NCBI GenBank assembly: GCA_002952755.1
Contig: CP025011.1
Span: forward strand, 330,001 to 362,000
DNA from: Candidatus Saccharimonadota bacterium
GTDB taxonomy: Bacteria; Patescibacteriota; Saccharimonadia; Saccharimonadales; UBA4665
Direction: 5' to 3'
DNA: 32,000 bases
Position numbers and translations under genes: made by a program. This document shows, piece by piece, positions 1-32,000 of the stretch (positions are counted from its first letter, which is position 1; every line of letters starts with the position of its first letter). Below the pieces are notes generated by a model. The model saw only the letters and a list, made by a program, of their open reading frames with translations, was not told the DNA's origin and made no database searches.

Positions 1-81
1 CGAGTAGCCAAAGCGTTTTCATATATGTTTAGTATCGGACGATGGGGGCCGGGCGTCCCAGGCCTAAGAATAGAAAAAATC

Positions 82-111
82 TTGCGCAACAGAGGTCGCG
101 TAGTGTACAAT
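82..111 (+). promoter_or_regulatory. sigma70-type promoter for tRNA-Gly
   Basis: TTGCGC (82-87), 18-nt spacer, TACAAT (106-111). It ends about 14 nt before the tRNA 5' end. Confidence 0.5.
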
Positions 112-125
112 AGCACTCGTTACAT

Positions 126-202
126 GCGGGTTTAGCTCAGTTGTTTAGAGCGCGTCCTTGCCAAGGACGAGGCCAGGGGTTAGAGTCCCCTAACCCGCAC
201 CA
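126..202 (+). tRNA. tRNA-Gly (anticodon GCC), CCA encoded
   Basis: Cloverleaf folded by hand. Acceptor GCGGGTT/AACCCGC (126-132/192-198). D arm GCTC-AGTTGTTTA-GAGC. Anticodon arm CGTCC-TTGCCAA-GGACG. Variable loop AGGCC. T arm AGGGG-TTAGAGT-CCCCT. Discriminator A199, CCA 200-202. Confidence 0.9.
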
Positions 203-214
203 TCGTAGTTCTAG

Positions 215-236
215 AAGACGCTTCGGCGTCTTTTTT
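215..236 (+). terminator. rho-independent terminator after tRNA-Gly
   Basis: Perfect 7-bp stem AAGACGC/GCGTCTT with a TTCG loop, followed by a T-run to 236. Confidence 0.75.
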
Positions 237-418
237 GTTTGAAAATAAGGTGATGAGAGGGCTCACATCGCGGGTGTAAACTTTATTTTCTGAAGTCCAA
301 AAAAGCCGCCTGGAAAAACTAAAAGTTGACACTAAAATCAACTCTTACCCCTGTTAGGGTACAACGTTCAATCTACATTGTGCGACACGAAGTCCGTGAT
401 GGTATAATATTTAAGCAT

Positions 419-1147
419 ATGCAACAAGACCTGCTGGGCGTTACCACCGTAATTCAGCAAAAATACCTTGTATGGCATGGTCTTACTTTTGCTACGACCG
501 ACCTACTCGCTTTTGTTTCATTAGCGATCTTGGCATATACTGCCGTTCAAGCGTTCAAAACGCGAAAAGCCACGGCGCAAGCCGCTATACTGACCGTACT
601 GCCAATTCTCTTTGTTGAATTCGAGAGAACAACGGGTGGCATGAATGCAGAAGAGGGAATGCGCCTCAAGAACGTAGGGAGCGGCCCCGCATTCGACATA
701 CACCTTGACGATGTCACAATAGAGTTCTTAGACATTAAAGATCGTTGGCGACTTAAGATGAATCTAAGGCCCGATCACCTACTGGCTGGCGAATCGCGTT
801 TACTTGGTCGTCGGGTTACCGACCGTCAGGGCGCCATAGTTGATCAAGCAGATCTAATGACGTTCACAATCCGCAATCGTGAAAAGAAGCCGATAAAGCT
901 CATTATCTATTTTCGGGATGTTACGGGGAAGCGATATGTCACGGTTGTTGATAGCGGGAAAGGGATTGCCCGAATAAGAAAGCCGTCCACACCATACGGC
1001 CTAGTGCGCATGGTTAAATATCGCCTTTTGTACCCGCTTTATGGTCTTCTTGGCAGGCCGATATATAGTATGCGCAGATGGCATGAGATGAAATACCATC
1101 CGAACATTTTTACTCATGCTCTGCACGGGTCTAAGAAAAAGAGGTAG
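419..1147 (+). CDS. hypothetical membrane-anchored protein (one hydrophobic helix, beta-sandwich-like C-terminal part)
   Basis: The ORF is open from 326 (TTG). I prefer ATG 419 because TGGTATAAT (400-408) lies just upstream. The helix is LLAFVSLAILAYTAV. The motif MRLKNVGSGPAFDI resembles CARDB/Ig-like strand motifs. No family was recognised. Confidence 0.45.
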   Translation: MQQDLLGVTTVIQQKYLVWHGLTFATTDLLAFVSLAILAYTAVQAFKTRKATAQAAILTVLPILFVEFERTTGGMNAEEGMRLKNVGSGPAFDIHLDDVTIEFLDIKDRWRLKMNLRPDHLLAGESRLLGRRVTDRQGAIVDQADLMTFTIRNREKKPIKLIIYFRDVTGKRYVTVVDSGKGIARIRKPSTPYGLVRMVKYRLLYPLYGLLGRPIYSMRRWHEMKYHPNIFTHALHGSKKKR

Positions 1148-1274
1148 CACATGTTCAGACAGCGATTGCTATAATATTGTTCATTATGGCTTTCCCTATT
1201 AACCACATATATGCACCGCAATTTAACCCCGAACTCAACTTTGCCGTACCTACATTAGGAACCGATGGGAAGTC

Positions 1275-1619
1275 ATGAGTGAACGTGCTGATGTTAAGTT
1301 ATCGGCATCTTTCCATTTTGAGCCAGAGCGGCTAATTGTGGCCCGTCAAAAGCTACCCTTAGACCACAGAGACTTTGTACCCCTGATGATCTTTAATCGT
1401 TCGTTCTCTATGTTGGAGCTGACACTAACAAACTTAGGCGGTGGTGCGGTTGTCATGTCGATCGGTAGGCCTTTCGGTTTTATGCAGGGCAAAGACAACA
1501 ACCGAATCATGCAGGAAACCCAAAAGACGGACGGGATTGTTTTAGCTCCCGACCAAGCGAACAAGGCAAGTGGCGGGCGACATTTGACACGCCTGATCCG
1601 CTCACAAACCTTGATCTAG
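1275..1619 (+). CDS. hypothetical protein
   Basis: 114-codon ORF with GGGAAG 3 nt upstream of the ATG. It contains LTLTNLGGGAVV, the same xNxGxGxA-type motif as the preceding ORF. Confidence 0.4.
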   Translation: MSERADVKLSASFHFEPERLIVARQKLPLDHRDFVPLMIFNRSFSMLELTLTNLGGGAVVMSIGRPFGFMQGKDNNRIMQETQKTDGIVLAPDQANKASGGRHLTRLIRSQTLI

Positions 1620-1905
1620 GCCTATTCAGTTACGGCGTTAGCTTTTACGCCGCGCATGCCGAAACCAAGCTCAACAGAGTACCCTAGCTTACCAGTGTAA
1701 CTCCCTCTCCTTATTGTATTGTTAGCAAATACTCCTGATATGGCACCGCTAGGATATCTCTACAACGAGCTATCTCTAAGGTGATTGGGTGTAAACTTTT
1801 TCCCGCGCTGTGCACCAAATGGGAGTAATCGAACGCTTTGGCGCTTTTTTGTTTGTCGCTGAGGTAATGAGCGGCTGATCTCTGCTGGATGAACTGTTAC
1901 TTTTG

Positions 1906-1933
1906 TTGCACTCACCTGATGAGCGGCTACAAT
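1906..1933 (+). promoter_or_regulatory. sigma70-type promoter for the beta-helix gene
   Basis: TTGCAC (1906-1911), 16-nt spacer, TACAAT (1928-1933). Confidence 0.45.
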
Positions 1934-1989
1934 TTTCGCAATGCCTATCCTGCTTATGTTACTATCAAAGCTATAGGGTGGAGGGTGAT

Positions 1990-3714
1990 ATGGCACGCCT
2001 ACCGATACCGGATAGCGACGACGGAGTTTGGGGAAACGTCCTCAATGATTTTCTAAACCAAGCGCATAACAGCGACGGTAGATTAAAGTCGAGCTCTGTT
2101 GCTGCAGCTGGGCAATCCTCCTTTGTTGACCTATCAACGAATCAGATAATCTCGGGTACCAAAACTTTTTCAGCTGCGCCCGTGGTACCAAGTGGCAGCT
2201 TTCCTGAATCAGCCATTAATGGTCTGGCGACCGACCTAGCGTCCAAAGTTAACGTCGGCGCCTTTACTGCAAAGGGCGGCCTTTTGGCTGGGACGGCCAC
2301 GGGCGCGTTTGCGCAACTGGGCGTCGGCAGCGACGGGCAGACGCTGACAGCTGATTCCACGCAATCTACAGGTTTGAGCTGGAAGATCGGCCCGGCCGGT
2401 ATGGTCGTCAATGTAAAGGATTACGGTGCGACTGGCAACGGAAGCACGGACGATACCGCGGCAATTCAGAACGCCATCACGGTCGCCAAAGCAGATACAC
2501 AAGTGCTGTATTTTCCAAAGGGCAACTACATTATCTCGGCGACCCTGAACGTTGGCGGAGGCTTCCCCGGAGGGCTGTACATTTACGGCGCAGGCTGGGA
2601 TAGTCAAATCTCTCTCACCAATAATGCTAATTGTTATATATTTACACTCAACAATACCTATACACCCGGGCTTGTCATACGGGACTTGTTCCTGAGCTGC
2701 AACGGAGCGAACCAGACGGCTGATAGCGGGGGGATTGATGCGCATGGTGCGGTGTCATGCCGATTTGAAAATTTGCAGATCGATACACCTTTTTATGACG
2801 GCATTTATTTGCACGAAAACGGTGTCGGCGGCTTTGGCCAAGACAATACCATCGATTCCTGTTGGTTTAACAATGGCAAGCACGCGGCTGGCCCGGGACA
2901 AGCATTGGAGATATTTCTTTCGGATGAGAACTATATCGTAAACTGTACTTTTGGAGACAATGGCAACCCGGGCAACGCGTATGCATACCATAATGGCGCC
3001 CAGCCCGGTGGGTTACCCTTCCAGGTATTCGAGTCTGCAGGCCTGCAGCATTTCCTCAACAATTCTTTCGTGAATGGCGGCTCGGGAGTAACGCAGCTGC
3101 GCGCAATCGGAAGCCGAAATGTCTTTGTAGGCAATATCTTCGATGGCGGCTCAGGCCAGCAGTTGCACATCAACGGCAATGCCAATATCATCCAAAGCAA
3201 CATGTTTGTGAATATTGGAAGCGCGGCGGCGTCGGGCAATCCGAAATCAGGGCTGTACCTCGACAGCAAGTCACGCAATATCGCAATCGGCAATGTGTTT
3301 ACACCAATCGCTAGTGGTTCCGGGTTTGCTATCGCTGGCATCTGGGCTGATTTTACGGCAGATAACAACGACATTCGCAACAACGTCTTCAGCTTGGATG
3401 ATACGACGGGGACATGGCAGTACGCGCCGATAAAGCTCAATACGGGCGGCGGCCATAATAACCTTTCAGGTAATGACGGATTCCCGACATTAGGCGTGGG
3501 TGTGGCCAGCATTACGTCTTCGCAAAGTACGGTGACGGTTAATCACGGGCTATCTTTAACCCCCACGAGCGTTCTCATTACGCCGCAGAGTAATCTCAGC
3601 GGTCTTAATTGGTGGGTCAGCAGTGTGAGCTCAACGCAATTTACCCTCAATCTTTCGGCTAATCCGTCAGGCACCATGACCTTTTACTGGCAGGCACAGG
3701 TATTGCAGGGATAG
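1990..3714 (+). CDS. right-handed beta-helix / pectate-lyase-superfamily protein, phage tailspike- or depolymerase-like
   Basis: ATG 1990 is preceded by GGAGGG. The ORF-track start at 1903 lies upstream of the promoter-like site. Motifs: N-terminal LPIPDSDDGVWGNVLNDFL; VNVKDYGATGNGSTDDTAAIQNAI (Pectate_lyase_3-type); many N/G-rich coil repeats (NNSFVNGG, GNIFDGG, SNMFVNIG, GNVFTP, NNVFS); C-terminal beta-sandwich-like TVTVNHGLSLTPTSVLITP...WWVSSVSSTQFTL. Confidence 0.8.
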   Translation: MARLPIPDSDDGVWGNVLNDFLNQAHNSDGRLKSSSVAAAGQSSFVDLSTNQIISGTKTFSAAPVVPSGSFPESAINGLATDLASKVNVGAFTAKGGLLAGTATGAFAQLGVGSDGQTLTADSTQSTGLSWKIGPAGMVVNVKDYGATGNGSTDDTAAIQNAITVAKADTQVLYFPKGNYIISATLNVGGGFPGGLYIYGAGWDSQISLTNNANCYIFTLNNTYTPGLVIRDLFLSCNGANQTADSGGIDAHGAVSCRFENLQIDTPFYDGIYLHENGVGGFGQDNTIDSCWFNNGKHAAGPGQALEIFLSDENYIVNCTFGDNGNPGNAYAYHNGAQPGGLPFQVFESAGLQHFLNNSFVNGGSGVTQLRAIGSRNVFVGNIFDGGSGQQLHINGNANIIQSNMFVNIGSAAASGNPKSGLYLDSKSRNIAIGNVFTPIASGSGFAIAGIWADFTADNNDIRNNVFSLDDTTGTWQYAPIKLNTGGGHNNLSGNDGFPTLGVGVASITSSQSTVTVNHGLSLTPTSVLITPQSNLSGLNWWVSSVSSTQFTLNLSANPSGTMTFYWQAQVLQG

Positions 3715-3748
3715 TTAGTATTTGGGAGTCTGGGGAGATATGACTTAG

Positions 3749-3820
3749 CCACCCCAAAAAAATGTTCGAAACAAAGCGCATCAAGTGCACCAGAAAAGGC
3801 TAAAGACGCGAAGGCTTTTT
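3749..3820 (+). repeat. intergenic repeat copy S1
   Basis: CCACCCC-A-run-TGTTCGAAACAAAG...GTGCACCAG...AAAGACGC. It matches copy S2 at 5867-5946 in the same orientation. Confidence 0.55.
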
Positions 3821-3860
3821 AGATTGACAGCAGATAGCAATAGTGATTGAGTAAAGGCAT

Positions 3861-4838
3861 ATGCCTGAAATGTTAAGCGCACCACTTACTCCAGGCCAGT
3901 ATGGCGCAGCATTACTATGGCGCGAGATGGTGGCTGGCGGTCTACGAGAAGTCCGTGGTGACGTTGCGCCATTAGTACCCGAGTTACTCCGTCCAGAGGT
4001 TGAAGGCTACCAGCAGGCTGGCCGCTTGGCTGAAATTGGTGCACCTTACGCGGAAATGAGCAACCCCAGTCTGACCCGAGAAGAGCGGCGTGCCGCTCGC
4101 TCCAGAAGCGCCCATACGATGTTGTATGTTGGTGCGGTTGCCAACCAGTATGCACGCACAGGCTCTGAAGATTTTTTGCATGACGCACACCGTGCGTTGG
4201 TGAATGGAGAGATGCCGTCGCTGCGAGATGATGATTACGGAATGGCTACGTTAGAGTACGCAGCCACGGTGCGAGGCCAGCTCGGCCTGGAACACAACGC
4301 TGGCGTAGGCGATGCGATTGACGAGATATTCCAAGATTTAAACCGCCAACTACTGGCGCAGTACGAGGAAAGTCAAGCTAGCAGGCGCGACCCGCGGCGT
4401 TTAATGGAGATTGCCATGGGCGCTGGTGCTGCAACTGCCGAAATGGCCGCCGTGGCAGCCGCACAGCCTACCGATGTTCCGGCGTTTACTAGGTTTAGAC
4501 AAGCGGCACGGGCTTTTGGTGCTATTGGTTTCTTGGAGGACCAGGCAACCGGCCGTTTGGTTATGGGTAACTTAGAGACGTACGCTTCGGCAGTTTTGCG
4601 CGAGGAGCCACTCACTTTGCAGGGGGTTCACCACGCCATGAGGCGAATCCACGCTATGCGCCGTCCAGCCGAAGCCCAGAAGGTTCACGAGGGTATGAGC
4701 GTGCTTGAACCTGGCCGCGAACGCAACATGTACGGTTCTCAACTGTGGTTCGCACAGCGCGTGCACCAGCTGCAGCGCCTCTCGGGCTTGCCTGGCCGTC
4801 GCCAGCGTGTAGCCCAGGCCCTTGCGCCATCGCAATAA
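3861..4838 (+). CDS. hypothetical protein (Ala/Arg-rich, GC-rich orphan)
   Basis: 325-codon ORF. Sampled lines are 58-67% GC. No motif was recognised. TTGACA at 3824-3829 lies upstream. Confidence 0.6.
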   Translation: MPEMLSAPLTPGQYGAALLWREMVAGGLREVRGDVAPLVPELLRPEVEGYQQAGRLAEIGAPYAEMSNPSLTREERRAARSRSAHTMLYVGAVANQYARTGSEDFLHDAHRALVNGEMPSLRDDDYGMATLEYAATVRGQLGLEHNAGVGDAIDEIFQDLNRQLLAQYEESQASRRDPRRLMEIAMGAGAATAEMAAVAAAQPTDVPAFTRFRQAARAFGAIGFLEDQATGRLVMGNLETYASAVLREEPLTLQGVHHAMRRIHAMRRPAEAQKVHEGMSVLEPGRERNMYGSQLWFAQRVHQLQRLSGLPGRRQRVAQALAPSQ

Positions 4839-4947
4839 ATAAAGTGATTACTGAGTATAGGTCTCTAACTGGTTTCGGGGTTTTAAGTAGATTCTGTAAG
4901 TTCGCACCAATCGGGACCAATTCATCTTTTTGTCAAATAACACCTAT

Positions 4948-4987
4948 AAATCAGGCCAAATTAGTGTTAAGCTAATTGGCCTGATTT
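4948..4987. terminator. long hairpin between convergent genes (bidirectional terminator candidate)
   Basis: A 16-bp stem with one bulge, AAATCAGGCCAA(A)TTAG / CTAATTGGCCTGATTT, and a 7-nt loop. A/T runs lie on both sides. Confidence 0.55.
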
Positions 4988-5092
4988 AAATTTCGAGGTA
5001 GACTATAACGTTACGGCTTTTGCGACGCATATAGCGTATTCATTAAGCGCCAAGACTCACATGTGCATCCTTGGTGTGCTGTAATTTGCTGC

Positions 5093-5779
5093 TCAGTAAG
5101 CGTCGGTTATCCATTCTGGCTCTCGGCAGTGGGTAGTTTCGACCATCTGCACTTGGGGTGCGGTGTGTAGGGGGAATTGCTCTAGCGTAAAACGCTCCTG
5201 GCCTAGCTCGACAGCAAGATCACAAACAGCGGATGCTTCGTGTGTCGGTCCGATAATGACGGCAACCGGCTCGATGTAATTTGCCGTTCCGTTTTCCGTA
5301 AAGCGCACCGTGAATACCTCTGCCAGTGTAGCGGTGCTCAGTAAACCGCGTGATGCTAAGGTATGTTGTATGTCCACGACGTTATGATCGGGAGGGCGAT
5401 CATAGCTGTCGTCGTCCTGGCCTATATATAAACCGATAGGGATACGATAGGAATCGGGCGCTACATTATCGTCTTCCACTGCTGTACCAAATGATTCGGC
5501 AAGTCGTGCCATGCCCGCCGCACAATCTTCTGGGCGAGTGACGGGATACTTTTTACGAGGATATATAGTACGGGTGAACGAGGTGACGTAGCCGATGGCA
5601 GGATCACGGGTGATAAGGCCAGTGTAGCGGTGTCTTTGCGCTTCTGCTGTTGTATTCACTGTTTGACGGAATTGCTCGTAGGGCATGCTGCCCGGGGAGA
5701 AAGTGAGCTTTGCGCTCCATGCCGGGAATACCTCTGACTCCCAATACTGTTCTTGCGGTGATGGTCGGGCTTCGCCCAT
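5093..5779 (-). CDS. hypothetical protein
   Basis: 228-codon ORF with a strong SD (AAGGAG 7 nt upstream of the ATG). No family was recognised. Confidence 0.65.
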   Translation of the reverse strand: MGEARPSPQEQYWESEVFPAWSAKLTFSPGSMPYEQFRQTVNTTAEAQRHRYTGLITRDPAIGYVTSFTRTIYPRKKYPVTRPEDCAAGMARLAESFGTAVEDDNVAPDSYRIPIGLYIGQDDDSYDRPPDHNVVDIQHTLASRGLLSTATLAEVFTVRFTENGTANYIEPVAVIIGPTHEASAVCDLAVELGQERFTLEQFPLHTAPQVQMVETTHCREPEWITDAY

Positions 5780-5866
5780 GTAATTTCTCCTTATAGTTGA
5801 GCACTATTCTAACGATACTCAGATATCTTTGCTATAGGTGCTAGATAACAACGTTGGTCAGGTAGT

Positions 5867-5946
5867 CCACCCACAAAGGTGTTCGAAACAAAGTGCACCA
5901 GTTTTGAATAATAGAAAAGACGCACCATGTAGGGCGTCTTTTTTAT
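5867..5946 (+). repeat. intergenic repeat copy S2 (includes the terminator hairpin for the lipase gene)
   Basis: CCACCCACAAAGGTGTTCGAAACAAAGTGCACCAG, then AAGACGC...GCGTCT hairpin (5918-5939) flanked by A- and T-runs. It lies downstream of the minus-strand gene that ends at 5977. Confidence 0.55.
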
Positions 5947-5976
5947 TCTGTCAGGCGTTGGTAATGCCGTACAGGG

Positions 5977-6909
5977 CTATATACCGATTTGCTTGAGCAC
6001 GTCTCGGGCCATTACCCGCTGACCTTGTGCATTTGGGTGGAATGCCGCTGGCTCGCCTGGAACGCCTGGGCGTTGCAGCCAGGGGTCGGCGGAGCAGACG
6101 TCGTGCCCGCTAAAGTCCACTGGTGCAAACTGGGTGAACCAGCCGGCCTGCTCGGTTGCCGTGTGTAGAGCATTGTTTAATGCGTCAGCCTCTTTGTTAA
6201 GCCAAGCGACTTCACTTGTTGTTAAGTTGGCATTTATACAGTTCGCTGAGACGGGGTGGTAATAACCGGTTACGATAGTCAGCGGCGCAATAAAGCGGCT
6301 ACGTGCCTGGATGCCAGCGAGCGTACCGGTAAGTTTTGCTTGCATTGTTGCTATATATGCATTCGCCAAAGCAGTGTTGGTGGCTGTATCGCATCGGCTG
6401 GCACTAAAGCAGGCCTGAATGAAGTTTGCCCAGTGTACGTCATTGGCGCCCATGGTAACTGTTAGGAGCGCTGGTGTGCCGTGGGCAAATGCTTGATCCA
6501 GCTGGGGTTGGACAGTGAGGTTGCCTACGGGCTGAGGGGTAGTAAGGTTGTCTGTAGTTGCACTCTGGCAGGCAACGTTCTGGTCGGATAAATGGATTCC
6601 GGTTCCAGAAAAGGCGTCACGAATATGAGCGGCAACAGTGCTGGAGTATGCTTGCGGCGATCGGCCGCAAGCGATATCCACGGCGCTGGCTCCTGCAGCT
6701 GGCGGCAGTCCTAGACCGGCAGCGACAGAGTCGCCCAGCGCTACGTACGATAGGTTCATGCTAAAACGAGTCGATTCGGGCCTAAGTAGGTGGGGTGATG
6801 ATAATGCTGCTGCAGACGCGGTGGTGGGATGTCCAATGGCGCCCATGAACAACATACCAATGATACTGAGTGAGGTAATAACATGTCTGAAAGCTTTCTT
6901 GTGTACCAT
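5977..6909 (-). CDS. secreted SGNH/GDSL-family lipase/esterase
   Basis: Signal-peptide-like N-terminus ending ASAAA. Block I YVALGDSVAAG, block III-like MGANDV, C-terminal FHPN..G. SD AAGGGG. Confidence 0.8.
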   Translation of the reverse strand: MVHKKAFRHVITSLSIIGMLFMGAIGHPTTASAAALSSPHLLRPESTRFSMNLSYVALGDSVAAGLGLPPAAGASAVDIACGRSPQAYSSTVAAHIRDAFSGTGIHLSDQNVACQSATTDNLTTPQPVGNLTVQPQLDQAFAHGTPALLTVTMGANDVHWANFIQACFSASRCDTATNTALANAYIATMQAKLTGTLAGIQARSRFIAPLTIVTGYYHPVSANCINANLTTSEVAWLNKEADALNNALHTATEQAGWFTQFAPVDFSGHDVCSADPWLQRPGVPGEPAAFHPNAQGQRVMARDVLKQIGI

Positions 6910-7037
6910 AATTCCCCTTAATTTACTGGGCTATGTTACAAGGCGTCCGGGCAGCGAGCTGTGAGTATTCTTATAGCTTAGAGCAGGTTTTAGGCTAACA
7001 CCCGGTAAAAATTTTAAAGAAGCTGTATGATGTACTG

Positions 7038-7739
7038 ATGGTCTCTGATACTCCGCACATTGTTATTTTTTCGCATGGTTTTGGCGTTCGCAAGGAAGAC
7101 CGTGGTCTGTTCACTGCAATCGCCAATGCCCTACCGGAAGTCAGGAGTGTGCTGTTCAATTACCATCCTATTAACGAAGCATCTAACACATTGGCTGCAA
7201 CGCCGTTAGATAAACAGGTAAGGAAATTACGCAAGGTTATTAACGCTGCCCGGATAGAATATCCGGGTGCAGTTATCGATCTGGTCTGTCATTCTCAAGG
7301 CTGCATTGCAGCGGCGCTTCTTAAACCACGATATATACGTAAGATTATTATGATTACCCCTCCGGACGATGTACGTGAAGCTACGGTTACCAGGCAATTA
7401 AGTGCACGCAGCGAAATGGCGATTGACACGAGCACCAGGACGCGTCTTCTACGCTCCGATGGCAGCACTACTGTTATACATCCTGAGTATTGGCAAAGCC
7501 TGGTGGGTATAGAACCCACAAAGTTGTACAACAGGTTGGCGAGGTTTACGACCCTTCGCATTATTAACGCCAGACAAGACGAAGTGTTGGGCGACGTCAG
7601 CTTGGAAGGAATTGATCCGAGCATCTCGCTTGTTACCCTGGATGGCAATCATAATTTTGAAGGCGAAGACTCCCGGAACAGGCTGCTCTATATTATGCGG
7701 AAAGAGCTTACTCTTGAGCCTGCGAAACGGCAGGGTTAG
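7038..7739 (+). CDS. alpha/beta-fold hydrolase
   Basis: IVIFSHGFG oxyanion-type motif and nucleophile elbow VCHSQGC. TATGAT lies 6 nt upstream of the ATG. Confidence 0.7.
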   Translation: MVSDTPHIVIFSHGFGVRKEDRGLFTAIANALPEVRSVLFNYHPINEASNTLAATPLDKQVRKLRKVINAARIEYPGAVIDLVCHSQGCIAAALLKPRYIRKIIMITPPDDVREATVTRQLSARSEMAIDTSTRTRLLRSDGSTTVIHPEYWQSLVGIEPTKLYNRLARFTTLRIINARQDEVLGDVSLEGIDPSISLVTLDGNHNFEGEDSRNRLLYIMRKELTLEPAKRQG

Positions 7740-7845
7740 CACTTTAGAAGATTAATGGCGACCATATACCTAAAGCAGGTAATCGGTGATAGTCAAAGTT
7801 AGCATTTGTTAGTAACTCCAGCTTTCGATCCAATTCTTTAGCCTA

Positions 7846-7873
7846 TTGCGGGGTAATCAGTAGATTGTATAAT
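7846..7873 (+). promoter_or_regulatory. strong sigma70-type promoter
   Basis: TTGCGG (7846-7851), 16-nt spacer, perfect TATAAT (7868-7873). Confidence 0.5.
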
Positions 7874-7879
7874 AGTAAC

Positions 7880-8227
7880 ATGCGCGCTGAAGAGATCCCT
7901 GGAGAAAATCCGGAAGCCAGAATACGTCCACCCGTAACCTTAGTGCCATGTTCTAGGGGAGAGAACTTAGATAGTGCTGGAAGGCCTGCAAGCCCTGCAA
8001 CATCCCCTCCTGGAAGCACGAACTATGAGCCGCATGCGTGGCAAATCACACCAACCCATGGATATGATGGGGAGATAAGTGAGGAAGCTAAGGGAGTGCT
8101 CGGGGACTGGATGCCACTAAGAAAAATTCGTGACTTACTTGGTGAGCCGGGAGTTGACTTTCAGCAAAGTGGATCCACTGGGATATGCCCTGATCATGCT
8201 AATTCTCCAGAGGTTCGTGGTTACTAG
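7880..8227 (+). CDS. hypothetical Pro/Gly/Glu-rich protein (probable leaderless start)
   Basis: ATG 7880 lies exactly 6 nt after TATAAT, the same geometry as many other genes here. The 115-codon product is low-complexity and no family was recognised. Confidence 0.4.
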   Translation: MRAEEIPGENPEARIRPPVTLVPCSRGENLDSAGRPASPATSPPGSTNYEPHAWQITPTHGYDGEISEEAKGVLGDWMPLRKIRDLLGEPGVDFQQSGSTGICPDHANSPEVRGY

Positions 8228-8847
8228 TCGCCCTTGTTATTTTCCCCGATCTCTTTTCAAGCAATTCGGCGCCATTGATTTGGTGCGAGATAAAAAGGAA
8301 AAACGCGGTTTCTTGAGATTGACCCCAATGACCAGTGGGCTTTTGTCGATGATATGACTACGGACAAAATTGGCCGCCATTATTTAGAGATGTGCATGCT
8401 GAGCGGGTTGGTGGCGACCCAAGGGATAAAGCCGATGCGAGCATGAAGGTTCTCAGAATTCCCAATAGCCAGCAGAACGAGCTATTTATTAGAGGATGCC
8501 TGAGGCTGCGTAAGCTGCATAGACGCTAAGGCCATGGCTAAAGAGATCTATATCATCAGGCGTAGCCGAGGTCGGGGTTTTAAGGGTCGCATCCTAAATT
8601 CTTGGATCATCTAGCGAAGGGGCTATGAGCATTTCTGGCGTCATTTGGGGCCGTTGTTCTGGTTGCCAAGAGTCAGGCTTTTCTAAACACCCAAACGGTC
8701 TGCCAAGAGACAAAGATATGGTTCCTCTGCCCAATTCATCGAGCACCGACCGGGAGGGATCACAGCGTACAACTTCTGCTCGATCGGGCCAGTATAGCCT
8801 CTCTGAATGTGCCTAGCATAGCCGCATAAGGTTCTCGCGTAATATTG

Positions 8848-8877
8848 TTGACACGCATGGATGCCTGAGCACATAAT
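8848..8877 (+). promoter_or_regulatory. candidate promoter upstream of trehalase
   Basis: Perfect TTGACA (8848-8853), 18-nt spacer, CATAAT (8872-8877). It would give a 5' UTR of about 135 nt. Confidence 0.35.
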
Positions 8878-9017
8878 GCGTCCATTATCTCAGCAAGAAT
8901 CGGGTATGAGGCACTAGCCTACTTAATGGCAAGCGCACGGTCCTTTTATTCTTATTTATTAGCATCTAGCATAATGACATGTAGCGTCTTGAGAGGCAAC
9001 TCAAACCCTAAAACAGT

Positions 9018-10748
9018 ATGATAGAAAACATTCAACTACGACCACCCTACCCTGTAGAAGCAGTAAACCCCTTATCAGTAGTCCCTGATCCCGGAGAAAT
9101 GGGGCAAATGTACATTGGGGCGCGGGAAGCATATCCTGACGGAATGACATTGGCTTGCGCGAGTCCGCATAAGCCCTACCAAGAAGTAGTGGCCGCGTAT
9201 GCCCAGGAATCTCAAGAACCAGGCTTCTCTGACGTAGCGTTTTTTAATAATAATTTTGCCGTAACGCCCCAAGATGAAGAGCGGTTCGTTACTGAGCCCG
9301 GACTTACTCTCGATGAATATACGCTGGCTATACGCTCCCGGTTTATCCGCCCGAATACTGAGCTAGGTTATTCCGATACTTGGCTGCCATATGATCTATC
9401 CGTTGCAGGAGCAGGACGGTTTTGCGGTCAAGCTTATCTTTGGGATGGATACCACATAGCCATAGGCTATGCCGCCGATGGTCGCTGGGACTTGGTACGC
9501 AATATTGTAGACAATAACGAGCATCAAATTAATCAGTTCGGCCATCCATTAAATGCTAATGCCATTTTCTATGCTTCACGTGCGCAGCCTGACTACGTTT
9601 CGCATGAAGTACGCATGCTTGCCGATAGGTTTGGCCCGGAAGTGCTCGTCCGCTACCTCCCAATGCTCGAAAAAGATCATATGGGTTATTGGATGGATGG
9701 CATACATGAGTTGGCTGCAATACCAGAGGATGGTAAGGCGCATGCCTATCGTACTCTAGTGCGCATGCCAGACGGTACATTTCTGAATCGTTATTGGGAT
9801 GATGCTGACGGACCAAGGCTTGAGTCATATAAGGAAGACGTGGAACTTGGAGAACTCGTTGTGGCTGGTTTGAGCGGTGTGGCACGCGCCACAAGGCTGG
9901 AGAAACTCTATAAGGATCTACGCGCTGGCGCAGCAAGCGGATGGGACTACAGCAGCCGTTTGTTTAAGGATGGCAGCAATCTCAGTACTATTAATACAAC
10001 AGATCTTGTACTAACCGACCACAATAGTCTCATGGCTTACAACGAAGAGACACTAGCTATGGCCTACGAGGCTGCCGCGGATGTCAGCGGCGATGACAGG
10101 GACAAATGTCTTGAGCGCGCGGCAATGTATCGAAAAATGGCTAGTCAGAGGGTGGCGACCATTAATAAGTATCTTTGGGATCCCGAAGGTAAAATATATC
10201 GTGACTACAATTTTGTTGACGGCCACCAAACTGCAATTGTATCAGCGGCGATGACGTATCCTCTGTATGTTGGTATAGCTAATGCCGAGCAAACTTTTGG
10301 TGTTGCAGAAACAGTAGCTAGAGACTTACTGTATCCTGGCGGCGTTATTGCTACCACAACCGAAAACAGCACGCAACAATGGGATGGTGGTGAGAGGAAT
10401 GGCACGAGAAGTAAGAACGTTTGGGCACCATTAAACTGGGCGGCTGTGCGCGGCTTCGCACGTATGGGGCACATACTTCTAGCGACTGAAGTGGGCCTAG
10501 ATGTTGAGCCATTGTTCCAACTTGCTGAGCAGACCAGGAATAGTTATATGAATGGTATTGAGGTCGCATATGATAAATATGGCGTCATTCCAGAGAAGCA
10601 TCGAGGGGACGATCCTGCCCGGCTCGCAAACGGTGGTGAGTACGAGCTGGTAAAATTACTGGCCATGCCAGGTGAAACGTACAGAGCAATGATGCATCTG
10701 AATGTACGAGATGCCGCTGACCATTTGCCTAATCGCAGAAGCTCTTGA
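9018..10748 (+). CDS. trehalase (glycoside hydrolase family 37), no signal peptide
   Basis: GH37 signature-like motifs GAGRFCGQAYLWDGYH and QQWDGG...NVWAPLNWAAVRG, plus GWDYSSR. Confidence 0.85.
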   Translation: MIENIQLRPPYPVEAVNPLSVVPDPGEMGQMYIGAREAYPDGMTLACASPHKPYQEVVAAYAQESQEPGFSDVAFFNNNFAVTPQDEERFVTEPGLTLDEYTLAIRSRFIRPNTELGYSDTWLPYDLSVAGAGRFCGQAYLWDGYHIAIGYAADGRWDLVRNIVDNNEHQINQFGHPLNANAIFYASRAQPDYVSHEVRMLADRFGPEVLVRYLPMLEKDHMGYWMDGIHELAAIPEDGKAHAYRTLVRMPDGTFLNRYWDDADGPRLESYKEDVELGELVVAGLSGVARATRLEKLYKDLRAGAASGWDYSSRLFKDGSNLSTINTTDLVLTDHNSLMAYNEETLAMAYEAAADVSGDDRDKCLERAAMYRKMASQRVATINKYLWDPEGKIYRDYNFVDGHQTAIVSAAMTYPLYVGIANAEQTFGVAETVARDLLYPGGVIATTTENSTQQWDGGERNGTRSKNVWAPLNWAAVRGFARMGHILLATEVGLDVEPLFQLAEQTRNSYMNGIEVAYDKYGVIPEKHRGDDPARLANGGEYELVKLLAMPGETYRAMMHLNVRDAADHLPNRRSS

Positions 10749-10774
10749 TGCCTACGTTTTAGCCGCTTCAGTAG

Positions 10775-10806
10775 GTATTCGAAACGAAGTGTGTCAAGCG
10801 TCTGGC
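10775..10806 (+). repeat. intergenic repeat copy S3 (partial)
   Basis: ATTCGAAACGAAGTGTGTCAAGCGTCTGG compared with S1 GTTCGAAACAAAGCGCATCAAGTGCACCAG. It begins 27 nt after the trehalase stop. Confidence 0.4.
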
Positions 10807-10988
10807 GGTTCTCAATTCCAACCCATGCCTTAATATATAGTTCATAATATGAGATTAGGTAATCGTCAAGAGTAGGTCTATACTTAAAGGTAACCAGCCC
10901 ACCCCAACACTAAATGACTCGTAGGGAGCAGACGTAAAGATTGTTGTTGGCCTGACACACTAAGCATCTTTAGCGAAAGGACATCATC

Positions 10989-11126
10989 ATGTCTGTATTT
11001 ACTCCCACAAAACAGTATCAATCGAAGGTTCACTATTCCCAGTATATCCGTACCGCGGATACGCCGGATAAAAACGATACGAAACCGGCTGATCCGTCAG
11101 TGCCTGTGCCGCCCGAAGCCGAGTAG
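10989..11126 (+). CDS. small hypothetical protein (45 aa)
   Basis: This ORF is below the track cutoff. AAAGGA SD lies 8 nt upstream. A 7-bp hairpin GGGGAGT/ACTCCCC (11136-11161) follows the stop. The C-terminus is Pro-rich. Confidence 0.3.
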   Translation: MSVFTPTKQYQSKVHYSQYIRTADTPDKNDTKPADPSVPVPPEAE

Positions 11127-11248
11127 CGCTACAGGGGGGAGTTCGCGTTGTCGGACTCCCCATTTAGTAATGGAAGGAAACTGTTATGTCAAAACACAAG
11201 AGCCGAAAAGAAGTCACAGAATCAAGGCAGCCAAAGTAAAGGTCTGAT

Positions 11249-11497
11249 ATGCAGTTTAAGAAAAGAATATACGCTCAAGGTGCCGAAGAAGAACGGGAGA
11301 TCAGGGAAGCGCTCCACCAGATGGTGCTTAATGATTCGTATAACACCTCACCGGCTTACACCGTCAAGAGTGCCGTATACCCAGACGGTTCGATCCCATT
11401 TGTAGATAAGCATATGCGATACCTTGACGCTAATCCCAAGTTGGATGCTCACATGTATCTTGCCAATTTACGACTGATGACCCGTATCAGAGTGTAA
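11249..11497 (+). CDS. hypothetical protein (82 aa)
   Basis: The ORF has protein-like composition (IPFVDKHMRYLDANPKLDAHMYLANLRLMTR). A 17-codon SD-led ORF precedes it in the same frame, separated by a TAA. Confidence 0.5.
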   Translation: MQFKKRIYAQGAEEEREIREALHQMVLNDSYNTSPAYTVKSAVYPDGSIPFVDKHMRYLDANPKLDAHMYLANLRLMTRIRV

Positions 11498-11628
11498 TAT
11501 ACAGAAAAACTGGAGGTCGTCTAATTCACATCTGTTGAATTCTGTGTCCAGCTTGCCATCGTAACTGCTGCACCAAACATATGCATTATAAAAAAGGCCA
11601 GTCAGGCCTCTTTTGCTATTATCAGTAT

Positions 11629-12477
11629 ATGAAAATTGTTGCTTATCATGTAAATGCTTTTACTGCTGACTCTAAGGCAGGAAATCCTGCGGGAGTTGTT
11701 CTTGATGCAGACGACTTGAATAACGCAGAAATGCTTGCTATTGCAAAGGAAGTTGGATTCTCGGAAACGGCTTTTATAAGTAAAAGCAAGGAGGCGACCA
11801 AGAGACTTCGATTTTTTACGCCAACAGAAGAAGTAGACTTATGCGGTCATGCTACAATCGCCAGTTGGTCGCTTATGTATCAATGCCATATAGTTGATAA
11901 GGGTATCTCCACACAAGATACATTGGCAGGACTGCTCAAGGTTGATGTGGGTGCAGATGGACTTATCTATATGCAGCAGGCAAGTGCTAGTTTCTTTGAA
12001 GTTGTAGAGGCTGACATCGTAGCGTCGATACTTGGCATTAAGCCGAGTGATCTTAGCAGTACGCTTAAGCCGCAAGTGGTCTCGACTGGATTAAAGGACC
12101 TGATTGTAATACTAAATAGTGAAGAGGTGTTAAATAATTTAACCCCCGATTTTGCGGCTATGTCTGAATTTAGCAAAGATCATAACATCACGGGTATGCA
12201 TGTCATTAGTTTGCTCAATGACCAGACCTCATTGGCTGCTGCACGGAATTTTGCCCCCTTGGTTGGTATAGATGAAGAATCGGCTACAGGAACTTCCAAT
12301 GGTGCTCTCCTATGTTATCTGAAAAAGTACGGTGGGCTTCCAGCTCAGAACGAGTATAGGATTGAACAGGGCAAGTCTATGGGCCAAACGTCATATATTT
12401 ATGGAAAATTCGAGGATGAAGTTGTATGGATCGGCGGCAACGCTACCGTAATGAAAGAAATTGAGATTGCCCTATAG
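11629..12477 (+). CDS. PhzF-family isomerase/epimerase-like protein
   Basis: Motifs VNAFT...GNPAGVV, FSETAFI and CGHATIA. TGCTATTAT lies 6 nt upstream of ATG 11629, so I reject the ORF-track start at 11581. Confidence 0.85.
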   Translation: MKIVAYHVNAFTADSKAGNPAGVVLDADDLNNAEMLAIAKEVGFSETAFISKSKEATKRLRFFTPTEEVDLCGHATIASWSLMYQCHIVDKGISTQDTLAGLLKVDVGADGLIYMQQASASFFEVVEADIVASILGIKPSDLSSTLKPQVVSTGLKDLIVILNSEEVLNNLTPDFAAMSEFSKDHNITGMHVISLLNDQTSLAAARNFAPLVGIDEESATGTSNGALLCYLKKYGGLPAQNEYRIEQGKSMGQTSYIYGKFEDEVVWIGGNATVMKEIEIAL

Positions 12478-12659
12478 CGCCTAACGGTCACCATTACGAA
12501 ACGTCGAGATTATATGCGGCCAATAAAGGGCTGCTGTCTAGTAATAACTTTTATATTGGAGGGCTGCGATTCTGCCAGAAAACGAACTTCTAGAGCTGCT
12601 CTAAAAGTTTAAGTAGACTCTGGTCGGCTGCTAATAAAAGATGTAGGGATGAAATAAAA

Positions 12660-12703
12660 TTGACAGTGACTCCCAAAGGGCATAGATTCTCAGTAGTTTA
12701 CTG
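12660..12703 (+). promoter_or_regulatory. promoter plus palindromic operator candidate of the MFS-TetR operon
   Basis: TTGACA (12660-12665), 17-nt spacer, TAGATT (12683-12688). The inverted repeat CAGTA-GTT-TACTG (12691-12703) follows immediately, ahead of the GAGGG SD. Confidence 0.5.
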
Positions 12704-12723
12704 TTAATACAAAGAGGGTTGGT

Positions 12724-14301
12724 ATGCGGGCTACAAAAGATATCGGTAATCGTAAATGGTGGGCAGTTGCTGCGATTTCCCTGGCAGCCATAGCGTTCAG
12801 CTTGGACCTGACCGTGCTTAACTTAGCGCTGCCCACGCTTTCGCACGATCTACACGCATCAACGAGCCAGTTGCAATGGATCGCCGATGCGTACGCGCTG
12901 GTATTAGCCGTGCTAACGTTGCCGGCTGGCATGCTTGGTGATCGCTATGGCCGGAAAAAATTTCTGCTCTTCGCTCTAGTAATATTTGGCATTGCCTCTG
13001 CATTATGTGCGTACTCAACCTCGGTCGGCACGCTCATTGCGGCCCGCTTGCTGCTCGGCGTGGGGGCGGCATTTATCCTGCCGCTCGGCATGTCCGTCAT
13101 GCCTGTCTTCTTTGAAGAAAAAGAACGCACCAAGGCGCTCGCCATACTCATGGGCGGCGTATTCCTCGCATATCCGCTTGGACCAATCCTGGGTGGGTGG
13201 CTACTGACGCATTATTGGTGGGGTTCTGTCTTTCTTATTAATATCCCGGTCGTACTCATTGCTCTCGCGGCGATCGCGTTCCTGTTGCCCGAAAACAAAA
13301 GCAGCGAACAACATGCTATCGACACTATCGGCATCGTAGCATCGAGCCTTGGTCTGACGGGCATAACGTATGGGGCAATTGAGGCTGAATCGAGCGGCTG
13401 GGGCAACGCGCGGGTAGTCGCCTCTCTTGTATTCGGCGCTATAACGCTGCTGTTATTCTATGCGTGGGAGAAGCGTATCTTGCGCCGGGGCCGTCAGCCA
13501 TTAGTAGATTTAAAGCTCTTTAGCCATCGAGCCTTCACCTGGGGTACGTTGCTTATGACTTCGGTAAACTTTGCGCTGTTTGGTCTGCTATTCGGGCTCC
13601 CACAATATCTGCAAGCAGTCCGTGGAGATGATGCGCTGAGGGCCGGGTACTATCTATTGCCGATGATCGGGGGTTTGATGATCGGTTCAGTGGTTACTGG
13701 CAAAATGGCAAATAAGGCCAACACGAAGCTAGCTGTAGCGGTTGGCTTTGGTATCATGGCGGCGGGACTCATGCTGGGCGCTCAAACTACATTATCGGCC
13801 AGTAACGCGTTCATAATTGTATGGAGCGGTATGATCGGGTTGGGGCTGGGTGTCGCTATGCCGACGGTGGCGACTGCCGCTATATCGCCGCTGTCTGCTG
13901 AGCGAAGCGGTTCTGGTACGGCTCTCGTGAGTTCGGTACGACAAGTCGGTGGGACACTTGGTATTGCACTCCTTGGCACATTGATCGGCGCGAGCTATCG
14001 GAGCCAGTTGCATGTCGAGAACCTACCGAATCAAGTTGGGGCTGCGGTACACAGCAGCGTCATAGCCGGTGTGGCAGTCGCCCAGAAGCTTGGTTCGCCT
14101 GTCCTGCTGCATGAAGTTCGTTCGGCGTTTGTACATGGACTTGATGTTATGCTATGGGTATGCGGTGGGATAGCACTCTGTGCAGTAGTTATAGCGCTAG
14201 TATTCCTTCCAAACTTACGGAGTGAGAGTAATGAAGATGACCCTAAGAGATCGAGACCCAAAAGGCAAGCAGCAGCTACCCCCGGGTCTACGCGAACGTA
14301 A
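12724..14301 (+). CDS. MFS transporter, DHA2 (EmrB/QacA-like, about 14 TM) drug:H+ antiporter family
   Basis: Motif A-like LPAGMLGDRYGRKK. There are many hydrophobic segments across 525 aa. Confidence 0.9.
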   Translation: MRATKDIGNRKWWAVAAISLAAIAFSLDLTVLNLALPTLSHDLHASTSQLQWIADAYALVLAVLTLPAGMLGDRYGRKKFLLFALVIFGIASALCAYSTSVGTLIAARLLLGVGAAFILPLGMSVMPVFFEEKERTKALAILMGGVFLAYPLGPILGGWLLTHYWWGSVFLINIPVVLIALAAIAFLLPENKSSEQHAIDTIGIVASSLGLTGITYGAIEAESSGWGNARVVASLVFGAITLLLFYAWEKRILRRGRQPLVDLKLFSHRAFTWGTLLMTSVNFALFGLLFGLPQYLQAVRGDDALRAGYYLLPMIGGLMIGSVVTGKMANKANTKLAVAVGFGIMAAGLMLGAQTTLSASNAFIIVWSGMIGLGLGVAMPTVATAAISPLSAERSGSGTALVSSVRQVGGTLGIALLGTLIGASYRSQLHVENLPNQVGAAVHSSVIAGVAVAQKLGSPVLLHEVRSAFVHGLDVMLWVCGGIALCAVVIALVFLPNLRSESNEDDPKRSRPKRQAAATPGSTRT

Positions 14302-14860
14302 AAAAGCCAAAGCCAAAGCTACAATTCAGGAGCAGGCGCTAAAATTGTTTGCCAAGCAGGGGTACGGCGCAACTACGGTCGAGCAGATCGCCGCGGCAGC
14401 CGAGGTATCGCCAAGTACCTTTTTCCGCTACTTTCAAACAAAGGAAGCGGTGGTGCTATACGACAGCCTAGACCCGATTATCTTGGAGGCTTTTAAGGCT
14501 CAGCCTGCGGATGTGTCCGTTATACGAGCACTCCGAAATGCCAGTATGCAAACGTTTCGCGATCTCCCGTCGGAGCGACTAGCCCTGGAAATGAAACGCT
14601 TCGAATTGGTACGAACCATCCCGGAGCTAAGAGCAACTATGCTCGATGAAATGATACGCAATATAGATATGCTTGCCGACATGATAGCTGAACGGGCCGA
14701 TAAAGACCCGAATGATTTAGCCGTACGAAATTTGGCGGGGGCAATCATGGGCGTGGGCATGGCGGCCCTCCTTCAAGCGTACATGCGGCCGAAGGAAATT
14801 AATTCTGTTCAGGCTTTTGATGCGGCCCTGGCCCGTCTGGAGCTTGGCCTTTCGCTCTAA
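14231..14860 (+). CDS. TetR/AcrR-family transcriptional regulator
   Basis: N-terminal HTH region IQEQALKLFAKQGYGATTVEQIAAAAEVSPSTFFRYF. ATG 14231 overlaps the MFS 3' end by 71 nt. Confidence 0.85.
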   Translation: MKMTLRDRDPKGKQQLPPGLRERKKAKAKATIQEQALKLFAKQGYGATTVEQIAAAAEVSPSTFFRYFQTKEAVVLYDSLDPIILEAFKAQPADVSVIRALRNASMQTFRDLPSERLALEMKRFELVRTIPELRATMLDEMIRNIDMLADMIAERADKDPNDLAVRNLAGAIMGVGMAALLQAYMRPKEINSVQAFDAALARLELGLSL

Positions 14861-14980
14861 AAGCGCTAGAATGTTGGGCCGATGGCGAGCGACGTACTTC
14901 TCTGGCATCTGACGAAGTGGCTTAGCAAGAAAGCACCTCCTAACTCACCGCCCCTTGTTTGCATCTGATAAGATGAGCAT

Positions 14981-15793
14981 ATGAACAACTTCCAATATGA
15001 GCTAGAACTCGCCAAAAGACTTGCGAAAGACGCGGGCGACATAATGCTGAACTATTTCAATTCAGCAGCTGCAAACCCAACTACAAAGCCAGACCGGACG
15101 ATTGTAACCCAAGCAGATACGGAAATAAACGCACACATCATCAAAGTGCTTACCAAGGAGACGCCCGGCTATAGCATTTGGGGAGAAGAGCAGAGCAAGA
15201 TTATTGATGGTTCGGAGTTCACCTGGGTGTGTGACCCGGTAGACGGCACGATGCCGTTCGCGAAAGGCATGCCGATTTCATCTTTTTCGCTTGCGCTGGT
15301 AAACGACAGGGGTGAAAGCGTTGTGGGCGTCGTCTATGATCCATTTTATGACCGGCTATTCGAAGCTGTTATAGGTAACGGCGCTTTTTTGAATGGCCGG
15401 AAGATCCATGTTTCAGAAAAATCTGACCTCGATGGCGCATACATCGACGAGGAGCTTTGGATCAATGACGACGAAGGAGTTACCTTTGATGATCCAAAAG
15501 ATGCATTCAATAAGCTGGGAGTAAAAATAACTACACAGTGTTCTTCGGTGATTATGGGTTGTTTGGTCGCATCAGGAGCGTATGAGGGGCTGATCTTTGG
15601 CCAGGGCAAGCCGGAAGACATTGCTGCGCTGGCAGTGATCGTGCCAGAGGCGGGTGGCAAAGTAACAGATTTATTCGGTAAGCAGCAGCGCTACGATACA
15701 AACATTCACGGCGCTATTGTCTCAAACAGCAACGTACACGCTGCGATTCGTGATGTGTTGAAGAGTATCAATTACACAAGTAAATACATGTAA
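14981..15793 (+). CDS. inositol monophosphatase (IMPase/SuhB) family protein
   Basis: Motifs WGEE and WVCDPVDGT. TGATAAGAT lies 6 nt upstream of the ATG. Confidence 0.85.
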   Translation: MNNFQYELELAKRLAKDAGDIMLNYFNSAAANPTTKPDRTIVTQADTEINAHIIKVLTKETPGYSIWGEEQSKIIDGSEFTWVCDPVDGTMPFAKGMPISSFSLALVNDRGESVVGVVYDPFYDRLFEAVIGNGAFLNGRKIHVSEKSDLDGAYIDEELWINDDEGVTFDDPKDAFNKLGVKITTQCSSVIMGCLVASGAYEGLIFGQGKPEDIAALAVIVPEAGGKVTDLFGKQQRYDTNIHGAIVSNSNVHAAIRDVLKSINYTSKYM

Positions 15794-15874
15794 GGTTGAG
15801 GCGCTGAGCAGAATTGCTGCTACGGCCAATCTTTTTAGCCTCCCTAACGAGAGGGTTCTGATATAGTTATTGCG

Positions 15875-16519
15875 ATGGCTAAAGATTTTATAGTGTACGT
15901 AGATTTTGACTCCACTCTGTATGACACGCCGCAGTTCGGGCAAGACCTCAAGCAATTGATCTCTAACGAGGCGCACGTGTCCTTTGAGCAAGTGGTAAAG
16001 GATACGCGGCAATTTGTCGCCGATCCTAACTTGGGTGGATATGATTACGAAAGCCATATACGATCTTACGATCTCGACCCCAACGCTATGTGGGCAGCGC
16101 TAGAGCAACTTGTGGCTACACATAATTATTTATACGAAGATAGCCCTGAGTTTATGCAGGCACTCTACGACGAAGGTTATACACCGCACATTCTCTCATT
16201 TGGCGAGGAGCGCTTCCAGGCGATAAAAATTACGTCGTCACTCGGACATTTAGCTGGCAACACGAATCATAAGATAGGTTTTGATGTTATTATGCGTAAA
16301 AAACAGGGGCATATTGCAGAACGCCACCCTGGTGGTCGGGGCGTGCTCATCGATGACAGACCTGATCAAGATCTTCCGGATGGATTTGCTGAGATCACGC
16401 TTGATCGGTCCTTAGGGTTGAAAAGAGGCCGTCAAAAGGGGGCTGTATACATGGTCTCGGACCTTGGGCAAGCAGCGGCGATCATCCGTTCCCTAAATGG
16501 TATGCATTTGACGAGCTAG
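15875..16519 (+). CDS. HAD-like hydrolase (putative)
   Basis: N-terminal VYVDFDSTLYDT (DxDxT motif I). TGATATAGT lies 7 nt upstream of the ATG. Confidence 0.55.
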   Translation: MAKDFIVYVDFDSTLYDTPQFGQDLKQLISNEAHVSFEQVVKDTRQFVADPNLGGYDYESHIRSYDLDPNAMWAALEQLVATHNYLYEDSPEFMQALYDEGYTPHILSFGEERFQAIKITSSLGHLAGNTNHKIGFDVIMRKKQGHIAERHPGGRGVLIDDRPDQDLPDGFAEITLDRSLGLKRGRQKGAVYMVSDLGQAAAIIRSLNGMHLTS

Positions 16520-16615
16520 CGATATCAGGGCGCACTGCGTTTAGGTTAATGCACACTACTGATTTTTCCAAGGATACTGTCCTTGTCGGTAAAGCGTGCT
16601 GTATCACCTCGTTGC

Positions 16616-17458
16616 TTAAGTGGCTGACATTAAATCTGCGACTGACGGATAGTGATCAGAGCCGAGGCGATAGGCCCTGCCTCTCGGTACCGTATGAGAT
16701 ACGGCCGTGATGTCTGGGGAGTGGAGGATATGGTCCAAGCGCAGCATAGCCGGAACGGCGATTCGGCCACCGAGAATGCCATATCTCGGGGTCGGCCATG
16801 TGGCTGCTCTCTCCTTGTTCGCATCTCTAAAACCAGCTTTCATGAGGCGCTGATAAGCCGTGCCCTCAAGGTTGCCGAGTACATTTGCTATAGCTTCTGG
16901 CCTTACGCCACTCGGTATCAGCCTGAGCAGGTGTCTCAGTTGCTGCGCCGTTTTGTCGAGGCGGCTTATTGTATTTAAATCACCTTCGACTACAGTCCTC
17001 TCAAGTCTTCCGGTGCGTGTCGCGTAGCCCACGAGTCCGCCCACCTGTTGTGTTCGTTTAGCTTCGTCGGCGTGATGCAGATAGGCAGTGATTGACGTAA
17101 CAATAGTGCTATCATCAAACTCAATATCTGCGCTGAGCGCCTGTCTCTCGCCCAGATCGACAGGGGACGGATTGATAATCTCCCGATTACTGAGTAATGT
17201 CAGGCCAATGTTCTTGCCTGAGACGCCCATCGTTTTATCGCCTATCGGTTGCGTGACTACATGACCATAGCTAAAAGTTTCGCGTAAGTATGCCAGGTCG
17301 AAAGTATGCCACCGGAAGGTGTCGGTTAAGGCGACAACGTCGGCATCAAGCCCTATCACGACTTCTGCAATAGCGTCCATACGTGGCGGATACTTGGTTT
17401 CGTAGTCCTGGTAACTATTAAATCCACCGACTTCAACATTATACGTTGCAAATTTCAT
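16616..17458 (-). CDS. endonuclease/exonuclease/phosphatase (EEP) family protein
   Basis: N-terminal MKFATYNVE and C-terminal GSDHYP motif. SD GAGGAG. Confidence 0.75.
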   Translation of the reverse strand: MKFATYNVEVGGFNSYQDYETKYPPRMDAIAEVVIGLDADVVALTDTFRWHTFDLAYLRETFSYGHVVTQPIGDKTMGVSGKNIGLTLLSNREIINPSPVDLGERQALSADIEFDDSTIVTSITAYLHHADEAKRTQQVGGLVGYATRTGRLERTVVEGDLNTISRLDKTAQQLRHLLRLIPSGVRPEAIANVLGNLEGTAYQRLMKAGFRDANKERAATWPTPRYGILGGRIAVPAMLRLDHILHSPDITAVSHTVPRGRAYRLGSDHYPSVADLMSAT

Positions 17459-17543
17459 GCTCCTCTGTACCCCTCGCTTTACGTTTGCTTAGGTAGATTT
17501 TTTGAAGCCAGCCGAACTAGCGCTCATGGCCCGCATTCGTAAG

Positions 17544-18701
17544 CTATTGTACCAAGATACGCCGTACATCATGGCTTAGAGCGGTGAGCAGATTGTAATT
17601 AAATAGCGCGTGTTCATGAGCAATAGCATCCACAGCGTTCCTATCTGCGGAATCGTTGCTGTACACAGTAACTTCATCGCCAACTTTCGTGGCTGCCAGG
17701 CCATCTAAGCTAATCATGGTGTGATTCATGCATACACGGCCAACAATAGGGGTGAAGTGTTTGCCCACCTTAACCACACCAGCGTTACTCAACGCCCGAT
17801 TGACGCCTTCATAATATCCTAGTGGCAGTACGCCGATTCTCATGTCTTTCGGTGCGGTGAAGGTGTAGTTGTAGCTGACTCTGTCGCCTTTCTTTAGCTC
17901 AATAACCTTGGTAATAGTGCTTACGAGTTTTAGCGCTGGGCGCAGGTCTTTTAGATGGGTGTGAAGGGCGTGATTTTTTGGGAACGGGTTGAGACCGTAC
18001 AAACCTATGCCGAGGCGGGAGGCATTAGCGTATTTTGATCGGGCTTTAAGGTTGCCGGCGCTTTGGGCGACATGAAAGATTGTTGGTTTCGCTCCGGCTG
18101 CTTGCACTGCCTCAACGCAGGCGTCAAATTGCTTTACTGCTATATCGACAGTGGCGGGATCGTCGCCGTCGCTATCGCATAAGTGGCTCATCACGCCTTC
18201 AAGAGTGAGGTGATTGTAGCTAAGAATGAGCTTCGTAAGCCTTACTATTTCATCCGGTTTTGCACCGTAGCGATTCATGCCGGTATTGGCCTCGAGGTGC
18301 ACGCTAATATGTTTACCTGTATCGCCGAGGGCTTTGATGCTTGCCTCGTCATGCACTACAAACGCAAAGTTGTCATACCTGAGGTGTCTGTAATTTTCCG
18401 GCCGAATAGCGCCCATCACTAGTACGGGCTGGCTGCTTACCTCGCGAATGCGTACGGCTTCGAAATAGCCATCGACGGCGATATAAGGCAATCTGCGGCC
18501 CTTGAGGGCTCTTGCGACCAGGGTGATGCCGTGGCCGTAGGCATTCCCTTTGAGCACGGGAATGGCGGGCTTATCACTTATCTTTTCAAACAGGTCAAGA
18601 TTGTGGAGGATGGCCGACTCCGAGACCTCGATACGATTGTGCGTAACATATTCTCTCTCCAATTTGCCCAAGAGCGTATTGATATGTTTGCGGATAGACA
18701 T
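17544..18701 (-). CDS. alr: alanine racemase
   Basis: PLP-lysine motif PVLKGNAYGHG. The length (385 aa) and C-terminal domain motifs (YGLNP, VGRVCMN) fit. Confidence 0.9.
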   Translation of the reverse strand: MSIRKHINTLLGKLEREYVTHNRIEVSESAILHNLDLFEKISDKPAIPVLKGNAYGHGITLVARALKGRRLPYIAVDGYFEAVRIREVSSQPVLVMGAIRPENYRHLRYDNFAFVVHDEASIKALGDTGKHISVHLEANTGMNRYGAKPDEIVRLTKLILSYNHLTLEGVMSHLCDSDGDDPATVDIAVKQFDACVEAVQAAGAKPTIFHVAQSAGNLKARSKYANASRLGIGLYGLNPFPKNHALHTHLKDLRPALKLVSTITKVIELKKGDRVSYNYTFTAPKDMRIGVLPLGYYEGVNRALSNAGVVKVGKHFTPIVGRVCMNHTMISLDGLAATKVGDEVTVYSNDSADRNAVDAIAHEHALFNYNLLTALSHDVRRILVQ

Positions 18702-18785
18702 AATGTAATAGTACTCTAGCCCGTAGCTGGACTAGCTATATCATAATTTTCAAATCCTAATGACTGGCTTTGGAAGGCTGGGTGG

Positions 18786-19280
18786 TTATGAGTGGTGGTA
18801 GTGGTGGGTGAGTGCGTGGCCTTTGCCGCGTTTGAGCAGGTAGGCATTGACGGGGTAGCCGGCTGCAAAGGCAGCTGTCAAGGAAATAACGCGGCTCAGC
18901 CAATAGACTGGGTGGACGAGATTTTTGTCCATGGCACCGGGAATGACTAGTATGGTGAGGTTGTCGGCAATGGTCATGGCTAGAATCGATGTAGTGTCGG
19001 CAGCGAAAACTAATCGCAAGGCCTTTCTAAATGATAGTTTTGCTTTAACGAGCGGCCAGGTAGAAACTGAATATCCAGATAGAAAGGATAAAATTGAAGC
19101 AAGGGTAATCGTTTGCCTTGCATGTAAGCCAGTATGGGTGCCGATGGTAACGCCTATAATTTCACCAATGGCGCAACCTGCTAAGCAGTGGAGTGTCGCA
19201 CTCAAAGCCATGTTTCCAGCCGCGCCATGCGATGTGTGCGTATTTGTGGACATAGGCATCTTGGCGTTCTGGTTTTGCAC
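18786..19280 (-). CDS. DUF4396-family membrane protein with His-rich C-terminus
   Basis: Motif TLHCLAGCAIGEIIG. The C-terminus is HALTHHYHHS. The GTG start overlaps the upstream stop (TAGTG). Confidence 0.7.
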   Translation of the reverse strand: MQNQNAKMPMSTNTHTSHGAAGNMALSATLHCLAGCAIGEIIGVTIGTHTGLHARQTITLASILSFLSGYSVSTWPLVKAKLSFRKALRLVFAADTTSILAMTIADNLTILVIPGAMDKNLVHPVYWLSRVISLTAAFAAGYPVNAYLLKRGKGHALTHHYHHS

Positions 19281-19564
19281 TAGGCGCCCCTTACAATATG
19301 CAGTTCGTAGAGTCTTAGTAGTTCGCCGATCGCTTTTTCGTGTTGCTTTTCATCGTCGCTGTTTAGCATATCCGTTACATGTGTCCGCATATGGTTCTCT
19401 AGGATAAGCTTATTGAGAGAAGCTAGGGATTTTTGGATGGCCAGACTTTGCGTAAGAATGTCAATGCAGTACGATTCATTGTCTATCGCTTTTTGCAGCG
19501 CCTTGCATTGTCCTTCAATAATCTTGGAGCGGTGAGTAGCTCGCTTTTTAATTGCCTGTAGCAT
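19280..19564 (-). CDS. CsoR/RcnR/FrmR-family metal-sensing transcriptional repressor
   Basis: 94 aa. Motif YCIDILTQSLAIQKSL...ENHMRTH (Cys, His, His ligand positions). Confidence 0.85.
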   Translation of the reverse strand: MLQAIKKRATHRSKIIEGQCKALQKAIDNESYCIDILTQSLAIQKSLASLNKLILENHMRTHVTDMLNSDDEKQHEKAIGELLRLYELHIVRGA

Positions 19565-19575
19565 ACTATAAATAT

Positions 19576-19592
19576 ATACCCCGGGTGGGTAT
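19576..19592. promoter_or_regulatory. CsoR-type operator candidate
   Basis: ATACCC-CGGGT-GGGTAT, a G/C tract flanked by an AT-rich inverted repeat. It sits between the -35 (TTTACT) and -10 (TATATT) of the minus-strand promoter. Confidence 0.55.
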
Positions 19593-19639
19593 TAGTAAAC
19601 ATGAGGGCTAACAAGCCAGGGATTAACAGGAGTCCGTAC

Positions 19640-20377
19640 ATGCAAGATGCTAAAACAGAAATAATCGCTTGTGTCGGCAGCAGCACGGCAGCTGCGCGAG
19701 GTGTTTTTAACTGGATGAAGGAGTTAGAGCAGCGGCCGCAGAATAAGCGCTTTACGTTTGTAAATCGTGGAGTCGGGGGCGACGTGGCCTATAGTACGCT
19801 GCAACGTCTGCCTAAAACTATTTCAGTGCATCCCGATCGTATTATTCTTATCATCGGCGCCAACGACATTCTTAATCAGGTTTTTCCTAATGTACAAAAG
19901 ATGCTTGGCGGATGGAAGAAGCTGCCAGAAAAATCATCGCCAGCATGGTTCAGGCAAAATATAGAGGCCATCGTACGCGAACTGAAGGCCAAAACATCTG
20001 CCAAGATCGGGCTCACCTCGCTTGCACTCATTGGCGAAGATCCGAGTTCCAAAGACCCGAAGCAGGCTGCACTGAATCGGCTTTTTAAAGAGTTCTCGCA
20101 AATTATTAAGGACGTCGCTCAACAAGAAAAGGTTGCCTACATTCCCTTTTACGAAGCATTCCAGCAGCAGGTAGAGGCCGAGCCGGGCAAGGCGTTTACC
20201 GAATTTCGCTTCCGCTCCTTCTTTCGCGATTATTATTGGCGCGAGTTTATCCTGCACCGCAGTTTTGACGAAATAGCGGAGATGAATGGTTGGAAATACC
20301 ATGTAGATGGTGTACACCTCAACACCCGAGGTGGCATGATCTTAGCTGACGTCTTGCAAGAATTCCTGGACAGCTAG
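19640..20377 (+). CDS. SGNH/GDSL-family hydrolase
   Basis: Motifs IIACVGSS (block I variant), NRGVGGD, IGANDI and DGVHLN. AGGAG lies 8 nt upstream of ATG 19640. Confidence 0.75.
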   Translation: MQDAKTEIIACVGSSTAAARGVFNWMKELEQRPQNKRFTFVNRGVGGDVAYSTLQRLPKTISVHPDRIILIIGANDILNQVFPNVQKMLGGWKKLPEKSSPAWFRQNIEAIVRELKAKTSAKIGLTSLALIGEDPSSKDPKQAALNRLFKEFSQIIKDVAQQEKVAYIPFYEAFQQQVEAEPGKAFTEFRFRSFFRDYYWREFILHRSFDEIAEMNGWKYHVDGVHLNTRGGMILADVLQEFLDS

Positions 20378-20448
20378 GTAGGGGGTAATGCCCTGACAGG
20401 TAAGCTTCTGAATCTACTGCGTATACTAGATTGTGGCCGTGAAATTCA

Positions 20449-20477
20449 TTGACTAGTTCGTATTTCGTCGATATAGT
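20449..20477 (+). promoter_or_regulatory. near-consensus sigma70 promoter of the small-ORF/ATP-grasp operon
   Basis: TTGACT (20449-20454), 17-nt spacer, TATAGT (20472-20477). Confidence 0.55.
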
Positions 20478-20504
20478 TAAAGTCTATTTTAAGGCGAGGT
20501 GCGT

Positions 20505-20762
20505 ATGTCAGAGTTTGACAAGATTGATAGCGTTAAAGACGTAGATGGTGAGTTTGATGAGATTGTAGGACGGCCTGATGTACACCCGCTTGGCGTAGAC
20601 GCATTTGCTGATGAAATGCCAGTGGGTTTTGAGTTTATGTCATCGGTTGACCCCACTAAACGGGAGGGATATAACGATGTACAGCTTGGAAATTTGGCGT
20701 GCCTTTCAGCTGCCGGCACTAATAAGGTTGACGATAATACCAACAGGTTTCTTCTTCCTTGA
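20505..20762 (+). CDS. acidic 85-aa peptide, candidate graspetide precursor
   Basis: GAGGTG SD. The ORF ends 43 nt upstream of the ATP-grasp gene. It is rich in D/E, and the C-terminal part carries T/S/K donors and D/E acceptors. Confidence 0.5.
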   Translation: MSEFDKIDSVKDVDGEFDEIVGRPDVHPLGVDAFADEMPVGFEFMSSVDPTKREGYNDVQLGNLACLSAAGTNKVDDNTNRFLLP

Positions 20763-20805
20763 TTTAGCAGCAGTGATTCTATAGCTGAAGGTCGAATACC
20801 GTAGC

Positions 20806-21783
20806 ATGTCGCGAGCCAAAAAGAAACGTCAGATCGTAGTCATCACCACCGAAGGCGATGCGCATATCCCTTTCGTGCAGAAGCACTTGGAAGAGCCGAT
20901 GATTGTATTGGATTCCAACAGTCTTGTGCACCGCAAAACACTGACCTATGAAATGATTAATGGCAGGATCCGTACTGTTTTTAATGGTCTCCCTTTGGAT
21001 AATGTGCATGGAGTGTGGTTTCGAAAGCCTACCCCAATCGCATTAGACAAGATACCTCTAAATAAAGATTATCGGGCCTATGCCCAGGATTCGCTCGAAG
21101 CACACTATCGATCGCTCTACACCGCTTTTCCTGACGCTCTTTGGATGTCTGATTATTACGCCTTGATAAAGGCGTGCGACAAAACATGGCAGCTTGCAAT
21201 CGCGCAAGAAGTCGGCTTTCATGTTCCAGCTACTATTGTTACCTCCGACACCCAAAGAGCGAAAGCTTTCATAAGCGAGCATGACAAAGTAGTCATGAAG
21301 ACCTCGACGCACTTTGCCCTTACAGTAGACGGTATTCACAAACTACTTTACACAACACTCATAAGTAACAAGAAGCTTCCTAATCTGGAAAATCTCTATG
21401 TATCTCCGATGATTTTTCAGCAAGCTATAGATCCACTCTATGATGTTCGTGCGACGGTTATTGGTGATAAGGTTTTTGCAGCTTCGATCCGAAACGCCGG
21501 CCTTAAGCCACACACCGAAGTACGCGATTGGCGTGTTGGCCACTTTGAGGGCGAGATATACACTGAGCCTATCGAGAATTTTCCACAAGATATTGCAGAT
21601 ATGTGTATTGCCCACACCAGGAAGTTGGGGTTGGCTTTTGGCGCCGTAGATTTAGTCGCAGATAAGAAAGGGAAATTTTGGTTCCTGGAGAATAACCCTA
21701 ACGGCCAATGGGGGTTCATCGAAAGACTCACGGGTCTGCCAATTGGCAAAGCTGTTGCCGAGACATTATATTGCGGCAAGTAG
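20806..21783 (+). CDS. ATP-grasp ligase of the MvdD/MdnC (ribosomal peptide maturase) type
   Basis: Blocks match my recollection of MdnC: IVVITTEGD, VHGVWFRKP, SPMIFQQAI, VRATVIGDKVFAASI, VRDWR, FGAVDLVADKKGKFWFLENNPNGQWGF. Confidence 0.8.
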   Translation: MSRAKKKRQIVVITTEGDAHIPFVQKHLEEPMIVLDSNSLVHRKTLTYEMINGRIRTVFNGLPLDNVHGVWFRKPTPIALDKIPLNKDYRAYAQDSLEAHYRSLYTAFPDALWMSDYYALIKACDKTWQLAIAQEVGFHVPATIVTSDTQRAKAFISEHDKVVMKTSTHFALTVDGIHKLLYTTLISNKKLPNLENLYVSPMIFQQAIDPLYDVRATVIGDKVFAASIRNAGLKPHTEVRDWRVGHFEGEIYTEPIENFPQDIADMCIAHTRKLGLAFGAVDLVADKKGKFWFLENNPNGQWGFIERLTGLPIGKAVAETLYCGK

Positions 21784-21829
21784 TAGAATTTTTAAGATCG
21801 CTTCTTAGAATGTAAGTTGTAATAGTAGG

Positions 21830-22435
21830 TTATCTAGTTCCTTCTGATTTGGCTGGTCTGTCGTAATATGTCGTTTTGCAGTATTCGAATAGACTAGCGA
21901 AAATCTCTTTGCAATACGGTGAACCTTCGGCCAGGTGCTCGCTATGCTTTTGTATGAAGCGATCATACGTGATATTGATTTTTTGATACGGACGCCAACC
22001 GTCCATGTCGGCAAGTACCAAGGACTGCATTTTGTCGACTGTCCATACAAATAGCGCCTCATCGTCGGTTTTTTCTTCGTAGTCGTTCAGGCAGGCGACG
22101 AGATCCGCAAAGCCGCTAAACTCTTGGCTTAGTCTCTTGAGTGCTGCCTGTTCCGTCGCGACCTTTTTATTCCGTTCCTGTTGGCTGGCAAAAGTATTCA
22201 CATCGCCTGCATAGCGTTCCACAAAATCGTGCGCCAGCGCATAACGCAGCACCTTGCTTAAGTCCAGATCGAGTTTGTTTTGGCTACAGATAAACCAACA
22301 GAGTAGCGCCACCATAAAACTATGTTCGATGTCGTTCTCGTGACGCTCGCTATTGATTAAATGATGGTTGCGTTCGATAAAAGCCAGGTCGTTCACCAGC
22401 TGCTGCAGCTCAAAGAAGGTATTGTATGGTCTCAT
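21830..22435 (-). CDS. HD-domain phosphohydrolase (YfbR-like 5'-nucleotidase family)
   Basis: Motif H...IEHSFMVALL...ALAHDFVERYAGD. TATACT lies 6 nt upstream of the ATG. Confidence 0.75.
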   Translation of the reverse strand: MRPYNTFFELQQLVNDLAFIERNHHLINSERHENDIEHSFMVALLCWFICSQNKLDLDLSKVLRYALAHDFVERYAGDVNTFASQQERNKKVATEQAALKRLSQEFSGFADLVACLNDYEEKTDDEALFVWTVDKMQSLVLADMDGWRPYQKINITYDRFIQKHSEHLAEGSPYCKEIFASLFEYCKTTYYDRPAKSEGTR

Positions 22436-22494
22436 GCAAAGAGTATAGCTTGTTGTGTGTGGCAGTAAGCAGGCTTGTCCTTTGGTGTGGATCT

Positions 22495-23079
22495 TTAAGA
22501 CCAGCCTTGTTCTTCAAGTCGGGTTGTCAAAAGTTGTGCTGTACGCTTACTCCACAGTGGTCCATATACGCCGGAATCTAGAAACGCCCTTTCTTCTGGA
22601 GGGATATACTTCCACATCAGGAGATGGCCAATGCCGATTCTCGAGGAGCGCAACACCATGTGCGTGGCAGGCCTCACTGTTCGACAAGGAATTTCACCTA
22701 GCTTTCCTTCGACTGGCTCGAAACACGCCTGGTCGAGAGTGTGGGACACGTTTTCGAAGTCGATATAGGACCATCCATCTTTACCTTTGGCTATGGTCCG
22801 TAGTCGGTTGAATGCGGTGCCGTCTACCAGGTGAGGTAACTTTGGTAAGCTACGGGTAAAACCATATTCGCCGATAACGTCAACGTCGCGAAGCGTTCCG
22901 TCTTTCTTGACCAGTAGCTCTTCGCCGCGCGTCTTGAATTCTAGCAGCGGATCAAGGTCCATCTCTCCAAAAATTGCCGAGCGGCCAATAGAGCCGATTA
23001 CCAGACCACCGGCATTATGAACCGCTTCCAGTGTCTCCCGTAGTCCGTCGTAAGACCTATCCGGTCCAGAGTAACTCAT
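22495..23079 (-). CDS. hypothetical protein, possible nucleotidyltransferase fold
   Basis: GGLVIGSIGRSAIFGEMDLD and RDVDVIG resemble pol-beta-type G[SG]...DxD motifs. The assignment is weak. Confidence 0.45.
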   Translation of the reverse strand: MSYSGPDRSYDGLRETLEAVHNAGGLVIGSIGRSAIFGEMDLDPLLEFKTRGEELLVKKDGTLRDVDVIGEYGFTRSLPKLPHLVDGTAFNRLRTIAKGKDGWSYIDFENVSHTLDQACFEPVEGKLGEIPCRTVRPATHMVLRSSRIGIGHLLMWKYIPPEERAFLDSGVYGPLWSKRTAQLLTTRLEEQGWS

Positions 23080-23094
23080 AACTTATATATTATG

Positions 23095-23847
23095 CTATAT
23101 TCTTGATTCTGCGGAAAGAGGGGGGTAACTACCGATTTGCATCTCTGGGGGATCGACGACCTTTGCCTCGTACCTATTCCTTGACTCTAAAAATGTATCT
23201 ATGCCGGCTGCTAACGCTTCGTATAGTTGGGCGGAAGGAGCTATGAGTCCAGACTCCGTTGCTTCAGCATAATACGTATCAAGCTCGTTAGGGGCAACGG
23301 TCATGAATATCCACCGCTTGCCGCTTAGGTCGTCCCTATCTCTACCGATACATACGGCACCAAGTGCCAGGAGGCCATCTCTGGACCTACTATTTGTTTC
23401 GGCTACAGATGAGCGGACAGCCTTCGCGCCTCTCGCATATGCCTGCAGACGTATTTCGGCACGAATCGCATGCCCGACTCCACCTTGGAATCCTTCGCGC
23501 ACAATAGTCCATGAATTCAGATGGTGCGGGGGCAGCTCTGAAGGTAAGGGCTCTTCGCGTTGGCGTACGTGCGTACCGCCCACATGTGTTACTACTAAAC
23601 CTGCTTCGTTCTTCTGATAGGCCATGGCCCCGTGGCTAATATCCACTGATAAGCGGCCCATCTTCTCAGCTAGTGCGCCCCACCCCTCTTCGTTGATCTC
23701 CTTGATAAAGGCTGGCTTTAGGTCGCGGCTTTCTGCAGGGGTGAGGCGTGGTGCATCTGTCAGTATTTGCGTGTTTGGATCGAGGCCGCCTATATAAAAC
23801 GTACCGATACGGGTACCATTAATCTCGACGGTTGGGATAAATGCCAT
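23095..23847 (-). CDS. GNAT-like acetyltransferase (putative)
   Basis: EGFQGGVGHAIRAEIRLQAYARGAKAVRSSVAETNSRSRDGLLALGA resembles GNAT motif A and the following strands. The ORF is open to GTG 23892. I prefer ATG 23847 because TATAAT (complement of 23881-23886) lies inside the extension. Confidence 0.5.
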   Translation of the reverse strand: MAFIPTVEINGTRIGTFYIGGLDPNTQILTDAPRLTPAESRDLKPAFIKEINEEGWGALAEKMGRLSVDISHGAMAYQKNEAGLVVTHVGGTHVRQREEPLPSELPPHHLNSWTIVREGFQGGVGHAIRAEIRLQAYARGAKAVRSSVAETNSRSRDGLLALGAVCIGRDRDDLSGKRWIFMTVAPNELDTYYAEATESGLIAPSAQLYEALAAGIDTFLESRNRYEAKVVDPPEMQIGSYPPLSAESRI

Positions 23848-23951
23848 ATGTACGATCAACCCCCTAAGCCATGGTTCGCTATTATACAGCACACTCCTTG
23901 TCGTAATCGGTGAGAATCCGTCCAGGCGCCTATTTTTGTTATACTAGGAGT

Positions 23952-24995
23952 ATGTCTAGCGTACCATCCCCAGGCGAAGGTCCTATGGGTATCGATTCCC
24001 ATGACCTGCTGATGGTGCATGGTTCTACCTATCAACTATTAGACCCAACGACCGCGCCTTCGGAGTTGCTTGACCAAGTCCGTGTGGATACGGCAAATCG
24101 ATGTCTGGCCGTTGATACGGCGCTGGGGACGATTGCGGTCGAAGTATATCGGGACGTCAACCCCTCCGGAGGGGGCGAACTGGTACAGGCTGATTTTTTT
24201 CCTCCGCTCGATTCTATAGCTGACCGTGGGCCCGAAGATAACCTACCGGCAGCGTATATCTACCCCTTCACTATTCTGCCGGATGGTGCTCTGTATGACA
24301 TCACGGTCCGTGCGCCCCGCGAAGCAGTGGAGGCTGAATGGGCGGAATCGAGTACCCTGATAATGGGCAACAGATTGGCGGAATTTCGTCGGGCGTATCC
24401 CGACGTTGCGGCCGCCATTCCTGAAGGTGTAATTGCCATAACTGCCGGTGTGCGCACTAAGCCGATGCTTGCAGTCGCTGCACGGATAGAAAATGGCGAG
24501 CCGCTAACGAGAGCGCTGCAAGTTACCGGCGCCGGGGTACGCTATAGAGAGAAGCTCGCGAGCGGTTTTGAGCCTTCCGGACGCCATCCTGATACAGCGG
24601 TCTCAGTCATAAATAGCCGCATAACCAGATCTGAAGATAAGAGCGAGGCTGACTATCAAAGATTAGTGTTTGAGGCTCACGATGGTTCTCAAAAGACCGC
24701 AGGAGAAGCAGGGGGGAGTAGAGGCCTGGTTGAAGTTATCGTTATGCAGGTCGATGAAGTCGAGTACAGCGGTTTTACTTATCCAATGCCCAAGTCTGGA
24801 TTGCTTGGCCCGGATGACCGTTCCGAATCCGCCACCCGGCAGGCCTCCGGCGACGAAGCACATCCTCAGGCGCGGCAAAGGATAGAGGCGTCTGCAAGAG
24901 GTATCCGAAATCTGCGCGCTATTGCTGCCTTTCGTTTTGCCTTGGCTGGCGTTCGGAACGAGCTGACGGCTGGGAATGAACCAGATGTCCCTTAG
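23952..24995 (+). CDS. hypothetical protein (GC-rich orphan)
   Basis: TGTTATACT lies 6 nt upstream of ATG 23952. The product is 347 aa. No motif was recognised. Confidence 0.6.
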   Translation: MSSVPSPGEGPMGIDSHDLLMVHGSTYQLLDPTTAPSELLDQVRVDTANRCLAVDTALGTIAVEVYRDVNPSGGGELVQADFFPPLDSIADRGPEDNLPAAYIYPFTILPDGALYDITVRAPREAVEAEWAESSTLIMGNRLAEFRRAYPDVAAAIPEGVIAITAGVRTKPMLAVAARIENGEPLTRALQVTGAGVRYREKLASGFEPSGRHPDTAVSVINSRITRSEDKSEADYQRLVFEAHDGSQKTAGEAGGSRGLVEVIVMQVDEVEYSGFTYPMPKSGLLGPDDRSESATRQASGDEAHPQARQRIEASARGIRNLRAIAAFRFALAGVRNELTAGNEPDVP

Positions 24996-25094
24996 GGCCA
25001 ATTTTTAAGGCAACTACTGCACGTTTCGGCACGAATACACTTCGCTCTATGTCGGCGATCCATAAAGATACCTCTTCCGCCGGGGTGTCGAAGG

Positions 25095-25520
25095 CTATTT
25101 CTTCTTTGTTGAGACTGCGATCTTCTTTGGTTCGGGCAGCGGAGTGAGCGGAATGGTTACTTTTAGAACGCCATCGTCCAGATGGGCGGCAATCCTTTCG
25201 GCATCAGCCCGGTCTGGTAATGCAATGCGGCGGTAGAAGCTGCTGGAGCTTTCGCGCACCACATACTGCTTGCTTTTGTCTTCATCTTTTTCGTGGCGCT
25301 CGGCGCTGATGACGAGCACGCCATTTTCTACCTCAATATTGACATCTTTTTGCTCGAAGTTCGGCAGGTGTGCCTCCACAACCAGCTCATTATCTTTGGT
25401 ATAGACATCGGTAGTGGGGATATTGAGACCCTTAAGCGGGCTGGTCCAATCATCGCCTAAGAATTGTTTTTGCAGGGCAGATAATTCTGCAAACGGATCC
25501 CACCGTACAAGGCTGCTCAT
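25095..25520 (-). CDS. small heat-shock protein, Hsp20/alpha-crystallin family
   Basis: 141 aa. Alpha-crystallin-domain motifs: DVYTKDNELVVEAHLPNF, FYRRIALP, GVLKVTIP. SD AAGGAG. Confidence 0.9.
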   Translation of the reverse strand: MSSLVRWDPFAELSALQKQFLGDDWTSPLKGLNIPTTDVYTKDNELVVEAHLPNFEQKDVNIEVENGVLVISAERHEKDEDKSKQYVVRESSSSFYRRIALPDRADAERIAAHLDDGVLKVTIPLTPLPEPKKIAVSTKKK

Positions 25521-25607
25521 GATATTTCTCCTTTCGTTATGGTTATAACGGCGAGAAGCATATAAGCTTCACGCTTCGATTGTAGGAAATGCTTATACAT
25601 ATGTCAA
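25521..25607 (-). promoter_or_regulatory. hsp20 promoter and structured 5' UTR
   Basis: On the minus strand: TTGACA (complement of 25602-25607), 17-nt spacer, TACAAT (complement of 25579-25584). Two hairpins (25551-25574 and 25535-25550) precede the SD. Confidence 0.5.
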
Positions 25608-25651
25608 AACCCGCCATGTAAGTCAGCGGGCACCTTTGCTACACTTCAAGT

Positions 25652-26188
25652 ATGAGAAGGGCAGTCTTTTTGGATCGTGACGGAACGGTCAACATTGGCA
25701 CGCCGACCTACGAGCGTGTCGACTCGCTAGATAAAGTCCGGTTGTTACCGCATACCCTTGAGGCGCTGGCATTACTCGCCAGCCTTAAGTATGCAATCTT
25801 TTTCGTCTCCAACCAGGCGGGTTTAGCCGAAGGGCTTATTACCTGGGACGATTTCGAAGCAATTAACAATAAGATCTTGGAGCTAATTCGTCCCAGCGGC
25901 GTTACTGTCCTGAAATCGTATGTCTGCCCTCATGGTGAAAACGCTACCTGCGACTGCCGCAAGCCAAAGCCAAAACTACTGTTTGATGCCGCAAAAGAAT
26001 TCGGCATCGATCTTAAACAATCCTGGATGATTGGCGATCGCCCTTCGGACGTTATGACCGGCATCAATGCCGGTACTAAAGCTATCTTGGTAAAAACGGG
26101 CGTCCCGACGGTTGAGAGCCGGGAAGCGATCTACACGGCTCCTTCCTTGCTCGAAGCAGTGCAGTATATCGCGAAAGACACCAAGTAG
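25652..26188 (+). CDS. gmhB: HAD-IIIA phosphatase, D,D-heptose 1,7-bisphosphate phosphatase (GmhB)-like
   Basis: Motifs FLDRDGTVN, Zn-site-like CPHGENATCDCRKP, and GDRPSD. TGCTACACT lies 6 nt upstream of the ATG. Confidence 0.75.
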   Translation: MRRAVFLDRDGTVNIGTPTYERVDSLDKVRLLPHTLEALALLASLKYAIFFVSNQAGLAEGLITWDDFEAINNKILELIRPSGVTVLKSYVCPHGENATCDCRKPKPKLLFDAAKEFGIDLKQSWMIGDRPSDVMTGINAGTKAILVKTGVPTVESREAIYTAPSLLEAVQYIAKDTK

Positions 26189-26197
26189 TAGTTGGCA

Positions 26198-27793
26198 TTA
26201 TTCTCCTGGGGACTCAGCTTCAGGTATGAGTTCTTCAAGTTTGCCTATTACTCTTTGTGGGTGGCTTTCAGATGCCTGAGGGCTGTGTGAAATCATTACG
26301 GCGCCCGCGTCAAGAGCTTCCTGTTTAGGAAGGCTTAATATTTCTAAAGCATCATCGCCTACTGCTGCGTACGTGCCATTGTCGACGTCAATAGATTCGG
26401 CAATGACCACAATCTGGCCCCTAAAGTTTCCTATGCATGCAAAGTAGGTGCGCCTTCGTTTCCCTAAAGCACCTTGCTCTGTACGGAATATCTCGGCTTC
26501 AAGTATTTCGCCGATAGTATGGAGGTCAAGCAGGCGCTGTACGGCATCTGTTTTGTCTGCAGTAGGCCTTCCTTCTGACGCTTCTAGTTCTGAGGCTACA
26601 ATTTTTTCGAAGAATTCTTGAGGCGATACAACCTGTGTGCCATCGGTGGGGAGAATAACTCGATCTAAGTGCCGGGTAATCCGCTTCTCTAGCTCCGCAA
26701 GACGCGCCCGCGCTGCACCACGAGTAGCGAGTTCTTCGGGCGTGGTAGTGATGGGATCAACTTCCGTCTGAACCTCGGTTGGAGTTACAGCTTCAGGCGC
26801 AGCCGCTATGCCATGAAGGCTCAATAGCGCATCTGGGGAAGCATACCCCAGGGACGTGAAGACTGTTTGCATATCCTCCAAGAAGGTGTGCATCTGCACC
26901 AGGAGATTGTCTGCTCTCGTTGCTAGGGTCTGCATGTATTCAGGTGGGCCTTTTCTTTTCTTAGGACTTCGTGGGTTGGCGTATTCTTGGAAGATGTCGC
27001 GGATATTTTCAATGAGGTTTAGCTTAGCGCCAAGGTCTGTGGTGTAGAGCGAGGCATTGTATTGCTCAAATAGCCTGTAGGCACGTCTCCCTTGTGCGTC
27101 GCCTAGTCTGCCGAGTTCCCGTACATTGCCAATACCAAAGGCAGCAAGTTCAAAGTTAGCAATGCGCAGAAAGGTTTCAAAGCGATCCAATAATATTGTT
27201 TCGGACAGGTCGCCAAACCCTTTGCTATAGAGGTACTGACTTATTTCGATGGGGGATAGTTGTTCTGGGAAATCTTCTTCTGGATAAGAGTGGGTAAGAT
27301 TCAAAGCCGCTAGAGTATTGGTTTCCTTTGATGGTCTGACTCGCATATATGGGGCGTAGTGATAGTACATTTGAGATAGGATACTGCCCGAGACCCGTGC
27401 AGCGTACAGGCTAGGACCTGGGTTGAGGGCTAAGAGCTGTAGATTCTCCCGCACTTCATTAGATGTTAATCTAGCGTTCCAATCGTGGTCATAAGTGAAG
27501 CCTGTCGTTGATTTTCGCCCTGCGAAGTCTTTATCTGCAACAGCCCTGTAGTCTTGATCAAAGTCGTGTGCTGTCGCCGGCCGACCTTTGGCACGAATAA
27601 CTTCTAATGCCCCATCCAAAACGGGCAACCCTGTGGCATAGAGAGCGCCTATATCTCGTCCATATGCTTCTGCAATGCTCGGGTCAAATGGAAATGTGTC
27701 GAAGAATTCCCTCAATACGGTGCTTTCTATAGCGCCGCTATCCCTATCCGTAAACGTATACTTCGCAACTACGTCTGATTGATCCTTTTCCAT
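26198..27793 (-). CDS. hypothetical protein (531 aa orphan)
   Basis: A long uninterrupted ORF. TGATATATT lies 8 nt upstream of the ATG. No motif was recognised. Confidence 0.7.
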   Translation of the reverse strand: MEKDQSDVVAKYTFTDRDSGAIESTVLREFFDTFPFDPSIAEAYGRDIGALYATGLPVLDGALEVIRAKGRPATAHDFDQDYRAVADKDFAGRKSTTGFTYDHDWNARLTSNEVRENLQLLALNPGPSLYAARVSGSILSQMYYHYAPYMRVRPSKETNTLAALNLTHSYPEEDFPEQLSPIEISQYLYSKGFGDLSETILLDRFETFLRIANFELAAFGIGNVRELGRLGDAQGRRAYRLFEQYNASLYTTDLGAKLNLIENIRDIFQEYANPRSPKKRKGPPEYMQTLATRADNLLVQMHTFLEDMQTVFTSLGYASPDALLSLHGIAAAPEAVTPTEVQTEVDPITTTPEELATRGAARARLAELEKRITRHLDRVILPTDGTQVVSPQEFFEKIVASELEASEGRPTADKTDAVQRLLDLHTIGEILEAEIFRTEQGALGKRRRTYFACIGNFRGQIVVIAESIDVDNGTYAAVGDDALEILSLPKQEALDAGAVMISHSPQASESHPQRVIGKLEELIPEAESPGE

Positions 27794-28036
27794 GAAGGCT
27801 TAATATATCACATGAATTTGAGATTGGATGTACGTATGCTGGTAGGTATTCTAACCATCTTTGTGACCCAAACGTGTATCCTTCCTACTTCTGTCACTCT
27901 TATGCTACATCTACTTCAACATCCGTACCCACTTAAGCATGTGAATATTCGGCGTATATACCCTTAAACGTCACCGTGATGCATACGAGAAGAGCGAGCA
28001 ACTTCCACACCACTGACCACATGATAAAATAAAAGC

Positions 28037-28264
28037 ATGCTTATACAGCATGCAGCTTTTTTAGGGTTTTCAGGAATTTTGATCATCCTGCCCCTTGCGT
28101 TGATTGCGGCGATGTTCGCCTTCGAAATAGTCATGATTATAAGTGCCTGGCAGAATCCGTATATTTCATCCAACACTAGGCTACTCTGGGTGATAGGTAT
28201 GCTGTTTGTTCATCCCTTGGTAGCTATCGCGTATTATTTTACCGACTACAAGAAGACACAATAG
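28037..28264 (+). CDS. small membrane protein, PLDc_N-like
   Basis: Two hydrophobic helices. The C-terminal pattern RLLWVIGMLFVHPLVAIAYYFTDYKK resembles the PLD-nuclease N-terminal domain family. TGATAAAAT lies 6 nt upstream of the ATG. Confidence 0.55.
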   Translation: MLIQHAAFLGFSGILIILPLALIAAMFAFEIVMIISAWQNPYISSNTRLLWVIGMLFVHPLVAIAYYFTDYKKTQ

Positions 28265-28297
28265 GCTCGCTGCCGTTATGGCGATTTTACTAATAAC

Positions 28298-28879
28298 ATG
28301 AAAGCCGCCCGAATCCTACTCATAGGTCAGATGATACTACTGCTATCGTTAGTGGTCTGTGTTTTTCTGATGCCGCACTTTTTGTTTGAGGCTAATGAAG
28401 GTGGGGTGAGCAATTATGGCACCTATGCTAGAACAGTCGTTCCGTTTACAGTAGGATTTTTAGCCAGCGGTCTATCGATGATCATCGCCGCCGGGTCCCT
28501 GCCAAAACAAATACAAGCCTATCGCAAGCTGTATCGGGTACTTGCGTTGCTGGGGGTACTCACACTGGTTGTGCTGCTCACCACCTATCCTTACCAGCTC
28601 AATGCCTTGCTGGGAACTATCCATTCGTACACCAGCATGGCATTAGTTATCGCTGAAACGATTGCCTCAATCTGGTTCGCCTGGATACTGGTTACTGACC
28701 TACCAAATAAGCTCTTATTTGCTCTGCAATTCCTAGGTTTTATGCTAGGAGTTCTAACATATCTCGGTTTAACACATGTACTTTTTATTGCCGAATCACT
28801 AGCCAGCTTGGGCTTTGGAGGGCTTATGGTAAGAACTGCATGGGTCCGGTCACGGTTTGCGGCGGATTCTGATATTTAG
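28298..28879 (+). CDS. polytopic membrane protein (about 6 TM), unknown family
   Basis: 193-codon ORF made almost entirely of hydrophobic segments. Confidence 0.6.
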   Translation: MKAARILLIGQMILLLSLVVCVFLMPHFLFEANEGGVSNYGTYARTVVPFTVGFLASGLSMIIAAGSLPKQIQAYRKLYRVLALLGVLTLVVLLTTYPYQLNALLGTIHSYTSMALVIAETIASIWFAWILVTDLPNKLLFALQFLGFMLGVLTYLGLTHVLFIAESLASLGFGGLMVRTAWVRSRFAADSDI

Positions 28880-29177
28880 AGGGTCTCGTCCCCCAAAGTA
28901 TCGCGGCTTCAGCGAGCGCCGCAGCAATTTCTACCCCTCCCAATACTTCTTGTCCATGTTCATGTTCTTCAAGTGCGAGGTGTGGCGTCACAGTATTCCC
29001 AGTCTCATCTATATACGATTTTACTGGTTGTATATCATGTAACGTCATCAGGGCATTGGCTTCCGTATACACTCCAAAGAATCCGAGAGCAAGCGTCCCG
29101 ATTCCTAACCATCCGCGCTTACCGATTCCGCGACGAGTGGGAGGAGGGGGATAGGTATTTGGCCTGTTTGTACTCAT
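28824..29177 (-). CDS. hypothetical single-pass membrane protein with Pro-rich N-terminus
   Basis: ATG 29177 (MSTNRPNTYPPPP...) lies 7 nt after a full promoter. The helix is WLGIGTLALGFFGVY. The 3' end overlaps the convergent gene by 56 nt. Confidence 0.5.
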   Translation of the reverse strand: MSTNRPNTYPPPPTRRGIGKRGWLGIGTLALGFFGVYTEANALMTLHDIQPVKSYIDETGNTVTPHLALEEHEHGQEVLGGVEIAAALAEAAILWGTRPSKYQNPPQTVTGPMQFLP

Positions 29178-29184
29178 AAGGTCA

Positions 29185-29213
29185 ATTCTAACACTTAAGG
29201 GCCATAATGTCAA
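29185..29213 (-). promoter_or_regulatory. consensus-like promoter (minus strand)
   Basis: Minus strand reads TTGACA (complement of 29208-29213), 17-nt spacer, TGTTAGAAT (-10 is the complement of 29185-29190), then 7 nt to the ATG. Confidence 0.6.
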
Positions 29214-29293
29214 GGGCTATCTATGTTTCATGTATGGTCCGGCGTGGTAGTGGTTTCTTTATTTTTAAAGCAGGTACGCCCATACTGTCATCT

Positions 29294-29836
29294 ATGATGT
29301 ATATCGCTTTGCTCCGCGGCATTAATGTTGGCGGCCATACAGTACGGATGGATTATTTGCGCCAACTGTTTGCCGAACTGGGCTTTCAAAATGTCCGGAC
29401 GTATATTCAGAGTGGGAATGTCTTTTTCGAAACGGACGAAGCAAACGATGAAGCTTTGGCGGAGAAGATCGAGACGCATCTGCACCAAACGTTGGGCTAT
29501 GACGTACCTGTCTTTGTACGCACCGTAGACGAAGTAGAGAAATTAATTGCCCTCGACCCATTTAATAAGATAGTCCCACAACCCGACCTGCGTTTTTGCA
29601 TCGTCTTTACAAATAGCACCATCCCTAAAGGCCTGAAATTGCCCATTACAACGCCCAAGCAAGATATGGAAATAATAGGCGTTACTGAGCATGAAGCTTT
29701 CGTAGTGTGGCACATTGTGAACGGCCGTCCGCCATCACCCCCTAAGAACTTTTTTAAAGACACGATTGGCAACGTCAACACTTCGCGCTTCTTTCATACG
29801 ACGGTAAAGATCCTGGAAGCCGCCCGAAAAGCCTAA
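29294..29836 (+). CDS. DUF1697-family protein
   Basis: MMYIALLRGINVGGHTVRM...VRTYIQSGNVFF is the typical DUF1697 N-terminus. CATACT lies 7 nt upstream of ATG 29294. Confidence 0.8.
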   Translation: MMYIALLRGINVGGHTVRMDYLRQLFAELGFQNVRTYIQSGNVFFETDEANDEALAEKIETHLHQTLGYDVPVFVRTVDEVEKLIALDPFNKIVPQPDLRFCIVFTNSTIPKGLKLPITTPKQDMEIIGVTEHEAFVVWHIVNGRPPSPPKNFFKDTIGNVNTSRFFHTTVKILEAARKA

Positions 29837-29864
29837 TAATACAACGCTATCTTTACCGCTATAC

Positions 29865-30461
29865 ATGCAAATGTATGATATAGTAGCTCTCCATATGGCG
29901 CTTGAGATACCTATATCAGATGACTTTGTACGTGCCGAGTTGGTCTTCGACTATCCGCTGGGCACTCTAACATCTGATGGGGAAGTTGTTGCCCTAAATG
30001 AACCCCAACGTTTTACGTTGTTATCTGTAGTGAACGGTTTAGAGAAGGCTGTCTTAGCAGATCGGTCCGTAGCTGAAGGGGCAAGAGTGGCTTTTGACCG
30101 GGAGAGCTGGCTGCCTTCAGACGAAGCTGCAGCAGAGATTTTTGAGGCGCACCGACCTCATCGGCGCTATCTGCGCGGCATTGAGGGGTTGCGTACCTAT
30201 TTAGCCGAAGTGCAGGCGCAGGAGACGGACAGCCCCGAGCCGCTCTATCCCCATCAAGAGCAGGGCCTAAGAGACATTATTGGAGATCTTGAATCTCATG
30301 ATCCTTTTGCTGAGTCAACGCAAGGGGCATATTTTAATGTTGCCGGTGGGGGCGGTAAGAGCCGGATGATTGCGATGACCGCGGCAGGCTTTAAGCGATG
30401 TGAGGATCCCAGGGATCCCAACCGGGTATTGATTATCGCCGGTGATAGAACAGGGGGTTAA
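29865..30461 (+). CDS. SF2 (DEAD/DEAH, type III restriction Res-like) helicase, N-terminal fragment
   Basis: YPHQEQG (Q-motif-like) and the Walker A motif VAGGGGKSR. The frame ends at TAA 30459-30461, just after a G5 run. Confidence 0.7.
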   Translation: MQMYDIVALHMALEIPISDDFVRAELVFDYPLGTLTSDGEVVALNEPQRFTLLSVVNGLEKAVLADRSVAEGARVAFDRESWLPSDEAAAEIFEAHRPHRRYLRGIEGLRTYLAEVQAQETDSPEPLYPHQEQGLRDIIGDLESHDPFAESTQGAYFNVAGGGGKSRMIAMTAAGFKRCEDPRDPNRVLIIAGDRTGG

Positions 30462-31773
30462 AGAATTGCGGGGTGCGGATGGTGCAAGCGGCTTAGGCAA
30501 GTATGCGCCCCATCTCAAACCGGGAATAGTCGACAAAGATCATAAGCAAGGCAACGAAGAGGTAGTGATTACTACTCCTCAATCAGTGCTTGCGATGCTC
30601 AAAGCAGATCCAGAATCGTTAGAGGCCTACGACATTATCTTAAGTGACGAAACACAAGGGCTACTCGGGGAGGTTACTCAGGCTGCATTTAGCGGAGTTA
30701 AGCGCCGCACGTACGGATTCACCGGTTCGCCTAGCCTAAGTCGTAAGAGGAGTGTATCCGACTTCCTACAATATGAAATCGGTACTCTTGAGAGGCGGGA
30801 GCTTGTTGTGAGTGGCAACGGGTCGCCGGTGCAACATTGGATTTGCCGGACAGGCGAAACGGTATATCGCGACAGCTCTGAGGGTGATTTTACTCAGGCC
30901 GAGCGAGCTCGTGTTGCAAACAGCAACATACGTCATCAGCTGGCTGCCGACATCGGTAGGGCATTTTTAAGGGATGGCCGGCGGGTTGCCTTCTCATGTA
31001 ACACCATCGATGAGGCTAATGCGTTCGCTGAGATGATGAGCGAACCTATTGATCTGCCCGACGGAAGTCAGCTCTCAGTCAAGACGGTATCTGTGCATGG
31101 TGGTAAGACAGATAATCACGAAACATTCCGTGCTTTGCAGGCAGGCGAGATCCAGGCCGTTACCTTCGTAGATATACATACTGGGTGGAACGTACCGGCC
31201 CTTTCCTGTATGGTCAACTTACGTGTAACAAATTCAGAAATGATAGCTGGCCAGCGTGCGGCTCGGACGTCGCGACGTACATACGACGAGCAGGGCAATC
31301 TGATTACCGCGCAGATTGTCGACTTAAGTGATACCGTCAAGGTCGGTCGCCGAGAAACAGGTAAAGCTCTGCGGTTTAGAAGGGGGCAGATCTTGTCTCC
31401 CGCCCTTTTTGGGGAAACCACTTATAGCGCCGGCAAAGTAATCGCCGATCCGCGTACTGATGGCATGCGTAGAGATTTTAGACTAGACCAGTTCCCCCCT
31501 CACATCCAAAAGCTAGTTATGGCTGTGAGTGGCGCTAGCCTCGTCAATATTCCTGTTTTTGAAGTGCACGCCAGTCGCAAAGAGGTGGCGCCCGAGGGCT
31601 TTGTAACTCGATTCGAGGCGGCCTATGGGATCGGAGTAACGGCGACGCAATTAGTGATTGGCCTGGAGGCTATAGGCAAGACGACTGCGAGGTATATAGA
31701 TGAGGAGACAATGGACGGACTTGAGAAACATTTCGAGGATAAAGGGCGCCGAGTCTTGCGCGGCCTGCCTTAG
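30442..31773 (+). CDS. SF2 helicase, C-terminal fragment (in the +1 frame relative to the N-terminal fragment)
   Basis: Motif II-like IILSDETQG, motif III-like GFTGSP, motif VI-like GQRAARTSRR. The frame is open from 30433. Confidence 0.7.
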   Translation: MIEQGVKELRGADGASGLGKYAPHLKPGIVDKDHKQGNEEVVITTPQSVLAMLKADPESLEAYDIILSDETQGLLGEVTQAAFSGVKRRTYGFTGSPSLSRKRSVSDFLQYEIGTLERRELVVSGNGSPVQHWICRTGETVYRDSSEGDFTQAERARVANSNIRHQLAADIGRAFLRDGRRVAFSCNTIDEANAFAEMMSEPIDLPDGSQLSVKTVSVHGGKTDNHETFRALQAGEIQAVTFVDIHTGWNVPALSCMVNLRVTNSEMIAGQRAARTSRRTYDEQGNLITAQIVDLSDTVKVGRRETGKALRFRRGQILSPALFGETTYSAGKVIADPRTDGMRRDFRLDQFPPHIQKLVMAVSGASLVNIPVFEVHASRKEVAPEGFVTRFEAAYGIGVTATQLVIGLEAIGKTTARYIDEETMDGLEKHFEDKGRRVLRGLP

Positions 31774-32000
31774 AGTAAGTGGTGTAGCCGGTCGCTGAAG
31801 CTGGCCGGTTTGTTGCCCTGGCAGGCGGCTGGGTCTTTGCCAACATCGTAGGTAGCGGCAGAGGTCGACACGTGGCCGTATTCCTTTTGCAAGGTACTGC
31901 TAGAGGTATTGCCGTAGTCAACGACCAAGCGGTCTTTATCGTGAATCACTTCGTTGCTGATGTCCTGAAAAGCGTGGCTGTTGATAAGGTATTGTACCTG
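31770..32000 (-). CDS. 3' end of a gene that continues beyond the window (hypothetical)
   Basis: 77 stop-free codons in frame with the window edge (...NSHAFQDISNEVIHDKDRLVVDYGNTSSSTLQKEYGH...LHHLL*). The stop is the complement of 31770-31772. This ORF is not in the track because no start codon lies inside the window. Confidence 0.5.
   Translation of the reverse strand, partial: QVQYLINSHAFQDISNEVIHDKDRLVVDYGNTSSSTLQKEYGHVSTSAATYDVGKDPAACQGNKPASFSDRLHHLL

Follow-up and report, generated by a model that had tools for sequence, protein, structure and literature searches.

The window analysed here, a stretch of 32,000 nucleotides (positions 330,001 to 362,000 of contig CP025011.1) from a Candidatus Saccharimonadota bacterium, carries on its forward strand a gene for a short acidic peptide that is followed closely by a gene for an ATP-grasp ligase. 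The features of the pair, in window positions, are:

20449..20477, forward strand: promoter-like site TTGACT-17-TATAGT, predicted only
20496..20501, forward strand: Shine-Dalgarno-like GAGGTG, 3 nt before the ATG at 20505 (its GAGG core, 20496-20499, is 5 nt away)
20505..20762, forward strand: precursor peptide gene, 85 amino acids plus stop, beginning at ATG 20505; called from a hidden Markov model (HMM) of other loci and by a gene caller
20550..20606, forward strand: conserved N-terminal leader element E16-F34, FDEIV..GRPDVHPLGVDAF (alignment A2)
20619..20639, forward strand: leader recognition motif P39-V-G-F-E-F-M45, consensus P-[FVYA]-G-x-[ED]-h-h
20685..20735, forward strand: core predicted from conservation, L61-GNLAC66-LSAAG-T72-NKV-D76-D77
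20736..20759, forward strand: short C-terminal tail NTNRFLLP, a reduced form of the hydrophobic tail of its relatives
20806..21783, forward strand: ATP-grasp graspetide macrocyclase, 325 amino acids, by profile, PDB sequence and fold matches

The 85-codon reading frame stops 43 nt before the ATG of the ligase gene, and both this arrangement and the GAGGTG ahead of the ATG are as an earlier, sequence-only reading of the DNA had described them. The peptide is very acidic, as had also been claimed, with 12 Asp and 6 Glu against 4 Lys and 3 Arg, a pI of 4.1 and a single cysteine. The near-consensus promoter proposed in that reading is present as a site, with 10 of 12 matches to the consensus, but such sites are not in excess in the region (5 observed against a shuffled expectation of 3.2 +/- 1.9), which makes the promoter plausible but not demonstrated. 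Because the gap between the genes is short, a promoter-like site lies upstream and no terminator is predicted between them, the precursor and the ligase are probably co-transcribed.

The ligase matches the NCBIfam model TIGR04187 over its full length (residues 10-321; 1.8e-61, 208 bits), followed by MvdC (9e-52, 176 bits) and MvdD (1e-41, 143 bits), while rimK_fam gives 4e-13 and 49 bits against a curated cut-off of 143. It falls under the curated cut-off of every specific maturase model in NCBIfam (208 against 350 bits for TIGR04187), and is thus a divergent relative that lies outside those equivalog families. A phmmer search of PDB sequences matched only AMdnB, MdnB, CdnC, PruB, MdnC and PsnB, the weakest of these being PsnB (E = 2e-5), and returned no RimK, GshB or Ddl structure at E < 0.01. 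With an AF2 model of the ligase (pLDDT 91), Foldseek placed graspetide macrocyclases at ranks 1 to 32 (query-normalised TM about 0.63-0.84, most 0.73-0.84); RimK structures entered at rank 33, with TM 0.59-0.64. The blocks that had been likened to MdnC and MvdD all occur in the translation and align with their counterparts in AMdnB and MdnB.

These data bear on the proposal that the enzyme is a RimK-, GshB- or LysX-type ligase acting on a small molecule or on a protein C-terminus, for example to make poly-glutamate, and that the small reading frame is unrelated to it or non-coding. The one Pfam match of the ligase is to RimK, although it is marginal (E = 2e-4; 21.5 bits, with the cut-off at 21), and several homologues carry the JGI name 'glutathione synthase/RimK-type ligase'. 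Such a reading is very improbable given that a peptide-maturase model outscores rimK_fam by 208 bits to 49, that RimK, GshB and Ddl are missing from the PDB sequence matches, that RimK ranks below every graspetide ligase by fold, and that the upstream frame and its leader motif are conserved together with the ligase. The profile, the predicted fold and the PDB sequence matches agree in placing the enzyme with SAV_5884/PruB, MdnB/C, CdnC and PsnB and not with RimK, GshB or Ddl. The assignment to the graspetide-type maturases made from the sequence alone, and the comparison with maturase models that was proposed along with it, are borne out by these results. One detail of that assignment has to be changed: the N-terminal domain had been credited with leader binding, whereas the microviridin leader docks on the middle subdomain according to PMC8939145.

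The neighbours of the pair were identified by Pfam as a GDSL hydrolase, an HD_3 phosphohydrolase, CsoR, DUF4396 and two reading frames with no Pfam match; as had been stated earlier, the adjacent genes include no further ligase and no GNAT, protease or ABC exporter, and no methyltransferase family was detected beside the pair. A reading frame elsewhere in the window (3861-4838) also encodes 325 amino acids and was considered as a second ligase, but it has no Pfam match. An Rfam scan of the window found only a tRNA-Gly. Since the flanking genes differ from one related locus to another, the conserved unit consists of the precursor and the ligase only, in keeping with the description of a minimal locus. 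In a neighbour-joining tree, which was built without bootstrap, outgroup or the other branches of PMC8939145, the clade of the window ligase groups with WWE3 (L030, L031) and Dojkabacteria/WS6 (L033-L039) ligases in one clade dominated by the candidate phyla radiation (CPR), and this clade is sister to Streptomyces ligases. The WWE3 ligase of L030 is 36% identical to the window ligase. A metagenome scan with the ligase alone gave one distant locus among the matches listed.

The pairing of ligase and precursor goes far beyond chance. The strict leader motif occurs in the reading frame just upstream of the ligase at 34 of 49 related loci and in 39 of 6395 background frames of the same loci, an enrichment of more than 100-fold. 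At most of the remaining loci a variant motif is found in a small upstream frame on the same strand; at L009 the motif-bearing frame is downstream of the ligase, and at L041 no motif-bearing small frame was recognised beside it. The upstream frame is therefore conserved next to orthologous ligases, which was the conservation that the earlier reading had asked for. When 12 peptides from other loci were made into an HMM that excluded the window peptide, it picked out the 85-amino-acid frame from the 602 of the window (E = 1.7e-8; next best, E = 1.1), and a profile search recovered further members of the family. The family rests on this motif- and profile-level similarity: a word-indexed search with the single sequence returned only the peptide itself, and phmmer against 1.84 billion representatives returned the peptide and two repeat proteins of about 1100 amino acids (P0081 and P0082), whose repeats (for example IPDPTKRDIYNSKRIG) resemble SVDPTKREGYND and which we judged to be spurious multi-repeat similarities.

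It might be argued that the small frame is a chance ORF or lies on the wrong strand, and that a true precursor, should one exist, is encoded elsewhere. A frame of 84 amino acids does overlap the gene on the opposite strand (20489-20743), direct searches bring up no homologue of the peptide, and the arrangement at L009 indicates that the position of the precursor is not fixed. Yet the HMM from other loci matches only the forward-strand frame, a good Shine-Dalgarno sequence precedes its ATG, the gene caller predicts the same frame on independent contigs, and the enrichment of the motif beside ligases is difficult to attribute to chance; we regard this objection as scarcely credible. The claim that the 85-amino-acid frame encodes a conserved, precursor-like partner of the ligase is supported.

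Two conserved elements can be distinguished in the leader. The segment P39-M45 agrees with the leader signature Phhx(1,2)h of PMC8939145, and within it alignment A2 shows no variation at P39 and G41 and at least 90% conservation at E43. The more N-terminal element, E16-F34, has as its counterpart FEQIA..GLEDV..GDALIA in the nearest relatives; PLGVDAF (P28-F34), which could be taken for a duplicate of the leader motif, falls inside this separate element in the alignment. The sequence-only reading had found an ARFL-like motif, NRFLLP, solely at the C-terminus. The leader motif is present at P39-M45, and NRFLLP aligns with the C-terminal hydrophobic tail of the relatives, most of which end in ...SLF, SLA, SLN, SLL or LLA. 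The clade of the window ligase corresponds to loci with G-x-x-[AT]-[CS] ... [ST] ... DD cores, the only exceptions being L007 and L012, and this match to one type of core identifies PVGFEFM, and not NRFLLP, as the leader motif.

The core consensus in this clade is L-G-x-x-A-C-x5-[ST]-x3-D-D, corresponding to L61-D77 of the window peptide. In alignment A2, D76 never varies and G62, A65, C66 and D77 reach at least 90% conservation; nearly every sequence has Ser or Thr at position 72, and in one homologous sub-branch (L083, P0078, P0080) Ser takes the place of C66. The family alignment thus contains the conserved Ser/Thr/Lys donors and Asp/Glu acceptors by which a graspetide core is recognised. 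Donors and acceptors had been noted in the C-terminal third of the peptide, but the conserved core is the defined segment L61-D77 and not a diffuse third. On conservation, the candidate donors are T72 and C66 and the candidate acceptors D76 and D77.

These observations suggest the following series of events. By homology, the ligase would dock on the leader of the precursor through P39-VGFEFM45, and the second, N-terminal element may assist in docking. With ATP it would then phosphorylate the side-chain carboxylates of D76 and D77, and conserved nucleophiles would attack the resulting acyl phosphates, T72 giving an omega-ester. A second ring would form most simply through C66, to produce a nested T72-D76/C66-D77 hairpin, or otherwise through S68 or K74. 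Removal of the leader and export would putatively fall to proteins that are not encoded beside the cassette.

A more specific proposal, which we put forward tentatively and consider unlikely, is that C66 acts as a native nucleophilic donor and that the ligase joins its side chain to D77 or D76 as a thioester (thiolactone), in addition to the ester of T72. It would be consistent with the two conserved donors (C66, T72) and two conserved acceptors (D76, D77), with the Ser at the aligned position in L083, P0078 and P0080, and with the lack of another modifying enzyme nearby. Equally well, the cysteine may simply be a small residue where the peptide is processed, form a disulphide or be acted on by an unlinked enzyme. 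As of 2025-2026, graspetide thioesters are described only as non-native products of engineered substrates (PMC12291112); if C66 were to form one, this would be the first natural thioester-containing graspetide family. It is pure speculation that a reactive thioester on the peptide of an episymbiont could serve as a covalent warhead. A conserved Cys at one of the donor positions offers a cheap test of natural thioester formation by graspetide ligases. If the product turns out to be an ordinary ester-linked peptide, it will be a useful and unsurprising addition to the class.

The ligase and its substrate might also be a genuine pair in which a small acidic protein is modified for a role inside the cell, in regulation or tagging, with no secreted ring product and with the conserved Cys and C-terminal tail serving that role rather than ring formation. 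The lack of a protease, exporter or immunity gene nearby, the length of the related precursors (60-100 amino acids, fairly long) and their conserved tail beyond the core would suit such a role; so would the small size of CPR genomes, where graspetide-like loci have no known function (PMC8939145). On the other side, RiPP loci for natural products typically show what is seen here: cores that are hypervariable across loci while the leader motif is conserved, and, at some loci (L094), several tandem paralogous precursors. A dedicated protease is also missing from many characterised graspetide clusters, and the native proteases of graspimiditides are not known either (PMC12291112). We therefore hold an intracellular role to be improbable. 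The locus is, with high probability, a two-gene graspetide (omega-ester/amide RiPP) cassette in Saccharibacteria, in the CPR.

CPR bacteria, the Saccharibacteria among them, live attached to other bacteria, and their genomes are tiny. A secondary-metabolite cassette that is retained in so small a genome probably matters for the attached lifestyle, and a precursor-ligase pair of this size lends itself to direct co-expression and mass spectrometry.

Among characterised systems, RimK, the poly-alpha-glutamate ligase, shares with the window enzyme the ATP-grasp fold and a marginal Pfam match, at much lower profile and fold scores; it has no leader-peptide partner, and its chemistry is backbone ligation at a protein C-terminus. 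The microviridin ligases (MdnB/MdnC, MvdC/MvdD) have the same fold as the window ligase (TM about 0.8), and their logic of a leader helix motif followed by Thr/Ser donors and Asp/Glu acceptors is found here too, P39-VGFEFM45 being the equivalent of PFFARFL. The window system differs from theirs in having one ligase rather than two, no GNAT and no ABC transporter, and in its leader (PVGFEFM, not PFFARFL). As the earlier reading had observed of the core, neither the motif TxKxPSDx(E/D)(D/E) of the microviridins (graspetide group 1) nor the TTxxxxEE repeats of plesiocin (graspetide group 2) occur in the 85-amino-acid sequence.

The SAV_5884-type systems (TIGR04187; PruB of prunipeptin, PDB 9BOU; ThfB of fuscimiditide) provide the best profile match to the window ligase, and PruB is its second-ranked fold match. 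Both kinds of system have a single ligase, and the PFG-type leaders of actinobacterial precursors of the SAV_5884 type, such as RPFGLDAV and VPFGVRHL, resemble that of the window peptide. In fuscimiditide the Thr-Asp esters T3-D22 and T7-D18 are nested (PMC12291112), the topology that we propose for the window peptide. The differences are a ligase identity of only about 26-30%, the lineage (CPR as opposed to Actinomycetota) and the core L-G-x-x-A-C ... [ST]-x3-D-D with its conserved Cys. Unlike the graspimiditide type, the window pair has no adjacent PIMT-type O-methyltransferase, so an aspartimide step is not expected.

Graspetides already comprise 43 bioinformatic groups. To our knowledge, the window core is unlike the motifs of groups 1-24, of which 13-24 are reportedly those of Ramesh et al. 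in 2021, and among the printed representative precursors of groups 25-40 (group 31 excepted), none resembles the window family. The suggestion that the family is possibly unclassified holds in that its core matched no group compared, but ATP-grasp loci of the CPR had already been predicted to be graspetide clusters in 2022 by Makarova et al. (PMC8939145). The name Saccharibacteria is absent from the portions of its main text and supplements that were covered. The 'Branch 1' and 'Branch 2' loci of that survey share with the window the superphylum, the minimal style of locus and the Phhx(1,2)h leader; the core of the window peptide departs from the signature TxxxTx(6-10)Dx(1-4)D given for Branch 1. 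Branch 2 lists the 316-aa WWE3 RAAC2 ligase (L030), which is related to the window enzyme and to whose sub-branch PMC8939145 assigns no precursor cluster. The cassette represents a type of bacterial modified-peptide system that is already known, here in a little-studied lineage. For a ligase clade whose relatives lacked assigned precursors in 2022, our analysis supplies a precursor, a leader motif and a conserved core.

The window pair is well supported as a real graspetide-type precursor and ligase. Both open reading frames of the sequence-only reading are present where it had placed them, with 43 nt between the stop codon of the small ORF and the ligase ATG, and a scan of the intergenic DNA between them found no terminator-like site. 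The near-consensus promoter that it proposed is also there, matching 10 of 12 consensus positions, but such sites are no commoner in the region than in shuffled sequence, so that the promoter is only plausible.

20449-20477, + strand: promoter-like TTGACT-17-TATAGT
20496-20501, + strand: GAGGTG, 3 nt ahead of the small-ORF ATG
20505 (ATG) to 20762 (end of stop), + strand: small (precursor) ORF, 85 aa
20806-21783, + strand: ligase ORF, 325 aa

Upstream of the GDSL gene, at 18786-19564, a 94-aa metal-sensing repressor of CsoR type and a 164-aa DUF4396 membrane protein are same-strand neighbours that probably form a metal-responsive unit without relation to the cassette. Directly past the HD_3 gene, at 22495-24995, lie three successive ORFs of 194 aa (- strand), 265 aa (- strand) and 361 aa (+ strand) with no match in Pfam or NCBIfam; the first two also adjoin the cassette on L081 and L082, independent contigs from the same organism, but not in other species.

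The ligase had been read as MvdD/MdnC-type, and a placement with RimK, GshB or Ddl was not borne out because NCBIfam, PDB sequences and fold all favour graspetide ligases. Pfam gave a marginal RimK match and nothing else. The NCBIfam matches were full-length TIGR04187 GRASP_SAV_5884 (E 1.8e-61, 208 bits), MvdC (E 8.9e-52, 176 bits), MvdD (E 1.1e-41, 143 bits), grasp-with-spasm (E 2e-16, 60 bits) and rimK_fam (E 4e-13, 49 bits); every score lies under its curated cut-off, and the enzyme is therefore a divergent maturase relative, a member of no single equivalog. A search of all PDB sequences returned only graspetide ligases (AMdnB, MdnB, CdnC, PruB, MdnC and PsnB), PruB (9BOU) matching over the full length, with no RimK, GshB or Ddl structure at E < 0.01. 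When an AlphaFold2 model made with 21 homologues as input (mean pLDDT 91) was compared with the PDB by Foldseek, the best 32 matches were graspetide macrocyclases throughout, at a query-normalised TM of about 0.63-0.84 (most 0.73-0.84), and RimK came first at rank 33 (TM 0.59-0.64).

As a single query the 85-aa peptide found no homologue; the sole non-self phmmer matches, P0081 (1116 aa) and P0082 (1099 aa), were judged to be driven by composition or repeats rather than homology, P0081 having about 15 tandem copies of a ~27-aa unit (...DKTYVHDDVNSIPDPTKRDIYNSKRIG...) that resembles the window's SVDPTKREGYND. About 50 related ligase loci from GTDB genomes and metagenome contigs were inspected at the DNA level, and at most of them a small same-strand ORF precedes the ligase, its end 0-120 nt away (178 nt at L003). 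These ORFs bear the motif P-[FVYA]-G-x-[ED]-h-h, as PFGVEFL, PFGAELL, PYGVELL, PVGAEYL or PAGLELL, the Dojkabacteria version being MFAVKYF. A strict regular expression finds it in the upstream ORF at 34 of 49 loci, as against 39 of the 6395 other ORFs there; most loci that fail have looser variants, and at L041 no motif-bearing small ORF was recognised beside the ligase. An HMM of 12 peptides from other loci, the window peptide being left out, singled out the window + strand ORF from 602 six-frame ORFs (E = 1.7e-8; runner-up E = 1.1), and the family alignment, used as a search profile, retrieved further members from a collection of 5.8 billion proteins. By the locus count and the HMM match, the small ORF is conserved beside orthologous ligases; the pair is the conserved unit, since the genes around it vary from locus to locus.

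Two loci differ in layout. At a Saccharibacteria locus (L009:4929-5201) the small ORF with the motif (...KPFGADLMIDIEYDQTEATASGAGVTYTYTKTLVDDEGGSGDD) is found downstream of the ligase rather than upstream. The JGI metagenome contig Ga0136846_1220526 (L094:1-2388) is the window cassette in a multi-precursor version: four tandem paralogous genes (72, 81, 74 and 77 aa) between two ligase genes, all with a P[PV][AV]GLE[LY]M leader and an LG[GD]LAC ... [ST] ... DD core, their C-terminal extensions differing.

Of the precursor's residues 18 are acidic and 7 basic; its pI is 4.1, and it contains one Cys. When it is aligned with 13 relatives, P39, G41 and D76 are invariant, conservation reaches at least 90% at E43, G62, A65, C66 and D77, and nearly every sequence has Ser or Thr at position 72; the peptide is therefore read as four parts.

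N-terminal acidic leader, with the conserved element FDEIV..G..DV..G[DE]..
recognition motif P39-VGFEFM45
spacer, then core L61-G-N-L-A-C66-L-S-A-A-G-T72-N-K-V-D76-D77
short tail NTNRFLLP, 20736-20759

The ARFL-like NRFLLP is indeed C-terminal, but it is no leader motif: FLLP aligns with the hydrophobic ...S-L-x tail (SLF, SLA, SLN, SLL) that closes the longer C-terminal extension of many relatives. In many clade precursors (L001, L004, L085, L087, L090, L092 and L094) this tail has the pattern [DE]-x-[ILV]-x-S-[LI]-x, as in EINSIF, EVGSLF, DIASLN and DILSLA, 20-45 residues past the DD acceptors, the window having a short version only; possible roles for the tail are follower-type recognition and signalling for export or for processing.

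The closest ligase homologues (44-51% identity), where named, come from metagenome-assembled genomes of Saccharimonadales, Candidatus Saccharibacteria or Patescibacteria; remoter relatives occur in WWE3, Dojkabacteria and Microgenomates, and Streptomyces SAV_5884-type ligases come next at about 29%. Judged by these relatives, the window probably derives from a Saccharibacteria-like genome. In an NJ tree the window clade (L001, L084, L002, L089, L090, L092, L094, L093, L083, L088, L007, L012, L004, L085, L005 and L087) comprises the loci whose peptides bear the window core type, L007 and L012 deviating from its exact form, while adjacent clades have other cores, among them TTYV...DDDED, THTHTG...DSETDSD, TNTGTGTSQPDADHD and STSTVG.ESGQTDFD. 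The core co-varies with the ligase and the leader motif stays constant, a pattern reported for graspetides at large (PMC8939145). One ligase that the tree nests within the Saccharibacteria clade, 42% identical to the window's, is from a cultured actinomycete, Actinoallomurus acaciae TBRC 0563 (L007:3641-4951, NZ_JBHLZP010000004.1); its upstream peptide has PFGIDLL, core residues including Cys and a ...DITGLA tail, and its gene GC (0.67) is near that of the flanks (0.70-0.74). These features suggest that an old transfer took place, in either direction, between Saccharibacteria and the phylum of Actinoallomurus, which includes known hosts of Saccharibacteria.

By homology with solved macrocyclases, the leader motif would dock on the ligase, which with ATP would phosphorylate Asp side chains, and conserved nucleophiles would attack the acyl phosphates. 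From the conserved residues we infer D76 and D77 as the two acceptors and T72 and C66 as two candidate donors; S68 and K74 might serve instead, though neither is conserved. The simplest topology would be a nested pair, T72-D76 and C66-D77, resembling the hairpin links T3-D22 and T7-D18 of fuscimiditide (PMC12291112). Leader-removal and export genes are not encoded at the locus, nor are they in several characterised graspetide systems, for which no native protease is known (PMC12291112).

C66 is nearly invariant within the window clade, and in one clearly homologous sub-branch Ser takes its place (LGGIAC-VASAETGSTDADGTETT vs IGGAAS-EFSEISLQGSTDADGSETT). This exchange fits a nucleophile, and just as well a position that requires a small residue, such as a processing site; small-residue doublets have been treated as variant GG cleavage motifs (PMC8939145). 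Conserved Cys in predicted graspetide cores was noted earlier and put down to possible radical-SAM chemistry (PMC8939145), and no radical-SAM enzyme lies near the window cassette. Graspetide thioesters have been described so far solely as non-native products, and we think it improbable that C66 is the donor of a native one; were Cys a donor, the window pair would gain in interest.

Graspetide clusters in candidate phyla radiation (CPR) bacteria, in ATP-grasp branches 1 and 2, were predicted by Makarova et al. 2022 (PMC8939145), whose paper is also the source of the Phhx(1,2)h leader signature; the name 'Saccharibacteria' was not found in the text of that paper or in the parts of its supplements consulted. 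Their Branch 2 includes a 316-aa ligase of WWE3 RAAC2, which is 36% identical to the window ligase and to which they assign no precursor cluster. A 46-aa ORF (MKSKRKPVKVVPFGAKYLKKVAMANKRSSSNTNTGTGTSQPDADHD) 105 nt upstream of this ligase (L030:3756-3896, WWE3 bacterium RAAC2_WWE3_1, CP006914.1), near-identical to the peptide of L031, is likely its overlooked precursor. The 2026 RODEO update lists 43 graspetide groups and > 21,000 predicted graspetides; none of the representative precursors printed for groups 25-30 and 32-40 resembles the window family, and among the described groups compared none matched the window core motif. The window pair is part of a CPR clade related to the SAV_5884-type ligases.
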